Shown here in pieces: positions 1-64,000 of a stretch of 64,000 nucleotides of DNA. Under the pieces are notes generated by a model. That model saw only the letters and a program-made list of their open reading frames with translations. It had not been told where the DNA came from and did not search any database. The stretch is from the NCBI GenBank assembly GCA_041690135.1, contig JAWLHY010000002.1, forward strand, positions 96,001-160,000. Direction: 5' to 3'. Position 1 is the first letter of the stretch, and each line of letters opens with the position of its first letter. This DNA comes from Armatimonadota bacterium. GTDB taxonomy: Bacteria > Armatimonadota > SYMT01. A program made the translations under genes and the position numbers.

Positions 1-29
1 GCGGCTCCGCTAAGAAACACGAACGGTTC

Positions 30-1601
30 ATGGAATTCTACAGTGCGCTACTGGCCTGGGCAGCGGAGCCGGGGTTTTCGCCCCTTCAGGCCGTACGGAT
101 CGCTCTGGCGCTGGTCGCCTTGCCATTCCTCTATCGCGCACTGCAGGAAAGGCCCGAGGAACCGTCTTCCGAGCCGACGAGTGCGGCTCGGCGGGTCCGC
201 CCGCTCGTGTTCGCCGTATTGGGCGCCGGAGTGCTCTACCTGCTCACCGACCGCTGGTCGCCGGCCCCCACTCCCTCGGAGCCGGGCCGGGGTTTTCAGT
301 CGTTCAGCAGCGGCGTGCTTTACTACCGCCTCGGGTTTTCGCAGATGGCGGATCTCGTTCCGCCGCCGGACGAGAAGCCTTCCCACCGGGCCGCCGGGGT
401 GGAGCAGTTGCGCGCGGCGGTGAAGCAGCTTCCGAAGAGTGTCTACCTGCGGCGCTACCTCGGCATCGCCCTGGCGGAGCGCGGGCAGTACGAAGCGGCT
501 CTGGCCGAGCTGGAAGAGGCCACGGAAGTGCTCTCAGAGCGGGCTCCGCAGCGCGCCCGCGATGAGTTGGCGATCTGGCAGGCGTTCTTTGGCCCGCAGA
601 AGCCGTCGCGAGAAGCGATCGACGCCCATGCGGCCCGCCTCCGCGCCTTCAACCTGGGCTGGATTGGAAAAGTAGGGTTGCTGGCCGCCTACCAGCGAGT
701 GGGGGCCAACGTGCCGGAACTCCGGAGCGAAGTACGGCAGGGCGCGGGAACCTACGTCCGGCGACTCTCCACGGCCGGGATGATAGTTCTGCTCCTGATC
801 CCCCAACTGGCGCTCATTGCGGTGGTCGTCGGCGGCGTGTTGATCTCCGACCGCGTTTTGCAGCCGGCGCCCAAGGCGTATCACGCCACGGCGCCGATCC
901 TCCTGGAGAGCTTCATCCTGATGCTGGCGCTCGGCATGGTGCCGGGCTGGATCGCCTTTCCGGGTGGGAGAGAAGGGAGACCCGCGCCGGAGACCCAGCC
1001 TACGGCGTTTGCCTGGCTGCTGATAGCCGCGGATCTTTTCCAGCTTCTGGCGCTCGGCTACCTGTGGCTGCGCCTGCGCCAGCGCGGCCTCGGTCTGGAG
1101 GAGATCGGCCTCTCGCGCCGGGGGCTGGGGGCCAACATCCTCATCGGGGTGGTGGCCGCCGCAGTGGTGATACCCGGGGCCTATTTTCTTGGTTTCTTCA
1201 CCCAGTGGGTGGGCGAGCGTTACTTCCCCAGCATCGCCCCACCCTACCACCCCCTGGGAATCCTGACCGCCACTTCCAGCAGTTGGGAGATTCGCGGCGC
1301 GCTCTTCGTGGGAGCCGTCATCGGCGCTCCTTTTCTGGAAGAGATCTTCTTCCGGGGGGCACTGTTCGGCGCTCTCCGGCGCCGCCGGAACTTCTGGACC
1401 GCGCTGCTGGCGAGTTCGGCCTTCTTCTCCATCCTGCACCCGCAGTTGCCGCTCGGGTTTGTGCCCATCGCCGCCCTGGGCGGGGCCTTCGCCGCCCTGT
1501 ACGAGTGGCGGCAGTCGCTGGTGCCGGGCATGGTGGCCCACGCCCTGAACAACAGCATCCCGTTCCTGATGCTGAACCTGATGTTCCCGGCCAGTGGCTG
1601 A
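30..1601 (+). CDS. CPBP (Abi/CAAX) family intramembrane metalloprotease with N-terminal TPR-like region
   Basis: EEIFFRG, FSILH and HALNN motifs; several hydrophobic helices; TPR-like LGIALAERGQYEAALAELEEA. Confidence 0.85.
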   Translation: MEFYSALLAWAAEPGFSPLQAVRIALALVALPFLYRALQERPEEPSSEPTSAARRVRPLVFAVLGAGVLYLLTDRWSPAPTPSEPGRGFQSFSSGVLYYRLGFSQMADLVPPPDEKPSHRAAGVEQLRAAVKQLPKSVYLRRYLGIALAERGQYEAALAELEEATEVLSERAPQRARDELAIWQAFFGPQKPSREAIDAHAARLRAFNLGWIGKVGLLAAYQRVGANVPELRSEVRQGAGTYVRRLSTAGMIVLLLIPQLALIAVVVGGVLISDRVLQPAPKAYHATAPILLESFILMLALGMVPGWIAFPGGREGRPAPETQPTAFAWLLIAADLFQLLALGYLWLRLRQRGLGLEEIGLSRRGLGANILIGVVAAAVVIPGAYFLGFFTQWVGERYFPSIAPPYHPLGILTATSSSWEIRGALFVGAVIGAPFLEEIFFRGALFGALRRRRNFWTALLASSAFFSILHPQLPLGFVPIAALGGAFAALYEWRQSLVPGMVAHALNNSIPFLMLNLMFPASG

Positions 1602-1768
1602 AGGAAGCCCCAATAGCATCCCTACGGCTTTGAGACAGTAGCCCTCGCGGGTATCAGGAAATAGATGACGGCCGGGTGTTGCTTGTTTGGAGGATGAGGA
1701 AGGACGGGCTTTACTCATCCCGACCCGGACTACCGGGCGCCATCGCCTGACGGCTTGTCGAGCCTCGC

Positions 1769-1774
1769 TATAAT
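1769..1774 (+). promoter_or_regulatory. Candidate sigma70 -10 box for the glycosyltransferase-MFS operon
   Basis: Perfect TATAAT about 50-60 nt upstream of the start; -35 is weak. Confidence 0.4.
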
Positions 1775-1824
1775 AATCGTGGTCACAGGCCGGGGCCGTC
1801 CGACCAATCCGGACCGGACAAAGG

Positions 1825-3030
1825 ATGATCCCGATGAACATAACGGCAACGCTGCCGCAAGGCGCATCAGATCGGTTCCGGTCCCAAGGTCCGCAGCCAG
1901 TGGGGGGCCCGCGCGTACTCATCCTTTCTGCAAAATTCGGGGGCGGCCACAAGACGGCCGCCGAGGCGATTCTCCACTGGTGGCAGCAAAACGTGGATGC
2001 CGGCGAGATCCGCGTGCTGGACTATTTCGAGGAGTTCGTTTCCCCCGTCACCACCCGCGCGGCCAGCATCGGCTACACCCAGAGTGTGCGCCTGCTGCCG
2101 GCGGCCTATCGCCTGTTCTACGAGGCGACCGCCGGTTTGAAGCCGGATTCCGCCGCCCAGCAGTGGCTGAATAGCCTGGGACGAGAAGAGTTTTACGAGT
2201 ACCTGACACGGCACCCGCAGGACCTCATCGTCGCCGTGCACCCGACGCCGGCCGGGGCACTTTCGGAGCTACGCCGCACGGGGCGTCTTCACTGCCCCAC
2301 CGCTACCGTGGTCACCGACTTTGTGGTCCACAGCCAGTGGATCCATCCGGGCACCGATCTTTATCTGGTCGGCAGCGAGTGCGTGGAGCAGGGCCTCATC
2401 GATCGGGGCGTGCCGCGGGAGAAGATCCGGGTCACCGGCATTCCGATCCGGGTGAATAAGGCGCTGCTGGATCAGCGGGAGGTGCTGCGGGAGAAGTGGG
2501 CGCTGCGACCGGACCTGCCGACCGTACTGGTGATGACGGGCGCGCAGGGCATGATGCGCCGGCCCCAGAAGCTGTTCCACACCGTCGCCTCTCGGCCGGT
2601 GCAGGGGTTCTTCATCTGCGGCAAAGACCGGGCGCTCTATACCCGGCTACGGCTGTGGGCCGACCGGTACCCGAATTTCCGGATCATGCCGTTCGTGCGC
2701 GTCATTCCCGAATTGATGTGCGTCTCCGACGTACTCGTGACGAAGGCCGGGGGCCTCACGACCTCCGAAGCGCTGGCCATGGAACTGCCGTTGATCATTT
2801 TCCATCCCATTCCCGGGCAGGAGTACGCCAACCGCGACTACCTGCTGCGTTCCGGTGCGGCACTCGTCGCCGATAACGTGCGGGATCTGGGCGGCGTTCT
2901 GGATGAAGTTTGCCGCCATCCTTCGCGACTGGCGGAGATGCGACAGGCCATCCAACACATCCGGCGGCCGGATGCCGCCGCGGATGCGGGACGGGAGATG
3001 CTGCGGCTGCTGGGCGAGGAGCCATCGTGA
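1825..3030 (+). CDS. ugtP: Processive diacylglycerol glucosyltransferase / MGDG synthase (GT28, UgtP/YpfP-like)
   Basis: FGGGH, VVTDFVVH..W, TGIP, TKAGGLT.SEA and PIPGQE..N motifs; start may be 1834. Confidence 0.85.
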   Translation: MIPMNITATLPQGASDRFRSQGPQPVGGPRVLILSAKFGGGHKTAAEAILHWWQQNVDAGEIRVLDYFEEFVSPVTTRAASIGYTQSVRLLPAAYRLFYEATAGLKPDSAAQQWLNSLGREEFYEYLTRHPQDLIVAVHPTPAGALSELRRTGRLHCPTATVVTDFVVHSQWIHPGTDLYLVGSECVEQGLIDRGVPREKIRVTGIPIRVNKALLDQREVLREKWALRPDLPTVLVMTGAQGMMRRPQKLFHTVASRPVQGFFICGKDRALYTRLRLWADRYPNFRIMPFVRVIPELMCVSDVLVTKAGGLTTSEALAMELPLIIFHPIPGQEYANRDYLLRSGAALVADNVRDLGGVLDEVCRHPSRLAEMRQAIQHIRRPDAAADAGREMLRLLGEEPS

Positions 3031-4310
3031 TCGAGAACGCCATCGACGTCCGCAAGTCGCTCCTGGTCCGGTTAAGCATCGTCCTCTTCTTCGCCGAATT
3101 GGCACACGGGATGTTGCTGTACGGCATCATCGTCGACCTGGTGCAGCACCGCTTCCCCGCCGAAGGATTCCTCCTGTTCGGGGTACTTCCCGTTAAGGAA
3201 GAAGTCGCCGCGCTCTGCCTGGCTGCCTATACCCTCGCGGAACTGGTCTTCAAGGTTCCGGCCGGGCATCAAGTGGACCGGACCGGGCCGGACGGCCCGC
3301 TGCGCGTGGGGCTGGTGCTTTCGTTCCTGACCGTCCCCATCATCCTGCTCTCACGGGATCCCCACTGGATGCTCCTGGGATCTTTCCTGCACGGGGTGGG
3401 GGCCGCTCCCATCTGGCCGGCGGTGATCTCCGCCTGGACCCGAGGCCGCAGCGCGCGGGAGCGGGGAGAGATCATGGGCCAGATTCTTACCGGCTGGATG
3501 GCGGGATTGGGCACCGGCGTGATCGCGGGTAAATTCCTGGTGGCGCTCTCCGGGCGCGCGGAGCTGGTGGTGAACTACACCCCCCTGGTCCTCTGGACCA
3601 CAACCTTCGGAGCCGCGGTGTGGGGAGGGCAGTCGCTCGGGATCGGGCCGGCGCACGGGAGCGTGGAAGCCGGTGCGGAACCGGAGACCGGCGGGTTTCC
3701 GCCGGAACTCAAAGTGATGGGCATCGGCCTGTTCCTGCAAAACCTGGCTTTCGGCTCGCTTATCATCCCGTTCAACCTGGTGGCGGAACAGCACCTGCAG
3801 TTGAATCCGCTGCAAGTCGGGTTGGCTCTCCTCCTGGGCGGCGGTCCGGCGGTACTCCTGTTGAGCCCGTTGGGGCGCCTGGCGGACCGGTTCGGGCGGC
3901 GGCGGGCCGTCATCGGCTCGATGTTCGTGGTGGCCCCGCTCATCGCCGTGACGCCCTTCCTGCGCTTTCTTCCGGTGGGGGCGTGGGGCCGCCTGGCGAT
4001 CATGATCCCGGGCCTGCTGCTGGCGGGAGCCGCGTACGCCTTCTTGCTTCCGGCCTGGCACGCTCTTGCCCTGGGCCGCATCCCGGAACAGCAGCGGGGC
4101 CGCTCGCTGGCGTTGCTGATGAGCGTCGAAATGGCGGCCCTCGCCGGAGGTCACGTGCTGGGCACGCCGATCTACACCCGCTGGAGTTTTGCCGCGCCGT
4201 TCGTCCTTGCCGGCATCGTCTTCGGTACCCTGGCGCTGATCTATGCGCTGGGCTTCGTCCTGCCGCCGGAAACACACGAAGAGCCGCACGTGGTGGACGT
4301 GGGGCCATAG
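3027..4310 (+). CDS. MFS transporter, LtaA-like glycolipid flippase candidate
   Basis: About 12 TM segments; GRLADRFGRR; GTG start overlaps the upstream stop (GTGA); FFAELAHGM and GAAPIW resemble LtaA as recalled. Confidence 0.8.
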   Translation: MIENAIDVRKSLLVRLSIVLFFAELAHGMLLYGIIVDLVQHRFPAEGFLLFGVLPVKEEVAALCLAAYTLAELVFKVPAGHQVDRTGPDGPLRVGLVLSFLTVPIILLSRDPHWMLLGSFLHGVGAAPIWPAVISAWTRGRSARERGEIMGQILTGWMAGLGTGVIAGKFLVALSGRAELVVNYTPLVLWTTTFGAAVWGGQSLGIGPAHGSVEAGAEPETGGFPPELKVMGIGLFLQNLAFGSLIIPFNLVAEQHLQLNPLQVGLALLLGGGPAVLLLSPLGRLADRFGRRRAVIGSMFVVAPLIAVTPFLRFLPVGAWGRLAIMIPGLLLAGAAYAFLLPAWHALALGRIPEQQRGRSLALLMSVEMAALAGGHVLGTPIYTRWSFAAPFVLAGIVFGTLALIYALGFVLPPETHEEPHVVDVGP

Positions 4311-4873
4311 CGACGGACCAGCGCCTCGCGGGAGATCCACACGTGGCGGACCACCGCCGCTTCCCCGGAGCCCGCGACCGCCCTCTCCCCGTGGGGATGG
4401 TCACGCCGGAGCAGGAGCTTCTGCCACCAGGTGAACCACCGCTCCACGGGGCGCTCCCGGACGGGGAACACCTCGAACCCGTAACGGCGGATGCCCCGGT
4501 GGAACAGCGTGCGGGCATGGAGCGCCTTCACCTCGGCGAAGCGGGGGTCGCGGACCAGTTCCCGCGCGAGGCGAGGCACCTCGCGGTCCGCCAGGAGCAG
4601 CAGGCCCAGCCCCAACCCTGTCGAGTCCGCCTGCGCCGACAGGGGGGCCAGCCCCTCGCGGCGGAAGTGCACCTCCATCACCGTGTCCCCCTCGCAGACG
4701 CGCGTACCGCACTTCAGCACGATCTCGGGGCCCCGGTAGGGGAACAGATTGAAGGCGAACAGCGAACCGGGCTCACCGCCGAGGATCTCCGTGCGGTAAA
4801 CCCGGGCAAAGTACGCCTCCAGAAGGCGCCAGTGCCACGGCAGCGGGCGAGGCAGGGCGGGGGTTGAGGGCAT
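4241..4873 (-). CDS. YkoP-like protein
   Basis: GD.VMEVHF and TLFHRGIRRYGFEV resemble Bacillus YkoP; lies next to a ugtP-like gene; 70 nt convergent overlap with the MFS gene. Confidence 0.6.
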   Translation of the reverse strand: MPSTPALPRPLPWHWRLLEAYFARVYRTEILGGEPGSLFAFNLFPYRGPEIVLKCGTRVCEGDTVMEVHFRREGLAPLSAQADSTGLGLGLLLLADREVPRLARELVRDPRFAEVKALHARTLFHRGIRRYGFEVFPVRERPVERWFTWWQKLLLRRDHPHGERAVAGSGEAAVVRHVWISREALVRRYGPTSTTCGSSCVSGGRTKPSA

Positions 4874-4947
4874 ATCGGAAGAGGGAGACTCGGATCGGGT
4901 GGAGCGCCAACTCCCGAATCTGATGCTCTACTCCAGTATACTCTTCC

Positions 4948-5389
4948 GGACCGCGACGGTGGAAGGTGAGGAGCACCGGAGCGGACCACGGGATTTTGGT
5001 CCCTGCGTGAGCGGCGGGCAATTACAACAGGAGACCATACCCAAGGTCGCGAAGGCCCGCCTCGCAGCGGGACTCCGGGCAGGACCCTGGAGGTTCTACG
5101 GTTCATTCAAGGTCCATTCTAATCCCCGTAAGGGTCCCTGGCACCAACTGGAAACTCCGACTTCAGGTTGCGCCTTTGGACCCGATGCATGCTCGGAACT
5201 TTGGTACCCTGTCGCGGTCCCTGACGGAGTCCGGCTGTGAGGCCGGCCTTCGCGAGTCAAGACTCCCGGATCCCGAATTCGGAAGTGGTTCGCCGCCAAC
5301 GCACGCGAGTGGGGTCGCTTGCAAGCGGGATAGGAGCTGGTAATCAGGTTCTGTAGGTCCACACTCCAGAGGCACCGATAGGCGGCCTC
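4948..5389 (+). ncRNA. Candidate large structured ncRNA of unknown family
   Basis: 12-bp closing helix 4948-4959/5209-5220; many internal helices with G-U pairs on the + strand; TATACT at 4937-4942; second folded domain 5240-5389. Confidence 0.45.
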
Positions 5390-5421
5390 CGGCTGTTGCC
5401 GCAACGAAACACGGCAAGCTC

Positions 5422-7293
5422 TCAGAAGTTGGGCCTGGGAACCGCCAGGCTAAAGCCCCAGTCACCGGTTCCGTTGTCGATCTTCACCAGGATACGGTTC
5501 GTTCCCTCATGGAGGTGGACCGGCACCTCGTCGCTGCCCGCGGCGTAGGCGCGGCGGGCTTCGTTCTCGTGGACCACCCTGCCATTCAGCCAGATCTTGA
5601 TGCCGTCCGAACTACCGCACTGCAGCACGGCGTCCCGGGCGTGGATGGAATCGATTTCGGCGTAGGCATAGGCGACAGACCACTCTCCCGGCCCGAGGCA
5701 GCGGTTGAACGGCAGGTAACCCTGCTTGTTGGCCTTCAGCGTTTGCCACCGGTACGTCTGCTCGTCGTAGACGTACTGCGCGTCGGGTGAGATCGCGCCG
5801 TTCTCCTGCCAGAACTCCTCCACGGGCGTCGGCTGCTCCAGCGTCACATGACCGGGAGTGGGACTCTTGAAGGGACCCATCACCTGCCACTCCAGGATGT
5901 AGCCCTGCCCGGACTCGCGCTGGGCGGCGTCCCAACTGGCGCGTAGGTCCTTCGGGTCGACCGGCGCGAAGTTTTTCCCGCTGGTGGGGACGAGCGTCTT
6001 CTTCGTATCCAGGGGCGGCAGCAGGTCACCGTGGGCGGCGATCAGCTCGTCGCACATTTCCACGATCTGGTCCAGGGTGAGAGTCGCCGCGGTGAGCGGG
6101 TCGTTCATGGCGGCGTGGTAGACGTGGTCGCGACGACCCTCCAGCGCGGCCCGGATGAACAACTCATGCTGGATCACGTGCGGCATCATGTAGCCCACGA
6201 GCTGCGGCGGGAGCTCGCCGACGGTGGTGGGCTGCAGCCCCGCCCGGTCCACGAGGGTGGGTACTTCTACGATGGCATCTGACGGAAGGTTGGAGATGGA
6301 GCCCCGGTTCGGCTGGTTGCCATAGACGACGCTCGGTTTGCCGGTGACCATCGAGTGGATGATGATGCTGCCGTACTCGTGGCTCTTGTGGATCTCGATC
6401 GGCGCGTCGGACTTGCTGAAGGTCTTCATGCGCTCGAACTCGTCCACGATGCCGTCGCACCGGCGGAGGTATTCGTCGATCGGCACGTCGAACCGGGCGA
6501 TCATTTCTGGTCCGTGGGGAATGAAGAACGAGCAGTACTCCGCGTTGTGCTCGCTCGACTCGGTCACGAAGTAGCCGAGCCGCTGCATCAACTCGTAGCG
6601 GACCCGGTTGGTCGCGAAGATCTTGGGGTCGCCGGCGGCCTCGAAGAGCCGGGGGTAGAGGTCCACACCCTGCTTCTCGATCTTCAGGTAGAACGCCATG
6701 TGGTTGATGCCGGCGCAGATGAAGGCCACCTGCTCCGGGTCCTCGCCGATATCGCGCATGATCCGGTTGAAGGTGCCCTGCACACTGTGGCAGAGGCCCA
6801 CCGCCGGCACGTTGCTGGTCCGCGCGATGGTCTGCATGTTCATGCACATCGGGTTGGAGTAGTTGAGGAGGGTGGCGCGCGGGCAGACCTCCTCCATGTC
6901 CCGGCAGAGGTCGCGGATGAGCGGGAAGGTGCGCAGCGCCCGGAAGAGGCCGCCGGGTCCCGTGGTATCGGCAATCGTGAAGTTGAGCCCGTATTTCCGC
7001 GGGATCTCGAAGTCGACCAGCGTGGAGTTGAAACCCCCGATCTGGACCATGTTGATCACGAAGTCGGCGTCCCGCAGGGCCTCTCGCCGGTCCATCGTCG
7101 CCTCGATCCGGGGCTCCGCTCCGAGCGCGCGCGCCACCTTGCGACAGAGGTTGGCCCCGACTTCCAGGCGGTCGGGATCGATGTCCATGTAGGAGAAGGT
7201 CGCGTTCCGGAATTCCGGGTAGCTGAGGATGTCCCCGGTGAGGTTTTTTGAGAAGACGACGCTGCCCGCGCCGATCATAGCGACTTTGATCAC
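5422..7293 (-). CDS. melA: GH4 NAD-dependent alpha-galactosidase/alpha-glucosidase with extra C-terminal beta-sandwich domain
   Basis: IGAGS, DT.GPGG, LNYSNP, GLCHSV, AGINH and TESSEH motifs; about 170 aa tail with [12 protein letters not shown]. Confidence 0.85.
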
Positions 7294-7457
7294 GTTGCTC
7301 TCTCCCGCTGGTCGCCGTCAGGTCCCTGCAAACCGTCGCCCCGGACTTTCTCAAGCCACCGGGAAGACGCATTTCAGATTATCCGACCTTCGGGTGTTTG
7401 CCGCCCACCCCGCCTGGGATAATCACCTTACGGCAGCATCAAGATCGGGGGCACTCC

Positions 7458-8639
7458 ATGGCTATCATCGTGCAGAAGTACGGCGGCTCGTCCGTTGCGG
7501 ACGTGGGCAAGATCCAGGAGGTCGCGCGCAAGATCGCGGACCGGCGGGCCCAGGGGGACGACCTGGTGGTGGTGGTCTCCGCGATGGGGGATACCACGGA
7601 CAACCTTCTCGACCTGGCGCGGGAGGTGACCGGGAACCCACCGCGGCGGGAACTGGACATGCTCCTGACCGCGGGCGAGCGGATCTCGATGGCGCTGCTG
7701 TCGATGGCCCTCAACGCCTTCGGGGTGCCGGCCATCAGTTTTACCGGCAGCCAGAGTGGCATCATCACCAGCGACAGTCACTCCAACGCGCGGATCGTGG
7801 AGGTCCGGCCCTACCGGATCCTGCAAGAGCTGACCCAGGGGAAGGTGGTCATTGTGGCGGGGTATCAGGGGGTCTCCTTCAAGAAGGAGGTGACTACCCT
7901 GGGAAGAGGCGGTTCCGACACGACGGCCGTGGCCCTCGCCGCGGCCCTGGGCGCCGAAGCTTGCGAGATCTACTCCGACGTGGACGGTGTCTTCTCGGCG
8001 GACCCGCGGGTCTGCCCCCAGGCGCGGAAGTTGCAGGAGATCTCCTACGAGGAGATGCAGACCCTGGCCGAGTCCGGCGCCAAGGTTTTGAACGCCCAGG
8101 CCGTGGAGTTTGCCCGTCGCGCCGGCATCGTGATCCACGCGCGCGCCACGGCCGGAGGGGAAGGGACCCTCGTCCGGGAGACCCCCGTCGGGCTGCGCGT
8201 CTCCGGCGTGGCGGGCCAGTGCGGCCTGGCCGTGCTGCGTCTCTCGCAGCCCCAGCGCCTGGAGGAGATTCTGGAGTTTCTCGATGCGGCCGGCGCCCCC
8301 CCGAGCGAGTTGTTCGCCGACCCCGAGGCCGGTTCCGCCACGCTGCTGTTCTCGCTGGACAATATTCACAACTTTCCGGCGGTGCGGACGGACCTGGAAG
8401 CTCGCTTCGAAGGCGCAGTTGCCTGTCGAGATCACGTCGGCTCCGCCACCGTGGTTGGGGTGGGCATCGGCGCGGACGGGTCCTTCACGCGACGAGCCCT
8501 GGAAGCGGTGGAACTGCTGGGGGTGCCCCTGCTGGGAGTGAACACCTCTTCCCTGCGGATCCTGCTGCTGGTGCCGGAGGACCGGGTCAAGGACTGTGTC
8601 CGGCGCCTCCACGAAGAGTTCCTGGAGCGCACGGGGTGA
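7458..8639 (+). CDS. lysC: Aspartate kinase
   Basis: [42 protein letters not shown]; ACT-like C-terminus. Confidence 0.95.
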
Positions 8640-8842
8640 GGGGACGATAGGTCCCCCTCTCTTAGTGAACACAGCGTGTTCCCTGCTGGTGGGGACCCAC
8701 TGGGTGGGGGTTGGCTGCTGGCAGCGACCATTCCGCAGGGGAAGATCACTCTCTCTTTACCGGCCCGCAATGGGTCCGGGTAGTAGTCCGCCTGCTCCCT
8801 TATCTGTACCAAATTGACATTTGAATAAAATCGCGCCTTATG

Positions 8843-8851
8843 TGCTACAAT
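8843..8851 (+). promoter_or_regulatory. Extended -10 promoter (TGnTACAAT)
   Basis: TG-C-TACAAT in an AT-rich patch, with TTGACA/TTGAAT upstream. Confidence 0.5.
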
Positions 8852-9044
8852 GGCCCGCCTGGTCGCGTCAACGCAAGCCGGAGGGTCGGTGGCCCTTAGG
8901 ATTTGCGGAATCGGCCTCGCCTCCCGAGCACCCACGGGAGGCGAGTGGCGGTCCCTTCCGGCGCCTCCCCTACGAGGTCCCGACGCGACTCTGGCAGGTC
9001 GAAACCCCGTGCCACCGGATGCGGTGGCGTTCAGGAGTGCACTG

Positions 9045-10571
9045 TTGTATACGCACCCGAGATACCTGCCCTGGGCGCGCCTGGGCGCGCGATTTCTCCG
9101 TTCAGCCCTGGCCGGAACTTTCCTTTCCGGTACTCTCCTGCTCCTGGTCGGCGCCGCGACGGCGAGCCCGCGGCCCGCGGCTCCACCTGCTACTCGCTAT
9201 CGAGCTACTCTCATCAACGCGCCCACCGGACGGGTCGCCTTTCCCCTGGCGATCAGCAGCAATAATGCGATCGCCGGCCAGATCGAGACCGGACAAGAGG
9301 ACGCCGATGGCTTCACCATCTACCATGCCTTCGTCTGGCGCAACGGCGTGCTGACCGAACTGCCGACCCTCGGCGGTCCCAGCGCACGGGCCCTCGGAGT
9401 CAACAGCAACGGCGATGTGGTCGGCGAGTCCCAGCGGGAGGAAAGCGGGGCCTACCACGCATTTCTCTGGCGCAACAACCAGATGATCGACCTGGGCCAG
9501 GTCCTGGGCGCCGAAGAAGCCAGCGCCGCGCTCGGGATCAACGATGTGGGGCAGGTGGTCGGCACTCTCGGGCATTCCTATTTTGGGGACGCCTTTGTCT
9601 GGAGCCAGGCGAACGGCGTCACCAATCTGGGACCGGGCTCCGCGCGGGGTATCAATGCCTCGGGCACCGTCGTGGGAGCCATCCGCACGGACGAAGGGCA
9701 GAACCTTCCGGCGGTGTGGGAAGAAGGCGTGCTGCAGGTGCTCCCGGACCTCGGTGGCAAGCTCAATAACTATGCGTCCGCGGTGAACGACAGCGGCGTT
9801 ATCGTCGGAACGTCGGAGGACCTGCAGGGCAACATGAAGCCGGCGAGGTGGCAGCGCACCGGCGGCGAGTATGCGATCACCGACCTGGGAGTGCTGCCCT
9901 CGGAGAGCCAGTTCCCGAACACCTACGGGGCAGCCACCGGGATCAACAACAATGGCCAGATCGTGGGGCAGTCGGATTACCGTGCCTTCATCTGGCAGAA
10001 TAATGTGATGGCGCCGCTGGCGGATCTCGTGCCGCTTTCGGAGCGCTACTTCGTTACCTTCGCCGCCGGTATCAACCACCTGGGCAACCTGGCGGTGGAC
10101 GGTATCCAGTTCGTGAATAACGTCGGCTCGGTACCGCGCGCGGGCTTGCTGACGCCCGGCCAAGCCCCTACCACCGGCGCGGAACTCTCCGGCCTGTGGG
10201 ATACGGCCCAGCAGGGCCGACGGCTCCCGAAGGTGCGCCAGACCGGCCGGGGCCGGGGCGCCAAGTACCAGATCTCCGGCACGTTCGTCGTTAAGAACAC
10301 CGGAGGGACGGCGGCGAAGAAGCCGAAGGTCGGCTTCTATCTCTCGAACGACGGAGACCCGAATAATCCGGTGCCCGACCTGGGCCTGCTCAAGGCCTAT
10401 CCGGTCCTGAACGCCGGGAAGTCACGCGGGGTCGCCATCTCCGTCTCCATTCCGCTGTCGAAGGGCATCGATCCTCGTGGCAAGTACGTCATCGCCGTGG
10501 TGGACCCGCTGAACGCGATCGACGAACAGGACGAGGAGAACAACGTCGTCGTCTACGGTCCGCTGCAGTAA
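9045..10571 (+). CDS. Secreted HAF-repeat protein with C-terminal CARDB-like domain
   Basis: Repeated HAFVW/HAFLW and A.GIN..G.VVG units; VVDPLNAIDEQDEENN tail; TTG start follows AGGAG (start uncertain). Confidence 0.8.
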   Translation: MYTHPRYLPWARLGARFLRSALAGTFLSGTLLLLVGAATASPRPAAPPATRYRATLINAPTGRVAFPLAISSNNAIAGQIETGQEDADGFTIYHAFVWRNGVLTELPTLGGPSARALGVNSNGDVVGESQREESGAYHAFLWRNNQMIDLGQVLGAEEASAALGINDVGQVVGTLGHSYFGDAFVWSQANGVTNLGPGSARGINASGTVVGAIRTDEGQNLPAVWEEGVLQVLPDLGGKLNNYASAVNDSGVIVGTSEDLQGNMKPARWQRTGGEYAITDLGVLPSESQFPNTYGAATGINNNGQIVGQSDYRAFIWQNNVMAPLADLVPLSERYFVTFAAGINHLGNLAVDGIQFVNNVGSVPRAGLLTPGQAPTTGAELSGLWDTAQQGRRLPKVRQTGRGRGAKYQISGTFVVKNTGGTAAKKPKVGFYLSNDGDPNNPVPDLGLLKAYPVLNAGKSRGVAISVSIPLSKGIDPRGKYVIAVVDPLNAIDEQDEENNVVVYGPLQ

Positions 10572-10603
10572 CCGGAGGCCGACAAAGACGACGCTCGCGC
10601 GAC

Positions 10604-10638
10604 AGGCGGGGCACACACGTGCCCCGCCTATTATTTTT
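10604..10638 (+). terminator. Intrinsic terminator
   Basis: 11-bp stem AGGCGGGGCAC/GTGCCCCGCCT followed by a T-rich tail. Confidence 0.8.
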
Positions 10639-10724
10639 GAAAGGCTGATGGGCCGTCCAGTCCGCCTACCTCTGCTCCAAACCTCTGGAGGCTTGGAGCC
10701 GTTCTGGGGTTCAGGGATCCACCG

Positions 10725-11204
10725 ATGAACGATCTTCGTCTACGCTGCATCCACGCCGGCCTGGGAACTCTCGGCCAGGGATGCCTGGAAGTGGTTCAGA
10801 TGCACCCGCTTTTTGAGGTGGTGGGTCTGGTCGATCCGGACCCGGCGGCCCGTACGCGAGCCTGCGCGCAGGCCGGCCTACCGGAGGAGATGGCATTCGA
10901 GGAACTGGAAGAGGCGCTGATGGTGTGCGATCCGGATGCGGTGATCGTCACGGTCGCTGCGGCGCTCCGGTCCGACCTCATCATCCAGGTGCTGGCCGCG
11001 GACCTCCACGTGCTGTCGGCGCACCCCTTCGCCGTTTCGGACGAAGAGGCGCGCCGGTGCGCCACAATTGCGCTCAACCGCGGCGTTCGGTTGATGGTTC
11101 TGCGAGCGGAAGGTCCCACGCCGGACCAGCTCGAGCAGTTCCACGCCTACGTGACGGAGGGGGTCGAACCGCCGACGAGTGCCCGGCGCGTGGTTCAGGA
11201 ATAG
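10725..11204 (+). CDS. Short Gfo/Idh/MocA-like protein (Rossmann domain only)
   Basis: GLGTLG and VVGLVDPD; HVLSAHP replaces HVLCEKP; only 159 aa. Confidence 0.65.
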   Translation: MNDLRLRCIHAGLGTLGQGCLEVVQMHPLFEVVGLVDPDPAARTRACAQAGLPEEMAFEELEEALMVCDPDAVIVTVAAALRSDLIIQVLAADLHVLSAHPFAVSDEEARRCATIALNRGVRLMVLRAEGPTPDQLEQFHAYVTEGVEPPTSARRVVQE

Positions 11205-11215
11205 CCGGACAGCGA

Positions 11216-11866
11216 CTACGCTCCGCCGCGACGTAGCCGCTCCAGTTCCGCGCGCAGCGCCGCCACTTCCTGCTCGGCGGCCTCTGCCCGGCGGCGTTCC
11301 TCTTCGTGTGTCAACAGCATGGTTCCGTCGCGGGTATAGACGCGGAGCAGTTCGTCCTCATCGAACCCGAACCAGACGCCTAACTGTGCGCTCCACACCC
11401 GCCCATCCGGCTCGCGGGGGATCTGTCGGTAACGGTCGTCAACCATCCGCCAGAGACGGAGGTCGCCGGTCGGCGGGTCGGTGTAGAGGTACTCCGGAAC
11501 CTGCAGATCACGTTCGTAGCGTTCCGGCTTGGCCTCCACGTCGCGGGCGAAGGAGGAGCGAGAGCGGATCTCCGCCACGAACTGGAGCGGAGCATCCCGC
11601 CAGGCCAGGTAGACCCGCTTCGGGCTCTTCGGCACGGGCTGATCGATGACGGCGACGTCCGGCGCCAGGTACTTGGAGAAGCTTTCCGGCTCCCAGTAGA
11701 GACAGGTCTCCCCTGTCACCCATCGATCGGGAAAGTGCGCCTGGAGAGCGCCGACCAGGTATAACTGCTGCCGGAAGTGGGCAGGAGTTTCGGGCACCGT
11801 GTCCTCCTCGTGAACCGGATAGAGATCGTGCTCATCCGCAGGTGGGACTGCTACCAGCGGTTCCAT
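11216..11866 (-). CDS. Uma2 family endonuclease-like protein
   Basis: APDVAV, FVAEIRS and VPEY..DP motifs; coiled-coil tail. Confidence 0.85.
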   Translation of the reverse strand: MEPLVAVPPADEHDLYPVHEEDTVPETPAHFRQQLYLVGALQAHFPDRWVTGETCLYWEPESFSKYLAPDVAVIDQPVPKSPKRVYLAWRDAPLQFVAEIRSRSSFARDVEAKPERYERDLQVPEYLYTDPPTGDLRLWRMVDDRYRQIPREPDGRVWSAQLGVWFGFDEDELLRVYTRDGTMLLTHEEERRRAEAAEQEVAALRAELERLRRGGA

Positions 11867-11912
11867 CTTTGCCTCCAGGCGCTTGCGTTGGACAGACCGG
11901 GAACGGTCAGGA

Positions 11913-13064
11913 TCAGGGGATCCAGTCGGCCACGAAGACGTTCGTCTCGCCCCGCTGCTTGGCGTTGCGGTTGCTGGCCCAGACCATTTTCTTGCCGTCC
12001 GGGCTGAACATCGGGAAGCCGTCGAACGCGGGATCGAAGGTCACGCGCTCCAGGTTCTTGCCGTCCAGGTCGATCAGGTACAGCTCGAAGTTCGGCGGGC
12101 GGCCGCGAGGGTCGTCCATGTTGCTGGCGAAGATCAGCCGCTTGCCGTCGGGGGTGAAGAACGGGCAGAAGTTCGCGTGACCGTTCGACGTGACCTGCCG
12201 CTTGCCGGTGCCGTCCACGTTCATCACGTAGAGCTCCATCTTGCTTGGCTTCACCCAGTTCTTGGCCAGCAGGTCGCGGTAGACCTTGCGGTCCTCTTCC
12301 GATTGCGGGTGGTTCGCCCGGTAGCAGATCATCTTGCTGTCCGGTGAGAAAAACGCGCCGCCGTCGTAGCCCAACTCAGTCGTCAGGCGCTTCACGTTAC
12401 TCCCGTCCACGTCCATCACGTAAAGGTCGAGGTCCCCGTCGCGCATGGAGGTGAAGACGATCTTCTTGCCGTCGGGCGACACGGTGGCTTCCGCGTCGTA
12501 GCCGGGCGTCTTGGTGAGGGCCTTCACATCCGAGCCGTCCGGTTTGGCGGTGAAGATGTCGTAGGTGGGGTAGACGGCCCACACGTAGCCCGCGCTCTGG
12601 TCCGGCGGCGGCGGCGGCGCATCGCCACCCAGGTGGGTGCTGGCGTAGAGAATCCGCTTGCCGTCCTTGAGGAAGTAGCTGCAGGTGGTGCGTCCCTTGC
12701 CGGTGCTGACCATCCGCGGGTTGCTGCCGTCGGCCCCCATCACGAAGATCTGGTCCGCCTTCAGGTTATCGCGGGTCGACTGCAGAATGATCTGCTTGCC
12801 GTCGAACGACCAGTAGGCCTCGGCGTTCTCGCCACCGAAGGTGAGCTGGCGCACGTTGGTCAGGTGCTTCTCGCCCTCGCGGGCCAGGTTCTGGGCCCCG
12901 GACACGACGGAGAGGGCGGCGGATTGCGGTGCGGCCGCTTTCGCCGCGGCGGCTTCCGCCGGCTTTGCGAAGAGGTCGGGCGCGCGGAAGAAGTAATACT
13001 CCAGGCCCGCCACCGCCGCCACGACGGTGGAGATCTGGAGCAGGGTCTCGGCTTTCTTGGTCAT
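11913..13064 (-). CDS. TolB-like PD40 beta-propeller protein
   Basis: Repeated SPDGK.IVF units; ENAEAYWS and YDAEATVSPDG. Confidence 0.85.
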   Translation of the reverse strand: MTKKAETLLQISTVVAAVAGLEYYFFRAPDLFAKPAEAAAAKAAAPQSAALSVVSGAQNLAREGEKHLTNVRQLTFGGENAEAYWSFDGKQIILQSTRDNLKADQIFVMGADGSNPRMVSTGKGRTTCSYFLKDGKRILYASTHLGGDAPPPPPDQSAGYVWAVYPTYDIFTAKPDGSDVKALTKTPGYDAEATVSPDGKKIVFTSMRDGDLDLYVMDVDGSNVKRLTTELGYDGGAFFSPDSKMICYRANHPQSEEDRKVYRDLLAKNWVKPSKMELYVMNVDGTGKRQVTSNGHANFCPFFTPDGKRLIFASNMDDPRGRPPNFELYLIDLDGKNLERVTFDPAFDGFPMFSPDGKKMVWASNRNAKQRGETNVFVADWIP

Positions 13065-13082
13065 CAGGGTTCGAGTGGTTTC

Positions 13083-14969
13083 CTATCGAGGCGCGGGGAT
13101 GATGGAGACCTTCACCCGCTGCTTATTGCGGATCACGACGAGTTGGACCGGCTTTTTCGGTACCGCACTGCCGAGTACCACGGTATACTCCTGCACGTTG
13201 CGGATCATTTTGCCGTCGAATTCAACCAGGACGTCGCCTTCCCGGAGGCCTGCCTTTTCGGCGGGGCTGCCCTCGCGGACCCCCTGGAGCGCCACCCCTT
13301 CCACGTTCGCGGAGTAGTCCGGAATGGTGCCCAGGTAGACCCGGAATCCGCCGCCCCCGCCGCTTGCCACGCGCGGCTCCTCCTTCGCCCGGGTAAACGC
13401 CGGGCGTGGGGTCATCCAACTCACGCGCTGGGTCACGTCGGCCACCAGCCGGGCGATCTTTTCCACCCCCGCGGCGTTCACCTTCTCCCAGGTATCGGAC
13501 GGTCGGTGGTAGTCCGCGTGCGGCCCCGTGAAGAAGAAAAGCACCGGAATGTTGCGGGCGTAGAACGACTGTTGATCGCTGCCGCCGAAGCCGGACATGG
13601 TCGACTCGTTACCCTTGAGCGTGAGCCGATGGGGAGCGTTCACCTCCTCCAGCAACTTTGCCCACGCCGGAGAACTCCCGGTCCCGATCACCTGGACCGA
13701 GTCGTTCCCCATGCGACCGATCATGTCCATGTTGAGCATCGCGACGACCCGTTCCATCGGAATTGTCGGGTTCTTCGTCCAGTGGAGGGAGCCCAGCAGA
13801 CCGATCTCCTCCCCGCTGAAGCCCATGAAGGCGACGCTGCGACCCAACTTCTCGCGGTGGGCCGCGAAGTAGTGGGCCAGTTCCAGCAACCCGGCGGTCC
13901 CGGAGGCGTTATCGTCGGCGCCGTGGTGGATCGCCGGCTCACTCGAGTTATGGAGCGAGCCTTCGCCTCCCATTCCCAGGTGGTCGTAGTGCGCGCCGAT
14001 TACCACGACCTCGTTCTTGAGCTGGGGATCGCTGCCTTCCACCAGGCCGATCACGTTGCGGGTGGGCGCGGTGCGTCGCTCCACCTGGATGCGGACCCCG
14101 ATTCGCGCGTCTGGGATCAGGAAAGACTGGGTCTTTCCATGCGCGATCATCACCTGCAGGTCCTTCAGGGTACGATCCATCGGCGCCAGTAGCCGGTCCA
14201 CGAACTTGGGGTGGACGATGGCGGCGGGAATCCCGGCGTCGGCGGAAGCCGATCCGAGCGGCACCGCGCGCCGGCTCCCAGGGCCGGAGTGGTGGCCATG
14301 CCCCGGCGCCTCGCCGAAGAACACCGGGTGGTCGCCCAGCGGTCCCGTAACCAGCAGGATCGCCGCCGCTCCCTTCTCCCGAGCGGTCATCGTCTTGTAC
14401 GTCAACTGGGCGTAGGGACCGAACTTGCCGGTGTCGTCCATGTCGGGCGTGTGGCGGAGAACCACCACGATCTTGCCCTTGACGTCGAGTCCCTTGTAGT
14501 CGTCGTAACCCAGGTCCGGCTTGCTGATGCCGTAACCGGCGAAGACGACGGGCGCGTAGGCCGACCCGTTCTTGCTGAACCCGAGCGGCAGGAAGTCCTC
14601 ACCGGGCGCCAGGGTCGTCACCTGCTCCTTCCGCCGGAAGGAGACCCGGTTGTCGGTCCCCATCTCCACGCCGGTGAACACTGGGAAGGTTTGGAAGAAC
14701 GTATCGTTCTCCCCGGCCGGCTTGAGCCCGGCGGCCCGGAACCGCTCGGCGAGGTACTCGCCCGCGCGGTCGTTTCCCTCGGTTCCGGAGCCCCGCCCCT
14801 GGAGTTCCTCCGAGGCGAGGTAGCGGACGTGGGCCACCACCTCCGGGGCCGTGATGCGTGGATCGCCGACCTCCTCCGGACGAGGCGGCGCGGCGAAGGG
14901 GGACCCGGCCAGCAAGACCGAAGCCAGGGCAGCCGATCCCAGGATAAGGGCGTGACGTGGGGGTTTCAT
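13083..14969 (-). CDS. M28 family peptidase with PA and PDZ domains
   Basis: GAHYDH, GADDNASG, GEEIGLLGS, NMDMIG, DYHRPSD; C-terminal PDZ; signal peptide. Confidence 0.92.
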   Translation of the reverse strand: MKPPRHALILGSAALASVLLAGSPFAAPPRPEEVGDPRITAPEVVAHVRYLASEELQGRGSGTEGNDRAGEYLAERFRAAGLKPAGENDTFFQTFPVFTGVEMGTDNRVSFRRKEQVTTLAPGEDFLPLGFSKNGSAYAPVVFAGYGISKPDLGYDDYKGLDVKGKIVVVLRHTPDMDDTGKFGPYAQLTYKTMTAREKGAAAILLVTGPLGDHPVFFGEAPGHGHHSGPGSRRAVPLGSASADAGIPAAIVHPKFVDRLLAPMDRTLKDLQVMIAHGKTQSFLIPDARIGVRIQVERRTAPTRNVIGLVEGSDPQLKNEVVVIGAHYDHLGMGGEGSLHNSSEPAIHHGADDNASGTAGLLELAHYFAAHREKLGRSVAFMGFSGEEIGLLGSLHWTKNPTIPMERVVAMLNMDMIGRMGNDSVQVIGTGSSPAWAKLLEEVNAPHRLTLKGNESTMSGFGGSDQQSFYARNIPVLFFFTGPHADYHRPSDTWEKVNAAGVEKIARLVADVTQRVSWMTPRPAFTRAKEEPRVASGGGGGFRVYLGTIPDYSANVEGVALQGVREGSPAEKAGLREGDVLVEFDGKMIRNVQEYTVVLGSAVPKKPVQLVVIRNKQRVKVSIIPAPR

Positions 14970-15195
14970 ACAGCGTTGTTAGACCGCGAGGGGTGAAAGG
15001 AGTTTCCCTCTGTTGTTTATACGCAGTGCGAAAGGGGGAATGCTCCATCAGAAACAGGTAAGGGCTTGGGCCCCAAGAATTAGCTAAATCGCCGAACAAA
15101 AAGGGAGATGTTAGTAAACCTCCGCGGATCTAAGGCACATAAGAGATAGCGCGGTCATCCAATGCGCTGTCGTCCATTTGGCGGAGTTGGGGAGA

Positions 15196-16383
15196 ATGAC
15201 GGAACCTGGCCGACTGTTGTGCTCGGATTGCGGCACGGAAAACGAGGCGCAAGCGCGGTTCTGCAACTACTGCGGTGGTGCCGTGACGCGACCCTGGGGT
15301 CTGGAGAGCGATCCGCACCGGGCGGGTGCAGTCCGGACGGATCCTACGGGAGGGGCCAGCCGGAGCGGTACGCGCGCGCACGCCGCGGCAGGATCACGCG
15401 GGCCCAGTGCCCCCTTGGCCGCCGAACCGATCCCCTCTGAGGAGGAGACGATCGAGTTGCTGGAACTCCTTGCCCGGCCTTCCACCCTGGATCCCACGCT
15501 CACGCAGTCCGACTGGACCCCACCGCTGGCGAACCCTCCGGCCGGACTCGCCAGTCCGAGTGTGCGGGGTGGGAGTGGCAACGCTGGCCCCGAGTCGCCC
15601 AGCACGACCGTGGGCACCGTCCCGCCGCCCACGAACTGCAAAGGGGCGGGAGCCGCTACGGCGCTGGCGGCGCCTCCGAAGCAGGGTGTTCGCCCGGGGT
15701 CCCGCAGAAGTAGCTCGTGGCTCCGCACCCTATCCTGGATTGCCGGGGCCACCCTGCTTACCGGGCTGCTGGGTTACCTGGGAGCCGTGTTCCTGATCAA
15801 ACCAGTAAAGGAAGACCGGATCTCCGCTCATCAAGCACCGCCGGCGATGGCCGGGGGAAGACTTTCCGTAGAGGTACCTACTGGTCTTCCTTCTAATTCG
15901 CTCCGCGTCACGGTAGTCCGGGCCAATCAGCCGGTGAAAACGGCCCGTGGGGAACTCTTGAAGGGAGTGCCTCCGGAAAAGATTGGAGGAGTTACCCTGG
16001 AACCGGGGTCGTACATCGTGCGTTTCCTCTACCGGCAGACCCCCCTCCGGGAAGTACGTGCGGAAATCCGCCGGGGACAGGATACGATTATCCAGCCTTC
16101 CCGCTGGCAGCTTGCGGATATTGAGTATACCGCCGGGGAAGCCGCGGCCCGCCTGGGCGGTCCGGATCAGCACGGCGACTCCGATGTGGTCCACTTCCGC
16201 CGCACGCTTACGCTCGATCCGGACCATATCAACGCACATCTCCAGATGGCGGCGTACGAGTTACTGAACGGCAAGCGTTCGGACGTGGAGCGCCACCTCG
16301 GCAACATCCGCCGACTCGCTCCCCAGCACCCGGACCTGGTCCAATTGGAAGCGCTGCTCAAGAAACGCAAGAGAGGAAGCTGA
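15196..16383 (+). CDS. Zinc-ribbon membrane-anchored protein with C-terminal TPR-like region
   Basis: CSDCG...ARFCNYCG; Pro-rich linker; one TM helix; helical C-terminus. Confidence 0.7.
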   Translation: MTEPGRLLCSDCGTENEAQARFCNYCGGAVTRPWGLESDPHRAGAVRTDPTGGASRSGTRAHAAAGSRGPSAPLAAEPIPSEEETIELLELLARPSTLDPTLTQSDWTPPLANPPAGLASPSVRGGSGNAGPESPSTTVGTVPPPTNCKGAGAATALAAPPKQGVRPGSRRSSSWLRTLSWIAGATLLTGLLGYLGAVFLIKPVKEDRISAHQAPPAMAGGRLSVEVPTGLPSNSLRVTVVRANQPVKTARGELLKGVPPEKIGGVTLEPGSYIVRFLYRQTPLREVRAEIRRGQDTIIQPSRWQLADIEYTAGEAAARLGGPDQHGDSDVVHFRRTLTLDPDHINAHLQMAAYELLNGKRSDVERHLGNIRRLAPQHPDLVQLEALLKKRKRGS

Positions 16384-17027
16384 TGTATCGCAACCAGATC
16401 TTACCGATCCTTGCCGGCCTGGCAGCCACGCTGACCGCTGGCGCCCTGCTTGCGGCGCCGGAACCGGGTGGCCGTTTCTACGAGCGCCTGCGGGAAGCCG
16501 AAGAGAAGCTTTCGGTGCCGCGCAAGAGCAATGGAAGCGGCGGGTCCGGCTCTCCGATGCGCACATACCGGCCCCGTGCGCGCCGGTTTTCCTCCGCGGC
16601 CGCCAAACGCTGGCCCGGCTTCAAGCCCGCTGAAGTCTCATACTCCATCGATCCGCGCTCCGAGGATGCCACCAGTCCTAAGACGACGGGCGATATGATC
16701 CTCATCGCGGAACCGGAAGACGTTCCGGTCTTCTTCAACCTGAAGGGGGGCGCGCAACTCCTCGACACGACCCAGGCGGTGGTGAAGGCGGTGAAGCCGC
16801 AGAAGATCATGGTGGTGGCGTGGGCGCCGGAAGTCCGCGGCAAGAGCACCATTTTCATGCCCGTGAAGGCGGGCCACATTACCACGGTGCGCATGGTCTT
16901 CCCAGATAACCGGAAGAAGAAGCCGGTCGAGGCCAGGCCCGCGCCGAAGCCCGAGTCGGAAAGCACGAAGGCGCCGATGGGTGAGGAGAAGCCGGCGGAG
17001 CCGGAAAAATCCGCGGGCGCCGAATAG
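16383..17027 (+). CDS. Hypothetical secreted protein
   Basis: Signal peptide; start coupled to the upstream stop (TGATG); GC3-rich codons. Confidence 0.65.
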   Translation: MYRNQILPILAGLAATLTAGALLAAPEPGGRFYERLREAEEKLSVPRKSNGSGGSGSPMRTYRPRARRFSSAAAKRWPGFKPAEVSYSIDPRSEDATSPKTTGDMILIAEPEDVPVFFNLKGGAQLLDTTQAVVKAVKPQKIMVVAWAPEVRGKSTIFMPVKAGHITTVRMVFPDNRKKKPVEARPAPKPESESTKAPMGEEKPAEPEKSAGAE

Positions 17028-17030
17028 GCA

Positions 17031-17061
17031 CCCCTGGCCCCCTGGCCCCTAACCCCTGGCC
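17031..17061. repeat. Short tandem repeat of CCCCTGG-type units
   Basis: About 4 imperfect copies between convergent genes, overlapping the SBP stop codon. Confidence 0.75.
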
Positions 17062-18287
17062 TCCAGTATCGCTTCACAGGCTCGCTGGGCCTCTTCCAGG
17101 GCCGCCACGACTTCCCGTTCTCCGGTCAGCGCCGCCCGGAGCTGGAGGGCGAGCTGCCGCTCCAACTCCGGATACTCCGGCACGGCCGGTGCGGTCAGCG
17201 CCGCAGTGCGCAGCGTCTCCTCCGCCAGGGCGAAGCGGCGTTGGGCCAGGGTCCCTTCCCGCAACCCTTCCCGCAACTCCCGCAAGGCATCGGTGCGTGC
17301 TGGGAGGGCGCCCTGTTTCCCCTCTGCTAACTGGCGCTCGGTGGAAGTCAGGTAGCGCAGCAGTTCCACTGCGGCCTCCGGGTCCGGACAACGCGCCGGA
17401 ATTGCAAAGGCCGAACACCCGCTCCACACGGCGCGTTTTCCGCTGGACCCGGTCGGGTAGGGCGCCACACCGTGCCAGCCCGCAACCGCCGAGAAGCACG
17501 GGTCGCAGAGCAAGTGCGCCGTGCCGGGAAAGTCGCAGGCCAACGCGCACTTCCCCAGGCGGAAACGCTCGGAAACTTCCGTATAACCCAGCTCCGGTGT
17601 TTCCGCCGGGACGGCTTCCCAGCGCAGCAGCAGGTCCCGCAGGAGCTGCAACGCCCACTCGCCGGCCCGGCTGTAGAACAGGGGGCGTCCGTCCGGCCCG
17701 AAGCAAGTCCCGCCCACGCTGGTTACGATCTCCGCGAAGGTAGCGACCAGACCTGTACCTTTCCCCGGAAAGGCGAACCCGTGGCAGGTGTCCGCGCGCG
17801 TGAAATACTGGGCCACGGCCGCCAGGTCTTCCCAGGTCTCCGGCACCCGGAGTTCCCGCCCCCCGGATGCTTCCCGGAACCATTGCCGCTCGCGACGGTC
17901 GTCGAAAAAGTCCGACCGGTAGAACAGCAGCCGCGCTTCCTGGGCACGGGGCAGTTGGTAGACCTGGCCCTCCAAGCGGCAGAGGTCCAGCGCCGCCGGC
18001 TCGAACGCGGAGAGTTCCACAGGTGGGAGCCTGTCGTCGAGGAGACGCAGGTAAGGCGCGAAAGCGGCCGTGTACTGGCTGTGCAGGCTGATCAGGTGGT
18101 ACGGCTCACCCGCCGGGAGCGCTGCCTGGAAGTGCTCGATCAGCTCGGAGAGAGGGGCCCGGTAGGCAACCTCCACCGCCAGCCCCGTCTCTTCGGTGAA
18201 TTGCGGCAGCCGGTCATAAAGCGGCGCGTACGCTTCTCCTTCGACCAGCGCGACTCGCAGAACCGTTCTTGCCATTCTGCCATCCAC
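17049..18287 (-). CDS. Sugar ABC-type solute-binding protein family member
   Basis: LLFYRSDFF, PETWEDL, PDPEAAVELLRYLTS; no evident signal peptide. Confidence 0.8.
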   Translation of the reverse strand: MDGRMARTVLRVALVEGEAYAPLYDRLPQFTEETGLAVEVAYRAPLSELIEHFQAALPAGEPYHLISLHSQYTAAFAPYLRLLDDRLPPVELSAFEPAALDLCRLEGQVYQLPRAQEARLLFYRSDFFDDRRERQWFREASGGRELRVPETWEDLAAVAQYFTRADTCHGFAFPGKGTGLVATFAEIVTSVGGTCFGPDGRPLFYSRAGEWALQLLRDLLLRWEAVPAETPELGYTEVSERFRLGKCALACDFPGTAHLLCDPCFSAVAGWHGVAPYPTGSSGKRAVWSGCSAFAIPARCPDPEAAVELLRYLTSTERQLAEGKQGALPARTDALRELREGLREGTLAQRRFALAEETLRTAALTAPAVPEYPELERQLALQLRAALTGEREVVAALEEAQRACEAILEARG

Positions 18288-18317
18288 TCTCCCATCCCAC
18301 CACCGAGTGCCGTTCCG

Positions 18318-18671
18318 CTAGGGCCCGATCAGGACCAAGGGGCCCAACCTGTACTGCCGCCGGTTCAAGATCACCAGAGGACCATTCGGATCCAAGGGCC
18401 GCGTGAGGCTGTAGTACTTGGCATTCCAGGTACTACGACCACCACCCGACCCCCGCAAAACCAGTTGTAGATTACGGAATTTCACCGGTTCCCGGTTAGA
18501 GGGGCCGATCAGCGTCCAGCCAGCAAGCCGGAGTGGGAATGGCAGGAATGAAACCGCCAGGATCGCAATTCCTCCGCTCAAGATCAGCAGTACTGCCAGG
18601 GTGGCCAGGACCCACCGGACGCCCGCCCGCCGATGGGTGTCCGGTTCGCCGGTACGATCAAGTGCCTTCAT
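18318..18671 (-). CDS. Hypothetical membrane protein
   Basis: One TM segment; GGAGG RBS; co-oriented with its neighbours. Confidence 0.5.
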   Translation of the reverse strand: MKALDRTGEPDTHRRAGVRWVLATLAVLLILSGGIAILAVSFLPFPLRLAGWTLIGPSNREPVKFRNLQLVLRGSGGGRSTWNAKYYSLTRPLDPNGPLVILNRRQYRLGPLVLIGP

Positions 18672-18684
18672 AGCGGTCCTCCGC

Positions 18685-20898
18685 CTACCGGATGCGTCGA
18701 CCGGTAAAGTACAGCAGCTTGTTCGGCTTGTTGAAGACGATGGAAGACGGCTTGAACTTCCAGCCCGGCAGGCCGGCCACCGCCCGGTACTTCACACCTT
18801 TCTGAAACCCCGCGGCGCTGAACAAGCCGGTCGCATCCGACTTCGCCGGTTTGGGCACGGAGCGTCCCCGTCGCCCGATCGGCACGAAGGTGACGGTGAC
18901 CCCGTTGATCCCGTTGGTCAGGTGATCCCCCGCGAAGCCGAAGAGGGTATACCCATCCACCTCCGCGCTGAAGTCGAGATCCGCGCGCTCGCTCGAGAAC
19001 TCCAGGAAAGCGGGAGTAAATCTGTACCCGGTGAGAGTCGGGGTGACGCGGTAGGTGACGAACGGCTGGACATTCGCGCGGCTCCAGGTGCCGGACTTGT
19101 TGGTGGTCACCGGGGCCGGAGCCGCCGCGTTGCCTTTGACCACCTGAAAGGTCAACTTCACCCCGGGAAGGTAGCCGAACGGTCCCAAAATGGTTCCGGA
19201 CACCGCGTAGGGAGGTACGTAGGCGCCCGCGTAGGCACCGGGAGTGAAGGGGCCGCGTGCGTCCCCGACGTAATCCTCCGGAACCCCATTGTCGTTGTCT
19301 CCCAACGGTAGGGGCGGCTGGTCAGGCGCTTCCTTCTCAAACGCAAACGCGGGAATCTGTAAGGTACGAAGGGTCACCAGGTTGCCGTTGGGGCGCGGCC
19401 GGAGGTCTCCCTGCGCCGGGTTCCGGAACTGGGGCTGCAGGGTATTGATCCGGTTGTCGCGCCGGAGCTGGGCGGCGTTGCAGTCCGCGCTGGCGCAGCC
19501 ACTCCCCGCCGCCTCCACTCCCAGGGGAGTGTTCTGCGGACCGTTCCAGAGTACGTTACCCCGGATGTAGAGGTGAGTGTCCGCATGGAAAGCCGCGGGA
19601 ATATTGGAACCCGGCGTGGGGGTCACGGCACCTTCCACGTAAAGGTGTCCCCCGCGGGTGCGCAGCGGTGCCGGGTTGTAGAAGACGTTGTTATAGACGT
19701 AAACCCGAGCATTGGGAATCGGCTCCCGGGCCGACGGATCCGTGGTTCCCCAGCCTCCGGCCGCCAGGTGGGCAGCGCAGTTCGCCGTGGCATTGTTATT
19801 CCCGTTCTCCGGGGCTTCCGCGCAGAACCGTCGGCCGTGCCAGAACGCCATCAGGGGAAAGCCCTGCGGGGTTCGACCATCTTGATAGGTGCCGATGCGG
19901 TGGAAGGTGTTGTACGCGAGGAGCACGTTGAACCCGCCCGCCGTGCCTACCCCTATGCCCGGCACGTCGTGGACGATATTGTTCACGAACTTGACGTCGT
20001 AGGCGTCGTAGTGAAGCCAGGGCGAGCGCATAAGCTCGAAGTTGGAATCACCGCCGGCCAGGAAGCCTTGCCCGCTGTAGTAGAGCTCATTGCGTTCGGC
20101 CCGGAGGTAGGCGGAGCCGCCCTGCAGCTGGACGGCCCATCCACCGATGTCATGCACCCGGTTCGAGAGCAAATGCCCATACTGCACGGCAAAAAAGCGG
20201 ACTCCGGCATTCACCGCGCCGTGGATATCGTTGTTCTCCAGGTAGACGTGTTGGGATCGCTCCACCCGCACCGCGTCGGCGACCCGCTCCTTCACGTCCG
20301 GAAGCGTCGGGTTGGGCCCGTTGATCTCGACGTTGCGGACCAGCACGTGGTCGCACTCTGCGATCCGCAGCAGCGAGTCCCCGATGGAAGCTTCCTGGCC
20401 GAGCAGGCTTAGCTGGAGATCTTCCAGGTAAAGATACTTCAACCGCTCGAACTCGAGGCCGCCGGAGATGTTCACGGTGCCGGGGCCCAGCTCGGCACGA
20501 AAGATGATCGGATGCTGGAACGTCCCCTCCCGCATTCCGGCCAGGTAGCCGAACTTGTTGCGGTTCACCGGGTCGAAGCGATAGAAGCCGGGCTGAAGGT
20601 TGATGCGGTAACCGACGTTCGGAACCGCGAATTCGATGATGCGCTGCCAGGCGATGCGCAGGCTCTGCACTGGCTGCTCCGGCAACGTGCCCGGGTTGTT
20701 GTCGCTGCCCAGGATGGGGTTGACGTAGAGGTCCACCACGGTGGGCTTGCCCGGGTCGTAAGGCCGGGTGACTCCCTGCGCGCCGATCGGACCGGCCGCA
20801 TCAACGCGACGCCCGCTGCCGCCGAGGGCCGCCACGATGCCGAGAATCAACAACCCCAGGAGCGCGCCGGTCGTTCCGGCCTGTTTAACTCGTCGCAT
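18685..20898 (-). CDS. Secreted right-handed parallel beta-helix protein with C-terminal carboxypeptidase-regulatory-like domains
   Basis: LYVNP..GSDNNPG; N.IH/N.VHD repeats; two YRVTP..GY.F.P-type modules; signal peptide starts at MRRVKQ. Confidence 0.75.
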   Translation of the reverse strand: MRRVKQAGTTGALLGLLILGIVAALGGSGRRVDAAGPIGAQGVTRPYDPGKPTVVDLYVNPILGSDNNPGTLPEQPVQSLRIAWQRIIEFAVPNVGYRINLQPGFYRFDPVNRNKFGYLAGMREGTFQHPIIFRAELGPGTVNISGGLEFERLKYLYLEDLQLSLLGQEASIGDSLLRIAECDHVLVRNVEINGPNPTLPDVKERVADAVRVERSQHVYLENNDIHGAVNAGVRFFAVQYGHLLSNRVHDIGGWAVQLQGGSAYLRAERNELYYSGQGFLAGGDSNFELMRSPWLHYDAYDVKFVNNIVHDVPGIGVGTAGGFNVLLAYNTFHRIGTYQDGRTPQGFPLMAFWHGRRFCAEAPENGNNNATANCAAHLAAGGWGTTDPSAREPIPNARVYVYNNVFYNPAPLRTRGGHLYVEGAVTPTPGSNIPAAFHADTHLYIRGNVLWNGPQNTPLGVEAAGSGCASADCNAAQLRRDNRINTLQPQFRNPAQGDLRPRPNGNLVTLRTLQIPAFAFEKEAPDQPPLPLGDNDNGVPEDYVGDARGPFTPGAYAGAYVPPYAVSGTILGPFGYLPGVKLTFQVVKGNAAAPAPVTTNKSGTWSRANVQPFVTYRVTPTLTGYRFTPAFLEFSSERADLDFSAEVDGYTLFGFAGDHLTNGINGVTVTFVPIGRRGRSVPKPAKSDATGLFSAAGFQKGVKYRAVAGLPGWKFKPSSIVFNKPNKLLYFTGRRIR

Positions 20899-21267
20899 AC
20901 TACTCTCTCTTGACGCAGGCTCTGGACGCGCAAAATACCGTCGAGGCGGCGTGCGACCCGGCGAATGCGCCTTATAGTTAGCCCCTGGCCGCCTGGGAAC
21001 CTGCCGCCGACCGTACTTCCCTGGAAATCGCGGCCTGGAATCCCGACCGCGGAGCGACCCTACTAGGATTATCGTCCGCACCCACCGGTTGCTTCCACTC
21101 TCTGCCACCGAGTTTGCGCCTCCGGAGAAATTGACCGCCGCGCCCGGCGTTGTCACGAGTTAAACGGACGTTTAAACTTAGGCGGCAAACGGCCGGGTCG
21201 TTGGCACCGCCGGCTGAAAAGGGAGCGGGACCCCCGTTCCCGATGGGGAGGCAGGTAGGGAGTGAAG

Positions 21268-22872
21268 ATGCCCGAAAAGCAAGCGGGACAGAGCAAGCAT
21301 GGTGTGATGCGGCAGCGGCGCTGGCGCGGTACGATGGTGAGTCTACTGGGTGCGCTGGTAGCGGTTCCCGCGGCCGCGCAAGCGCCGAATGCGCCTCCTC
21401 CCCCGACGGCACCCACGACTCCAGCCCGCCCGCCGGAGGGGGCTCCGCCGGCCGCGCCAGGGCTCCCGGCGCCGGCTGGAACCCCGACCGTGCTTACGTT
21501 GGATCAAGCCGTCCGCGCGGCCCTGGCGCAGAACCCGTCTCTGGATGAGGCGCAGGCGGCGGTCCGGCGGGCGGAAGGAATCGTCGCCGAAGCCCGGGCG
21601 ATTCAACGCCCCCGCCTGGATGGGAATGCCCAGTTCACGCTTCAGGGGCCTATTCCGAGTTTCGTCTTCACCCAGCCGCCGGATCAGCCGGGGGGACAGC
21701 CGCGCCGGCAGGAGATCTCCTTCGGCCGGTCCTTCACCAAGACTTTCAACCTCTCCGCGACGTACGACGTGGACCCGTTCGGCCGCAACCGCGACACGAT
21801 CCGGGCCGCCCAGCGGAACCGGGAAGCCGTGGAAGGCGGCCTGGCGACGACGCAGAATGAACTGGTCTTTGCCACCCAGAACCTGTACCTCGCCACGCTC
21901 CGGTCGCAGGAGTTGATCCGCGTCGCCCAGGAGTCGCTCGAGTCGGCCGCGGAACAGCTCCGCGTGTCCGAGGCGGGGTTCCGGGCCGGTACCGCCGCGG
22001 AGTTCGACGTGATCCGGGGACGGGTGCAGGTCGCGAACGTACGGCAGACGCTGGTGACCGCGGGGGCCAGTTACCGCCGCGCCCTGGCGGCACTGGCGGA
22101 GATCCTTAGTCTGGAGCCGAGCGAACGCCTGGAACTCGTGCCGGTGGCTCTGCCTCCGGAACCGCCGGCCGCGCCCGGGCTGGGTGCCCAACTGGCACCT
22201 CCCGCCCCGGCTCCACCCGCGGCCGAGGCGTCGGCCGTGCAGCCGGACAGCGTCCTGGCGCCGGCCCAGCCCTTGCCGGACACCCTGGCCGAGGCCCTGG
22301 CCGAAGCCCTGGAGCGCCGCCCGGAAGTCTACAGCGCCATTCAACTCCAACGCGCCGCGGAGGCCCGGTTAGCATTCCAGCGTAAGGGCAACCGGCCGAA
22401 CGTTACGCTTTCCGGCGGCGTGCTCTACGCTCCGGACCAGGCGGGCCTCGCCTTCGAGACGACCACCTGGAGCATCGTCGGCAACATCGCCGTGCCGATC
22501 TGGGACGCGGGGCTCACGCGCGCCCGCACCCGGCAGGCCCGCGCCGATGTCGCCGCCGCCGCCGCGGACGTGGAGAGCGCCCGCGACGCCGTGACGGAGG
22601 AAGTCAAGCGCGCCCTCCTCGACCTGGAGGACGCCGCCGAGCGCCGTCGCTCCGCCGCCGCGAATACTGTGCAGGCTCGCGAGGCCCTCCGCATCGCCCA
22701 GGTGCGGTACAACGCCGGCCTGGCGCCCGTGGTGGAGGTGATCGACGCGGAAGCCGCCCTCACCCAGGCCCGGACCAACGAGGTCAATGCCGCCTACGAT
22801 TACCTGGCCGCCCTGGCCTTCCTAAACCGCAGCCTGGGACGGTATACGCCGGTAGTGGAAGCGGGGCGGTAG
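21268..22872 (+). CDS. TolC family outer-membrane efflux protein
   Basis: LTLDQAVRAALAQNP, ALERRPE and RYNAGL...EVIDAE; no adjacent adaptor or pump gene. Confidence 0.9.
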   Translation: MPEKQAGQSKHGVMRQRRWRGTMVSLLGALVAVPAAAQAPNAPPPPTAPTTPARPPEGAPPAAPGLPAPAGTPTVLTLDQAVRAALAQNPSLDEAQAAVRRAEGIVAEARAIQRPRLDGNAQFTLQGPIPSFVFTQPPDQPGGQPRRQEISFGRSFTKTFNLSATYDVDPFGRNRDTIRAAQRNREAVEGGLATTQNELVFATQNLYLATLRSQELIRVAQESLESAAEQLRVSEAGFRAGTAAEFDVIRGRVQVANVRQTLVTAGASYRRALAALAEILSLEPSERLELVPVALPPEPPAAPGLGAQLAPPAPAPPAAEASAVQPDSVLAPAQPLPDTLAEALAEALERRPEVYSAIQLQRAAEARLAFQRKGNRPNVTLSGGVLYAPDQAGLAFETTTWSIVGNIAVPIWDAGLTRARTRQARADVAAAAADVESARDAVTEEVKRALLDLEDAAERRRSAAANTVQAREALRIAQVRYNAGLAPVVEVIDAEAALTQARTNEVNAAYDYLAALAFLNRSLGRYTPVVEAGR

Positions 22873-22880
22873 GCCTCTCA

Positions 22881-23158
22881 GGAGGGCAGGTTGTGGGGTG
22901 GTCAGGCGTTCGGCCTCCCGGTGGGGATAAACACCTGGGCCACCCTACGGGCAGTGAATGTCCGGGTGTTCCGGGACTGGTCCAGATCGTCATTGCGAGG
23001 CGCGATAGACCCGCACCAACTTCCCTGAATTGGATGAGTCTTGGGCCGAAGCACTCAGCTCCTTGAATCAGAACCTGTAAGCGACGTGGCAAACCCCCTG
23101 GTCAGGGCAGTCGCAATTACAGCGATGGGCAGTCCTCTGGTTAGGGCACCTGCCTTCT
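22881..23158 (+). ncRNA. Candidate structured RNA / 3' UTR element (~280 nt)
   Basis: 11-bp closing helix 22881-22891/23148-23158; at least six internal helices with + strand G-U pairs. Confidence 0.45.
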
Positions 23159-23306
23159 CGGACCTTTATCCGCACCCTGGTCCTAATTCACGCGTCCCCT
23201 GGTCTGGGAGCCTGTAAGCGACTTACACCGCCTTGGGCCTCTCCAGTGCTCAACGTTTATTCCGCTACAGAGGGACCCAGCGCCGGAAAGCCTGAACTGG
23301 GGAAAG

Positions 23307-23378
23307 CCCGAACACCCGACCACCCGACCACCTGACCACCCGACCACCTGACCACCTGAACGCCCGAGCACCCGAACA
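23307..23378. repeat. Octamer tandem repeat (CCYGAMCA) x9
   Basis: Nine consecutive imperfect 8-nt units. Confidence 0.9.
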
Positions 23379-23433
23379 CCCGCCCCACCACCAAAAGCAG
23401 GTCTCCCGATCGGCGCTCCCGAACCGTGTCGAT

Positions 23434-24945
23434 ATGGAAACGGCTTCCGACTCCCCTTTCGACCTGATCGTCCGCGGCGAGGTCCTCGATCCTTCGCAGG
23501 GCCTCCGCGGCCGGTACGACCTGGGCATCCGCGACGGGCGGGTCGCCGCGGTGGCGCCCAGCCTGGAAGGGCACCCCATGCGGGAGTGGCTGGATGCGGG
23601 CGACGCCCTCGTCGGTCCCGGCTTCATCGATATTCATGCGCACGTCTATGCCGGGGTCACCTCCTGGGGGGTGTGGCCCGACCCGCCCTGCCTGCGCTCT
23701 GGCGTAACGACCGTAGTTGACGCCGGCAGCCCCGGCTGGACCATGCTCCAGGGTTTCCGCTGGCTCATCCACGAGCGCTCCCGGGTGCGCGCCCTCTGCT
23801 TCCTCCACATCTCCGGCATCGGCCTGGTGAACGCCTGGGTGGACGAGTGCCGCGACATCAGCCATCTTGACCCCCTCACCGTCGGGGAGCATGCCGCGGA
23901 GAACGACGACCTGGTGGTCGGCATCAAGGTCCGCCAGGGCCTGGAGCAGGTCGGCGAGCACGGCGTCGAACCCCTGAAACTGGCGATCGAAGCCGCCCGC
24001 CGCGCGGACTCGCATCGGGAGTGTCTCGCGCCAAGCCGGTGCGAAGGGGGAACGAAGCTCTCGCAAAGCCGCAAAGGCGCAAAGGGAAACGGTGTTCAGG
24101 TGTTCGGGTGTTCCGGTGTTCCGGCGGGAAGGCAGCCACTCGCAAACGCGGACACCTCATCCTCAAAGTTACGGCGAAACAAACAGCCAGAGACGACGCT
24201 GTTGCACACCAACCCGGCTACTGACAGCGGGGGTTTCCCTTACGCAATACGCAATACGCATTACGAAACTCCCGTAATGTGCCACATCGCCCCCGGCATT
24301 CCCCTGGCACAGGTGCTGGAACTCCTGCGGCCGGGGGATATCGTGACCCACTGCTTCCAGGGTCGAGGGGCGGAGTTGGAGAACCTGACGGACTCCCGCG
24401 GTCGCCTGCTGCCGGAGGTGCTGGACGCCCGGCAGCGCGGGGTGGTGATGGACGTGGGGCACGGCGGCGGCAGCTTCCGGTGGGAGGTGGCGGAACGGGC
24501 GCTGGAGCAGAACTTCCTGCCGGACGTGATCAGCACCGATCTCCACGCCTACAACATGCATGGGCCCCTATTTGATATGGCCGCCACCCTGACCAAGTTC
24601 CTGTACCTCGGTATGCCGCTGGAGCAGGTGGTCGCCTGCGCCACCGTGGCGCCCGCCCGAAGTATCGGCCGTCCGGACCTGGGCACTCTCGCCGTCGGCA
24701 GCCCCGCCGACCTCACCGTTTTTCGGATCGCCAACGAGCCGGTCGAGATGTGGGACGCCCACTTCCAGCGCCGCACCTGGGACCGGCGCCTGAAGGTGGA
24801 AGCCACCATTCGCGCCGGTGTGGTCTACCGTCCGGAAGAGGTGGAGCCGGAAACGGAAGAGGAGATCACCCGGCGCTGCCGCCGGCGGGGCCCCGAAGCC
24901 CTGAAGCACGCCTGGAAAGCGCAACTGGGACGGGAGGCGCGCTGA
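23434..24945 (+). CDS. Amidohydrolase (dihydroorotase-like/deacetylase family) with ~87 aa in-frame insertion
   Basis: PGFIDIHAH, GVTTVVDAGS, GIKVR, GDIVTHCF, DVGHGGGSF and ISTDLH motifs. Confidence 0.9.
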   Translation: METASDSPFDLIVRGEVLDPSQGLRGRYDLGIRDGRVAAVAPSLEGHPMREWLDAGDALVGPGFIDIHAHVYAGVTSWGVWPDPPCLRSGVTTVVDAGSPGWTMLQGFRWLIHERSRVRALCFLHISGIGLVNAWVDECRDISHLDPLTVGEHAAENDDLVVGIKVRQGLEQVGEHGVEPLKLAIEAARRADSHRECLAPSRCEGGTKLSQSRKGAKGNGVQVFGCSGVPAGRQPLANADTSSSKLRRNKQPETTLLHTNPATDSGGFPYAIRNTHYETPVMCHIAPGIPLAQVLELLRPGDIVTHCFQGRGAELENLTDSRGRLLPEVLDARQRGVVMDVGHGGGSFRWEVAERALEQNFLPDVISTDLHAYNMHGPLFDMAATLTKFLYLGMPLEQVVACATVAPARSIGRPDLGTLAVGSPADLTVFRIANEPVEMWDAHFQRRTWDRRLKVEATIRAGVVYRPEEVEPETEEEITRRCRRRGPEALKHAWKAQLGREAR

Positions 24946-24949
24946 GATG

Positions 24950-25858
24950 CTACTCGACAGCGCTTCGCTCCCGGAGCAGTTCCGCCACCCGCCGCTTGGC
25001 GTTCCGCACCGCGAGCTGTAAAGGGGTGCGGCCCGCGTGGTCCCTCGCGTGGGGATCGGCGCCGGCGTCGAGCAGCAGGGCTACCACCCGCCGGCTGTCG
25101 TTTCTCTCGGCCGCCCGGTGTAGCGGCGTTCGGCCGGCCTCGTCCTGGGCATGTAACTCCGCTTTGTGCTGGAGCAGCCACGCGCCTCCCCGGGCATCGC
25201 CGTGGTGAGCGAACGCGTGCAGCAGGGTGCGCCCGTCGTTTCCATTCACGTCGGCCCCCCGGTGGACCAGGATCTCGGCGATGTCGTAGTGCCCGTTGCC
25301 GTGCCGCTGGTAATGGCCGAGCGCAAACCAGAGCGCCTGCTGGAAATCCGCGCAGGCCGTCGCCCCGGGGTCCAGGAGCAGGTGGGCGATCGCGGTGTTT
25401 CCCCCATGCCAGGCGGCCATCGCGAGCGGCGACATCCGCCAGGGCGCTTCCGGGTTCCGTGTGTCGGCGGCGCAGACGTCGGCCCCGAAGGCGATCAGCA
25501 ACTCGGCCGTTGCCAGCAGGTCCGCCGCCGTCCCCAGAGCATTCCGGCCCAGGGCCGACGCGGCGCAGTGGTGGAGCGGCGTCATGCCATGGGCGTCTGC
25601 GGTCTGCGCGAGGTGGGTGTGGGTCTCGAGCAGCGCTCGAACCAGTTCCGTGCGACCTAGGGCGGCCGCGGAGAAGAGGTCGAGCCGGGCTCCCGCCTCG
25701 AGCAGCGCGCGCACGACTGCCTCGGCGCCCGCTTCCGCCGCGAGACAGAGCTCCGAGCCGGCGAGGGCCGTCTGGGCGTCCTTCAGCCGCAACGTTCTAT
25801 GGTCCGCCGATCGGCTACCGGGGCGCTCATCTCTGCTAGCAGGAGGCTCACTCGGCAT
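24950..25858 (-). CDS. Ankyrin repeat protein
   Basis: Multiple G.TPLH.AA and GAD.N/GADP units. Confidence 0.88.
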   Translation of the reverse strand: MPSEPPASRDERPGSRSADHRTLRLKDAQTALAGSELCLAAEAGAEAVVRALLEAGARLDLFSAAALGRTELVRALLETHTHLAQTADAHGMTPLHHCAASALGRNALGTAADLLATAELLIAFGADVCAADTRNPEAPWRMSPLAMAAWHGGNTAIAHLLLDPGATACADFQQALWFALGHYQRHGNGHYDIAEILVHRGADVNGNDGRTLLHAFAHHGDARGGAWLLQHKAELHAQDEAGRTPLHRAAERNDSRRVVALLLDAGADPHARDHAGRTPLQLAVRNAKRRVAELLRERSAVE

Positions 25859-26026
25859 TCCAAACCAGCTTCTGGAATCACGTGAAGCAAACGGTGCCGC
25901 CTCAACGTATATCTGCCCAAAACACAGTTGCGCTGGGCCGGCGAGGCGAAGGCTGGCGCGGGACGCGGGAAATCCGCCTGGGAGTGAACTCTGTCCAGTA
26001 GATTGATGAAGGAAGGATACTCACAG

Positions 26027-26342
26027 TGCCAGGATGAACTGGCAATCAGGCGGGATGTAGTTCACCCTTTGTCCATCCGCCTGGTTTGTAGAGTGCTATC
26101 CCCGGAATGACTGGTTTACTGGAATTCCGCCGAATACTGAGGGTTTCCGCACATGAGCCTGTAGCTCGCATGCGTGGGGGTCACGTGCTTATCGACCGAA
26201 GCGAACCGGTAGGTCTTCGCATTGAGCAAGGGGACGTGTGGTAGTACGTTGAGCTTGCGATGGAAGATTGTGGTGTCCTGGTAAGAGCTCTGGTCAGCAG
26301 CAACGGGACGTACTTAAAGGGCACGGAATCCGGCAGGCACTC
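26027..26342 (+). promoter_or_regulatory. Candidate long structured 5' leader / ncRNA upstream of the FHA-kinase cluster
   Basis: Helices 26044-53/26077-86 and 26091-96/26337-42 plus internal hairpins with + strand G-U pairs. Confidence 0.4.
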
Positions 26343-26367
26343 GCCGTAGCTGGAGGCGATTGAACGC

Positions 26368-27510
26368 ATGGGGGAGACGAAACTGGCCCGGCGCGCCTTG
26401 CTGGCGGTTGCTCCGAGAATACTCGCCGGACTCTGCCTGACGACAGTGGCGCGGTTAGCGAGAGCACAAGCGGCTGGCGAAACCACTCCGGAAGCCTGGA
26501 TGCCGGCGAATGCACACGAGATTCCCGGTCGCTTCAGTACCACTGTCACGGTGACGGGAACGGTGAGGGAGTTGCTGGAGAGGAGCGAGGACACGTTTCT
26601 GTACGTAATGTTGGATGACTTCCAGAAACCGATCTTCGTGAAAGCGCGCCTGAGCTTGGGCCGGCCGGAACGGCTTCATAAGTACCAGGTGACGGGCATC
26701 GTACTGCGAGATACAGCGGATCCGCGTATTCAGGGTGGCTATTACATTTTGGCGGACACGCAAGAGCACTGGGCGCAACAACTTACTCCGCCGGAGGAAG
26801 CGAACAGGTCGGAGTGGGCGTTCCCGGCCGCTGCGGGCGGGGCAGTTTTACTGGGTGTTATGGGTGTTGGTCTTGCGCTCTCTCGACAGCGGGCTCGGCC
26901 TCTCCTGCCCCCCGGCCCCTCGAAAGAGCCGGACATCGCGAAGGCGAGGGAAAGGTTAACGCCAGTGGCCGGGACGCCGGCGAGTGGTGGGAGCGCGCAT
27001 ATACCGCCAACGGGTCAAAACAGGCCGCAGGCCCCCACGGAGCCGGGTTCCAACGTACCAGGAGCAAGCACGTTGGCACAGTGGGGCACGGTAACCTGCA
27101 ACGAAACGGGCCGAAAGGTCCCCCTGGTGGGCGAACGAATCCAGGTTGGACGAAAGCACCCCGAAGTGCCGCTTCCCGACGATGACCGATCAATATCCGG
27201 CACTCATGGAGCCTTCTCCTACGAACACAGCCAGGCATTCTACGAGGATCGGAGTACCAACGGAACCCTGATCAATGGTGAACGAATTCACAAGCGTAAG
27301 GTGTCCTTACACGATGGCGCGACAGTGCAGATTGGCAGGAGCACGTGGACATTCGCCCTGGTGACCGCTGCACCCAAGCCCCAGGGAGAACGGAGATTGT
27401 CTCGGAGCCTAACCGTTCGGGGAAGCAGCGGCGAGGCCCTCGCGGAGCGTCATGGCAACGGTGGCACCTCCACCTACTCGGCTGCTACGAGCTCCGACGG
27501 AGATGATTGA
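26368..27510 (+). CDS. Membrane-anchored FHA domain protein
   Basis: Signal-like N-terminus; TM helix; FHA motifs VGR, SISGTH and STNGTLING. Confidence 0.85.
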   Translation: MGETKLARRALLAVAPRILAGLCLTTVARLARAQAAGETTPEAWMPANAHEIPGRFSTTVTVTGTVRELLERSEDTFLYVMLDDFQKPIFVKARLSLGRPERLHKYQVTGIVLRDTADPRIQGGYYILADTQEHWAQQLTPPEEANRSEWAFPAAAGGAVLLGVMGVGLALSRQRARPLLPPGPSKEPDIAKARERLTPVAGTPASGGSAHIPPTGQNRPQAPTEPGSNVPGASTLAQWGTVTCNETGRKVPLVGERIQVGRKHPEVPLPDDDRSISGTHGAFSYEHSQAFYEDRSTNGTLINGERIHKRKVSLHDGATVQIGRSTWTFALVTAAPKPQGERRLSRSLTVRGSSGEALAERHGNGGTSTYSAATSSDGDD

Positions 27511-27748
27511 GCCGGCCGCTACCACGGCGTCTATCGCGCCGCCGCGGGCGGTGACCGAATTCGTGGAGCCGGAGAAGGATCTCGAGGTCTCTCCCCCACT
27601 TCCGGCACAGCGGAATTCCACCAGGCGTCCACGTACTGTCCACAGTAAACCCATGCGCCCACGAACTTCGTCCAACGATGCTTCCCGAGATCCGAAAGCG
27701 AAAGGGAGCGGACGGAAGCGCACTTTGGCTGAACGGATCAAGCGATGA
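27503..27748 (+). CDS. Possible small protein bridging the FHA and kinase genes
   Basis: ATG overlaps the FHA gene end and TGA overlaps the kinase ATG; no recognisable domain. Confidence 0.25.
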   Translation: MIEPAATTASIAPPRAVTEFVEPEKDLEVSPPLPAQRNSTRRPRTVHSKPMRPRTSSNDASRDPKAKGSGRKRTLAERIKR

Positions 27749-29373
27749 CAACAGTGCCCAGCCGGATTGGGAAGTACGCAGTGGTTCGCGAACTTGGCCG
27801 TGGACGCATGGGCGTCGTCTACGAGGTGCGCGACTCACAACCGGGACGGCGAGTAGCGTTGAAGATACTGCTTCCGGAACTCGCGGCGGACCAGTGGTTC
27901 GTGCAGCGGTTCCTCAACGAAGGGAGAAGCGCCGCCGCTCTTTCCCACCCGAACGTCGTAACGGTTTTTGAAGCCGGAGAGGTGGACGGTCAATACTTCC
28001 TGGCGATGGAGTATGTGGAAGGGATTGACCTCGCGCGTTTGATCCGGGAGCAGGGAGCCCTGGATGCCAGGCTCGCAGTGGACATACTGGAAAAGATCGC
28101 CGCCGGGCTCGACGCTATTCACGAGCAGGGAATTGTCCACCGGGACATTAAGCCCGATAACGTGTTGCTGGACCAGCGCGGGATGGTCAAAATCAGCGAC
28201 TTTGGGATCGCCCGAGGGGACGATGCCGCGGATGCATTCGCCGGGGGGCGGGGCCAAAGCGGCGGCGCTTCCCACCGCGGCAGAAGAGCGGATGCGATCA
28301 TCGGAACCCCGGAGTACATGTCACCTGAGCAGGCGTTAGGGAGGCCTGTCGATGCCCGCAGCGACATCTATTCCCTCGCGTGCGTGGCATATGAAATGTT
28401 TTCCGGAGAGCCCCCGTTCGGGCGAACGACGGTGGAGCGAACGGCATTATCCATCTTGGGGGCACATGCCCGTAGCGAGGCCCCACCGCTCGGCTCCCGC
28501 CGGAGCGGCGTGCCGCGCCATTTCGAACGAGCGCTGGCTCGTGCCCTATCCAAATCGCCCGAGAAGCGGTTCCCAACCGCAACCGCCTTTGTAGCGGCGC
28601 TCAACGTGAAAGAACCGCCGGTTGTGCCGGGATCCCGGCGGTCTCCCTGGTCTTACGCCGTAGTCTCCGTCAGTGGGGTGATTGCCTCGGCCGGCCTCTT
28701 TACTCTGCTGATCCCCTCTCCGCCGGAGATCGCCACTACCGCAATTCCGTCCGCAACGGTGGCGGTGAAATACCAGGCGCGCCTGGAGCCACGTGGCCCC
28801 GCGTTCACGTGGGAGTGGGGATCGGCAAATCCCCCGCCTGGGTTTCAACTCACCCCGACGGGTGAGCTAAGCGGTACCCCCATGGACGTAGGCACTCTTC
28901 CGTTGATTGTTCGCGTCAGTCGTCGCGGTAAGAGCGCTACGCGGGAACTCTTGCTTACCATTCAAAGCAACCCGGAGGCGGCAGTCTCTCATGCCAAGGA
29001 AGCAAGACGCTTTCGCCTGCGCGCTGACAAGATTGTGCGTGATGGGCAAGAGGAAATGAGATGTGCCAGAGATCAGGCAGCCATTATCCTCATTTCCGAC
29101 CGGGTCCTCAAAGACCGCACAGAGGCCCGCCGGAACGCCCTGGTGGCAGCGGAACGAGCTTTACACCTGGATGCGAAGTGTAGAATGGGCTACACAGAGC
29201 AAACCCGGGTGCTGTATTCGTGGATCCAGAGCGATGAGGACACCCCCGCGATGTCGCGCCTCTCCAGTGCGCTCACGGCGGGCCTGAAACAGTTTCCCGG
29301 AGATGCGGAGCTGACGGCCCGCCTCCGGCAGGCGAGATCCGAGTTCCCGGATTTCCCCTGGCCCAAGGAATAG
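27745..29373 (+). CDS. Hanks-type Ser/Thr protein kinase with TM, Ig-like and TPR-like regions
   Basis: LGRGRMG, VALK, HRDIKPDN, DFG, GTPEYMSPE, SDIYSL; PPGFQL...G.LSGTP Ig-like motif. Confidence 0.93.
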   Translation: MTTVPSRIGKYAVVRELGRGRMGVVYEVRDSQPGRRVALKILLPELAADQWFVQRFLNEGRSAAALSHPNVVTVFEAGEVDGQYFLAMEYVEGIDLARLIREQGALDARLAVDILEKIAAGLDAIHEQGIVHRDIKPDNVLLDQRGMVKISDFGIARGDDAADAFAGGRGQSGGASHRGRRADAIIGTPEYMSPEQALGRPVDARSDIYSLACVAYEMFSGEPPFGRTTVERTALSILGAHARSEAPPLGSRRSGVPRHFERALARALSKSPEKRFPTATAFVAALNVKEPPVVPGSRRSPWSYAVVSVSGVIASAGLFTLLIPSPPEIATTAIPSATVAVKYQARLEPRGPAFTWEWGSANPPPGFQLTPTGELSGTPMDVGTLPLIVRVSRRGKSATRELLLTIQSNPEAAVSHAKEARRFRLRADKIVRDGQEEMRCARDQAAIILISDRVLKDRTEARRNALVAAERALHLDAKCRMGYTEQTRVLYSWIQSDEDTPAMSRLSSALTAGLKQFPGDAELTARLRQARSEFPDFPWPKE

Positions 29374-29419
29374 ATGGATTGCTTCCCTTCGAGTGTCGCA
29401 GAAGGAAAGGTGCACGGAG

Positions 29420-32400
29420 ATGGGCACGAAAATGGAGAGGAAGAGATTGCATTTTGGCGTATCGCTCGCCGCAATCGGCACGTGCTTCCTGGTGGGGACA
29501 TTCACGGCTTGTATTGCGCAAGACATTTCGGACGCTGAGTTCATCAAACAGCGAAATGCCGAACTGGCGCGGATCACCGGCAGTCCCACCACGCGCACGG
29601 TTCGCACCGTAGTGAAGTACGTCGAGCGAGTAGTGGTGGACCAAAAGGCGGTGCAGGCAAAGTATCTGGAAGGGCGAGAGGAGGGACGGAGAGAGGTCCT
29701 GGCGCAGATCCGGAAGGCGCCGCCCGCCGCCAGCATACTTGCAACTGCCGACGAGGAAGTTCTGAAAATTGTGCAAATCAAGGGCAAGCCGCGCGTCATC
29801 CACCATCAGCACCTGAAGGCACGGTTTGTAGACGGCCGAAATCAACCCAGAGCGGGCATGCGTGTCATCCCCGTAATTCTTCAACGCGACGCGGACGGGA
29901 AGCCGCTCCCGGAGAAAGCGTGGCCGGCAGTCGTCGCTGATACGGAGGGTCGCGTGGAAGTGCGGGATCTGCCCGTCCCCTGTGCCGTCCGCTGGGAATT
30001 GCCGCAAGAAGGGGTCCGGTTCACGGAAGTATCCGAGTGGTCGTTCCAGGACCCGCAGGCGGCACAGGTTGCCGTAACGGAATATTCGAAGGACGCGACT
30101 ATCGCCTGGAACCTCCCCCCACTCGTGCCCAACGAACGGATTGCCCGGAAGCCCACCGGGTTACTGCAACTGGCGACGAAGGAACTTCGGGGCCTTCTTC
30201 TGGCGCTGGCGCCAAAGTCCAAAGCGATACCACGCGGCAAGCCTACCGGAAAGCCACCAGCCAGGCAAAACACCGCCAAACCGGCAGTGGCTCCGAAAAT
30301 CCAGGCCGAAGCCGAGAGCTTGTTGAATGCTGCCAGAAGCGCTTATGAGGATGGCGCGGAGAACCTCAAGATTGCGGACCGAGAGCTATACTCCCTTGAC
30401 AGCAGCATCCGGACTCGCGCCGTGGCCAAGCTCCGGGAGGCGATTGCGGCCGCGGAGGCGGCTTCCAGGCTCCTCCGGTTTAAGGATGCCCGCGCATGCG
30501 ATTACCAGGCGCGCGCCGTCTACTGGCTTCCGGAGAAAGGGTCCAAAGAGCTTGCCCTTAGGAAACTCCAGGCAGGGCTGAAGCTTCTTCCGCGGAACCC
30601 GCTACTCCTGAAGGCACTGGAGGAACTCCGTAATTCGCCGGACGAGGCGGACCGCATCCGGCTTGTGGCACGCAAACGCCTCGCAAACGCGGAAGCGCAG
30701 CGAGAAAAGGATGGATTGACGGACGGCACCCGCAAATTGCTGGAGGAAGTGATCCGGGAAGCTACGCAGACAATCGTGTTGAACAACGATCTTGCCGACG
30801 CCTATCTGCTCGCAGGGCGCGCCAGGCTCGGTCTGGATCAAGTCAAGGAGGCTAAAGTGTTCGTGGAGGCCGCTGTAGTGCGGTTTCCCCTGCACATAGA
30901 ACTCAAGGACCTTCTCGGTCATATCCTGAAGGTCCTCGAAGGGTGCCAAGACCCAATCGTAGCCCATCACATCCAGAATGCGGAGGCAATTGTGCTGGTA
31001 CGCAACATCGCTGACTTCACGATCTCCGGCCTACCTTCCGACACAAGTCTTCACGTGCCGGCCGCCCTTCTCGCCGGGAAGCTGGGCCAACCGGGCAAGT
31101 CCTGTGAAGTAGCCGATGAAACCCGCCAGGAAATGCACAGCCTGGAGGAACTGCCGGTGGAACGCCGGGCCGGCAAAGTCCACTTTCAGTTGCCGGTTTA
31201 CGCTCTGGGAAACCGGGAATTCCCCATTCGCGCCGATCGCGAGACGGGCGAAGCGGTGTGGGAGGGGCTCCTGACCATCGACGCACGGAAGAATCGACCG
31301 GATCCTTACGCGACAGAGAATCTGCTGGAGGCGCCGAAGCTCAACCTGATTCGGATCAAGAAACTGGATTTGAAAGCGGCGGATGTTTTGGTCACAAAGG
31401 CCGCGCTGGAAGAAGGGCTCAACATCGCGTTCGATGACCTCCTGCCGGGTCAGAAGCCTCCCAAGAAACCAAAGGTGATCCCGGCCGGTAAGGTGCTCGC
31501 CAGACGGACAATGGAAACAATGCAGTCGTGGTGGGAGGAGACGCCCGACTATGCCATCCATTTCCGGGTATCGCCGACAGCGCGTATCTTCGATGAGGAT
31601 CGGAAGGGCCAACCGCTCAAGGATAGAGCGGAATTGGAGGGCCGTATCACGAAGAGCACATTGCTGGCGGACGTGCTGCGCTTGAAATCTGCCGCAGCCG
31701 GTAACGTAGCGGGCATCACCGTGGGGGCGACGGAAGGCACGATCATCCGGACTCTCGGGGAGCCGGAAGAGCGCGGGACCGACGGAGGTCGTGCCGCTCT
31801 CGCCTACCTGGATCGCGGCCTGCTCTTCCGCCTCCAGGGGGATCGGGTTGCGGAGATTGACGTCCTTCGGTCAGCGCAGTTGCTGCGGTCCGGCACCACC
31901 GCGTTCGCGCCCCGCACGCTGGCCCGTGTATTTCTGGATGAGTTCGAGACCTACCCCGAGGCTCGGTTTCCGACTGCCCAGGCATTCAAGCGCTTCCTCG
32001 ATCGGACCGGTGTCATCCGCATGGTACAGGCAGAGAGGGAGGCCGATTACGTGGTGAGCTTCCGGATGGGAGAACGCCGCTTCCTGCGCGGGCCGGAGCG
32101 GAAAGTCCGGGAGGTGGAGATACCCGCAAGTGTGGAGTTTATTCAAAACGCTACCTTCTCAATCCGCGAGAAGAGTAGCGGGGACGTGCGGGAGGAGCCG
32201 ATCCGGGTCACCATCGGTCAGGACTTCTCCAATGATCTCAAGTCCGTGCGCGACTACGATGAGAACGCTCGTAATGCCAAGAGCCCTCGGCAGCGAAAGG
32301 CCTGGAAGTTCCTGGCCGATGCCGTATTCGACAGTGTGCAGGGTAAGCAGGAGACCATCCGCACTCGTGGTCCGCGAGCCGCGGAGCAGGATGTTTACGA

Positions 32401-32824
32401 GCGAGTAGCAGACCGCCTGTACGCCGTGATCGATCTGCAAAGCCGGGTCGAGTCGATTGACTACGACAGAGCCGAACTCACCATCCCACTGGGAAAGCAG
32501 CACAACATCGATCCGGGCGCCGCCTTTGATCTTTTCGTGAACGGCGAGCGCCTGACTCTCTCCACCAACACGAAGAACGACGAGGACGGCGAAACCCGCG
32601 AGCGAGAGTACTACCTGGCGGAAGTGATCCGTGTTGGCGAAACTTCATCAAAGTGCAAGGTTGTGCGATTCCGCAACCGTCAGGGCCGGCGGGCCAACAA
32701 GTTCGAGGACTCGTGGGATCGGTCGGATGCGGCCTTCATGACCCATCGCCTTCCCCAGCCTCGCACGGGCGTAGTTTCCGTTCGCGCGCGTGCGGCTCTC
32801 CCGGTTGAGGAAGGTGCGAAATGA
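29420..32824 (+). CDS. Large exported protein with TPR-like helices and FlgT-C-like C-terminus
   Basis: Hydrophobic N-terminus; DAYLLAGRARLGL TPR; IPLGKQHNIDPGAAFDLF...EVIRVGETSSKCKV. Confidence 0.65.
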   Translation: MGTKMERKRLHFGVSLAAIGTCFLVGTFTACIAQDISDAEFIKQRNAELARITGSPTTRTVRTVVKYVERVVVDQKAVQAKYLEGREEGRREVLAQIRKAPPAASILATADEEVLKIVQIKGKPRVIHHQHLKARFVDGRNQPRAGMRVIPVILQRDADGKPLPEKAWPAVVADTEGRVEVRDLPVPCAVRWELPQEGVRFTEVSEWSFQDPQAAQVAVTEYSKDATIAWNLPPLVPNERIARKPTGLLQLATKELRGLLLALAPKSKAIPRGKPTGKPPARQNTAKPAVAPKIQAEAESLLNAARSAYEDGAENLKIADRELYSLDSSIRTRAVAKLREAIAAAEAASRLLRFKDARACDYQARAVYWLPEKGSKELALRKLQAGLKLLPRNPLLLKALEELRNSPDEADRIRLVARKRLANAEAQREKDGLTDGTRKLLEEVIREATQTIVLNNDLADAYLLAGRARLGLDQVKEAKVFVEAAVVRFPLHIELKDLLGHILKVLEGCQDPIVAHHIQNAEAIVLVRNIADFTISGLPSDTSLHVPAALLAGKLGQPGKSCEVADETRQEMHSLEELPVERRAGKVHFQLPVYALGNREFPIRADRETGEAVWEGLLTIDARKNRPDPYATENLLEAPKLNLIRIKKLDLKAADVLVTKAALEEGLNIAFDDLLPGQKPPKKPKVIPAGKVLARRTMETMQSWWEETPDYAIHFRVSPTARIFDEDRKGQPLKDRAELEGRITKSTLLADVLRLKSAAAGNVAGITVGATEGTIIRTLGEPEERGTDGGRAALAYLDRGLLFRLQGDRVAEIDVLRSAQLLRSGTTAFAPRTLARVFLDEFETYPEARFPTAQAFKRFLDRTGVIRMVQAEREADYVVSFRMGERRFLRGPERKVREVEIPASVEFIQNATFSIREKSSGDVREEPIRVTIGQDFSNDLKSVRDYDENARNAKSPRQRKAWKFLADAVFDSVQGKQETIRTRGPRAAEQDVYERVADRLYAVIDLQSRVESIDYDRAELTIPLGKQHNIDPGAAFDLFVNGERLTLSTNTKNDEDGETREREYYLAEVIRVGETSSKCKVVRFRNRQGRRANKFEDSWDRSDAAFMTHRLPQPRTGVVSVRARAALPVEEGAK

Positions 32825-32955
32825 GGTGACGGCTGGTTCCAACAGGCGGACTCGCTGACGCTCGGGGTCCCGGCCGATCCACACGATGCAGGCTTAACCT
32901 GCTACCGATACTCTTGGACGAAGGCGCGGTGCTGGCCCCGGCTCCGGACCGGCAG

Positions 32956-33011
32956 CAGCGACGAGCCCCATCACTCCCGGGCGTGCCCGGGAGTGATGGG
33001 GCTCGCCGCTG
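32956..33011. terminator. Near-perfect 56-nt palindrome between convergent genes
   Basis: 27-nt arms with one mismatch. Confidence 0.6.
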
Positions 33012-33057
33012 ACCGGAGGACGGTACGGGCCTGTCGGGGCAAGTCTTTCTCCGGGGC

Positions 33058-33543
33058 TCAGTCGACGATGAAGATGATGGTGCCCCGGTCGTTGATCGGA
33101 CCGCCCTCACCCCGGCCGCTCACATTGTAGGTGCCCATGATGACCTCGCCGGTCGCGTTGAGCTGCCCGGTGAGGTTCACTCGCAGGCGGAAACCCTGCT
33201 GATTGACCGCGCCGTTCATCGCAACGCGGCCCGAGTTGCTGACGCCGCCCCGGACCGGAATGGTTTGTACTCCCTTACCCTCTTCAACCAAGAAGTTGCC
33301 CGTAAAGCGGGTACGGCTCTTACTCGTCACCTCGAGGGCCGCATTTACCTGTTGGAACTCCGGGTCCCGGTTGCTCCAGAGAATTGCCTCGTAGAAAGGC
33401 AAGAGGTCGTTGATCGTTGCGGCGGGGCGGCTGTCGTCGGGCGTAAGCAGGTGGTGGACGCCGGCACCCACGGGCGCGAGCGTCAGGAATACGGCGAGTG
33501 ATAGGAACGTCCTGCGGCTGGGCTTTATGAGCTTAATCTGCAT
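33058..33543 (-). CDS. Hypothetical exported beta-rich protein
   Basis: GAGGAAAG RBS before MQIKLIKPSRRTFL; hydrophobic segment; GC3-rich codons. Confidence 0.65.
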   Translation of the reverse strand: MQIKLIKPSRRTFLSLAVFLTLAPVGAGVHHLLTPDDSRPAATINDLLPFYEAILWSNRDPEFQQVNAALEVTSKSRTRFTGNFLVEEGKGVQTIPVRGGVSNSGRVAMNGAVNQQGFRLRVNLTGQLNATGEVIMGTYNVSGRGEGGPINDRGTIIFIVD

Positions 33544-33916
33544 GGCGTGTCTTTCCTCGATCGACGTGGGAGGTTTGGCTCCCCGAATGCGCTCCCGGCG
33601 TGGCCGGGAGGACGTCCGGAGAAATGTTCGCCAGACCAACAGGGATCCCCTTGCTGTGAAGGGGTACGGACAGTGGTGCGGCGTGCAGGATCGCTGGGGG
33701 CCACCGGCGTTGCCACGGTCCCGTAGGGTCACCCGGGCATACGCCAACGTGGCCCAACGAGAATCAGGAGGCGGTTTGCTCCACGCAGTTGAAGCAGTCG
33801 AGCCAGTTCTCGTGCGGCAGCCGGGGCAGGGCCCGCGAGCCTTCGCCGCGCTGGAAGACAGGGCGATAGAGAGTCCTGGGCGCTGCGAAAGAAGCCGGTG
33901 TCGTCTTTCCCGCCGG

Positions 33917-35206
33917 TCAGGCCGAACGGCCGCGCCCAGGGTGCGTGCGGGATCTCCTCTTACGAGCCGTGCGGAGGCGCGTTTCGTGGGCCTGGAGACC
34001 GGCCGGCCACTGGATGACGATGCGCCGGTCCTCCCAATCCTCGGCCGCGGCGGCAAGGCGTGACAAATCTGCGGGGGAGTCCATGTCCGGCTCTTCCGGC
34101 GCCGCTCCGGCGAAGTCCCACCGCTCGATGATCCCCGCCGCCTCGCAGCGGTCGAGGGCTCGCTCCAGCATCTCACGCATGCGGGCGGGGTTCCGTCGTT
34201 CGGCGTGGAGCAGGCCGGTCCGCTCCAGCAGGGTGGCGGGACGCAGGCGGAGCGGTTGGTAGCCGTTCATCCGGGCCAGCGGCGCCAGGTAGCCGGCCAG
34301 GCAGAGCGCCCAGCGGTCCCGGTCCGGCCGGAGTTCCAGAAGCCGGCCAGGCACCAGGCCGACGGAGTGATTGAAGGCCCGCCAGACAGGGTCCCCCAAC
34401 GCCTCGCCGGGTGTAAGGCGGAGGGCATGCGGGTCATCATCTCCCGTGGGAAGGCGCTTCCATAGAGGTCCGGTGAGGCGGCAGGTCCGTCCGTCCGGCG
34501 CGCGGTAGTCGATTTCCAGCTCCAGCGTGGTCAGCAGGTCCAACAGGACGGCCGCCTGGCGCTTGTGCGCGGGCCGGTGCGACCCGTTCTGCAGGCGCAC
34601 GTAGCCCAGGTCTCCGCAGAGGCGGGAGAGGGTGAGGCCGAGCACCTTACCTGGATCGCCCCCAGTATCCGCGAAAAAGCGCGCCCAGAGGGCGTAATGG
34701 GCCTTCACCGCGAGCGGTTCGCTTCCGGGCAGTAACGCGCGGACCTGCTCGGGCGGAGGAAGGTGGAATCCGATCTTGCCCCCGAAGTGATCTCGACCGC
34801 TGCGGGGGGCGAGGCGGTGGGCGGCGAACCACCCCTCGGGATCGTTGCCCTCTTCCAGTGCTCCGGGAAGCAGGGCTTCCGCCACGCCCTTCTGGAGGCG
34901 GTCGGCGGGGAAGCGGAGAAACCCCTCCGGAGTGAAAAGGGGTGCCTGCCTTCCCCGTGCGACTCCGGCCCGGATCTCCAATGCCCCGGCCGCCCGGCGC
35001 GCTCTCCGGGCACACCGAAACGGTTGGCGAAGAGTGCGTGGCGGAACAGGATCGGCCTGGAGCAGCACTAGCGAGGGCGCGTCCCCGTCCGGCCATTGCA
35101 GGATCCGGAGCCCCCCGCTCCGGAGGCCCCTTCGACCGCGCGAGATGTAACCCGCGGTGGGAAGGAGAGTTCCACCGGTATTTCCCGACCGACTGTGAGC
35201 CCTCAT
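33917..35206 (-). CDS. Hypothetical protein, possibly RepA-like winged-helix replication/DNA-binding protein
   Basis: LSRLCGDLGY...TLLERTGL...LERALDRCEAAGIIERW pattern recalls replication-initiator-like proteins; start uncertain. Confidence 0.45.
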   Translation of the reverse strand: MRAHSRSGNTGGTLLPTAGYISRGRRGLRSGGLRILQWPDGDAPSLVLLQADPVPPRTLRQPFRCARRARRAAGALEIRAGVARGRQAPLFTPEGFLRFPADRLQKGVAEALLPGALEEGNDPEGWFAAHRLAPRSGRDHFGGKIGFHLPPPEQVRALLPGSEPLAVKAHYALWARFFADTGGDPGKVLGLTLSRLCGDLGYVRLQNGSHRPAHKRQAAVLLDLLTTLELEIDYRAPDGRTCRLTGPLWKRLPTGDDDPHALRLTPGEALGDPVWRAFNHSVGLVPGRLLELRPDRDRWALCLAGYLAPLARMNGYQPLRLRPATLLERTGLLHAERRNPARMREMLERALDRCEAAGIIERWDFAGAAPEEPDMDSPADLSRLAAAAEDWEDRRIVIQWPAGLQAHETRLRTARKRRSRTHPGRGRSA

Positions 35207-35344
35207 GGCGCCTCCCCAGATGGGATTCTGAATTTTACCGTTTTACGCGTCGGCGGCGGCGAGCACCCACGGCGGGTGCGCTCTCGCGCATTTCCGGCCG
35301 CCTTCTATGAGCTTTACCTGCTTGAGCGAAGCTGTCAATGACCA

Positions 35345-35511
35345 AGTAGTTCACGAAGGCTTACGCCCGGGTACTCATCGAGTGAGTGCGGGTGCGGATT
35401 TCAATCAGCCAGTCAGGGGTTTTCAACTCGTGGAGCGCAGGAGTCCGCGCAGGTTTACGCCCCGAGGGGGTGCGGACTTTGCTCGGCCAGCCCCGGATTT
35501 CAATCCGGGGA
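35345..35511. repeat. REP-like hairpin cluster containing two micro-insertions
   Basis: CCCCGGATTTCAATCCGGGG and GTCCGC-GCAG/GCGGAC hairpins; shares motifs with 41031, 44441 and 55697. Confidence 0.75.
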
Positions 35512-35520
35512 CTTTCTCCG

Positions 35521-36972
35521 TCAGGCAGACTGCAAGATCTCCTTGACGATGCGCGCGGGGCGGCCATCGGTAATGCGATGGTCCCGGCCGTTGGAGTGGT
35601 AGATCAGCTTCTCGTGGTCGATGCCGAAGAGGTGAAGCAGGGTGGCCTGATAGTCGTTGGGCGTCACCACATTCTCCACGGCCTTGTGGCCGACTTCGTC
35701 CGTGGCGCCGAAGGTCATCCCGGGCTTGATGCCGCCGCCGGCCAGCCAGATGGAGAAACCCTGGCCGTTGTGGTCGCGACCGGAGGAAGCGTTCAGGTCG
35801 CCCTCGCACACCGGCAAGCGCCCGATCTCGCCGCCCCAGTGGACGATCGTCGTATCGAGCAGGCCCCGCTGCTTCAGGTCCTTCACCAGGGCCGCGGCGG
35901 GCTGGTCCGTGCGACGGCAGATGGCGGGTAGGCCCTTGCGAATGTCGGTGTGGTTGTCCCACGGCTGACCGCCGAGGAAGAGCTGGACGAACCGGACCCC
36001 TCGTTCCACCAGCCGGCGCGCGATCAGGCAGCGCGTGCCGTACTCCTTCGTGGGCTCCTGGTCGAGGCCGTACATTTTGCGGATGTACTCCGGCTCCTGG
36101 GAGACGTCCAGCGCTTCCTTCGCCGCGATCTGCATCCGGGCGGCGAGCTCGTAGCTGGAGATGCGGGCCTCCAGGTCGTCCTCTCCGGGATGCCGCTCCA
36201 GGTGGCGGCGGTTCAGCGCCTCCAGGAAGGCCAGGTTGTCCTCCTGGACCGCACCGCGCAGGTGGGCGGGCGGGTCCAGGTTCAGAATACGGGGCTCCTG
36301 GGGGCGGAGCACCGTGCCCTGGTAGAGCGGCGGCATGAACCCACTGGCCCAGTTGTGGGTGCCGTCCACCGGGTGACCTCCGGGGTCGGAGAGCACCATG
36401 TAGGCGGGGAGATCGCGCGAGGTGCTGCCCAGCCCGTAGACGAGCCAACTCCCCAGCGTGGGGCGGCCGGTAACCCCCGCGATGCCCCCGTGGAAGTAGC
36501 GGATGGAAACCTCGTGACCGTTGTGCCCGGTGTGCATCGAGCGGATCACACAGAGGTCGTCCACGATGCCGGCGGTGTGCGGCAGCAACTCGGAGACGTC
36601 CGTGCCGCACTGCCCGTGCTTCGCGAACTTCCAGGGGGTGCCGAACAGCTTCTTACTTGCCCGGTTCACGAAGCTGAAGTGCACGTCTCCGCCGTAGTCC
36701 TTCCCGTGGCTGGCGGTGAGCTCCGGCTTCGGATCGAGCAGGTCTACGTGCGAGGGTCCCCCGTGCATGAAGAGGGAGATCATCGCGTTGGCCCGGGGTG
36801 CAAACTGCGGCGCCCGCGCATTCAGATTGAGCGGCAGGTTTTCCGCCGGCTTGGGCGGGGCTGCCAGGAGACCCTCTTCCTGGAGGAGGTGGGCCAGGGC
36901 AAAGGTGCCGATGCCGAAGGCGGACCGCGAGAGCAGCCAGCGCCGGGTGGGAAGCGTGGGTTCAGTCGACAT
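35521..36972 (-). CDS. DUF1501 domain protein
   Basis: Tat-like TRRWLL, FMHGGPSHVDLLDPKP, ARRLVERGVRFVQ, WDNH, GRDHN. Confidence 0.93.
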   Translation of the reverse strand: MSTEPTLPTRRWLLSRSAFGIGTFALAHLLQEEGLLAAPPKPAENLPLNLNARAPQFAPRANAMISLFMHGGPSHVDLLDPKPELTASHGKDYGGDVHFSFVNRASKKLFGTPWKFAKHGQCGTDVSELLPHTAGIVDDLCVIRSMHTGHNGHEVSIRYFHGGIAGVTGRPTLGSWLVYGLGSTSRDLPAYMVLSDPGGHPVDGTHNWASGFMPPLYQGTVLRPQEPRILNLDPPAHLRGAVQEDNLAFLEALNRRHLERHPGEDDLEARISSYELAARMQIAAKEALDVSQEPEYIRKMYGLDQEPTKEYGTRCLIARRLVERGVRFVQLFLGGQPWDNHTDIRKGLPAICRRTDQPAAALVKDLKQRGLLDTTIVHWGGEIGRLPVCEGDLNASSGRDHNGQGFSIWLAGGGIKPGMTFGATDEVGHKAVENVVTPNDYQATLLHLFGIDHEKLIYHSNGRDHRITDGRPARIVKEILQSA

Positions 36973-39898
36973 AGAGAAACTCGTTGGAGCTGAGAAGCTG
37001 TTGACAGAGATTCGTCAGGGCCGCCGGTTCGGCCTTCTCAGCGCCGACGGCACCTCGCAGCAGATCGTGCTGCTTGCGGACAAACTGGAGCGCGGCCGCC
37101 GACTCTTCCGCCGTGACCGGCCGGTTGTAGGCGATCTCCCAGGCTAGTGCGACCTGCTTCGCCAGGTCGCCGGGGGCCTCTTTCCGCAGGCGCTCGGCGA
37201 AGTGCCCCGCCTGTTTCAGCACGAAGTCGCTGTTCATCAACGTGAGGGCCTGCGGCGCCGAGTTCGTGGTGATCCGGCGCTCGCAGTTGACCGTCATCAC
37301 GGGAGCGTCGAAGGAGACCAGGAACGAGACCGGCATGCTCCGTCGCACCTGGAGGTAGAGGCTGCGCCGCGGCGAGTCATCCTTCGCGGAGACCTGTCCG
37401 ACGGTGTCTTCCACCAGCGGCACCGGCGGCCCGAACTGCGTGCGATCCAGCCGGCCGGCGACGGCCAGCATCCGGTCGCGCAGGGCCTCCGCATCCAACC
37501 GCCGCACCGGGTACCGGCTGTAGAGCGACCCATCGGAGTCCACGGCCCGCTTCCGGGCATCCGCAACGGAAGCCTGGCGGTAGACGGTGGAGGTCATGAT
37601 GAGACGGTGGAGAGCCTTAAGGGACCAGCCCAGGCCCTCGGCGGGGCCAGCGGTTGGGGGCTGGGGGCCGCCGGACCTGAAGGATGAAGGATGAAGGATG
37701 AAGGATGAACCCTGGGAGCCAGAAGTCGCTGCGGTCGACGGGGAGCCCGTTTCCCCGGCCCCTGGCCCCTGGCCCCTGGCCCCAGTTGCGAACACAGATG
37801 CGAGATAGTCCAGCAACTCCGGATGGGTAGGCAGTGTGCCGAGCTTGCCGAACTCGCCGGGGGTGTCGACGATGCCGCGGCCGAAGTGGTTGAGCCACAC
37901 GCGGTTGACGAGCACGCGGCTCAGAAGCGGGTGCCGGCCGGAGGTGAGGTGGCGCGCCCAGGCAAGGCGGCGGCCGGTGGTCGGCAGGCTGGGATCGTCC
38001 GCCGGGATGTCGACGCGCGCGCCTTCCGGGGCGGCGATTGTCAGGTCTCCCGGAGCGATTGCCTCCTTCGGCGCGCGGTAGTCGCCGCGGTAGAAGAGGC
38101 GGGTCACCGGCACCTGTCCCGGCTCCTCCGTGAGGATGCTGATAAAGTCTTCCAGCGGCCGCTGCGCGCGCTTGGCGGCGATGGCCGCCTGGTCTGCCTT
38201 CAATTCGTCCGCCGCCTTCTGGTTGTACTGGTAGAGCACGCCCGGGGTGATCAGTAGCTTGGGATTCGTGGCGATCAACTGCTTCTGCTCGGCGTTCCGT
38301 TTGTCGGCCGGGGTCTTGAGGGCTTCCCGCAGCTTTTCGCGGAGGGTCGGCTCGAACTTCTGCAGCTCTACCTCCAGCGCCTCGGCCACGTACCGGGCCT
38401 GCTTCTCGTTGAAGGCAGCCTGGAGCTTCTGCGCTTCGGCCTCCACCACGGCGGCCTTGGCCCGCTCTTCATCCGTGTAAAGGGAGTGGAGACGTTGGGC
38501 CGGTGTGCGCCACCGGGCCGGGTTGAGTGACGGCTCGAAGATGGCCCGCAGCCGGAAGTAGTCGGACTGCGGGATCGGGTCGTAGCGGTGGTCGTGGCAC
38601 TGGGCGCAGCCGACGGAGAGGCCCAGCAGGCTGGAGCTGACGATCTTGAGCGTATCGTTGACCACCTGGTTGGTGGCGGCGGGATCGTTTCCCGTGCCAT
38701 CCACGGCGTTCCGCAGGAAGCCGGTAGCCACCAGTTTCTCAATCTGGTCCGGCTTCAGGTTGGCCCAGGGGCGCGGCACCAGCTCGTCTCCCGCAAGTTG
38801 CTCGGTAAGGAACTGGTCGAACGGCTTATCCGCGTTCAGAGAGCGGATGACATAGTCCCGGTACTTGTAGGCGTAATTGCGGGGAGTATCGTTGCTGCCG
38901 TTGCCGTCGGAGTCGGCATAGCCCGCCACATCCAGCCAGTGCCGGCCCCAGCGCTCCCCGTAATGCGGGGAAGCCAGCAGCCGATCGATCATCCGCTCGT
39001 AAGCCTTTGAAGGTTCCGGTTCGGGACAGGCGGAGCCACAGATTTCACAGATTGCCGGGCTAGCCGGAGATGCTCCGGAACTCTTACTCCTACTCCTACT
39101 CCTACTTCCCTCCCCGGCCGCGGTCGCGGCGATCCGGAGGTGTGCTTCCTTCTCCGCCTCGCAATCCTTAAGATACGTCTCCACTTCTTCCGAAGACGGG
39201 GGAAGCCCGGTGAGATCGAAGGCGGCGCGGCGGACCAACGTGAGCGGGTCCGCGTCCGGCGCGAAGGAGAGGCCTTTCTCCCGCAGCTTCTGGAGCACGA
39301 AGGCGTCGATGGGGGTCCGCACCCGGTCCGCGGCCTTGAACTTCGGCGGCTCGGGGCGGCGAAGGGGCTGGAAGAACCAGTAGGCGCGCTCTTCCGGGGT
39401 AATGTCCATTCCCGGTGGTAGTTGTTCCGGCTCGACCCGGCGCGTGGGCGCCCCGGCGGCGATCCACTTCTCGATCACGGCGATCTGCTCGGCCGGGACC
39501 TTCTTCCCCACCGGCGGCATGTCGCCCGCTTTCACCCGCAGCAGCAGTACACTCTGTGCCGGTTGATGGGGGATGAGGCCGGGGCCGCTGTCGCCGCCCT
39601 TCGCGATGAACCGGCGCAGGCGCAGGTCGAGGTTGCCTTCCACCTTCTCGCCGCCGTGGCAGTCGATGCAGTACGCCTTCAGGATGGGCCGGACGTCGTG
39701 CTCGTAGCTGAGGGTGGGCACCGCGGCCTTGACCGTCTTCGCTTCCTTTGCAGTTGCCGGTTTCTTGACCGCGGGCTTTCGCACGGTGCTTTTCCGCGCC
39801 GCTGGCCGGCGGGCCGCGGTGGCCTGGCCGGCGGTGACCCCGCCGGCCAGGGTCAGGCCGCAGAGCGAAAGGGCTACAAGTTGGGGGCGGGGACGCAT
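36962..39898 (-). CDS. Planctomycete cytochrome c / DUF1549 / DUF1553 (PSD1) protein with two in-frame insertions
   Basis: CIDCH, YGERWGRHWLDVAGYADS, CAQCHDH, VNRVWLNHFGRGIV, QALTLMNS. Confidence 0.93.
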   Translation of the reverse strand: MRPRPQLVALSLCGLTLAGGVTAGQATAARRPAARKSTVRKPAVKKPATAKEAKTVKAAVPTLSYEHDVRPILKAYCIDCHGGEKVEGNLDLRLRRFIAKGGDSGPGLIPHQPAQSVLLLRVKAGDMPPVGKKVPAEQIAVIEKWIAAGAPTRRVEPEQLPPGMDITPEERAYWFFQPLRRPEPPKFKAADRVRTPIDAFVLQKLREKGLSFAPDADPLTLVRRAAFDLTGLPPSSEEVETYLKDCEAEKEAHLRIAATAAGEGSRSRSRSKSSGASPASPAICEICGSACPEPEPSKAYERMIDRLLASPHYGERWGRHWLDVAGYADSDGNGSNDTPRNYAYKYRDYVIRSLNADKPFDQFLTEQLAGDELVPRPWANLKPDQIEKLVATGFLRNAVDGTGNDPAATNQVVNDTLKIVSSSLLGLSVGCAQCHDHRYDPIPQSDYFRLRAIFEPSLNPARWRTPAQRLHSLYTDEERAKAAVVEAEAQKLQAAFNEKQARYVAEALEVELQKFEPTLREKLREALKTPADKRNAEQKQLIATNPKLLITPGVLYQYNQKAADELKADQAAIAAKRAQRPLEDFISILTEEPGQVPVTRLFYRGDYRAPKEAIAPGDLTIAAPEGARVDIPADDPSLPTTGRRLAWARHLTSGRHPLLSRVLVNRVWLNHFGRGIVDTPGEFGKLGTLPTHPELLDYLASVFATGARGQGPGAGETGSPSTAATSGSQGSSFILHPSSFRSGGPQPPTAGPAEGLGWSLKALHRLIMTSTVYRQASVADARKRAVDSDGSLYSRYPVRRLDAEALRDRMLAVAGRLDRTQFGPPVPLVEDTVGQVSAKDDSPRRSLYLQVRRSMPVSFLVSFDAPVMTVNCERRITTNSAPQALTLMNSDFVLKQAGHFAERLRKEAPGDLAKQVALAWEIAYNRPVTAEESAAALQFVRKQHDLLRGAVGAEKAEPAALTNLCQQLLSSNEFLYVD

Positions 39899-40143
39899 CG
39901 CGCACTCCTACAGATCGGCCGGCAAACGATTACCGGAGGGATGAGACACCCGTCGTGGTGCTTTGTGGGTTGAGATTCTCGGGCGTTGGGCGGCCAATTA
40001 CAACGAATGGTGCAATTGTCACCTAAGGGCTAGCTAAGGACAGTACAGCAAAGGAGCGATCCTTCGTCTGATCTAACGGAATTGCTGCCCACGACGCTAA
40101 AACCATGCAGCAGCCAACCAACCTTCGTAAGAAAGGAAAGCCT

Positions 40144-40857
40144 ATGTTCGTTCGCTCACCACGCGCCAGAGGGTTCACCCTGATCGAACTCCTCGTGGTC
40201 ATAGCCATCATCGCTATCCTTGCAGCTATCCTCTTCCCCGTGTTCGCCCGTGCCCGCGAAGCCGCCCGAGCAGCAAACTGTAAGAGCAATCTCAAGCAGC
40301 TTGGGATCGGGATGAACATGTACGTCCAAGATTTTGACGAGGTCTATCCCCATTGGGCCTTTCAGTTCATGGGCACAACCCTTCCGACAGGTTCCCCTAC
40401 GGGCAACGGTGCCACCCAGAATGCTCTCTGGTTCCACATGCTGCATCCGTACATCAAGAATGTCGGGGTGTTTAACTGTCCCAGTAGTACGCCGAGTCCG
40501 GTGGGACGTTATACCGGACAGTACACCGGGACCCTCTCCTACGGGTACAACTATAACGGAGGCAGCCGGGCTACTTCGCACGGCGGTTGCGCGGCAAACT
40601 GTGGAGTCAATATCCCCCTCAGTTCCATGGCCGCCATCGAGGATGTTTCTGGGACGATCCTGATGACTGACGCCAACTACTACGTCACCAGCCCCGGAGA
40701 CGGGACTGCCGACTATGCCAACCGTGTTCGCGCGGCGCACAACGAGATGACGAACGTGGTCTACATCGACGGCCATGTCAAGGCGGTGAAATACAACACC
40801 ATCGTCGCCCCGATCACCTCGGGCGCCTACAAGGCCTGGACCACCAGTCTCGACTGA
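40144..40857 (+). CDS. Prepilin N-terminal methylation / DUF1559 / H-X9-DG protein
   Basis: [30 protein letters not shown]; CKSNLKQ; [13 protein letters not shown]. Confidence 0.92.
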
Positions 40858-40978
40858 GCCCAGGCAACTGGTATTCCCGCCGTAGGGTGCCGAGGACGGA
40901 GCGGAAGGTAGCGGTTTCGAGGCTGATTTGAGGCCGCTACCGCAGGGCTCTGGAGTCGGCCCCTGCGGCACTTTTGCT

Positions 40979-41140
40979 TAGTACTACAGCCGCAGTTCAC
41001 TGTGCGGAGCGGATGGGTGAGGTGATTCCAGTCGGCGAAGGTTTACACCCGGGTACCCGCTTGCGGGTGTGGGTGCCGACTTAGAGCTTTTTCAGCTTGC
41101 GACTTTGAGCCGCCTAACTAAAAGTGCGGCTGTAGTATTA
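40979..41140. mobile_element. REPIN/MITE-like element with 16-bp inverted ends
   Basis: TAGTACTACAGCCGCA / TGCGGCTGTAGTATTA ends containing GTAG; internal hairpin carries a nested micro-insertion. Confidence 0.55.
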
Positions 41141-41402
41141 GAGCTCGCTGCCGAGTTAGAGGGGGACTCCAGACGGACCAATGATGCACACACGTCGGGC
41201 CTTGCACTAGGAAGATGTGCCTTGGAAGGAGAGGTCTGTTGTTCGGGGCATTCACCCGGTGGCTTGACTACCTTAGGTGCAGGAAACCGCAGCCTAACCC
41301 GTAGCCTTACCGTCACAATTTCGCAAAATAATGTGGCGAAACGCCAAAGCTAGCGCTACACTCTAGTCATCCCTGGCGGGTCTCTTGACGAAAGGAGATA
41401 CC

Positions 41403-42119
41403 ATGACGGCACGTTTCCCTAGAAGGCGAGCATTTACCCTTATCGAACTGCTCGTAGTGATCGCTATCATCGCTATCCTTGCAGCCATCTTGTTCCCCGT
41501 CTTCGCTCGAGCCCGCGAGGCCGCTCGTGCCACCAGTTGTAAGAGCAACCTCAAGCAGATCTCTCTGGCGTACAACATGTATATTCAGGATGCCGACGAG
41601 GTGATTCCGCTCCACGCGTTCGCTAATATGGGCACCACGTTGCCGACCGGGTTTCCCACCGGGAACGGCGCTACCCAGAACTCCCTGTGGTTCCACATCC
41701 TGCATCCTTACGTGAAGAACGTGGGTCTCTTCAACTGTCCCAGCACCGTCCCGAGCCCGATCGCTCGCTACAACGGTCAGTATACGGGTAATCTCTCCTA
41801 TGGCTTTAACTACGATGGTGGAACCGCATCCATTGATGCCGCCCGGGGAGGTTGCCCCGGCAACTGCGGGGTGAACCTTCGCAATGCCGCACTGGCCGCG
41901 GTTGAGGATGTAGCCGGAACCGTTATGGTGACGGACTCCACCTATTACGTGACGGGTCCCGGACCCGGAAACGCTCTCTACTCGGATCGGGTCCGCGCCG
42001 CACACAACGAAATGGTGAACGTGGCCTACGTGGACGGTCATGTCAAGGCGGTGAAGTACAATACCCTCGTGGGACCTCCGGGCACGGCTTACAAGCCGTG
42101 GACCACCACCCTCGACTGA
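41403..42119 (+). CDS. Prepilin N-terminal methylation / DUF1559 / H-X9-DG protein (tandem paralog)
   Basis: Same motifs; collinear with and visibly very similar to 40144-40857. Confidence 0.92.
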
Positions 42120-42287
42120 GCAGGTTGTAAATGGGCAGCGAGTCGAAAGACGGCGTCCCGGTTTCGGGTCATCCGCTCTCTTTCGGCTCGCTTCCCTTTG
42201 TTATGGGCCTTCCGGAAGCCACCCCCTCCCAACTTAACGGAGCTTAACGGAGACGCGCATAGAGCCCCCTTCCCGGCTGCGGCCCCT

Positions 42288-44303
42288 CTACTTCGCCTTT
42301 CCTGGCTGAAGGTGCTGCTCGAACCAGTCCAGGTTGGTGTTCATCACCTTGAGCAACATCTTGGGCTCGCTGGGGCCGTGGGCCTGGCGGGGGAGGACCA
42401 GCATGCGGACCGGAACGCCGCGTTTCTTGAGGGCCGTGTAGAGCTCGAAGCTCTGGGTGATCGGCACGCGGCGGTCCAGCTCCCCGTGCTGGATCAACGT
42501 GGGGGTCCTCACCTTCGCCGCATGAAAGAGGGGCGAGCGGTCCAGGTAGATCCGGGCGAGTTGGGGATCATCCCAGGGCCAGGCGCCGAAGTAGCCGAGG
42601 CGCTGGGTGGGGATATCGGTGGTGCCGGTCTGGCTCACCAGGTTGGAGACTCCGGCGCCCAGAGAAGCCGCCTTGAACCGGTCGGTCTGGGTAATGGTCC
42701 AGCCAGTGAGATAACCGCCGTAGCTCCAGCCCATAATCCCCAGGCGCTCGGGATCCGCGACCCCCTGCTTCACCAGGTGGTCGACGCCCGCCATCAGGTC
42801 GCGGTAGTCGGCGCCGCCCCAGTCCCGGTAGTTCTGGTCCTGGAACTTCGCGCCGTACCCGATGGAGCCGCGAGGATTGGGCTGCAGCACCGCGAAGCCG
42901 CGGGCCGCGAAGGCCGCCGTGGGGTAGAGGGTCGGCCGGGCGAGATACTGCTGGCTGAAGGCGCCGGCGGGACCGCCGTGGATTTGCAGCAGCAGCGGCA
43001 CCCGGGTTCCCGGTGTGTAGCCGGCCGGGTATGTGAGCAGTCCCTCGACCTCCCACTCGCCGTCCGATTTCCAGCGGACCACCTCCGTCTTCCCCATTGG
43101 GAGTTCCGGTAGGTGAGTGTTGGCGCGGGTAACCCGCCGCAGGCTGAAGGGTGCGGCGGGACTGAGGGCCGCTTCGGGCGCCTGGGTAGAGCCCTCCGAC
43201 ACGCAGCCGAACCATTTCCGGGAAGGGTCCAGGGTGACCCCGGAAAGATACTCGCCGCCCTCATTAACGGTCCGGATCGCCCCGGTCTCGACCGCCATCG
43301 CGTAGATGCGGACGAGGGTACCCCGGTGCTCCCAAAAGTAGAGCTCTTTTCCGTCCGCCGACCACCCGATCAGCGTGGGGCGGGAGTCGGGGGTCTCGGG
43401 TAAGGTGCGAGGCGCGCCGCCTCCGACCGGGAAGAGCTGCAGGCGGCTCCGCTGCGTGTAGCGGGGCGGCTCCCCACTGGCGACCAGCGCGATCCACTTT
43501 CCATCGGGCGAATACCGGGCTTCTGCTTCCACCACTGGGGTGGCGGCTATGTCGCGGAACACACCGGTCTCCACCTCCACCGCCACCACATCCGAGCTCC
43601 AGCCATCGTCCGGGCGGGGCGTGGGAGTGCGGGTGAAGACAATGGTCTTGCCGTCAGGCGACCAGTCGAGCTGCGGCCCCACGTTGAACTCCGCCGGGGT
43701 GAGCGGTCGAGCTTCCCTTTTGCCGTCCGCTCCCGGCGCCAACGAGAGCACGTAAAGGCGGTTCTGAGCGACCTCTTCACCCACCCAGTAGGCATCGTCC
43801 TTCTCCCGGATCGCCTTCAGCCGTTCCTCGGAAGCCGCTTCCGGCGACGTGTAGGCGATGCGTGTGCCATCGGGCGACCAGGCATAGGCGGCGACCCCGC
43901 CGGGCACCTCCGTGAGGCGCTCCGAGGGCTTGCCGTCCAAACGGGAGAGAAAGAGCTGGCGGGCGTAGATGAAGGCCAGACCCGAGCCATCCGGCGCCCA
44001 CTGCGGATCGGAAGCGGAGCGCTCCGGCCGGGTGAGCGGCCGGATCTTTTCTCCGTCGGCACCCGACAGGAAGATCCGGGTGATGTTCTCGCTGCGCTCG
44101 GGCGTCATCACCGCCTCTGTGACGGTGTAGGCGACCTGCTGCCCATCCGGCGAGGGCCGCACGCTGCCGAGGCGCCGGACCTTCATCATCAATTCCGGCG
44201 TCCACGCCGTGGGCGCCGCCGCCTGGGACTGGACACCCACCGGCGCACAGAAAGCCCCGGCGAGGGTGAAAAGCGTTATGAGAGAGCGGGAAGGATGGGT
44301 CAT
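42288..44303 (-). CDS. S9 family peptidase (acylaminoacyl/dipeptidyl)
   Basis: PD40 repeats, IHGGP, GWSYGG, HGELDRRVP, catalytic His; signal peptide. Confidence 0.93.
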   Translation of the reverse strand: MTHPSRSLITLFTLAGAFCAPVGVQSQAAAPTAWTPELMMKVRRLGSVRPSPDGQQVAYTVTEAVMTPERSENITRIFLSGADGEKIRPLTRPERSASDPQWAPDGSGLAFIYARQLFLSRLDGKPSERLTEVPGGVAAYAWSPDGTRIAYTSPEAASEERLKAIREKDDAYWVGEEVAQNRLYVLSLAPGADGKREARPLTPAEFNVGPQLDWSPDGKTIVFTRTPTPRPDDGWSSDVVAVEVETGVFRDIAATPVVEAEARYSPDGKWIALVASGEPPRYTQRSRLQLFPVGGGAPRTLPETPDSRPTLIGWSADGKELYFWEHRGTLVRIYAMAVETGAIRTVNEGGEYLSGVTLDPSRKWFGCVSEGSTQAPEAALSPAAPFSLRRVTRANTHLPELPMGKTEVVRWKSDGEWEVEGLLTYPAGYTPGTRVPLLLQIHGGPAGAFSQQYLARPTLYPTAAFAARGFAVLQPNPRGSIGYGAKFQDQNYRDWGGADYRDLMAGVDHLVKQGVADPERLGIMGWSYGGYLTGWTITQTDRFKAASLGAGVSNLVSQTGTTDIPTQRLGYFGAWPWDDPQLARIYLDRSPLFHAAKVRTPTLIQHGELDRRVPITQSFELYTALKKRGVPVRMLVLPRQAHGPSEPKMLLKVMNTNLDWFEQHLQPGKAK

Positions 44304-44440
44304 GGTGATTGTGAAGCGATGGGCCGGGCATTACCGCCATTACGCCGGGAGAAGGGAAAGGCTTAGTGAAAATACGGTAAGGTACTCGATGGTGTTCGAC
44401 CCTGGCTGATGAGAATCGGGTCGTCCCGAATCCGTCTTTG

Positions 44441-44762
44441 CGTGGGGCTGAACCCGCGCTCCGGAACGGCACCGTCACCGCACCCCCTCGGGGCGTACCG
44501 TGCATCCGGACTCTCGCAGGGCTGAACCCCTGCGCTTCGGAACCGCACTGTGCCCGCACCCCCTCGGGGCGTAAACCTCCGCGGGCACATCTTACGCTCA
44601 TAGTTCACAGCCAGTTCCAGATGCTCGCTGACGCATTCTAACCTGCACCTGGATTACGGCCGCCGGACGGGGTACGCGCCGGGCGCCCACGGAGGTGGGC
44701 AGCGTGCATTTCCAAAGCCCGGCCGTTCAGGGCCGGGGATGGTTCCTCGCCCGTTCAGGGGC
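44441..44762. repeat. Composite REP-like element, copy 1
   Basis: CGCAGGGCTGAACCCCTGCG hairpins; GGGCAGCGTGCATTTCCAAAGCCCG block shared with 55697-56025. Confidence 0.8.
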
Positions 44763-46188
44763 GGGAAGGATTCCGCAGGCGGATCGCCTCGGAATACAGG
44801 TCGGCGTACAGGGCAGCCGAGCGGTCCCACGAGAAGTCGCTGCGCATGCCGTTTTGCTGGAGAGCGTGCCACTGGTCGGGGTGGCGGTACACGGCCAGGG
44901 CACGGCCGACGGCGGCGCGCAGGGCCTCTTCCCGGTACTCCCAGAACACGAACCCGGTGCGCGGGTCGCCGGGGAGGCCCTCTTCCACCGTATCCGCCAG
45001 GCCGCCGGTGGCGCGGACCACGGGAACCGTGCCGTAGCGCATCGCCATCATCTGGCTAAGACCGCAGGGCTCGAAGCGGGAGGGCATCAGGAAGAGGTCG
45101 CAGCCGGCGTAGATCCGCTGCGCCAGGGCCGCGTCGAAGGTGAGCCACGCGCGCAGGCGGTCCGGGTAGCGGTGCTGGAGCTGGTTGAGCAGGTGGTGAT
45201 ACTGCGGTTGCCCCGTGCCGAGGACGACCACCTGGAGCGGGTGCTCCTGGAGCAGGGTTTCCGCCGCTGCGGCAAAGAGGTCGAAGCCCTTCTGATCCAC
45301 CAGGCGGCCCACCATCCCGAGCAGGGGAATCTCGGGGTCCGGGGCGAAGCCGGCTTCCTGCTGGAGCGCCTCCTTGCAGAGGCGCTTTCCGCGCAGGTCC
45401 TCCGCGCTAAACCGGGCGGGCAGGTGGGGATCGGTGGTGGGGTCGTAAGTGGCCAGGTCGAGACCATTCAGCACGCCGTGAAGCCGGTCCTGCCGGGTGC
45501 GGAGCTGCGCGTCCATCCCTTCACCATACTCCGGGGTGAGGATCTCTCGGGCGTAGGTGGGGCTGACCGTGGTGATCAGGTCGGCGGTCCCGGCGCCGAG
45601 GGCGAGCAGGTTGACCCAGGGCTCGTGCACCCAGTGTGGCAGGAGACCCGCGGCGCCGTCCAGGCGGGCCCGGTCCGCCCAGCCCTGGTAGGCGAGGTTA
45701 TGGATCGTGAGCACGCTCGCGGCATCGAGGTAGAAAGAGCCGGCGCGACCTCCCTTGAGCATGGCGGGTGCCACGGCGGTGTGCCAGTCGTGGGCGTGGA
45801 CCACCTCCGCCTGCCAGCCCAGCGCCTCCATCCCGGCGAAGGCCCCGGCCGTGAAGAGCAGAAAGCGCCGCTGCTCGTCCGGCTGGTCGTACATGGTGGG
45901 GCGGTTGCCGAACAGCCAGGGAATCTCCACGAAGTAAACCGGCACCCCGTCCCGCTCCGTCCGCCGGAGGGAGGCCGCGATCACCTCGTGCCCGGCGGGG
46001 TAACGGTAGGAAGGCAGGACCGTCTCCAGACCCCACTGCTCCGGGTCGATCTGGCCATACCGGGGCATTACCACACGCACGTCATGCCCCAGCCGCCGGA
46101 GGGCCGCCGGGAGGGCGCCGGCCACGTCGGCGAGCCCCCCGGCCTTCGCAAACGGCGCCACTTCCGCCGCCAGGAAGAGCACCCTCAT
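44755..46188 (-). CDS. glgA: Glycogen synthase
   Basis: KAGGLADV, HAHDWH, TIHNLAYQG, PSRFEPCGLSQM, TGGLADTV. Confidence 0.97.
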   Translation of the reverse strand: MRVLFLAAEVAPFAKAGGLADVAGALPAALRRLGHDVRVVMPRYGQIDPEQWGLETVLPSYRYPAGHEVIAASLRRTERDGVPVYFVEIPWLFGNRPTMYDQPDEQRRFLLFTAGAFAGMEALGWQAEVVHAHDWHTAVAPAMLKGGRAGSFYLDAASVLTIHNLAYQGWADRARLDGAAGLLPHWVHEPWVNLLALGAGTADLITTVSPTYAREILTPEYGEGMDAQLRTRQDRLHGVLNGLDLATYDPTTDPHLPARFSAEDLRGKRLCKEALQQEAGFAPDPEIPLLGMVGRLVDQKGFDLFAAAAETLLQEHPLQVVVLGTGQPQYHHLLNQLQHRYPDRLRAWLTFDAALAQRIYAGCDLFLMPSRFEPCGLSQMMAMRYGTVPVVRATGGLADTVEEGLPGDPRTGFVFWEYREEALRAAVGRALAVYRHPDQWHALQQNGMRSDFSWDRSAALYADLYSEAIRLRNPSRP

Positions 46189-47450
46189 GCTTCGCACCGC
46201 GGGACGCACGCTCCACTGGGAATCTCGCGGTCCCAGTAGTCATCTGCGTTAACGCGCGACTCCACCCGAACGTTGCGACCTAACCGCACTCCCTGGGGGA
46301 TCTTGGCGTCCTTGCCGGCGATTGTGATGCCGCTGTAGAGGTTCCGCGGTTCCGCCACGTTGGGCGTCTTGTCGTCGCCCCAGCCGACGACCGCCTCCCG
46401 CTGCACCTCCACGCGCTTGTCCAGGATGGAGCAGTCGACCACGGCCCCGGCACGGATCACGGAATCGTTCATGATAATGGAATCGCGCACCACAGCCCCC
46501 GGCTCCACAATCACGCCCGGCGAGAGAATGGAGTTGGTCACCTCGCCGGAGATCACGCAGCCGTTTGAAAGCATGGCCCGGGAGATCTCGGCCCCCGAGA
46601 GCACCTTCACCGGCGGCCGCTCCTCGCTCAGGGTGTGTATCCGCCAGCCCTCGTCGTTCAGGTCCAGCTCGGGCCGGTCTTCCAGCAACTCCATATTGGT
46701 CTGCCAGTAGGCCGGGATGGTGCCGACGTCCACCCAGTAGCCGCTGAACGGGTAGGCGTACACGTTCGCCTCCTGGACCATGGCGGGGATGACGTTCTTC
46801 CCGAAGTCGTGGTCCGAGTCTTCCCGGCGGGCGTCTTCCTCCAGCATCTCGATGAGATAGTCCGTGTTGAAGACGTAGATGCCCATCGAGGCGAGGGTAC
46901 CCTGGAATTCGCGAGGCTTCTCGTAGAACTCCACGATCCGGTTCTGGGAATCGGTCTTCATGATTCCGAACCGGTGGGCCTCCTCGGCCGGCACCTCGCG
47001 GACGGCGACGGTGAGGTCCGCCCCCGTGTCCCAGTGCTGCCGGAGCATGCGGCGGTAGTCCTGCTTGTAGATGTGATCGCCGGAGAGCACCAGCAACGTG
47101 TCGCACCGCTCGGAGCGGATGAAATTGCGGTTCTGGTAGAGCGCGTCCGCGGTACCCCGGTACCAGTCCTGATCGCCCCGGCCGCGGTACGGCTGCCAGA
47201 TGCGCGCGCCGCCCCGGTTGCGGTCGAGGTCCCAGGGGCGTCCGGTCCCGATATGCTCGATAAGCGAGTGCGGCCGGTACTGGGTGAGCACGGCGATGTT
47301 GAAGAGATCGGAGTTGGCGCAGTTCGACAGCACGAAGTCGATGATCCGGTACTTGCCGGCAAACGGCATCGCCGGCTTGGCGCGCTTCTCGGCCAGGATG
47401 CTGAGGCGGCTGCCCTCGCCCCCCGCCAGGATCACGGTGAAGACCTTCAT
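46185..47450 (-). CDS. glgC: Glucose-1-phosphate adenylyltransferase
   Basis: LAGGEGSRL, RAKPAMPFAGKYRIIDF, GTADA, SMGIYVF, DFGKNVIP, YWVDVGT. Confidence 0.97.
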   Translation of the reverse strand: MKVFTVILAGGEGSRLSILAEKRAKPAMPFAGKYRIIDFVLSNCANSDLFNIAVLTQYRPHSLIEHIGTGRPWDLDRNRGGARIWQPYRGRGDQDWYRGTADALYQNRNFIRSERCDTLLVLSGDHIYKQDYRRMLRQHWDTGADLTVAVREVPAEEAHRFGIMKTDSQNRIVEFYEKPREFQGTLASMGIYVFNTDYLIEMLEEDARREDSDHDFGKNVIPAMVQEANVYAYPFSGYWVDVGTIPAYWQTNMELLEDRPELDLNDEGWRIHTLSEERPPVKVLSGAEISRAMLSNGCVISGEVTNSILSPGVIVEPGAVVRDSIIMNDSVIRAGAVVDCSILDKRVEVQREAVVGWGDDKTPNVAEPRNLYSGITIAGKDAKIPQGVRLGRNVRVESRVNADDYWDREIPSGACVPRCEA

Positions 47451-47893
47451 GATTTCTCCCGCCCGCTGCAATGCGGAGCCGAGATAGAGTTTCCACCCGC
47501 AGCGGCTGCTTCCTGCCGGTTGATCCGCGAATTGGGCAAATGAAACGAATGGGGGCGGAAAGGTGTTCGGGCGCTCAGGTGTTCATGCACCCGGACCCTG
47601 GTTCCTGGTCTCCCATGCGTGATACGCGGCCGAATCCGCCGCCTTCCGCGATTGGCGGGGTGAATGAGCCGGGTCCCATCGAAAGTCCCATTCTCCCTGG
47701 CTACCGGAGTAGGTGCCGGGGGTATCCCCTGCTTTCTCGCGGGGTTTCGTGACAGAGAGAAGGCGGAGTCGCGACGTGGCGAGAGTAGCCTTAAGATGCT
47801 TCTAAGGCGCTGGTAAGCGAAACTTTAGATCGTCATGGCTAATCTAATCCGGCATATTGCCGTTCTCGCTTTTAACGCACCAGGAGAACATCC

Positions 47894-48664
47894 GTGCGCA
47901 ACGAATCTACCCGACACCCTCGCCACGGCTTCACACTCATTGAACTACTCGTCGTTATTGCAATCATCGCAATATTGGCGGCTATTCTCTTTCCGGTGTT
48001 CGCCCAGGCTCGCGAGGCGGCGCGGAAGGCGAGCTGCCTCTCCAACATGAAGCAGATCTCCACCGCCCTCACCCTGTACGCGGATGACTATGATGAGACG
48101 GTCGGCCGCAAATGGTACGAGTGGCACACCGACCTGGACCCCTACGTGAAGAACGGCCAGGTGTGGACATGCCCAAGCTCTTCCGCGCCGAAGCCGGTCC
48201 AGGTCCAATTCACCAACTACCGGGCCACGGACGGCTCCCCCATGACCGGTATGTTCTGGACGAACCGCCCCACCGCCAACCAGCCGTACATCTGGGGCCA
48301 CTACAGCCGTAACGACGAGCTTCTCCATAACTACGGCTTCACGGGCGCCACCTCTCCCACCAACTCCCGGATGCCCAGTTGGGACCGTCCGGCGGACGTG
48401 ATCCTGATCGGAGAAACGCGCTCCGGCACCGAAGATGACGATACCAACGACTTCGATGAGGACAACGCCCCTTATTGCGAACCCGGCGGGACCAACTGGA
48501 ATCAGGTGTACAACCACCTGTCGCTGCGGCACGCCGGTGGCCAGAACGTGATCTTCGGTGACCTCCATGCCAAGTTCGTGAAGTGGGAGTGGTTCAAAAC
48601 ACCGCAGGGCAAATACGCCATCTGCCCGTTCCAGGCCAACAAGGCGGATGGAACCGGCTGGTAG
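47894..48664 (+). CDS. Prepilin N-terminal methylation / DUF1559-like protein
   Basis: [10 protein letters not shown]...AQAREAAR; [14 protein letters not shown] (H-X9-DL variant); AGGAG RBS. Confidence 0.9.
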
Positions 48665-48700
48665 TCCGCAGATTCCCAACCGTATCGGTTCGGACCGGCT

Positions 48701-49885
48701 TTGCAATATCCTCACCGTGCGGACATCTCTCTCCTCCGGAAGTCATTGCGCCAGGAGGGCGGTTTCTCCGGGGAAAGCCCGGGTTCCCACCCTCCGGCCC
48801 GCTCCGGGTACGGCATCCCGCGCCCGGCAAAGGGGAGGAGGCACGAGATTCGCAGGCAGGCAGAACCCGGGCGGGGCCAATCCCGCCCGGAACGAACCCC
48901 AATCATAGACGCAGCAGCCAACCGGCTACGCTCCATCCCGGAGCACCGGGGATGGTTCCGGTGGCTGGCGGGGGCGTTCCTCGTCCTCGCCGGATGGATT
49001 GCCGCGCCCCGTCCCGTGCCGGCAATCATCCTATCCGGGTCGGGCGACCGAAGCGACGGGCTCTACGGCATCACCACCGACCGCGAGTATTCCGGCGTGG
49101 TCGGAGTGTTGCACCGAAAGCCGGACGGGCTCCTGATCCCGGAGGCGACCGGGGTGCTCATCAGCCGGCGTCACGTCCTCTCCTGCGCGCACGGCTTTTT
49201 CATGGAGAACCGGGGCCGCAACCCTGCCGACTTTCGGATCTCGGTGGAAGGCGTTGTTCATCCGGTCGCCGCCATCGCGACCCATCCCGAGTTCCGGTTG
49301 GGCAGTCATGCCGCCGACCTGGCGGTGCTCACCCTCACTGTGCCGGTGCCCAGCAGCGTCCGCACCTACCGCTGCAACGACGGGAGCCTGGACGAACTGA
49401 AGGTCGGCCGCTGCACGCTGGTGGGTCTGGGCATGAGCGGTTCGGCGGCGCGGGGGATGAACCGGGAGCTGACACCCGGCGTCAAGCGCGCGGGCACCAA
49501 CACCATCGACTTCATCAGCGACGGCACCGCCGGACTGCCGGTCCCGGATAAGCCGATGTGGATCTTACCCCCGCATATCCTCGTGACCGACCTGGACAAC
49601 CACCTTACCCCCCACGTGAACGGTTATCCGGGAGAAGCGCCGGGGTTCCCCCGCGTCCCGGGCGCCGGCACTGACGACCCCACCGAAGCGGGCCCCGCGA
49701 TTGGCGACTCCGGCGGTCCCCTGTTCCAGACCGATCCCCGCGACGGCAGCCGGATCGTGGTGGGCATCGGCTCCGGCGGCGGCGGTCCCGGCCGTGGGGG
49801 CATCGGCGACTACGGCCTTTACGCCCGGGTGAGCCCCTACTACCGGTGGATCCACGACCGGATGGAGCCCTCCGGCCAGCATTAG
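48701..49885 (+). CDS. Trypsin-like serine protease
   Basis: LSCAH, ADLAVL and GDSGGP triad; true start probably downstream. Confidence 0.85.
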   Translation: MQYPHRADISLLRKSLRQEGGFSGESPGSHPPARSGYGIPRPAKGRRHEIRRQAEPGRGQSRPERTPIIDAAANRLRSIPEHRGWFRWLAGAFLVLAGWIAAPRPVPAIILSGSGDRSDGLYGITTDREYSGVVGVLHRKPDGLLIPEATGVLISRRHVLSCAHGFFMENRGRNPADFRISVEGVVHPVAAIATHPEFRLGSHAADLAVLTLTVPVPSSVRTYRCNDGSLDELKVGRCTLVGLGMSGSAARGMNRELTPGVKRAGTNTIDFISDGTAGLPVPDKPMWILPPHILVTDLDNHLTPHVNGYPGEAPGFPRVPGAGTDDPTEAGPAIGDSGGPLFQTDPRDGSRIVVGIGSGGGGPGRGGIGDYGLYARVSPYYRWIHDRMEPSGQH

Positions 49886-50067
49886 CCTGATGCAGCCCGG
49901 AACCGCTCGTACACCCTTTCCGGAAGCGGATGAAGCAGCCGCCAGCGCACTCGCATCGGCCGCTCGGACTCGTGACCGAGGTACTCGGCGGGACCCATGC
50001 AGAAGTAGGGCTGGGTGCGCCCATCGCGGACCTTTTGCTCGCGGCCGAAGAGCAGCACGTGGCTCCC

Positions 50068-51084
50068 TCACCCTCCAACTGACAGAAGGGCGTAGCGGCT
50101 GGCCCGCTCGCCGTCTTCGATGAGCAGCAGGTAGGTCCGGCCGTCGCACTCGACACGCGCCAGGGCTTCGGGGCTCTCCAACTTAAGGGTGTCCGGGAGG
50201 GAGACTCGCTGGGGTGGCTGCTTCTCGTCCCAGAGCCAGAGCGACCAGGGGGCGCGGACCGGGTGCGTCGGTTCCGCGGAGAGGCCGGAGAGCAGCCAGC
50301 AGGCCCGGCGCGCGGGGTCGTAGGCCATGTCGCGGATGCCGTGGCCTTGGAGGTCCAGCTTGACGGTGTCGCCCAGGTTGGCCGGCTGCGGGGCTTCCAG
50401 GAACAGCGCCTCCAGGTTGCGGACCCGCAGCACGACCGCATCTTCCTGGCCGCCGTGGGGGCGCGGGGTGCTCTCGGTGATGGTCGGTGCGCGAAGGCCC
50501 ACCAGCAGGTACTCTTCCGGATGCCAGGCGAGCCCCTCGATGTTCAGGCCGGTGCGCGCCGGAGTGCGCCGGATGGCGTCCGCCAGGAACGGCACGTCGT
50601 TCACGATCGCCTGCAGGAGACCACCGGACTGCCGGGCCTCGCGCAGTTTCCCCAGCGCGTCGAACCGCAGGCGGCCCAGGCGGTAGTGCTCCTCGGGCGC
50701 GTCACCGCGGGCCTCGCGCGCGTGGGAGCCGGCCAGGATCGCGTCCCGCGTACCGTCCCACGCCACCGCTTCCAGGTCCCCCAGCTTCACTTGGCCCCGA
50801 AGAGAATCGTCCAGGCGCTCGGCCGGCGTGACGGTCACCGATCCCGCGCGCAGCCGCGGCAGGGGGTCCTCCAGCAAGGAGATCTGCGGCTGTCGGTCGG
50901 ACACGAGCAGGAGACGGCTGCCCCGGATAAACGCCGCCCCAGAGATACCGGGTAGCGCGATCTCGCCGGTGGCTTCCACCTGAAGGCGGGGAGGGGACGC
51001 GACCGGACCCGCAATGGGAAGGGCCGGGGAGCCGAGTCCCAGGCATAGGATAACGAGTAGCGGCCGGATGGTGTGTATGCCCAT
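50068..51084 (-). CDS. DUF3616-like secreted protein
   Basis: DLEAV, GSH, GLNIEGLA, LLVGLRAP, LDLQGHGIRDM. Confidence 0.75.
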   Translation of the reverse strand: MGIHTIRPLLVILCLGLGSPALPIAGPVASPPRLQVEATGEIALPGISGAAFIRGSRLLLVSDRQPQISLLEDPLPRLRAGSVTVTPAERLDDSLRGQVKLGDLEAVAWDGTRDAILAGSHAREARGDAPEEHYRLGRLRFDALGKLREARQSGGLLQAIVNDVPFLADAIRRTPARTGLNIEGLAWHPEEYLLVGLRAPTITESTPRPHGGQEDAVVLRVRNLEALFLEAPQPANLGDTVKLDLQGHGIRDMAYDPARRACWLLSGLSAEPTHPVRAPWSLWLWDEKQPPQRVSLPDTLKLESPEALARVECDGRTYLLLIEDGERASRYALLSVGG

Positions 51085-51228
51085 GAATCGCAGCGGAGCC
51101 TCCGGCGCGGCCGGCGGATGGATGCCGGTAGGCTCACGCTCGATTCTAGCGCATGCGCGGCGGGTTTGTTCTGGAAGCTGCGGTCACTGCCAGTCGCGAG
51201 ACCACACCTCTCCTACCTGAAGCGCCTC

Positions 51229-52368
51229 TCAAGCGGCCCGGCCGTTGGGAGACGGTGCCACGCGGGCGTGCCCCTTGCCGTTGCGCTTCACCTCGTAGAG
51301 GGCCTCATCCGCGCGCTTGATGAGAGACTCTTTGGTGTCACCCGCAACCGAGCCCGCCACCCCCACGCTGAAGGAGATGCGGACGGAGACGTGGCGGTCT
51401 TCGTGCTTGAAGTTGATGGGGCGTTGGGAGGCGATGCGGTCGAACCGTTCGGCCAGCCGGTCCGGCGGCGTGCCCGGGGCCAGCATGCAGAACTCGTCGC
51501 CGCCGTAGCGGCCCAGTACATCGCCGGGGCGGGCGATCTTGGTCAGCAGGTTCACCGCCATCTGCAGGATCTGGTCGCCCACCAGGTGGCCCAGGGTGTC
51601 GTTGATCCCCTTGAAGTTATCGAGGTCGATCATCGCCATCGCCAGGGGCGTGGGCGACTTGAGCGCCGCCTCAAGTTGCGCTTCGAAGCCGCCGCGATGA
51701 TAGATCCCGGTGAGGGCGTCGCGGGTGGCCTCGTGGCGCGCGCGCATCAGGGCCGCTTCGAGCTGCTGCACCTGCACGGCCAGGGCCATGGCGCGCTCGT
51801 CGTCCTGCTTCGACTTCTGGTCCAGCAAGGTGTTGGCCCGCTGCAGCTCCGACTCGAGGCGCTCGCGGACCTGCCGCAGGTCATCGAGGCGGACCACGGT
51901 GCCCAGGCGGTCGTGGATCCCGCGCAGGTTCTCGTGGAACTGCTGGTTGGCGGCGCCGTCTACCCGCTGGTGCTCCTGATAGAGCGACAGAAGTCGCCAG
52001 AGCTCGTCCTCTCGTTCGGACAGGTAACGGCGCTGGAGCTGCCCGAAGGCGCTCAGCGAGTCCGCGGCCCAGCGCCGGTGGCCTTCCAATTCCGTCGACT
52101 CGGATTCCGGCGAAAGGTGCGCCGCGGTTCGGCGCAACCGGTCCAGAAATCCGGGCGCGTCGAGATCCGGCGTGGAGAGCACGAAGTGCTCGATGCCGCG
52201 AAGCAGCTCTCTCGCAAGTTCGAGCGCGGCACCTGATGAGGTGTTGGACACCGCCGGAGCGGGAGCCGCGGGCGCGGGCGCGCTCACCTGGTGGGGAGCG
52301 GCGGGCGGCTCGCTGTTTGGCTCGGGCGCCGGCTTGCGGCCGAAGCCGAGAAGAAGCCGAGACGGCAT
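51229..52368 (-). CDS. Diguanylate cyclase (GGDEF)
   Basis: DALTG, DLDNFKGINDTLGH, RPGD I-site, RYGGDEF; coiled-coil N-terminus. Confidence 0.95.
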   Translation of the reverse strand: MPSRLLLGFGRKPAPEPNSEPPAAPHQVSAPAPAAPAPAVSNTSSGAALELARELLRGIEHFVLSTPDLDAPGFLDRLRRTAAHLSPESESTELEGHRRWAADSLSAFGQLQRRYLSEREDELWRLLSLYQEHQRVDGAANQQFHENLRGIHDRLGTVVRLDDLRQVRERLESELQRANTLLDQKSKQDDERAMALAVQVQQLEAALMRARHEATRDALTGIYHRGGFEAQLEAALKSPTPLAMAMIDLDNFKGINDTLGHLVGDQILQMAVNLLTKIARPGDVLGRYGGDEFCMLAPGTPPDRLAERFDRIASQRPINFKHEDRHVSVRISFSVGVAGSVAGDTKESLIKRADEALYEVKRNGKGHARVAPSPNGRAA

Positions 52369-52568
52369 CGAATGTGTGTCCCTGGTGCTGACCTGGCCCT
52401 ATTAATAGTTGGGCCTTATTATCTATTGTTCCGGATTTCTCCGGAAAGTGGAGAGCCCGCTGCGGATTTATCCCGGCGGCTTCGCCGGAAGGACTCGCGA
52501 CCGTCGGCCCCGCATGGTAAATCGTCGGCTGCCGGGCCGACTAAAGCCCCGCTTCGGAAAGGACTCTC

Positions 52569-53549
52569 ATGAACCGTCCTCCCATTGATTTTACCCCCGT
52601 GCCCGCGGCAACCTTGCGGCGCTTCGTGTTGACCGTGTTCGCAGCCGCCGGGATGCCGGAGAGCCACGCTTCCCTGCTTGCGGATCTCCTGACCACGAAC
52701 GATCTACGGGGCGTTTTCAGCCATGGTACCCGACAAACCGCAGCGTACGTCGATCATTTTCGGGCCGAACGCCTGACTCCCCGTCCTGAAGTGCGCGTGA
52801 TCGAGGAGACCCCCACCACGCTGGTGGTGGACGGGGGCGGCGGCCTGGGGTATTTCCCGGCGCACCTGGCCGCGACTCGCCTGGGACCTAAGGCCCGGGA
52901 GCTGGGCCTGGCGGCGGCCCTCACCCGGAACCACGGCCACATCGGGGCGGCGGGAATCTACGCCCGCATTCCGCTGGAGCATGATCTCTTCTGTTACGTT
53001 ACTTCCGGACATCAATTAGACCTCCAACCCGGGCAAACCATTCTGAGCGCGGCGGGAGGCTCGCCGCATTCCTTTGCGCTTCCGACCGGTGACGAGCCTC
53101 CTTTCGTGCTCGACTTTGGGGCTGTGCACGATATGTATCCGGGATCGCCTCACGTGGACCAGTTGATTGCGCTGGCGCCGGGAACGGTATTCCGCTCCAT
53201 CGGCCTGGGGGCGGTGTGCCAGGCGCTGGGCGGTTTCCTGGCGGGCGTGCCCGTCGACCCATCGCGCGCGCAGCGGGAGTGGAGCGGAGCCAACCAGGGG
53301 TGTTTCATGATCGCGGTGGACCTCCGGCGGTTCTGCGCTCTCGACGCTTTCAAGCGGGAGATGGACGAGTACGCGCGCCGCGTCCGCGAGCTAAAGCCGC
53401 TGGCCGGGTTCGACCAGGCGATGCTGGCCGGGGAGCTCGAATGGCGGCGGGAACGCCAGTACGCGGAAGAAGGCATCCCGGTCGGAGCGGAGCACGCCGA
53501 GTTACTGCGGAAGCTTGCCGCCGACTACGGCCTCCAGCCGCCCCTGTGA
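52569..53549 (+). CDS. Ldh_2 family oxidoreductase
   Basis: DLRGVFSHG, VDGGGGLG, RNHGHIG, FVLDF. Confidence 0.88.
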   Translation: MNRPPIDFTPVPAATLRRFVLTVFAAAGMPESHASLLADLLTTNDLRGVFSHGTRQTAAYVDHFRAERLTPRPEVRVIEETPTTLVVDGGGGLGYFPAHLAATRLGPKARELGLAAALTRNHGHIGAAGIYARIPLEHDLFCYVTSGHQLDLQPGQTILSAAGGSPHSFALPTGDEPPFVLDFGAVHDMYPGSPHVDQLIALAPGTVFRSIGLGAVCQALGGFLAGVPVDPSRAQREWSGANQGCFMIAVDLRRFCALDAFKREMDEYARRVRELKPLAGFDQAMLAGELEWRRERQYAEEGIPVGAEHAELLRKLAADYGLQPPL

Positions 53550-53561
53550 TACCGATATCGG

Positions 53562-55199
53562 GTGCAGACGGGTACGGAGTGGACAGGTATCGAAAGGAGG
53601 ACCGGAGTGGCCCAGTGGCAGCGATATCAGGAGTATCTGTTCCGAGATGAAGCTCTCGGAGTCTCGGTCGACATCAGCCGGATGGGGTTCCCGGAGGGTT
53701 TCTTCCAGCAGATGGCAGCGCCGATGGCGGGTGCCTTCGAAGCGATGACTCGGCTGGAAGCGGGGGAGATCGCCAATCCGGATGAAAACCGGATGGTCGG
53801 CCACTACTGGCTCCGCGCTCCGGAACTGGCGCCGGCGGAACACCCGGAGATCCGCCGGGGAATCGAAGAGACGCAGGCCCGCATCCACACTTTCGCGGCG
53901 AAGGTCCATTCCGGCGAGATCGCCCCGCCCGGCGGCGGCCGGTTCCGGAACCTCCTCCTGGTCGGTATCGGCGGCTCGGCGCTGGGTCCGCAATTCGTGG
54001 CGGATGCACTGGGTGGGCCGGACCAGCCGCTGCGCCCCTTCTTCCTGGATAATACCGATCCGGACGGCATGGATCGGGTGTTCGCGGAAATCGGCGCCGG
54101 ACTCGGCGAGACTCTGGTTGTGGTGGCCTCCAAGTCCGGAGGGACGGAAGAGACCCGCAATGGGATGCTGGAGACCCGCGCGGCCTTTGAGCGGGCGGGG
54201 CTAGAGTTCGGACCCCATGCCGTGGCCATCACCCAGCAGGGGAGCAAGCTGGACCGGATCGCGGAGAGCGGCGGCTGGCGGGAGCGGTTCCCGATGTGGG
54301 ACTGGGTGGGTGGCCGCACCTCCGTCACTTCGGCCGTGGGTCTGCTGCCGGCGGTCCTCCTGGGCTACGACATCGATGGACTGCTGGCGGGGGCGCGTCA
54401 GATGGACGCCGCGACCCGAGTCCGCGACGCCCGCAAGAACCCGGCCGCCCTGCTGGCGCTGATGTGGTACTACGCCGGGGACGGGAAGGGCGAAAAGGAT
54501 ATGGTCGTTCTCCCGTACAAGGACCGCCTTCAGCTCTGTGCCCGCTACCTGCAGCAGTTGGTGATGGAGTCCCTCGGCAAGGAGTTCGACCTCGAGGGCC
54601 GCCGGGTGAACCAGGGCATCGTGGTCTACGGCAACAAGGGCAGCACCGATCAGCACGCCTACGTCCAGCAGCTCCGCGAAGGCGCCAACAACTTCTTCGC
54701 CACCTTCATCCAGGTATTGGAAGATCGGGAAGGCGAGCCGCTGGAACTGGAGCCGGGTGTCACCAGTGGTGACTCGCTCCTCGGGTTCCTGCTCGGCACC
54801 CGGCGGGCGCTGGCGGAGAATGACCGCGAGTCCCTCACCCTGACCCTGGACCGGGTAGACGCCGCCTCCCTCGGCAAGCTCATTGCCCTCTACGAGCGGG
54901 CGGTCGGCTTCTATGCCACCCTGATCGGGATTAATGCCTACCACCAGCCGGGCGTCGAAGCCGGCAAAAAGGCGGCCGGCCAGGTGATCGACCTGCAGAA
55001 GCGTGTCCAACCGGCGATCGCTGCCGCCGCAGAGCCTCTCACCGCGGAAGACGCGGCCGGAGCCCTGGGCGCGCCGGAAGAGGTGGAGACCGTTTACCAC
55101 ATCCTCCGCCACCTGTCCGCCAATCCCGGTCGCGGTGTGCGGCGTGTCCCGGGCACTACTCCCGCTGAGGATCGCTTCGGGCCGGAAGCCGGAGCCTAA
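53562..55199 (+). CDS. pgi: Glucose-6-phosphate isomerase
   Basis: [44 protein letters not shown]. Confidence 0.97.
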
Positions 55200-55251
55200 C
55201 GGCGCGGCACCGCCGGCGATTGCGGGCATCCTGAACACAGAGTAGACCCAA

Positions 55252-55275
55252 GGCGGAGTCTCGGAAGACTCCGCC
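55252..55275. other. Strong intergenic hairpin between pgi and the cupin gene
   Basis: GGCGGAGTCT-CGGA-AGACTCCGCC; no U tail. Confidence 0.6.
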
Positions 55276-55293
55276 AGTTCAGGAGACACGCAA

Positions 55294-55674
55294 ATGCTCG
55301 AGCACACCCGCGAGGCAAGGGAAGTCCGCTTTCATCCCCAGTCGGTTCACCATTTCCCCCTGTCGGCCGCCATCCGGGAGCTTCGGCAGGAACCGGTGTA
55401 CGACGTGAACGGGCATACGGGCACCACCCTGGTGAAGCATTCCGATCTGCGGGTGGTCCTCCAGGCGATGCAGCCCGGCGCGGCCCTCAAGGAGCATCAC
55501 GCTCCGGGCCCGATCAGCGTGCAGGTGCTGGAAGGGGAACTGCGCTTCGAGGCGGAAGGCGAGGTCTTCTACCTTATAGCCGGGGATCTCCTGACCCTTC
55601 CCGCGGGTGTACCTCATTCGGTCGAAGCGGTGAAGGAAAGCGCCTTCCTGCTCACCATCGCTCCGTCGAACTGA
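55294..55674 (+). CDS. Cupin domain protein
   Basis: EHHAPGPISVQVLEG and GVPHSVEA; AGGAG RBS. Confidence 0.9.
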   Translation: MLEHTREAREVRFHPQSVHHFPLSAAIRELRQEPVYDVNGHTGTTLVKHSDLRVVLQAMQPGAALKEHHAPGPISVQVLEGELRFEAEGEVFYLIAGDLLTLPAGVPHSVEAVKESAFLLTIAPSN

Positions 55675-55696
55675 AAGGAACACCGGGCGCCTCCTT

Positions 55697-56025
55697 GCGC
55701 AGGGCTAAACCCCTGCGCACCGTCCCCGCACCGTCCCGGCACCCCACACCCGCGCGCGGGTACCCGGGCGTAAACCTCCGCGGGCACGCCGTGCACCCGG
55801 TCCCGCGCAGGGCTAAACCCCTGCGCTCCGGTACCGCACCGTCCCCGCCTCCGCAGGCACGCATCACGCGCATTTGTCTTGGCGAGTTCCGGACGTTTGC
55901 TGACGCATACCCGGTTGCACAGGGATCGCGGTAGCAGTACTGGGCGAAAACCGGGCGCCCACGGAGGTTTACGCCCCGAGGGGGTGTGGGCAGCGTGCAT
56001 TTCCAAAGCCCGCCCGTTCAGGGGC
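55697..56025. repeat. Composite REP-like element, copy 2
   Basis: Two CGCAGGGCTAAACCCCTGCG hairpins; blocks shared with 44441-44762. Confidence 0.8.
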
Positions 56026-56072
56026 GGCGCGGGGTGGCGCACCGCATACGCGGTTCATCCACCCGCGCATTG

Positions 56073-56513
56073 TTAGGCGGAGCGCCGGATCCACGCCGCG
56101 GAAGCGCTGTCGAAAATGTGGAAGCGGTTTTCCAGCCGCAGCAAGCTTAGCGTCCGCTGCACGCGGCTGTCCGGGCGGAGCACCAGCCGGAACTCCGCGC
56201 CGCCCTCGGCTTTCGCTTCCATGCTCTCCTGCAGTTGCAGCAGCGCCCGCACCCCCGTGCTATCGAGGTAATCCGTGCGGCGCAGGTCCACCACGACGCG
56301 GCTGGCCGCTTCACAGAACGGCTTCAACCGGCGGAGCACTTCGGGCGCGTGTTCCCCGTCGAACGGGCCGTCGATGCGGGCGAGGACCATCTTCCCCGAC
56401 TCCACCACGCGCATGTCGAACGGTTTGGGGTGGCCCAGGCTCGCCCCAGGATGCTCGGCGACCGTGAGGTCTCCGTCATCCGTCCATACTTCGTTCTGAA
56501 ACTGGATCGGCAC
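56073..56513 (-). CDS. STAS domain anti-sigma factor antagonist
   Basis: VVVDL..TDYLDSTGVRALL; GTG start follows GGGAG (56537 and 56585 are alternatives). Confidence 0.85.
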   Translation of the reverse strand: MPIQFQNEVWTDDGDLTVAEHPGASLGHPKPFDMRVVESGKMVLARIDGPFDGEHAPEVLRRLKPFCEAASRVVVDLRRTDYLDSTGVRALLQLQESMEAKAEGGAEFRLVLRPDSRVQRTLSLLRLENRFHIFDSASAAWIRRSA

Positions 56514-56987
56514 CTGTTCTCCCTTTCCGTATGCCATTGCTTGTGGGCCGCGGCTGCCGTCTCCGGCTAACTGATCTCGACCCATTTCTCTATCCCGTTC
56601 GCGGCGGTGCTGCGCTCTACCGGGCCACTCCGCGGTCTCCGTTTCGGCGCCGCCGCTCTGGCCGCAGGCGTAGAGGCTGCCTGCCAGTGGGATGTACCGC
56701 ACTCCACGCGCGTCAAAACTCGCGGTGGACATTCTTAAGTGGCTGCAGAACTGGCTTCAGAAGCATCCCAGCCCAATTCCGCCGCGGTCCGATCACACAA
56801 TCCCGGATCATCCCTATCATCCGGATCTTAACGGACCCTTCAAAAACTGCAAGGCACCCGCCGGGGAAGCGTTTAGTCTTTCAGCCCCCGTGGGCAGCAC
56901 AAGCCGGTGCCTGGAGGCTGCCGACCCGGCGACCTCTGCCACCAATCACCCCGGCGAACCTCGTCGGCGCAGTCCCAAGGAGGTTGA

Positions 56988-58709
56988 GTGCGGCTATCCG
57001 CAGTGATTCTCGGCGTGGCGTGTGCCCTGACAACAGTGGCGCACCCTGCTTTTTCGGCGCCGCCGGCAACGGAGGCCCCCATCTTGCCTCGGTTGCCCCC
57101 ACCGGTAGAGGTGCGCACGGCCGGGCGGGTCTACCCGGTTTTCGCACACGCGCACACGCATCACGCTGGTTGGACCGACACCACGGCCTACGTCCATCAG
57201 CCTCAGGACATAAGCCTGCGCTGGCACATTGACCCGGGGGGGAGCGCCGTTCTCAAGGTGCGAGATGCCTGGGATCCGGTCGCCCCCTGGCGCGACCTGC
57301 GAAAGTGGGAGCGTTCCGATCTCGAACGGGGGGAAACGCGGCTCCGCATCGAACGGCCGAGTCTCCTCTGGCTGCGGGTGCGCGCCGCCCGCTGGCCCCG
57401 GAGCGGCGTTGCCAGTCTGCGGGCCGACTACGAGCGCCGGACCCTCGCGGTGCTTCGGGGAACTCCGGGGAAGATCCGGAAGCCGGTCATTGTGGCGGAG
57501 GGGTACGACCCTTTCAACGAACAGGACTGGAACGACCCGGCCTGGCAGGACGACGTCACCTTTGCCCGCCTTGTGAACGAAGGACGGCGACAGCACGATC
57601 TGGACCCATGGATCCTGGACTGGGGGGATGCCGCCGCACCTCTCCAGCAGCAAGCGGAAGACTTCGCCGATCTGGCGCGGCAGATCCGGACCTGGGCGGG
57701 CGGGCAGCGGCCCACGGTGGCGGTGGGAATCAGCATGGGCGCCGTGTCGCTGCGGTACGCCCTCGCCGCCGCGGCCGAAAGCAAGACGGACCTTGGGGTG
57801 CGCAAGTACATCAGCATCAACGGCCCCCACCGCGGCGCCTGGGTGAACCCGGAGCTGTACCGGTTTCTGCTGAAACGGGGCTCGGAAGGCAGTGGGCAGA
57901 AGGCAGTGGGCAGAAGGCAGTCGGCAGAAGGCAGTCGGCAGTTGGCAGAGGCCAAAGGACAGAGGGCAGTGGGCAATGGGTTGGATGCACCGGCTGAGGA
58001 CCCGGACTCTCCTAATCGTAATCCTAGTCCTAATCGGCCGCAGGCGCCGCCCAACCCCCTCCAACGTGCGCTCGGCAGTCCAGCCGCACAACAACTCATC
58101 ATCGGTGCGCCGTTGCACGCGGCGTTTTACACGAGCCTGCGCGCGCAGGGAGAGAACGGGTACGCTCCGGCCATTCCCCGGGCCGCGTTCAGCACCGGAT
58201 CGCTGGTGAAAGAAGGCACCGACCTGGCGGAACTGGTGAAGGGCAAGGCCGCGGTGATTCACCGGGTGCAGGTGCGCCCGCTCTGGCTGCCCCTTTGGAT
58301 CACGGTCCGCAAGACCCGCCGCGATTTCCGCTACGGTGCTTTCCCCGGAGAATTGCTGCCGGAGAGCATGCGCACGCCGGTCAAGGGCCACGTGCGCTTC
58401 CTCTCGATCTTTCGGTTCGACTTCCGCACGGATTGGGAGAAGATCCCGACCTTCATTCCCACGCACAGTGCGCTCGACTTCCCCGAGGAACTGGAGGGCG
58501 GACCCCGCCGGTTCCGCTACGAACACTGGCGGCAGTCCGCCTTTCCGCAAATCTACGTGAGCCAGGACCGGAACCTGCCGCACGACGCTACCCGCGTTAA
58601 CTGGATCGACCCCCGTACCGGCAAGCCAGCCCCTCGGGACGCAGACGCCATCCTGCACGAAATCGCAGTCGCTTACGGCCCGGCAGGTCGAAAGGCCGCC
58701 CGTGAATGA
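56988..58709 (+). CDS. Secreted alpha/beta hydrolase with in-frame repeat insertion
   Basis: KPVIVAEGYDP, VGISMG, SINGPHRGA, FIPTHSALD; AGGAGG RBS. Confidence 0.8.
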   Translation: MRLSAVILGVACALTTVAHPAFSAPPATEAPILPRLPPPVEVRTAGRVYPVFAHAHTHHAGWTDTTAYVHQPQDISLRWHIDPGGSAVLKVRDAWDPVAPWRDLRKWERSDLERGETRLRIERPSLLWLRVRAARWPRSGVASLRADYERRTLAVLRGTPGKIRKPVIVAEGYDPFNEQDWNDPAWQDDVTFARLVNEGRRQHDLDPWILDWGDAAAPLQQQAEDFADLARQIRTWAGGQRPTVAVGISMGAVSLRYALAAAAESKTDLGVRKYISINGPHRGAWVNPELYRFLLKRGSEGSGQKAVGRRQSAEGSRQLAEAKGQRAVGNGLDAPAEDPDSPNRNPSPNRPQAPPNPLQRALGSPAAQQLIIGAPLHAAFYTSLRAQGENGYAPAIPRAAFSTGSLVKEGTDLAELVKGKAAVIHRVQVRPLWLPLWITVRKTRRDFRYGAFPGELLPESMRTPVKGHVRFLSIFRFDFRTDWEKIPTFIPTHSALDFPEELEGGPRRFRYEHWRQSAFPQIYVSQDRNLPHDATRVNWIDPRTGKPAPRDADAILHEIAVAYGPAGRKAARE

Positions 58710-58822
58710 CTTGCCCCCCTTCCCGGGTATAAGAGCGACCAGGGCTTACTCCGCAGGTACGCGACCGGGTATCGGGAGCTTCCAAAGCGGGAAGTTCGCG
58801 GCAATGGCGTGTGAGGGGTGCG

Positions 58823-61800
58823 ATGCGGAACTGGCGACAATGGCGAAGACGGGTGTGGGTGCTGCTGCTGCTAGGGCTGCTTGGCGGAGGAATTACCGCA
58901 TATCGAGCCCAGGAATTCGCCCGGCGTGAGCTGCCCGACTACCTGGCACGTTACCTTTCGCAAGTGCTCCAGCGGCCCGTAGAGATCGGGAAGGTGAGCG
59001 CCTGGCCTCCCGGGGCTTTCTCGCTCAAAGGCCTGGAAGTGTTGCCGGGGCCGGATGAAGCGGCGTCGCCGATCACGGCCCGGCGGGCGCGGGTCTATAT
59101 CGATTGGTGGCGCCTGCTTCATGGGCACGTCCAGGTGCGGCGGATCCACCTCGACCAGGCGCACCTGCGCGCTTCCCTCGACCTAGCTGGAGCCGACGCC
59201 GCCCAGGCGAACGTGGGTGAGACGCTGCTTTCACTATCTTCGCTGGGGCTGGTCGAACTCGGGCTGCACGACTCGGCGGTGGACATCACGGCAACTCTCG
59301 CGAATGGAGTCACCCAGCCGGTGACGATCCGCGGGATAGATTTCCGCACGCGACTGCGGCACGACTCCTTCGTCTTTGTCACCGCATGGAACCGGTGGTC
59401 CGCGGGCGGGCTTTCGGCACAGGACCTGCGTTTCGCGGGCAAGGGCGATGCCCGCACGATCACGCTGACGAAGAGCCATGCCCGGTTCCAGGGGGGAAAG
59501 CTCGAAGCGGAAGGGACCTACCTCACTCAGGGCGGGGATGTGGCCATGCAGGTGGCGGTGCGGGACCTCCCCCTGGGCGACCTGACGCAGCAGTTGGGCA
59601 TCCCGGAAGAGTGGGCGGTCGAGGGGAAGCTGAATGGCACGATCGAAGTAAGCGCCATCTCGGGCGAACTCCAGCGCATCGACGGGACGGTACGGGTGGC
59701 GCAGGGTTCGATCGCCCGCTCCCGCGCCGTTTTCCCCTGGACGACGGCAACGGCCATCGTCGACTGGGATCGCGAAACGATCACCTTGAAGGAGATCGAC
59801 ATCCGCGGGGACGGGATCCGGCTGGGCGGCCAGGCGGACCTGCGGGGTGACCCCTCCGCGCCATTCCCCGAGCGCTTCTACCGGGCGGAAGGCCGGGTGG
59901 AAGCGACCAGTGCGGAGGCCGTCGCCGCGCTGGCGCGGGTGCTTGCGTTCAGTAACTCGGTTCCGAACGGCTGGAGCGTTCGCCGCGGCACCCTCGACTT
60001 CCGGGCCCACGGAAAGGTGGCCGAGATGGAAGAGTCCCACGCCCTGGGCGAGTTCGCGGCCGAGGGCCTGGCGCTGCAAGTCGCGCCCCGGCGTGGCGCT
60101 CTCGAGATAGCCGCGGTCCGCGGGAAGTTCTCGCGCCGGGACGACCGGCTGGAGGTGACGGAGGTCGTCGGAACCGCCGAGGGTCTCACGGCCCATGCCG
60201 AAGCGCTGATCACCCCCGGGGAGGGGAACCGGGGCGGGACGTTCCGCACCACCGGCCGGGTGGAGTTTACCAGCCTGGCCACCCTCCGGCAGCAGCTACC
60301 GGAAGTGCCCCTGTGGGAGTGGGTGCTGCCCGCGCGCCCTGCCTCGCGCGGTGAGATCACGTTCGCCGCGCACGGTCCGACGTCCGCCCCGGAGAACCTG
60401 ACCGGCTCGGGCAGTTTCCGGTTCCGGGAGTTCTCCGCCCGGGTCACACCGGCGCAAGGAGAGCGTCCCTGGACCTTTCCGGTGCGAGCCGTGACGGGCC
60501 GGTATGCCCTGGAAGACGGCGATCTCGCGCTGCGGGGAGTCCGGCTGCAGTCCGACCTGTTCACCGCCGACGCCCAGGGCACCCTTCGGGATGTAGCCCA
60601 GAAGGGTCCGTTCGTCGGACGCGCTCGCCTGGTCTCTTCTCGCTGGCGGGAACTGCCCCCGCTCCAGGGGCGAGTGCCGGCGGGATTAACGGGCGGTACC
60701 CTCGCGCTGGAGTTGCGTACCGCGGGTGCTACGGAAGGTCCGGCCCCGCTGGTCGGCACCGTGGACTTGCGGGGGGCCACCTACCTGGCTGCGTTCCACG
60801 GACGGCAGCGCCGTCTCCAGTTGGAGACGGCACGGGCGGATTTCCGGTTGGCCGGGGACCGGATTACTATCCCGTCTTACCACGTGGTATCCCCTCAGTT
60901 CACGACCACCGGTTCCGGCTCCGGACGGCAGCGACGCCGAGGCCGGGAGGCGGGCTGGCAGGTCCACGGTGAAGGCACGCTGGTGACCCGCAACGCGGGC
61001 GAGTTGCTCCGGTGGGTTTCCGGCCGGGAAGTGCTGCGTGGCGGCGCACTCCGCGCGCAGTATGTGGTAGACAGCCACACCTCTGCCCCCGAGCGGGCGA
61101 TCACCACCGCGAACGTGCGGATTACCGGCGGGCACCCGGTCTTACCCCCGGGCGCCCTGCCTTTCCGCCCGGAGGAGACTCGCATCGTCGCGCTGACCGG
61201 CCGATTCCATTCCCGCGGTGGAGTCGTCCGGTTTCGTGATGCCGTCTGGCAGGCGCCCCGGTTTCGTGCGGAAGGTGAGGGCATCTTCGACGGCACGAAC
61301 CTGGCGGGCGATTTCCGTCTGACCACCCGCAACTGGCAGGCCCTCGCGGGGAATCTCGTGCGCGGACTGCCGGTAGCCGGCGGCACCCTGACCCTGGCGG
61401 GCCGCCTGGAAGGACCGGTTGCCGGGCTGCGTACCCGCCCGTTCCGGGGAACCGTCACGCTGCGCGGAGCGCGCCTGGCGCAGGTTTCCGGATGGAACGT
61501 GGTCGGTGGGGAGTTGGACCTCCGGACGGGGGTGAGCGGCACGCTGGATCGGCTGGCCGCCAGTACCCTCGAAGGCACCTTTTCCGTCCGCAACCTCACC
61601 CTACCACCGCTCCGGGCCGGGTCCGAGCGCCTGCATATCACGGTGGCGCGAGGGAGTTTTGCCCGGGAGGGCGACCGGATGAATCTGCGGAACCTGGTGG
61701 CCCGGGCGGGCGGGGCCCGGCTTACCGGCCGCGGCTCCCTGCGGGGGATGGGCACACGGGCGCTCTCCCACTCGTTCGCGCTGGCGGCACGGGGCGAGTC

Positions 61801-63121
61801 CGCCGCCAGCCTCCTGCCGCTCATCGGCCCCGTACCGGGCCAGGCTTCCGGTGGTCGCTATACCGCCTCGCTGAGCCTGAGCGGCACGCCGGCCCGCCCC
61901 GTGGCGCATGCCGAGGGGAGAGCCGAGGTCACTGGCGCCCGGTGGATTCCACCAGGCAAGAAAGCCGTGTTGCCGATCGAACGGGCGGCGGCCCATTTCG
62001 TCCGCGAAGGAGACCACGTCCGGATCAACAACGCGGAGCTACGGATACCCGGCGGTCGCGCCACGCTGGCCGGCATGATCCAGGGCCTCTACGCGCCCAC
62101 CGGCACCCGGCATCACGTACGCCTCTCGTGGCGTCTGCAAAATGCCAGTGGCTGGGCAAGCCGCTTCTTACCCGTGCCGGGGTGGTTCACGGGTGGTCTG
62201 TTTACCGGCGAGGCGAAACTCAGCGGCAACCTGCGCCGGCCCGCGACCTCCGGGTCCGGCCGCTTCGAGGTCCGCAACGCCGGCTTCATGCCGCCGCAGC
62301 CGATCCTGGGTGGGCCGGTGCGCCCCATCGACGTGCGGTGGGCTCGGGGCCTGTTCCGGCGGGGGGATGGAAAGACGTATCTCACCGACCTGGATCTGAA
62401 TACGTCGGTCGGGACCGCCACGGGAACGGTGACCTCGGACGACCGGGGCAATGCCGACCTCCAGGCGAAGGCCGTCGTCACGCGCCTGGAGGCGCTGGTC
62501 GACCTCTGGCCCGGCTTCAAAGACCGCCTCCGCGGCGGGAGCGGTGAGATGCACCTGGCGCTGAAGGGTCCGCTGGGACGACCGCGGGACTTACGTGGCC
62601 CCGTTACCCTCATCGGTAGAGGAGGCAGCTTCACGGTGGAGAATGTGGACGAGCTCTACGCCAGCCACCCGTTCGAGGAGCTGAGTGCCCGCTTGTTGCT
62701 GGAGGGCGCCGGGCAGGTGCGCTTCCAGGAGATCCGGATGCGCGGCCCCAAGGCCAACCTCGACGGTCGGGGTCTCATCACCGGCAAAGGACAGGTGGAT
62801 ATCCGGGGGAAAGGCTGGTTTGCCGAAGGGTTCACGAAGAAGCTGTTCAAGCCGCGAATTCTCTGGCCGGTGGCGAAGCTGGTCGGCTTCCGCCGGCTGA
62901 AGTCGGACTTCAAGATCCGCGGCACGCTGCGGGAGGCCCGGCTGGATGCCGGCATTACGGACGGCCTGCTCTGGAAGCTGGCCATCCGCAAGCGCGTCCC
63001 GGAGCCCCTGCGCAGAATCGCGACCGGTGACGTACCCCTCTGGTCTGCCGACAACAAAAGTAGGGTGGCAGCCCGTGTCACGAGTCGAGCTCGCTCAGCG
63101 TACAGTGTCTCGACCCGGTAG
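58823..63121 (+). CDS. AsmA/TamB-like bridge protein
   Basis: N-terminal TM anchor followed by about 1400 aa of repetitive beta strands; KIRGTLREAR near the C-terminus. Confidence 0.75.
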   Translation: MRNWRQWRRRVWVLLLLGLLGGGITAYRAQEFARRELPDYLARYLSQVLQRPVEIGKVSAWPPGAFSLKGLEVLPGPDEAASPITARRARVYIDWWRLLHGHVQVRRIHLDQAHLRASLDLAGADAAQANVGETLLSLSSLGLVELGLHDSAVDITATLANGVTQPVTIRGIDFRTRLRHDSFVFVTAWNRWSAGGLSAQDLRFAGKGDARTITLTKSHARFQGGKLEAEGTYLTQGGDVAMQVAVRDLPLGDLTQQLGIPEEWAVEGKLNGTIEVSAISGELQRIDGTVRVAQGSIARSRAVFPWTTATAIVDWDRETITLKEIDIRGDGIRLGGQADLRGDPSAPFPERFYRAEGRVEATSAEAVAALARVLAFSNSVPNGWSVRRGTLDFRAHGKVAEMEESHALGEFAAEGLALQVAPRRGALEIAAVRGKFSRRDDRLEVTEVVGTAEGLTAHAEALITPGEGNRGGTFRTTGRVEFTSLATLRQQLPEVPLWEWVLPARPASRGEITFAAHGPTSAPENLTGSGSFRFREFSARVTPAQGERPWTFPVRAVTGRYALEDGDLALRGVRLQSDLFTADAQGTLRDVAQKGPFVGRARLVSSRWRELPPLQGRVPAGLTGGTLALELRTAGATEGPAPLVGTVDLRGATYLAAFHGRQRRLQLETARADFRLAGDRITIPSYHVVSPQFTTTGSGSGRQRRRGREAGWQVHGEGTLVTRNAGELLRWVSGREVLRGGALRAQYVVDSHTSAPERAITTANVRITGGHPVLPPGALPFRPEETRIVALTGRFHSRGGVVRFRDAVWQAPRFRAEGEGIFDGTNLAGDFRLTTRNWQALAGNLVRGLPVAGGTLTLAGRLEGPVAGLRTRPFRGTVTLRGARLAQVSGWNVVGGELDLRTGVSGTLDRLAASTLEGTFSVRNLTLPPLRAGSERLHITVARGSFAREGDRMNLRNLVARAGGARLTGRGSLRGMGTRALSHSFALAARGESAASLLPLIGPVPGQASGGRYTASLSLSGTPARPVAHAEGRAEVTGARWIPPGKKAVLPIERAAAHFVREGDHVRINNAELRIPGGRATLAGMIQGLYAPTGTRHHVRLSWRLQNASGWASRFLPVPGWFTGGLFTGEAKLSGNLRRPATSGSGRFEVRNAGFMPPQPILGGPVRPIDVRWARGLFRRGDGKTYLTDLDLNTSVGTATGTVTSDDRGNADLQAKAVVTRLEALVDLWPGFKDRLRGGSGEMHLALKGPLGRPRDLRGPVTLIGRGGSFTVENVDELYASHPFEELSARLLLEGAGQVRFQEIRMRGPKANLDGRGLITGKGQVDIRGKGWFAEGFTKKLFKPRILWPVAKLVGFRRLKSDFKIRGTLREARLDAGITDGLLWKLAIRKRVPEPLRRIATGDVPLWSADNKSRVAARVTSRARSAYSVSTR

Positions 63122-63139
63122 CGAGAAATGGAGTAGGCT

Positions 63140-63358
63140 GTGAACGACCCGACATACGAAATCCTGACGTTGGGCTGCGACCATCGCTGGTACAGTGGCA
63201 CCACCGAGAAGAAGGTGCTGGGCAAAGATACGGAACTGGCGCGCATCCTGAACGAATATGGCGAGTGCGGCTGGAGCGTGGTGGCGGCGTGTGGCGACGC
63301 CCGCTTCCGGCAGGTGATCCTTACCCGCAGCTTTGATGCCGACTACGCCACTCCCTGA
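63140..63358 (+). CDS. DUF4177-like small protein
   Basis: LNEYGECGWSVV...VILTR; GGAG RBS. Confidence 0.6.
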   Translation: MNDPTYEILTLGCDHRWYSGTTEKKVLGKDTELARILNEYGECGWSVVAACGDARFRQVILTRSFDADYATP

Positions 63359-63854
63359 ACTGCAGATTCCCGGGGCCGGCAGCCTGGAAACGCTCTCACG
63401 CGGGAGGCCGGTCCTGCTCCTGTTCCTGCGGCACCTCGGCTGAATTTTCTGCCGCGAAGCGGTGGCGGGCCTGGCAGGCCTGCGTGAGGAGTTAGAACGG
63501 AGAAACGGCGTCGTGGTGGTAGTCCACTTCGGAGACCCCCAACGGGCGGCGGAGTTGCTGGCTTCCATTCCCGGCACCCAGGGCTTCCATCTGGTGGCCG
63601 ACCCGGAGCGCCGCCTCTACCGTTCCTTCGGCCTCGGCAGCGGCTCGCTCCGGCAGATCATGGGCCCCCGCGTTTGGCTGCGGGGCGCCCGCGCCTTCTT
63701 CAGCGGCTTCCGTCCCGGTAAACCCCAGGGCGACCTCCACCAGATGTCCGGCGCCTTCGTCGTCCGCGACGGACGGGTCACCGCCGCACACCCCTACCGC
63801 GACTCCACCGACCACCCCGACTTCCTGCGGCTGCTCGCCACCTCGCCGGAGTAG
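63336..63854 (+). CDS. Peroxiredoxin-like (AhpC/TSA_2, SelU/PRXL2-like) selenoprotein
   Basis: FLRHLG-TGA-IFCRE in frame (TGA 63441-63443); ADPERRLYRSFGL and QMSGAFVV downstream. Confidence 0.85.
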
Positions 63855-63924
63855 TCCCGCCGTTCTCCCTCCGGCACCCCCGCCCACCAACCGAGAATCC
63901 CCCTGGAATAGCCCCACCTCTTCC

Positions 63925-63990
63925 CATCCTTATCGATCCTTATCCTCCGTTTTCTTATCTTTATCCTTATCGATTCCCGTCCTAACCCGC
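63925..63990. repeat. Degenerate hexamer repeat (ATCCTT)n
   Basis: Several ATCCTT/ATCTTT units after the last gene. Confidence 0.6.
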
Positions 63991-64000
63991 TAAGCCCATG

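What the first reader, a model, noticed from the sequence alone, without database searches (positions are those of the whole stretch)
24007..24274. ~87-codon in-frame insertion in an amidohydrolase, closed by an RNA helix and built from three repeat types
Seen: the segment between LAIEAARRA and TPVMCHI, normally a short turn in this family (recalled), holds about 260 nt with no stop codon. It contains CGCAAAG x3 (24062-24084), GGTGTTCN x4 (24091-24122) and TACGCAA x3-4 (24241-24266). Its ends pair (CGGGAGT 24016-22 / ACTCCCG 24268-74), with further nested helices inside. Known analogy: Rickettsia palindromic elements in ORFs. Inference: an intervening element that is either tolerated as a disordered loop or removed/bypassed at the RNA level.
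Basis: partly seen in the sequence, partly recalled or inferred. Interest (0 to 1): 0.75.

Follow-up and report, generated by a model that had tools for sequence, protein, structure and literature searches.

The report
Repeat-built loop insert in an amidohydrolase
An 86-residue stretch built from this bacterium's own short tandem DNA repeats sits in frame in a normally tiny turn of a conserved metal-dependent hydrolase, and it looks like a tolerated, translated passenger rather than something cut out of the RNA.

Summary
The gene at 23434..24945 (+) is a PRK09237-type amidohydrolase/deacetylase, and it carries 86 extra codons (about 24013-24270) where 44 of 67 close homologs and PDB 2ogj have a 2-3 residue turn. 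Four orthologs from the same family lack the insert.

The insert is low in GC and has non-coding codon usage. It is predicted to be disordered and lies between helix alpha4 and strand beta5, on the non-catalytic face of the barrel. Three of its parts belong to repeat families dispersed through this 9.1-Mb genome; the 116-nt middle is unique.

- **RNA helix not supported.** The fold z-score is -1.19. Three of the seven closing pairs are broken, without compensation, in a sister lineage.
- **Translated passenger favoured.** That sister lineage, from an independent soil assembly, has the same insert ends. Its interior is replaced (167 nt by 221 nt) yet still in frame, while the enzyme halves stay about 91% identical.
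- **Variable loop.** 23 of 67 homologs carry 5-104 extra residues in this loop.
- **Genome-wide pattern.** The genome carries in-frame 7/8-nt repeat mosaics in at least 37 ORFs, including ValRS, MnmG and QueA.

How the insert was copied in remains unknown.

The parts
23434..24945 (+). Host gene: PRK09237-type amidohydrolase/deacetylase family metallohydrolase, 503 aa with the insert.
   Evidence: ORF list. NCBIfam PRK09237 E 5.1e-114, 380.8 bits against a cut-off of 371. Pfam Amidohydro_1 and Amidohydro_3. PDB relatives 2ogj, 8wzy, 2ics and 8je0. The presumed metal ligands H68, H70, K165, H284, H306 and D369 are invariant in 80 sequences; the ligand roles themselves are recalled knowledge of the superfamily.
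24013..24270 (+). The insert: 86 codons (258 nt), in frame and stop-free. The boundary is ambiguous by one codon (24010-24267 is equally possible).
   Evidence: Ortholog alignments. Loop length is 26 in 44 of 67 homologs and 112 here. GC is 0.59 against 0.70 and 0.69 in the gene halves. Codon log-likelihood is -0.21 per codon against +0.40 and +0.43. GRAVY is -0.88. pLDDT is below 50 for residues 205-266.
24024..24061 (+). Leader of the CGCAAAG module (TCTCGCGCCAAGC ... GGGAACGAAGCTCT).
   Evidence: 82-85% identical to several loci elsewhere in the genome, such as C1:1594624-1594686 and C12:111395-111455. The same leader precedes 15 CGCAAAG arrays.
24062..24085 (+). Octamer array CGCAAAGN x3.
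   Evidence: TRF. There are 13-15 such arrays in the genome, depending on the pattern used. In the contexts printed, several sit within about 25 nt after a stop codon. Only 2 of 15 lie in long coding-like ORFs.
24090..24124 (+). Octamer array GGTGTTCN x4.4.
   Evidence: TRF. There are 56 arrays in the genome, of which 3 lie in long coding-like ORFs. The pattern gives 152 matches in G000 and 0 in the 40 other genomes searched.
24125..24240 (+). Middle segment with no second copy in the genome. By eye, its last ~50 nt weakly resemble the conserved leader (...CTTCTG...GGGGTTCS..) that precedes other TACGCAA arrays.
   Evidence: Sensitive blastn finds only itself at E <= 1. Leader comparison is; the resemblance is an inference.
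24241..24267 (+). Heptamer array TACGCAA x3.6 with its usual tail TTACGAAAC, read as YAIRNTHYE.
   Evidence: TRF. There are 33 arrays in the genome, 14 of them in long coding-like ORFs and all 14 in the sense orientation. The tail is shared with C11:12247.
24016..24022 (+). Left arm of the 7-nt terminal inverted repeat (CGGGAGT). Its partner is ACTCCCG at 24268-24274, and that partner is largely native gene sequence (codons T279-P280-V281).
   Evidence: Chance rate is 2.8-5%. The arms are not conserved in the sister lineage.
23290..23382 (-). Array of the same GGTGKTCN octamer family (9.5 units at 23307-23382), in the opposite orientation, 50-145 nt upstream of the gene's ATG. It is an inverted partner of the array inside the insert.
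   Evidence: TRF. Inverted-repeat pairs I3-I8 are 72-86% complementary over 22-37 nt, 718-774 nt apart.

Best explanation
The segment is non-coding-type DNA made of this genome's own dispersed short-tandem-repeat modules: a CGCAAAG octamer module with its leader, a GGTGTTC octamer array, a unique piece, and a TACGCAA heptamer module. It was copied into the codons of the alpha4-beta5 turn of a PRK09237-type amidohydrolase after this lineage split from its nearest insert-free relative.

Because the added length is a multiple of three and the frame is stop-free, it is translated as a hydrophilic, disordered 86-residue loop. That loop sits on the N-terminal (non-catalytic) face of the (beta/alpha)8 barrel, and the enzyme goes on working. 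The peptide itself is not under selection; only continuity of the reading frame is. The interior therefore turns over quickly by gain, loss and replacement of repeat modules.

Shown: the presence, position, composition, lineage specificity and predicted disorder of the insert; the conserved flanks; and the in-frame turnover in the sister lineage.

Inferred: that it is translated, that the enzyme stays active, and the copying mechanism (template switching or recombination between repeat arrays, or mobilisation in trans). No terminal inverted repeats, target duplication or full-length donor were found.
For: 1. **Lineage-specific insertion in a short turn.**
- Four same-family orthologs lack it.
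- The canonical spacing holds in 44 of 67 homologs.
- PDB 2ogj has 3 residues there.
- On a tree built without the loop columns, the window protein and P0002 are sisters (SH-aLRT 99), and the next branch, P0003, has no insert (98).

2. **Non-coding origin.**
- GC is 0.59 against 0.69-0.70.
- Codon log-likelihood is -0.21 against +0.40 and +0.43.
- The modules match dispersed families, of which GGTGKTCN (3 of 56) and CGCAAAGN (2 of 15) arrays lie mostly outside ORFs.
- The TACGCAW and GGTGKTCN patterns are near-absent from the 40 other genomes searched. TACGCAW x3 is found in G000 plus 2 others; GGTGKTCN x3 is found in G000 only.

3. **Tolerable position.**
- The AlphaFold2 model has mean pLDDT 85.6, with helix 179-198 and strand 281-285 flanking a segment (205-266) below pLDDT 50.
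- The catalytic-type residues are invariant.

4. **The gene has been kept since the insertion.**
- A 5003-nt contig in soil run X2 aligns to 23453-24064 and 24232-24926, with 63 and 90 differences. By its length and the +18 codons it is inferred to be P0002's contig.
- Of the 29 differences listed in the gene upstream of 24007, 22 are at third codon positions (my count on the truncated table).
- The protein halves are 176 of 192 and 201 of 224 residues identical, against 37 of 116 alignment columns in the insert.

5. **The frame is kept through turnover.**
- In that contig, 167 nt of the interior are replaced by 221 other nt, a difference of 54 nt or 18 codons, and the product P0002 is one 528-aa ORF.

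6. **The same behaviour occurs genome-wide.**
- 37 ORFs with coding-like flanks hold 7/8-nt arrays in frame.
- Pfam names hosts such as ValRS, MnmG, QueA, PutA and a HemN-like protein.
- The QueA insert is missing in 6 of 6 family genomes, and the ValRS insert is missing in 3 relatives.
Against: - There is no RNA or protein data. Translation of the insert and activity of the enzyme are both inferred.
- The full-length homologs with inserts were found by a protein search of called ORFs 276-881 aa long. Broken versions could not appear, so '23 of 23 in frame' is biased by how they were found.
- An open frame of this length is not rare in shuffles (766 of 5000).
- The 116-nt middle has no donor anywhere in the genome, and no insertion signature was found. 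An ACTC direct repeat lies at 24008 and 24268, but the 260-nt spacing does not fit the 258 nt added. The copying step is therefore unexplained.
- AlphaFold's low confidence is not proof of disorder.
- The third-position count rests on the 40 best-supported rows of a table with 159 more rows not shown.
- The tree used the 'quick' method with SH-aLRT support only.
Confidence: 0.7

Rival explanations
1. Adaptive or regulatory element. In one version, the 7- and 8-nt arrays act as a slippage-prone ON/OFF switch (a contingency locus). In another, the GGTGTTC array pairs with its inverted partner upstream of the start codon to control the mRNA or to promote DNA inversion.
For: The unit lengths are not multiples of three, so a slip of one unit would shift the frame. 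An inverted array of the same family lies at 23290-23382, 72-86% complementary over 22-37 nt. A second array within 800 nt is uncommon for a family of 56 arrays in 9.1 Mb (the rarity is my inference).
Against: There are only 3-4.4 units per array, which is few for frequent slippage. The same kinds of array sit in essential genes (ValRS, MnmG, QueA), where switching off would be harmful. In the sister lineage the array-bearing interior is replaced by other DNA, so these arrays are not conserved. It is unknown whether the upstream array is part of the transcript. No reads from this organism were available to test copy-number variation.
Confidence: 0.12
2. Young pseudogene. The insertion wrecked the fold, and the ORF is still open only by luck.
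For: Insertions in alpha-beta turns on the bottom face of TIM barrels can destabilise them (general knowledge). An open frame is not rare by chance (766 of 5000 shuffles). Two paralogs elsewhere in the genome, at C10 and C5, could cover the function.
Against: The insertion predates the split of two lineages. Both keep a full ORF, about 91% identical halves and mostly third-position differences. All ligand-type residues are intact. The replaced interior in the sister lineage is again in frame. 23 of 67 homologs tolerate extra residues at this exact spot.
Confidence: 0.08
3. The segment is removed or skipped at the RNA level (intron-like excision or translational bypass), with its ends brought together by the terminal helix.
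For: The 7-nt ends pair in the MFE and centroid folds. A terminal repeat of 7 nt or more is somewhat uncommon (2.8-5%).
Against: - The fold z-score is -1.19, and 22 of 200 shuffles fold as well.
- No Rfam family matches, including group I and II introns.
- The right arm is native coding sequence.
- In the sister lineage, positions 24019, 24022 and 24270 are changed, breaking 3 of the 7 pairs with no compensation.
- There is no stop codon or take-off/landing arrangement to bypass.
- If the segment were removed, nothing would keep its length a multiple of three and stop-free in two lineages.
Confidence: 0.03
4. Assembly artefact: repeat-rich reads wrongly joined inside the gene.
For: The segment is made of dispersed repeats, which are a common cause of misjoins.
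Against: An independent assembly from another study's soil run (X2) holds a related gene with an insert at the same place and with homologous ends. The insert is exactly in frame. The window lies in a 1.285-Mb contig.
Confidence: 0.02
5. A genuine extra protein domain conserved in a subfamily.
For: Several homologs start their extra residues alike (A-[DE]-[DE]-[HY]-[AG]), which hints at a short ancestral helix extension.
Against: A search with residues 190-282 alone finds only the protein itself (1 hit among 20 candidates). Pfam finds nothing there. The sister lineage's insert is 37 of 116 columns identical, against about 91% in the halves. Lengths range from 5 to 104 residues with unrelated sequences. 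Predicted confidence is low.
Confidence: 0.01

Closest known systems
Rickettsia palindromic elements (RPEs) inserted in frame into protein-coding genes
   Same: Repeat DNA from a genome-wide family lies inside conserved genes, keeps the reading frame, adds a peptide segment at a structurally permissive place, and is lineage-specific.
   Different: An RPE is one 100-150-nt palindromic unit with many full-length copies. This insert has no second full-length copy and no significant fold. It is a mosaic of three tandem-repeat modules plus unique DNA. The organism is not Rickettsia; names attached to homologs suggest Armatimonadota.
Dispersed heptameric tandem repeats: cyanobacterial STRR sequences and the GGGAATC / GGGGAYT repeats of Xanthomonas and Nostoc (Rehm et al. 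2015, PMC4692102; abstract and passages seen)
   Same: Many short arrays of 7-nt units, often about four units, are spread over a large high-GC or cyanobacterial genome. Here period 7 is the commonest TRF period (370 of 2330 rows).
   Different: Those repeats are reported as over-represented between genes and under-represented in coding regions. Here 69 of 445 period-7/14 arrays lie in frame in ORFs with coding-like flanks. Several unit families are combined into mosaics with conserved leaders. The units differ and most are not G-quadruplex types.
BIMEs (bacterial interspersed mosaic elements built from REP units) and REPINs (PMC3116915; two passages seen; BIME details recalled)
   Same: Short modules combine in variable order into mosaics. 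Several CGCAAAG modules sit just after stop codons (contexts printed), as REPs do.
   Different: REP and REPIN units are palindromic and tied to RAYT transposases. The modules here are tandem arrays without palindromic symmetry, and no associated enzyme was looked for or found.
Simple-sequence-repeat contingency loci (phase variation by slippage in ORFs), for example in Haemophilus and Neisseria (abstract of PMC2651432 seen; the rest recalled)
   Same: Tandem units whose length is not a multiple of three lie inside an ORF, so a one-unit slip would shift the frame.
   Different: There are only 3-4.4 units, several different arrays in one insert, and housekeeping hosts elsewhere in the genome. 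No copy-number variation could be tested.
Inteins, group I/II introns and translational bypass elements such as T4 gene 60 (recalled)
   Same: An intervening segment lies in a conserved gene and is absent from orthologs.
   Different: There is no Hint-type domain or splice-junction residues (sequence). No intron family matches. There is no stop codon or matched take-off/landing codons.

Membership tests
PRK09237 / EF_0837-like amidohydrolase-deacetylase metallohydrolases (host gene) | Whole-protein score above NCBIfam's curated cut-off. | tested here: met
   380.8 bits against a cut-off of 371, E 5.1e-114, in two stretches split at the insert.
PRK09237 / EF_0837-like amidohydrolase-deacetylase metallohydrolases (host gene) | Amidohydrolase-superfamily ligand set: HxH, Lys, His, His, Asp (the pattern is recalled). 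| tested here: met
   H68, H70, K165, H284, H306 and D369 are invariant in 80 aligned sequences and present here.
Rickettsia-type palindromic element (RPE-like selfish DNA in ORFs) | Many full-length copies of one unit in the genome. | tested here: not met
   Only pieces of up to 63 nt of the 281-nt query match elsewhere, and the only full-length hit is the insert itself. The middle 116 nt are unique.
Rickettsia-type palindromic element (RPE-like selfish DNA in ORFs) | Palindromic sequence able to form a stable hairpin. | tested here: not met
   z = -1.19, and 22 of 200 shuffles fold at least as well.
Rickettsia-type palindromic element (RPE-like selfish DNA in ORFs) | In-frame insertion in a conserved gene, absent from orthologs. 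| tested here: met
MITE (miniature inverted-repeat transposable element) | Terminal inverted repeats plus a target-site duplication. | tested here: not met
   There is only a 7-nt inverted repeat, and one arm of it is native gene sequence; its chance rate is 2.8-5%. The ACTC direct repeat is 260 nt apart, which does not fit the 258 nt added.
Self-splicing intron or other curated RNA family | Match to an Rfam covariance model. | tested here: not met
   In 22800-25200, at E <= 1, there is only a chance-level CRISPR-DR20 hit, and it lies outside the insert.
Intein | Hint-domain similarity and Cys/Ser/Thr at both splice junctions, with a preceding His-Asn (recalled). | tested here: not met
   Pfam finds only amidohydrolase families. 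The insert begins S/H-R-E and ends Y-E-T before P. 86 residues is below known mini-intein size (recalled).
Dispersed heptamer/octamer tandem-repeat class (STRR-like) | Arrays of the same 7/8-nt unit at many unlinked loci. | tested here: met
   56, 13-15 and 33 arrays for the three unit types. Periods 7 and 8 are enriched genome-wide.
SSR contingency locus | Unit-number variation within a population that switches the frame. | not testable with these tools
   No run holding this organism's reads was listed. Only contigs of relatives were available.

The most novel reading that the evidence does not exclude
The insert is one visible case of an undescribed class of ORF-compatible selfish DNA. Small mosaics of heptamer or octamer arrays with conserved leaders (some with a hairpin head) would multiply within this lineage. 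They would settle both between genes and, in frame, in permissive loops and linkers of conserved and even essential proteins. Hot spots such as the alpha4-beta5 turn of this amidohydrolase would be hit or remodelled repeatedly in related species. Such elements would be a steady source of new disordered protein segments in bacteria.
Probability: 0.4. Interest if true: 0.75.

Novelty: new variant of a known kind. Interest (0 to 1): 0.6.

Why it matters
Repeat DNA read through in frame inside bacterial genes is known mainly from Rickettsia. Dispersed heptamer repeats have been described as essentially intergenic.

Here one large genome shows tandem-repeat mosaics translated inside a conserved enzyme. 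The same kind of segment appears in ValRS, MnmG, QueA, PutA and dozens of other ORFs.

The amidohydrolase case adds a comparison between two lineages. The flanks are under purifying selection while the insert's interior is swapped yet stays in frame.

If the process is general in this lineage, three things follow:
- It gives a tractable system for asking how bacterial proteins acquire disordered loops.
- It would help show what moves such repeats.
- It bears on how annotation pipelines should treat them.

For the enzyme itself the finding is most likely neutral.

Tried and rejected
**Searches that gave nothing or too little**
- The first scan of genome contigs with the single protein found no relative.
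- The second scan, with alignment A2, gave 80 loci at 52% identity or less. Match lengths were normal apart from L197, whose 2260-nt match was not examined. There were no close kin and no name for the window's family.
- The metagenome-contig scan kept 80 loci, of which only three were close (L051-L053, 73-76%). None of the 77 whose match spans the loop has a large extra segment there. L095 and L116 end before the loop, and L096 changes frame at it. The DNA of the insert-bearing homologs (P0002, P0004, P0006, P0012 and others) could therefore not be fetched. That their inserts are heptamer-coded is inferred from 7-residue periodic peptides identical to ones whose DNA is known in this genome.
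- A protein search with the insert region alone returned only the query.
- Elhai et al. 2008 on very small mobile repeats in cyanobacteria is not held. What I say of it is recalled.
- Four literature searches found no description of in-frame heptamer mosaics in housekeeping genes. This is not proof that none exists.

**Sequencing runs**
- No RNA holder was listed.
- Only two soil runs held small shares of the words (0.12 and 0.07), and all the data laid were contigs. Nothing can be said about expression, about copy-number variation, or about parts without cover.

**Signals and explanations looked for and dropped**
- The promoter and terminator scan of 22800-25100 found 0 and 0.
- A 4-nt direct repeat ACTC at both ends was considered as a target duplication. 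It was dropped because 260 nt does not fit the 258 nt added.
- A tRNA T-loop-like GGTTCGA motif before many TACGCAA arrays was noticed. It was not pursued, as no closing stem follows.
- A diversity-generating retroelement target was considered. It was dropped because the segment has no template-like second copy.
Full report
**What is there**

The ORF 23434..24945 on the + strand encodes 503 residues. It scores above NCBIfam's cut-off for PRK09237, an amidohydrolase/deacetylase family metallohydrolase: 380.8 bits against 371, E 5.1e-114. The match comes in two stretches, the second joining protein residues 276-474 to profile positions 183-379. Pfam sees Amidohydro_1 and Amidohydro_3. The nearest solved chain, 2ogj, aligns to residues 33-188 and 278-443 through its own residues 42-198 and 202-365, so the solved protein has three residues where this one has about ninety.

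A protein search of 41 genomes (G000 and 40 relatives) found the gene in 6, G000 included. In the four same-family orthologs (G001-G004) the two halves abut, with 0-27 nt between the two matched stretches. The alignment places 86 extra codons between ...AARRAD(S) and (T)PVMCHI. That is 24013-24270, give or take one codon.

The gene frame is open throughout.

**Is it more than chance?**

The open frame alone is not: 766 of 5000 dinucleotide shuffles are also open.

The proposed RNA closure is not either.
- The fold of 24007-24280 has z = -1.19, and 22 of 200 shuffles fold as well.
- A terminal inverted repeat of 7 nt or more in the 30-nt ends turns up in 139 of 5000 shuffles and in 249 of 5000 random genomic segments.
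- The right arm, ACTCCCG, is mostly native coding sequence: codons Thr-Pro-Val before MCHI.
- Rfam finds no family in 22800-25200 apart from a chance-level CRISPR repeat hit outside the insert.

What is far from chance is the make-up.
- The insert has GC 0.59 against 0.70 and 0.69 in the two gene halves.
- Its codon log-likelihood is -0.21 per codon against +0.40 and +0.43.
- Its three arrays belong to families spread over the 9.10-Mb, 65% GC genome: 56 GGTGKTCN arrays, 13-15 CGCAAAGN arrays (depending on the pattern) and 33 TACGCAW arrays.
- The CGCAAAG array comes with the same leader as elsewhere (...GGGAACGAATCTCT). In the contexts printed, several of those copies lie within about 25 nt after a stop codon.
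- The TACGCAA array carries the same tail as a copy on contig C11.
- Only pieces of up to 63 nt match elsewhere, and the 116-nt middle (24125-24240) has no other copy even with sensitive settings.

**Where it sits in the protein**

An AlphaFold2 model from an 80-sequence alignment has mean pLDDT 85.6. It shows helix 179-198 and strand 281-285 on either side, and pLDDT below 50 for residues 205-266. The strand that follows carries H284.

From general knowledge of the amidohydrolase superfamily (recalled), the metal ligands sit at the C-terminal ends of the strands. A turn between a helix and the start of the next strand therefore lies on the opposite face. H68, H70, K165, H284, H306 and D369 are invariant in the 80 sequences and present here. 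The insert peptide is hydrophilic, with GRAVY -0.88 against -0.17 for the rest.

**History**

Among the 67 best database homologs, 44 have the canonical spacing and 23 carry 5-104 extra residues at this exact turn.

Several of these extras show 7-residue periods, such as SSFILHPSSF in P0012 and P0016, and SAIRNPQSAI in P0006. SSFILHPSSF is exactly what a (TCCTTCA)n array encodes in another gene of this window, 36962..39898 on the - strand. I therefore infer heptamer arrays there too, though their DNA could not be fetched.

On a tree built without the loop columns:
- The window protein and P0002 are sisters (SH-aLRT 99), 91% identical over 408 columns.
- The next branch, P0003, has no insert (SH-aLRT 98).
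- The insert state needs 11 changes in all, of which well-supported branches force at least 3 (quick method).

The turn is therefore a recurrent site of gain, loss or remodelling. The present insert arose after the split from P0003's lineage.

**The sister lineage**

A soil-metagenome run (X2, contigs only) holds a 5003-nt contig. By its length and the +18-codon difference I take it to be the contig that encodes P0002.
- It aligns to 23453-24064 (63 differences) and to 24232-24926 (90 differences).
- The 167 nt between are replaced by 221 other nt.
- The difference, 54 nt, is 18 codons, and P0002 is a single 528-residue ORF.
- Of the 29 listed differences in the gene upstream of 24007, 22 fall on third codon positions. 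In the first 18 nt of the insert, 4 of 9 do. This is my count's table, which shows 40 rows and omits 159.
- The protein halves are 176 of 192 and 201 of 224 residues identical, against 37 of 116 alignment columns in the insert.
- In the same contig, positions 24019, 24022 and 24270 are changed. That breaks three of the seven pairs of the proposed closing helix with no compensating change.

Four readings follow from these results:
- The insert is real and not a misassembly.
- The enzyme has been under purifying selection since the insertion.
- The insert's sequence is free to change, but its frame is kept.
- The helix is not conserved.

**Context in the genome**

Tandem Repeats Finder on the whole genome gives 2330 rows. 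Period 7 (370 rows) and period 8 (273) exceed periods 6 (129) and 9 (163).

With a crude coding test, 69 of 445 period-7/14 arrays and 19 of 331 period-8/16 arrays lie in frame in long ORFs with coding-like flanks. The test itself missed the amidohydrolase, so these counts are rough.

Thirty-seven host ORFs hold arrays of at least 2.8 units. The arrays are read as stereotyped peptides such as QLTIDNSQLSIVNS, YAIRNTQ, SSFILHP, GRRQKAE and LGTRNSE.

I sent 20 of these 37 ORFs to Pfam. It names, among others, a HemN-like radical SAM enzyme, PutA, QueA, MnmG, ValRS, a MutS-domain protein, an alpha-L-fucosidase and several DUF1549/DUF1553 proteins. Two of the 20 had no family.

- The QueA segment is missing in 6 of 6 family genomes. 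It is 69% identical over 54 residues to a segment in an unrelated WGR/DUF4132 gene.
- The ValRS segment is missing in 3 relatives and unclear in G006.
- A composite unit recurs in the same frame in several unrelated ORFs. It is most complete in two of them, with partial or variant forms in others. It consists of a small hairpin head, a spacer, (AGAAGGC)n and (CTCGGAA)n. This argues for copying of ready-made mosaics rather than local slippage.

For the three families in the insert, the share in long coding-like ORFs is 3 of 56, 2 of 15 and 14 of 33. Random 30-mers give 305 of 1000.

The families are close to private to this genome among the 41 searched. GGTGKTCN x3 gives 152 matches in G000 and none elsewhere. 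TACGCAW x3 gives 41 matches in G000, 2 in G005 and 2 in G036. The other genomes are mostly fragmented assemblies, in which repeats are often lost.

**Mechanism**

The best-supported account is a three-step one.
- Copying in: repeat-mosaic DNA of non-coding type was copied into the turn's codons. This step is inferred.
- Read-through: the result happened to be, or was selected to be, in frame and stop-free, so the ribosome reads through it into a disordered loop on the non-catalytic face.
- Turnover: the interior then changes by module gain, loss and replacement, with only frame continuity under selection.

I could not show how the DNA got there. There are no convincing terminal inverted repeats, no target duplication that fits, and no donor for the middle. 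One local clue exists: the insert's GGTGTTC array is an inverted copy (72-86% over 22-37 nt) of a 9.5-unit array just upstream of the gene's own start codon. That would fit template switching between nearby arrays, but it could also reflect the general clustering of these arrays.

**Comparison with known systems**

In behaviour it resembles Rickettsia palindromic elements (recalled). It fails their defining features of full-length copies and palindromy.

Its building blocks resemble the dispersed heptameric repeats of cyanobacteria and Xanthomonas. Those are reported as depleted in coding regions (PMC4692102; abstract and passages).

It is not an intron, an intein or a bypass element.

Four full-text searches found no account of in-frame heptamer mosaics in housekeeping genes. 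One likely relevant paper, Elhai et al. 2008, could not be read.

**Verdict**

The RNA-helix and RNA-removal reading is not supported. The tolerated-loop reading is well supported but not proven, since there is no expression or protein data.

I class it as a new variant of a known kind: selfish or repeat DNA read in frame. Its interest comes mainly from the genome-wide pattern it points to.

Noticed in passing
window 36962-39898 (- strand), arrays at 37678-37709 and 37753-37783: A 978-aa ORF with the sequence hallmarks of the DUF1549/DUF1553 (PSCyt/PSD1) paralogs; this ORF itself was not scanned. It carries two heptamer arrays in frame, read as ARGQGPGAG and SSFILHPSSF, about 240-270 codons before its end. 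Many paralogs elsewhere in the genome carry other heptamer arrays at the same relative place.
   Followed up: partly
window 56988-58709 (+ strand), array at 57885-57980: A 573-aa ORF with no Pfam family holds a 14-nt array (6.9 units) in frame, followed by a 6-nt array at 58010-58035.
   Followed up: partly
window 22864-23382 (intergenic, upstream of the amidohydrolase): The 560-nt spacer after the TolC-like gene is filled with GGTGKTCN-type units in both orientations. They include a 9.5-unit array at 23307-23382 that is an inverted partner of the array inside the insert.
   Followed up: partly
G000 loci L131-L150 (for example L143 ValRS, L141 MnmG, L137 QueA, L135 PutA, L131 HemN-like): In-frame 7/8-nt repeat mosaics lie inside or between conserved domains of housekeeping enzymes. 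The QueA and ValRS segments are missing from family relatives.
   Followed up: partly
G000 C13:116455-116560, C14:100638-100870, C3:784850-784925, C7:94542-94600: A composite unit recurs in the same reading frame in unrelated genes, complete in some and partial in others. It consists of a hairpin-like head (5-bp stem, 7-nt loop), a CGGCTGACCGACC spacer, (AGAAGGC)n and (CTCGGAA)n. The head has about 8 plausible copies among 11 matches in the genome.
   Followed up: partly
G000, 33 TACGCAW arrays (listing): Most arrays are preceded by a conserved leader ending in GGGGTTCS, 3-6 nt before the first unit. All 14 arrays that lie in long ORFs are in the sense orientation, although the reverse complement is also stop-free. 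Many hosts are paralogs, so the 14 are not independent.
   Followed up: no
G000 C11:12207-12524: One stop-free stretch around a small membrane-protein-like coding region holds two TACGCAA arrays and, further on, a CGCAAAG module. That module is read in the same frame as in the amidohydrolase insert (…LSQRRKDAKG… against …LSQSRKGAKG…).
   Followed up: no
locus L096 (metagenome contig), about 1298-1307: In a distant homolog (33-39% identity) the tblastn match changes frame by -1 exactly at the same alpha4-beta5 turn. This could be a sequencing error or a real frameshift.
   Followed up: no
window 24950-25858 (- strand): The gene immediately downstream, convergent with the amidohydrolase, encodes a 302-aa protein that looks like an ankyrin-repeat protein by eye. 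It was not scanned.
   Followed up: no

Follow-up and report, generated by a model that had tools for sequence, protein, structure and literature searches.

A 19–35-nt hairpin module gained or lost at a fixed point in the loops of REP-like hairpins of an Armatimonadota genome

A hairpin module of 19–35 nt is shown by comparison of paralogous loci to have been precisely gained or lost at one fixed point in the loops of REP-like hairpins in a 64-kb stretch of Armatimonadota DNA (referred to below as the window; G+C ~65% across its length). The comparison is based on seven copies in this one window of one genome. It centers on two paralogous composites, A and B, which are identical at 228 of 277 aligned columns (82%) and contain three orthologous host sites each:

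44436-44750, unstranded: composite A (BIME/REPIN-like), made up of two REP-like subunits in tandem plus a third arm in inverted orientation, with sites A1, A2 and A3
44482-44497, minus strand: site A1, a 5'-truncated 19-mer with 16 nt left and its deletion junction at 44498/44497
44558-44576, minus strand: site A2, a short unit of 19 nt after a GGAG loop in a 9-bp host stem
44685-44700, plus strand: site A3, an empty host hairpin with a 6-bp stem and a GGAG loop at 44691-44694
55690-56030, unstranded: composite B, paralogous to A and of the same architecture, with sites B1, B2 and B3
55741-55775, minus strand: site B1, a long unit of 35 nt with an inner hairpin at 55748-55764
55844-55857, minus strand: site B2, an empty host hairpin with a GGAG loop at 55849-55852
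55967-55985, plus strand: site B3, a short unit of 19 nt after a GGAG loop in a 6-bp host stem

Occupancy differs at all three orthologous sites, which counts in favor of mobility: A1 holds a truncated 19-mer where B1 holds a 35-mer, A2 holds a 19-mer where B2 is empty, and A3 is empty where B3 holds a 19-mer. The gaps between filled and empty sites are exact and show no target duplication, with a junction that slides by 1 nt (2 nt at B3). A3 (empty) and B3 (filled) have in common a stem variant that is absent from A2 and B2; because they share it although one is empty and the other filled, the host stem tracks the locus, and it is the insert that varies. Paralogues give no direction, and the differences would fit insertion or excision.

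Six intact units are present in the window, three identical 19-mers and three of 34–35 nt, together with the truncated 19-mer of site A1. The features that lie outside the composites are as follows:

15114-15123, minus strand: relic candidate upstream of an M28 peptidase gene, with host 5' arm, GGAG and head, the hairpin and 3' arm being absent
35346-35515, plus strand: degenerate tandem pair of REP-like units, the first host with a GTAG head, a decayed stem and a 35-mer, the second with a GGAG head and a 19-mer
35359-35393, plus strand: long unit of 35 nt with a GCTTAC head; inner hairpin at 35370-35387 with both compensatory changes
35453-35471, plus strand: short unit of 19 nt after a GCAG loop; 7-bp host stem at 35442-35478
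41030-41081, plus strand: lone host REP-like hairpin that holds the 34-nt unit, with a 7-bp stem and a GAAG loop at 41037-41040
41041-41074, plus strand: long unit of 34 nt, an unpaired 6-nt head and a bulged hairpin; inner hairpin at 41052-41068

The relic candidate is possibly a relic junction, or a product of chance. All seven units lie between predicted genes. The pattern of head, stem and tail has seven matches at six loci in the window and none in each of 100 shuffles, and a looser head pattern that allows two mismatches was observed six times against 0.87 expected. The three intact 19-mers are identical at 19/19 positions, but their flanks match at only 12–13 of 24 and 6–14 of 20 positions, a contrast that also counts in favor of a mobile module.

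Both size classes begin with an unpaired 5' head of 6 nt, G[T/C]TTAC, which is followed by a single hairpin. The stem of the short unit has 5 pairs, and the long units form a single hairpin in which 5 and 6 pairs are separated by a 2-nt bulge; this is the sole near-optimal fold common to all three. An alternative fold, in which the head is paired with the inner 3' arm, has similar stability in two long units but does not rank with the top folds of the remaining one. When the unit strands were folded in isolation (n = 7), none was clearly better than shuffles (z −1.40 to +0.32). The stems include G.T pairs (2, 3 and 2 of 11 in the long units and 1 of 5 in the short unit); since these work only on the head strand, where alone the pairing holds, they point to single-strand folding.

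Each of the six intact units sits directly 3' of a GNAG loop in a REP-like host hairpin, and the loop is closed by a C-G pair of the host stem. Among the hosts, three repeat contexts and four variants of the stem are represented, with GNAG preceding the unit in every case. For the long units, the initial annotation had named GAAG or GGAG loops, and this is confirmed for all three (GAAG at 41041 (+), GGAG at 55741 (-) and GAAG at 35359 (+)). The head of the host is GTAG in one case and GGAG in another, and the other heads differ. The two empty host sites, A3 and B2, were recognized by alignment; empty GNAG hairpins with a stem of at least 5 bp show no enrichment in the window (two seen, 1.7 simulated), which speaks against an abundant pool of targets. 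A palindrome accompanies the host hairpins, and we take it to resemble an IS605 end. A second family of REP-like hairpins, with GNAG/GGTG heads, is located beside the hosts at 44445-44530 and 55702-55821 (-) and at 35491-35510 (+), with four copies in the composites. The 41041 unit is surrounded by a MITE-like element of 156 bp (40982-41137), present in one copy in the window, that has perfect terminal inverted repeats of 13 bp and TTAG on both flanks, a possible 4-bp target duplication.

In the reading that we favor, the 19-nt and 34–35-nt units would be two size classes of one non-autonomous micro-element; this reading as a whole, and with it the enzyme-driven mobility of the module, has about an even chance of being correct. 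The unit would fold as single-stranded DNA on its head-bearing strand, and would be cut and joined by a TnpA-REP-type (RAYT) Y1 HUH enzyme that acts in trans from a gene outside the window, with strand transfer at dinucleotide sites. Within the window, a Pfam scan of 57 chosen ORFs detected no Y1 HUH or other transposase, and a six-frame scan for HUH motifs did not reveal one either. Two cutting registers both fit the junctions, with no choice between them. (i) The head strand would be cut at G^Y, with the final C of TTAC in the head recognizing the site; against this, a TTAC guide would predict G^T or G^A, yet five of the six targets are G^C. (ii) The other strand would be cut at C^A or C^C, with a neighboring REP as guide. 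Cleavage at C^T in the complement of the GNAG loop was rejected, as it does not reproduce the filled junction.

The chemistry of TnpA-REP offers a partial precedent. The enzyme can cleave to the left or to the right of a single hairpin and carries out strand transfer in vitro (PMC3333891), and its dinucleotide cuts lie at a distance from the hairpin (PMC3333891, PMC3479197). When the guide of TnpA-Mb was changed to GTAC, cleavage moved to GA and GT, and a GTGG guide gave CA and CC (PMC8266576). For the Escherichia coli enzyme, there was no cooperation in trans and a G4-to-C swap was not tolerated (PMC3479197), and excision of a REP singlet in Pseudomonas was looked for and not seen (PMC3116915). 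The position of the head counts against mobility because it abuts the cut site, a spacing that abolishes excision in IS608, for which excision was undetectable when the left linker was 4 nt (PMC3597680). Self-guided peel-and-paste of the classical IS605 kind is unlikely because the linkers here are 5–6 and 0–1 nt, as compared with 15–16 and 8 nt in that family; TnpA-REP chemistry fits better.

An alternative that we consider unlikely is that the units represent alternative loops within a single REP family and never move alone, so that whole REPs or BIMEs spread, while loop states are shuffled among copies by gene conversion or template switching between inverted arms and empty sites arise via hairpin-assisted slippage. 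In the GTAG-3 and GTAG-14 REP families, self-complementary loops do occur side by side in short and long versions of up to 27 bp (PMC3733652); moreover, the composites are inverted doublets with pairable arms, and the host cores all resemble one another. Correction between arms would nevertheless equalize them, whereas composite A is filled/empty, composite B is empty/filled and the spacer is not inverted. Stems specific to each arm are retained, and the junctions of different contexts share homology of just 5–9 nt a side, with microhomology of 1–2 nt.

The initial annotation had proposed instead that two independently mobile heads, GTTTAC and GGTAC, each with its own HUH paralogue, carry interchangeable hairpins and are inserted repeatedly into one another, a scheme that we now regard as improbable. 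The stretches that it quoted (41041-41074, 55741-55775 (-), 35359-35393 and 44482-44499 (-)) are correct in letters, coordinates and strands. The nesting of hairpins holds to the extent that the units lie inside the loops of larger hairpins and that the long form parses into an outer unit and an inner hairpin of similar size (17–18 nt each), with junctions that are alike (GG^Y in a shifted register). The inner unit, on the other hand, is never free: its grammar has three matches in the window, all of them within long units, and 0 free copies in the 64 kb (simulated mean 0.8). The inner pairing is indeed kept despite differing letters, with 33/33 cells paired on the bulged-hairpin structure. 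Covariation, which had been suggested as a check, gave two double-sided compensatory changes in the inner stems, both in the 35359 copy, but these are not significant (55 of 500 shuffles equal, n = 3).

The free GGTAC head that had been described at 44482-44499 (-) is, in the alignment of A1 with B1, really the deletion junction of an ordinary 19-mer. The deletion took out 16 nt, namely the 5' arm of the host, its loop and three nucleotides of the unit's head, and the GG of the apparent head is flank sequence that is present in the orthologous copy too. Because site A1 is a deletion junction and the inner grammar is never free, the window gives no sign that GGTAC marks a second unit with mobility of its own. 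A third level of nesting is also absent, and the window yielded no HUH gene with which the head classes could be paired. The inner hairpin is at the same position in all three long units; the most economical reading is that nesting or duplication took place once in an ancestor and that the long form then spread. Descent of the long units from a single fixed ancestor, an outcome that the initial annotation had set against its scheme, agrees with this shared position; the un-nested outer form that the scheme predicted was seen once, in Frankia sp. EI5c, where a natural 17-mer is the one predicted by deleting the inner hairpin from the 41041 unit:

NZ_LRTK01000011.1 (L029, 10002-10018), minus strand: intergenic 17-mer after GGAG, with a 4-bp host stem, downstream of a PLP-decarboxylase-like ORF

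The Frankia copy has no sister copies within 20 kb, and there were no Rfam matches around it at E up to 1. A crude, post hoc chance expectation is 0.18 such gaps, or ~0.008 when the host stem is included. As a single match from another phylum, noticed post hoc as one among the 90 scan matches listed, it is a suggestive candidate for an un-nested parent; a further match (L073) is a near-miss that lacks the stem and shows that near-misses arise by chance. These matches are from a pattern scan of GTDB that gave at least 90, with a pattern too permissive to say much on distribution. Among the 90 listed, 89 look like chance and the Frankia copy is the one plausible relative; a host stem of at least 4 pairs is found in five of them, and a short hairpin as well only in the Frankia copy. 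No Armatimonadota appear among the 80 titles of the scan matches listed. A 17-mer from Alistipes (L062) that resembles the short form was rejected because it has no host stem and looks coding. Searches with blastn of plasmids (five queries) and phages (one query) gave matches only at E 0.2–9, of which three (H66, H43 and H44) were inspected and lack head and host. The motifs were not found described in the literature searched, including the supplements of two REP surveys; this covers consensus sequences given as text, those of two reports (PMC3733652, Fig. 1; PMC6006769, Fig. 7) being in figures only.

Under the favored reading of one mobile micro-element, the long class would have arisen once, a less secure step, by insertion or duplication of a 17–18-nt hairpin into the loop of a short unit of 17–18 nt, and would then have spread as one bulged hairpin. 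A tentative and rather doubtful reading treats the TTAC-headed hairpin of 17–19 nt as a mobile hyperparasite, which a Y1 HUH enzyme would insert site-specifically into REP loops and also, in one event or several, into its own loop, so producing the 34–35-nt class.

It is quite improbable that the units are the joined ends left when a larger element that targets REPs, either IS1111/IS110 or an IS605 element cut to a terminal-only PATE, lost its core. Elements of the IS110 family use fixed positions in REPs as targets, with a duplication of 2 bp or none (PMC1525189), core deletion yields the 52-bp single-palindrome PATEs (PMC3119063), and IS1111 end extensions are 7 or 6 nt on the left and 3 nt on the right (PMC11187229). 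The 19-mer parses as 6+10+3 and fits the 6/3 extensions in a shifted register; the long units fit extensions of the IS1111 type only with the stem trimmed. The hairpin-less head at 15114-15123 would also suit a remnant. However, the subterminal inverted repeats of IS1111 are 11–13 bp and near perfect, whereas the units have 4–5 bp, or 11 pairs that include 2–3 G.T pairs and are interrupted by a 2-nt bulge, and identical 19-mers would require independent deletions with the same endpoints. Neither a longer parent nor a full-length IS605-type element with shared ends was found in the window, the plasmids or the phages. An integron attC site, the core of which (G^TT) the left unit junction resembles, was rejected by inspection because the inverse core is absent, the unit is much smaller than such a site and its right junction is different.

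In the way they work, the units resemble REP/RAYT substrates and terminal-only PATEs, yet they lack a defining feature of each. Like REPs of TnpA-REP (RAYT) groups 2 and 3, they are extragenic hairpins with a conserved unpaired 5' head, repeated in the 64 kb (7/7 extragenic), and the long, bulged REPs of group 2 and the short, perfect ones of group 3 are mirrored by the long bulged and short perfect forms of the unit. The hosts are themselves REP-like and occur in tandem and inverted composites. The REP descriptor places GT[A/G]G 0–2 nt 5' of the hairpin foot and has a basal stem of 7–20 bp, or two stems with a 1–3-nt bulge (PMC6006769); all six intact units have TTAC instead, and their stems have 5 pairs in the short form and 5 + 6 pairs around a 2-nt bulge in the long one. 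In contrast to a REP, the unit lies inside the loop of another REP, is present or absent as a singlet and has no cognate gene in the window. The excised intermediate of REPINs, a 5' tail and a hairpin (PMC3116915), resembles the unit, and composites A and B are inverted doublets; the mobile unit of REPINs is, however, an inverted doublet (Bertels and Rainey 2011; PMC3116915, PMC3337134), whereas the polymorphic unit here is a singlet of 19–35 nt, and nothing downstream is complementary to its tail.

Terminal-only PATEs of Haloquadratum (PMC3119063) are like the units in being single palindromes without terminal repeats or target duplication, possibly mobile, with a short conserved target 5' of the element, which in the units is the tetranucleotide GNAG (6/6). 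They differ in size (52 bp against 19), and the target here is a hairpin loop; the units also have 5–6 and 0–1 nt in place of the PATE/IS200/IS605 linkers of ~15–19 nt on the left and 8–10 nt on the right. The GTAG-23 REPs of Thermomicrobium (PMC3733652) are similarly inserted in a small GC-rich palindrome with a 3–4-nt center, and empty targets exist in the same genome, but they have a GTAG head and are mostly clustered, and the sections of that report compared here describe no orthologous empty/filled pairs or nested long form. Site-specific insertion into the palindromes of other repeats, with little or no duplication, is also known for SMR-A repeats (PMC3119063) and for IS110/IS1111 elements (PMC1525189), the former being ~110 bp with terminal repeats and the latter >1 kb with a transposase. 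IS elements that target REPs are the subject of a further report (PMC12288879), and a Pseudomonas REP with a GAAG center has been listed (PMC3686654). On these comparisons the units may be classed as an unusually small variant of REP/PATE-type non-autonomous DNA with a putative enzyme.

The enzyme has been shown to cut REPs in vitro, but which unit moves and how it integrates as REPs spread has yet to be established (PMC8266576, PMC3333891), and REP singlets have been called immobile (PMC3116915). Here the empty and filled pairs of one genome define donor, target and both junctions to the base, at the size of an oligonucleotide; they make singlet mobility testable and are of greater value than the nesting itself. 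If mobility is true, a REP singlet can move, and branched REP architecture would grow via insertion of hairpins into loops; the mobile unit would be about one-third the size of the 52-bp PATE, the smallest mobile element in the literature compared. Should cleavage and strand transfer work, the units would set a lower size bound for mobile DNA and represent a natural site-specific micro-insertion with a non-GTAG guide. If conversion among REP copies has occurred instead, they would be a clear yet ordinary REP loop polymorphism.

The rest of the window encodes metabolic genes of an ordinary kind, three DUF1559 prepilin-type proteins and one DUF1553/DUF1501 pair (Pfam, 57 chosen ORFs). Of the relatives of its GlgC that bear an organism name, the top-scoring one belongs to an Armatimonadota bacterium (75% identity). 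At the gathering score, Rfam had no matches in the window, and neither ARAGORN nor Rfam made a call at the 19-mer or 34–35-mer units. ARAGORN placed a tRNA-Glu at 28507-28600 (-), inside a Ser/Thr kinase ORF and absent from Rfam, which is probably a false call. The amidohydrolase ORF at 23434-24945 (+) keeps its frame across an apparent insertion of ~75 residues (~24050-24280) that contains 8-bp tandem repeats (24090-24124), and related 8-bp arrays are located at 23307-23382, 22888-22911 and 47561-47584. A further tandem array, with a period of 14 bp (7-bp subunit) and ~7 copies, is at 57885-57980 (+) within a 573-codon ORF that has no Pfam match. A near-perfect palindrome of ~55 nt lies between two genes at ~32955-33010. 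Finally, the reading frame of an AhpC/TSA-like gene (PF13911) at 63359-63854 (+) continues upstream via an in-frame TGA in an HLG-U-IFC motif, and the gene product is likely to be a UxxC selenoprotein.

Follow-up and report, generated by a model that had tools for sequence, protein, structure and literature searches.

The 64,000-nucleotide stretch analysed here, referred to as the window throughout, corresponds to C2:96001-160000 of a 9.10-Mb genome that consists of 25 contigs and has a GC content of 65% (GCA_041690135.1). Among the short repeat elements of this soil-type bacterium, a 19-base hairpin-forming unit is either present or absent at one exact position. The unit has the sequence GTTTACGCCCCGAGGGGGT and was found in the window in three exact copies and one variant (Table 1), whereas 0.05 matches are expected by chance and none of 100 shuffles reached the observed number of four. 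All three exact copies are intergenic and lie between long ORFs. The composite repeat array that contains the minus-strand copy is placed between the ORFs 42288-44303 (-) and 44755-46209 (-).

Table 1. Positions of the 19-nt unit, its host hairpins, empty sites and related features in the window
Feature	Position	Strand	Description
19-nt unit	55967..55985	+	6-nt head GTTTAC followed by hairpin GCCCC-GAG-GGGGT
Host hairpin of the 55967 unit	55957-55991	+	GCCCAC GGAG / unit / GTGGGC; family B REP
Exact unit copy	35453..35471	+	Host hairpin 35443-35477, GTCCGC GCAG / unit / GCGGAC; family D REP
Exact unit copy	44558..44576	-	Host hairpin 44552-44586, minus strand GCCCGC GGAG / unit / GCGGGC; family C REP
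Degenerate unit copy	44482..44500	-	CGGTAC head, 3 mismatches; host loop and 5' arm unrecognisable
Empty site	44685..44700	+	GCCCAC GGAG GTGGGC, junction 44694/44695; paralogue of filled 55957-55991
Empty site	55843..55858	-	GCCTGC GGAG GCGGGG, imperfect stem, junction 55849/55848; paralogue of filled 44552-44586
35-nt unit	55741..55775	-	Ends as in the 19-nt unit (GTTTACGCCC...GGGGT), after GCCCGC GGAG; apex is a GGGTACCC-type hairpin
35-nt unit	35359..35393	+	Head GCTTAC, after GAAG; about 60 nt upstream of the 35453 copy
Composite REP array	44430..44770	.	Two inverted family C units, spacer, family B unit
Second composite REP array	55690..56040	.	77% identical to 44430..44770; filled/empty states opposite

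An initial annotation of this DNA had placed an identical 19-mer at three positions, and all three were matched exactly. Direct reading likewise agreed with its statement that in each case a four-nucleotide GNAG loop precedes the copy and the 3' arm of the 6-bp host hairpin follows it, and the two empty junctions that it had given proved to be correct. In the pairwise alignment of the two composite arrays (77% identity), the alternative states appear as two reciprocal gaps of 19 nt, and at a third site a degenerate copy of the unit in one array corresponds to a 35-nt relative in the other. The claimed lack of a target duplication was also borne out at the window sites, apart from an ambiguity of 1-2 nt at the junction. 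As the unit starts with G and is itself followed by G, the join can slide by 1 nt, and by 2 nt where the arm starts with GT (GT...GT). In a soil metagenome run, one contig of depth 2 joins position 44588 of the window to position 44718 with 16 other letters in between, and this joint may stem from a further copy of the repeat, in this organism or in one related to it.

Across the genome, the 19-mer has 39 exact copies and 110 copies when up to three mismatches are allowed (39, 22, 26 and 23 copies with zero, one, two and three mismatches, respectively), and the sites at which the junction is a single bond number approximately 60 in the filled and 180 in the empty state. In an excision test, n nucleotides were cut out in silico at each copy, the joined 60-mer was compared with the genome by BLAST and an ungapped paralogue across the joint was sought. 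Excision of exactly 19 nt yielded at least one empty paralogue for 81 of the 110 copies (786 matches), as opposed to 6, 10, 19, 16, 16 and 19 copies (8-58 matches) upon excision of 16, 17, 18, 20, 21 and 22 nt. When the excised 19 nt were shifted by -4 to +4, 55-84 copies retained a paralogue, so that this control, unlike the length control, did not discriminate; its weakness arises because BLAST tolerates mismatches at the joint. In host units found via their 3' flank, the insert lengths at the site fall into classes of 0, 18-20, 33-35 and 44-49 nt, and no truncated or partial cores were observed among the classified matches of the flank searches. A hairpin scan gave 232 matches at insert length 0 and 236 at length 19, which is a modest excess over the about 135-218 per insert length that arise by chance. 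Its exact boundaries mark the unit as a discrete indel of 19 nt.

The bases next to the 110 copies are strongly biased. A purine occupies position -4 in 97 copies, position -2 is A in 97 and position -1 is G in 87, and the base that follows the unit (+1) is G in 99; position -3 is unconstrained (G 55, A 24, C 20, T 11). Six hairpins of family D have a GACG loop, and all six are empty. These observations support RNAG^G as the target bond, in the sense of a strong preference. The tabulation of flanks that had been proposed in the initial annotation ended with precise junctions and a strong target preference.

Host repeats that carry the unit belong to at least eight families, and filled and empty paralogues were found in each family counted (Table 2). 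The hosts of families A-E are hairpins with 6-bp arms and a GNAG loop. In family F, which we take to be boxC-like, the unit follows an inner hairpin ending in GAGAG or GAGAA; in family G it breaks up hairpin-free tandem arrays of CGCAAAG, and in family H it intervenes between tag and hairpin of a classical GTAG REP. Most unit sites are GNAG loops of hairpins that flank the REP-associated Y1 transposase genes of the phylum. The earlier proposal that REP loops are the target therefore holds for the GNAG loops of families A-E but was too narrow, as the sites in families F, G and H lie outside loops. Because the hosts include non-loop as well as hairpin-free sites, it is the RNAG^G bond and not the loop that constitutes the constant feature.

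Table 2. Filled and empty sites in the host repeat families, counted from flank searches; the matches examined also include unclassified or chance matches
Host family	Filled	Empty	Matches examined
A	10	27	59
B	12	20	61
C	6	8	23
D	3	22	38
E	6	10	26
F1	5	15	27
F2	10	17	38
G	6	29	73
H	4	36	104

Family F comprises two repeat families, CTCTCCCGCAGCGTGGGAGAG-GGGG..GGGGTGAGGGC and CCCCCTTCTCTGCGTCGGAGAAG-GGGG..GGGGATGAGGT, with 27 and 38 anchor matches, respectively, and several kinds of insert occur at one and the same site (C3:752333, C1:934060 and C2:790195 are examples). Four near-copies of the unit at C11:1638, C11:6478, C12:283423 and C12:283691 have the heads GTTTAT and GCTTGT and are not preceded by AG. 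Their context reads ...CGACGACAAT / unit / AGCAAC... and represents a different, possibly coding repeat. GC skew along the contigs, which was inspected with regard to a replication-strand bias of the unit, changes sign irregularly.

The hairpin of the unit has a 5-bp stem and a 3-nt loop and is closed by a G.T pair in 90 of the 110 copies. Its head reads GTTTAC in 78 units and GCTTGC in 15. Within the head, positions 2 and 5 co-vary (T:A in 89, C:G in 18 and other combinations in 3 of the 110 copies), and positions 1 and 6 form a Watson-Crick pair in 97 of 110. The inner stem is nearly invariant and thus has little co-variation on offer. Both head alleles and a GCG loop allele are each present in several host families. 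When folded as DNA, filled hairpins are predicted to adopt a single extended structure of -10.2 to -14.6 kcal/mol, as compared to -7.3 kcal/mol for the empty form. In the predicted fold, the inner stem stacks on the 3' arm of the host and an 8-nt bulge formed by the loop and the start of the head is located on the 5' side.

Such a gain in predicted stability would also be in line with filled and empty hairpins being two selected functional versions of a terminator, an mRNA-stabilising or a protein-binding hairpin, with the unit itself being immobile. The intergenic position of the three window sites fits this reading, selection acting on a single strand is suggested by the closing G.T pair together with rare compensatory changes of the inner stem, and REP variants that differ in loop length and have self-complementary long loops coexist in other bacteria according to the section on such variants in PMC3733652. 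Nevertheless, we consider it improbable: selection leaves unexplained why an identical 19-mer is found in at least eight host contexts of a single genome, the unit in family H separates the GTAG tag from its hairpin and should thereby break the REP, and a search of the 64-kb window against Rfam returned no family match.

Units of 35 nt are found at the same site. They have the common head and tail, and a GGGTACCC-type hairpin replaces the apex; a 49-nt form exists as well. We infer that the 35- and 49-nt units are the same element with extra hairpins. A GGGTACCC-type hairpin was also encountered elsewhere. The gene at C1:749149-749739 encodes a REP-associated tyrosine transposase and is flanked by its own REP (GGAGTCCCGCC-loop-GGCGG), and in one REP copy downstream of this gene the loop is replaced by a 21-nt GGGTACCC-type hairpin. 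As this type of hairpin resides in the loop of another REP too, nesting is general in this genome.

The direction of change was addressed with 40 relatives from across the phylum, six of which belong to the same family, giving 41 genomes together with the own genome. The empty hairpin motif AG-YCSRC-GNAG-GYSGRC-TT has 51 matches in the own genome. With controls at 0-1, it is also present in three of the six same-family genomes (73, 15 and 6 matches) and in other families (115, 41, 28, 17, 13, 12 and 10 matches); at least one match occurs in 15 of the 40 relatives, and ten relatives have 6-115 matches. One of the empty matches listed for relative G010 shows the two-hairpin layout of family D. 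The 19-mer itself, searched with up to one mismatch, was found in none of the 40 relatives, and a 12-nt motif made of the junction and the head gave 76 matches here versus 0-3 per relative. The filled pattern, in which 12-50 nt separate loop and 3' arm, has 25 matches in the own genome, 23 of them GTTTAC-type (17 of the 19-nt kind and 6 larger). In the relatives, this pattern stays at the level of a reversed-pattern control, and no other loop insert rises above chance. Since the empty form is distributed phylum-wide and the filled form is confined to one of the 41 genomes, the empty form is, as judged from this distribution, ancestral in the A/D/E superfamily and the unit was gained in the own lineage. 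Filled copies stand on every common stem subtype (GCCGAC 5, GCCTGC 4 and GCCGGC 1 in family A; GTCGGC 5 and GTCCGC 1 in family E). The host repeat of families B and C has 28 matches here and a single match, with one mismatch, in the relatives, and polarity is thus settled for A/D/E only.

The reverse history, which the initial annotation had set against its own reading, holds that the filled form is ancestral and that empty hairpins arose by repeated slippage deletion of 19 nt. The hairpin within the unit and the flanking G...G (GT...GT in some hosts) could favour slippage, and the host repeat of families B and C is confined to the own genome. For families A, D and E, however, this history is contradicted by the relatives: their empty hairpin is found in 15 of 40 genomes with the filled form at control level, and the head motif does not exceed chance outside the own genome. 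A microhomology of 1-2 nt is, moreover, poor support for dozens of identical deletions, and we regard this explanation as highly improbable.

Scans of genome and metagenome contig collections for the 19-mer revealed no orthologous pair of a filled and an empty site in another strain; they matched one unrelated Clostridiales MAG (38% GC) and four unrelated single metagenome sequences. A soil sequencing run (6% of sampled words) gave scattered 151-nt contigs and no usable filled or empty allele. In the relatives G010 and G036, the empty GNAG hairpins are closely paired in inverted orientation with a spacing of 27 nt, a layout that resembles a REPIN doublet (for example G010:C9:6317/6344 and C10:10638/10665).

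Trees of the host units were constructed from about 115 nt of flanking sequence, to the exclusion of arms, loop and insert, and are weakly resolved. Changes of fill state on these trees numbered 7 for family A, 15 for B+C and 9 for D+E, against shuffle means of 9.0, 14.3 and 8.3, counts that are biased upwards because the trees are short and weakly resolved. Stem type served as a positive control and clustered in B+C (8 changes versus 13.7, 0 of 500 shuffles as low) and in D+E (10 versus 13.9, 2 of 500), and weakly so in family A (10 versus 12.5, 23 of 500). On the evidence of the flank trees, fill state clearly does not follow the descent of the host unit and is scattered with respect to host relatedness. 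Gene conversion within a family would be an alternative cause of this scatter. Host units of one family have 10 nt on the upstream side and 6-30 nt on the downstream side of the site in common, so that conversion between filled and empty units is plausible and would result in a random distribution on the trees.

In a wider sense, the unit might spread without any transposase, by template switching or short-patch gene conversion between hairpins, with AG/G and the stems as anchors. The microhomology of 1-2 nt at the junction accords with this, as does the lack of the unit in relatives that possess the same enzymes and empty hairpins. However, families F, G and H have only RNAG and G in common with families A-E, and exact joins would be needed repeatedly with almost no homology. 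Imprecise or partial products were not present among the classified matches, and a length of 19 nt is sharply preferred over neighbouring lengths. Taken together, we judge transposase-free spread to be rather unlikely. Among copies found via their flank, mismatches to the consensus amount to 25 in 627 sites for the core and 92 in 756 sites for the host flank. The approximately threefold lower divergence of the core counts in favour of repeated insertion, although constraint, and not youth, could account for it.

The genome contains nine matches to PF01797 (Y1_Tnp). An NCBIfam scan of six Y1 genes assigned three as IS200/IS605-type (C11:209599-210042, C1:627745-628236 and C2:54494-54973) and three as REP_Tyr_transpos, all above the cut-off, and two further long Y1 genes look like the REP-associated tyrosine transposase type from their sequence. 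None of the nine lies in the window, in line with the initial annotation, and the nearest Y1 gene is located 41 kb upstream of the window start. Inverted B/C REPs, one of them filled and one with the GCTTGC variant, border the Y1 gene at C11:209599-210042; the filled copy and the variant are positioned 180-320 nt upstream of the gene, both inside host REPs. Another Y1 gene, at C2:54494-54973, is flanked by inverted D REPs. No bare units flanking a Y1 gene were seen among the Y1 loci of this genome. An 11-mer repeat mask (at least 10 copies) laid over the surroundings of the Y1 genes was too lax at 65% GC and marked nearly everything.

Homologues of the C11 protein, with up to 49% identity, are encoded in 22 of the 40 relatives, and a search for a Y1 gene peculiar to the own genome yielded none. 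At G016:C553, G013:C41, G013:C45 and G010:C12, a homologous gene of this kind has the empty hairpin motif no more than 300 nt away. As GNAG hairpins flank Y1 genes here and in relatives alike, they very likely serve as recognition hairpins for the enzyme family to which the C11 protein belongs. Relatives with Y1 genes and empty hairpins that lack the unit indicate that the enzymes alone do not produce it. The co-occurrence with Y1 genes raised in the initial annotation stands for the own genome with its nine genes but does not extend to the relatives, where homologues are present in 22 of 40 and all are without the unit. The Y1/RAYT-like genes at C1:1172394, C9:13911, C23:415 and C14:177694 each appear to possess distinct flanking inverted repeats of their own. 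With apparently distinct repeats for each of these genes, the genome may hold at least seven separate REP-RAYT systems.

Given these findings, we propose that the 19-mer is a REP-like mini-module that was repeatedly inserted at RNAG^G, that Y1 enzymes acted in trans and that the 35- and 49-nt forms represent the same element, an account to which we assign an even chance of being correct. The putative module would consist of the 6-nt head (GTTTAC or the co-varying GCTTGC) and a 5-bp hairpin closed by G.T, and would have been inserted many separate times in the own lineage at RNAG^G within single-strand-prone repeat DNA. Cutting and joining would be performed in trans by at least one of the nine Y1 (HUH) enzymes, presumably on single-stranded DNA and without target duplication. 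Mobilisation by Y1/HUH enzymes is a plausible hypothesis, and the unit may rank among the smallest mobile pieces of DNA seen. A bolder version, which we advance tentatively and hold to be the less probable, would regard it as the smallest DNA transposon yet: a one-hairpin single-stranded element whose head acts as its own guide, which is excised and then pasted 3' of RNAG by Y1 and which can take up hairpins as cargo. If it were such a transposon, its favoured target would be the recognition hairpin of the REP-associated Y1 enzymes themselves, and nesting would provide a route by which REP/BIME hairpins grow and diversify.

With regard to a guide of the IS608 type, as mentioned in the initial annotation, TTAC predicts AA(A)G. 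The target would agree with this at -1 and -2 and, by a wobble pair, at -4, but the rule fails at -3, which is free. The RAYT rule would put the cut between head bases 1 and 2; this is allowed by the 1-nt ambiguity of the junction and would explain the co-variation of positions 1:6 and 2:5. For 2:5, such co-variation is the geometry that the RAYT model, as laid out in the relevant part of PMC3479197, gives to guide and cut site. We take the apparent fits to both rules as leads only. Two ends of the IS608 kind cannot come from one hairpin. A monomeric RAYT-like cut followed by strand transfer would be the better analogy.

IS1397, IS621 and ISPpu9/10 target REP hairpins, are 1-2 kb in size and have their own transposases of other families. 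The unit resembles them in that a REP hairpin is the specific insertion site; those elements, however, are full-length IS, and the unit has 19 nt. BIME/RIME mosaics consist of juxtaposed modules, with palindromic units and short motifs of variable kind in modular combination. Both there and here, different loop variants of a single REP family are found side by side, but nesting at a fixed bond and ancestral empty forms are not part of the description of such mosaics. We know of no defined insertion target for REPs. REPIN-RAYT systems were reportedly treated by Bertels and Rainey in 2011. The known mobile unit of REPs is a doublet of about 100 nt or more, in contrast to the single 19-nt hairpin found here, and in REP-RAYT systems the gene is flanked by its own REPs, whereas here the hosts and not the unit flank the Y1 genes.

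RAYT systems comprise single-copy Y1 HUH genes flanked by their own REPs, and ssDNA cleavage and strand transfer have been demonstrated in vitro (Messing et al., 2012, PMC3479197, in the sections concerned). The unit shares with REP/RAYT systems the non-coding, GC-rich, high-copy hairpins and a conserved guide-like sequence 5' of the hairpin foot. For the RAYT of E. coli, base pairing joins the two final guide bases to the two bases straddling the cut, as stated in the corresponding part of PMC3479197, and the enzyme cuts at a CT distant from the hairpin. In IS200/IS605 elements, the bases before the cut are paired with four bases that lie 5' of the hairpin foot, according to the guide sections of PMC3479197 and PMC3201880. 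Like IS608, as portrayed in those parts of He et al. (2011, PMC3201880) that deal with insertion and excision, the unit is associated with insertion 3' of a tetranucleotide, lack of a target duplication and a seamless empty form. It further agrees with IS200/IS605 in A as the third target base (TTAC, TCAA) and in a pre-cut base that is complementary to the final guide base (here G to C). IS608, however, has two different subterminal hairpins and two guide/cut-site pairs, with cuts 19 and 10 nt away from the hairpin feet, and the unit has one hairpin, directly next to which both of its junctions lie. When viewed as an IS200/IS605 miniature, it hence shows insertion 3' of a tetranucleotide without duplication and lacks distinct left and right hairpins.

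The closest precedent for the unit is provided by the nested REPs in the passage of Di Nocera et al. (2013, PMC3733652) devoted to them. GTAG-23 REPs of Thermomicrobium roseum are described there as "inserted within small palindromes", hundreds of unoccupied target palindromes (CCGSSCC n3-4 GGSSCGG) exist beside the occupied ones, and GTAG-15 of Anabaena variabilis and CGTC-1 of Halothiobacillus neapolitanus are also mentioned. The likeness lies in a tagged stem-loop inside a small palindrome, and the T. roseum genome is GC-rich, too. That passage runs to a few lines, calls the matter not investigated and contains no exact junction, target tetranucleotide, polarity or count of events. The units in it have a GTAG tag, whereas the unit here has GTTTAC or GCTTGC, is 19 nt long, also occupies targets that are not palindromic and has larger derivatives that share its ends. 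The same paper, in the respective passages, defines BIMEs, names REPs as targets of IS and divides REPs into two super-families by the tetranucleotide at the stem foot, GTAG and CGTC. When measured against the definition of a REP, the unit is a short GC-rich palindrome of high copy number, its 19 nt are at the lower edge of the range of about 20-40 bp and its head is neither GTAG nor CGTC. As a single hairpin it does not constitute a REPIN, a layout that is seen in the host B/C arrays. Apart from the nested REPs of PMC3733652, the literature passages covered, those of PMC3686654 among them, did not describe a comparable nested unit or a 19-nt unit that combines a defined bond and polarity with cargo-bearing derivatives. 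We file the unit as a hairpin repeat of the REP/RAYT type with nested insertion.

How REPs spread and diversify and how RAYTs act on cellular DNA are standing questions, for which this genome offers a natural experiment with a simple target motif, a phylum-wide ancestral empty state and nine candidate enzymes. If moved by Y1, the unit would be a minimal substrate of one hairpin and six bases for single-strand cut-and-paste and would provide a mechanism for nested, mosaic REPs; if not, it would be a clean case of site-specific, template-driven hairpin growth.

Related 19-nt units were observed in tandem arrays of the genome. Those with the heads CCCTGG, CTTTAG and CCTTGG followed by CCCCC-GAG-GGGGG (24, 13 and 5 copies, respectively) sit after CAAC in tandem arrays of the heptamer CTTCAAC, as at C1:1551432, C6:139429-139483 and C23:23905-23931. 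A third kind of unit combines ATTTAC or GTTTAC with [GC]CCCC-ACA-GGGG[GT] and resides in tandem ACCCGAAC arrays (31 copies with ATTTAC; examples at C1:266722, C1:485986-486013 and C2:219760). The array-borne related units keep the 2:5 pairing in the head, and the C-headed ones keep the 1:6 pairing as well. A rule relating head to target across all head types was rejected, since it fails for ATTTAC units after GAAC; in the similar 19-nt units of heptamer and octamer arrays, a guide-target rule is not always obeyed. Finally, a similar hexamer forms the loop of a G5/C5 hairpin in about 35 copies of the repeat CCGGGG-G(T/C)TT(G/A)C-ACCCCCGG...GCCCCTCCGGGGCT, for example at C2:1173487, C4:135348 and C1:619093.
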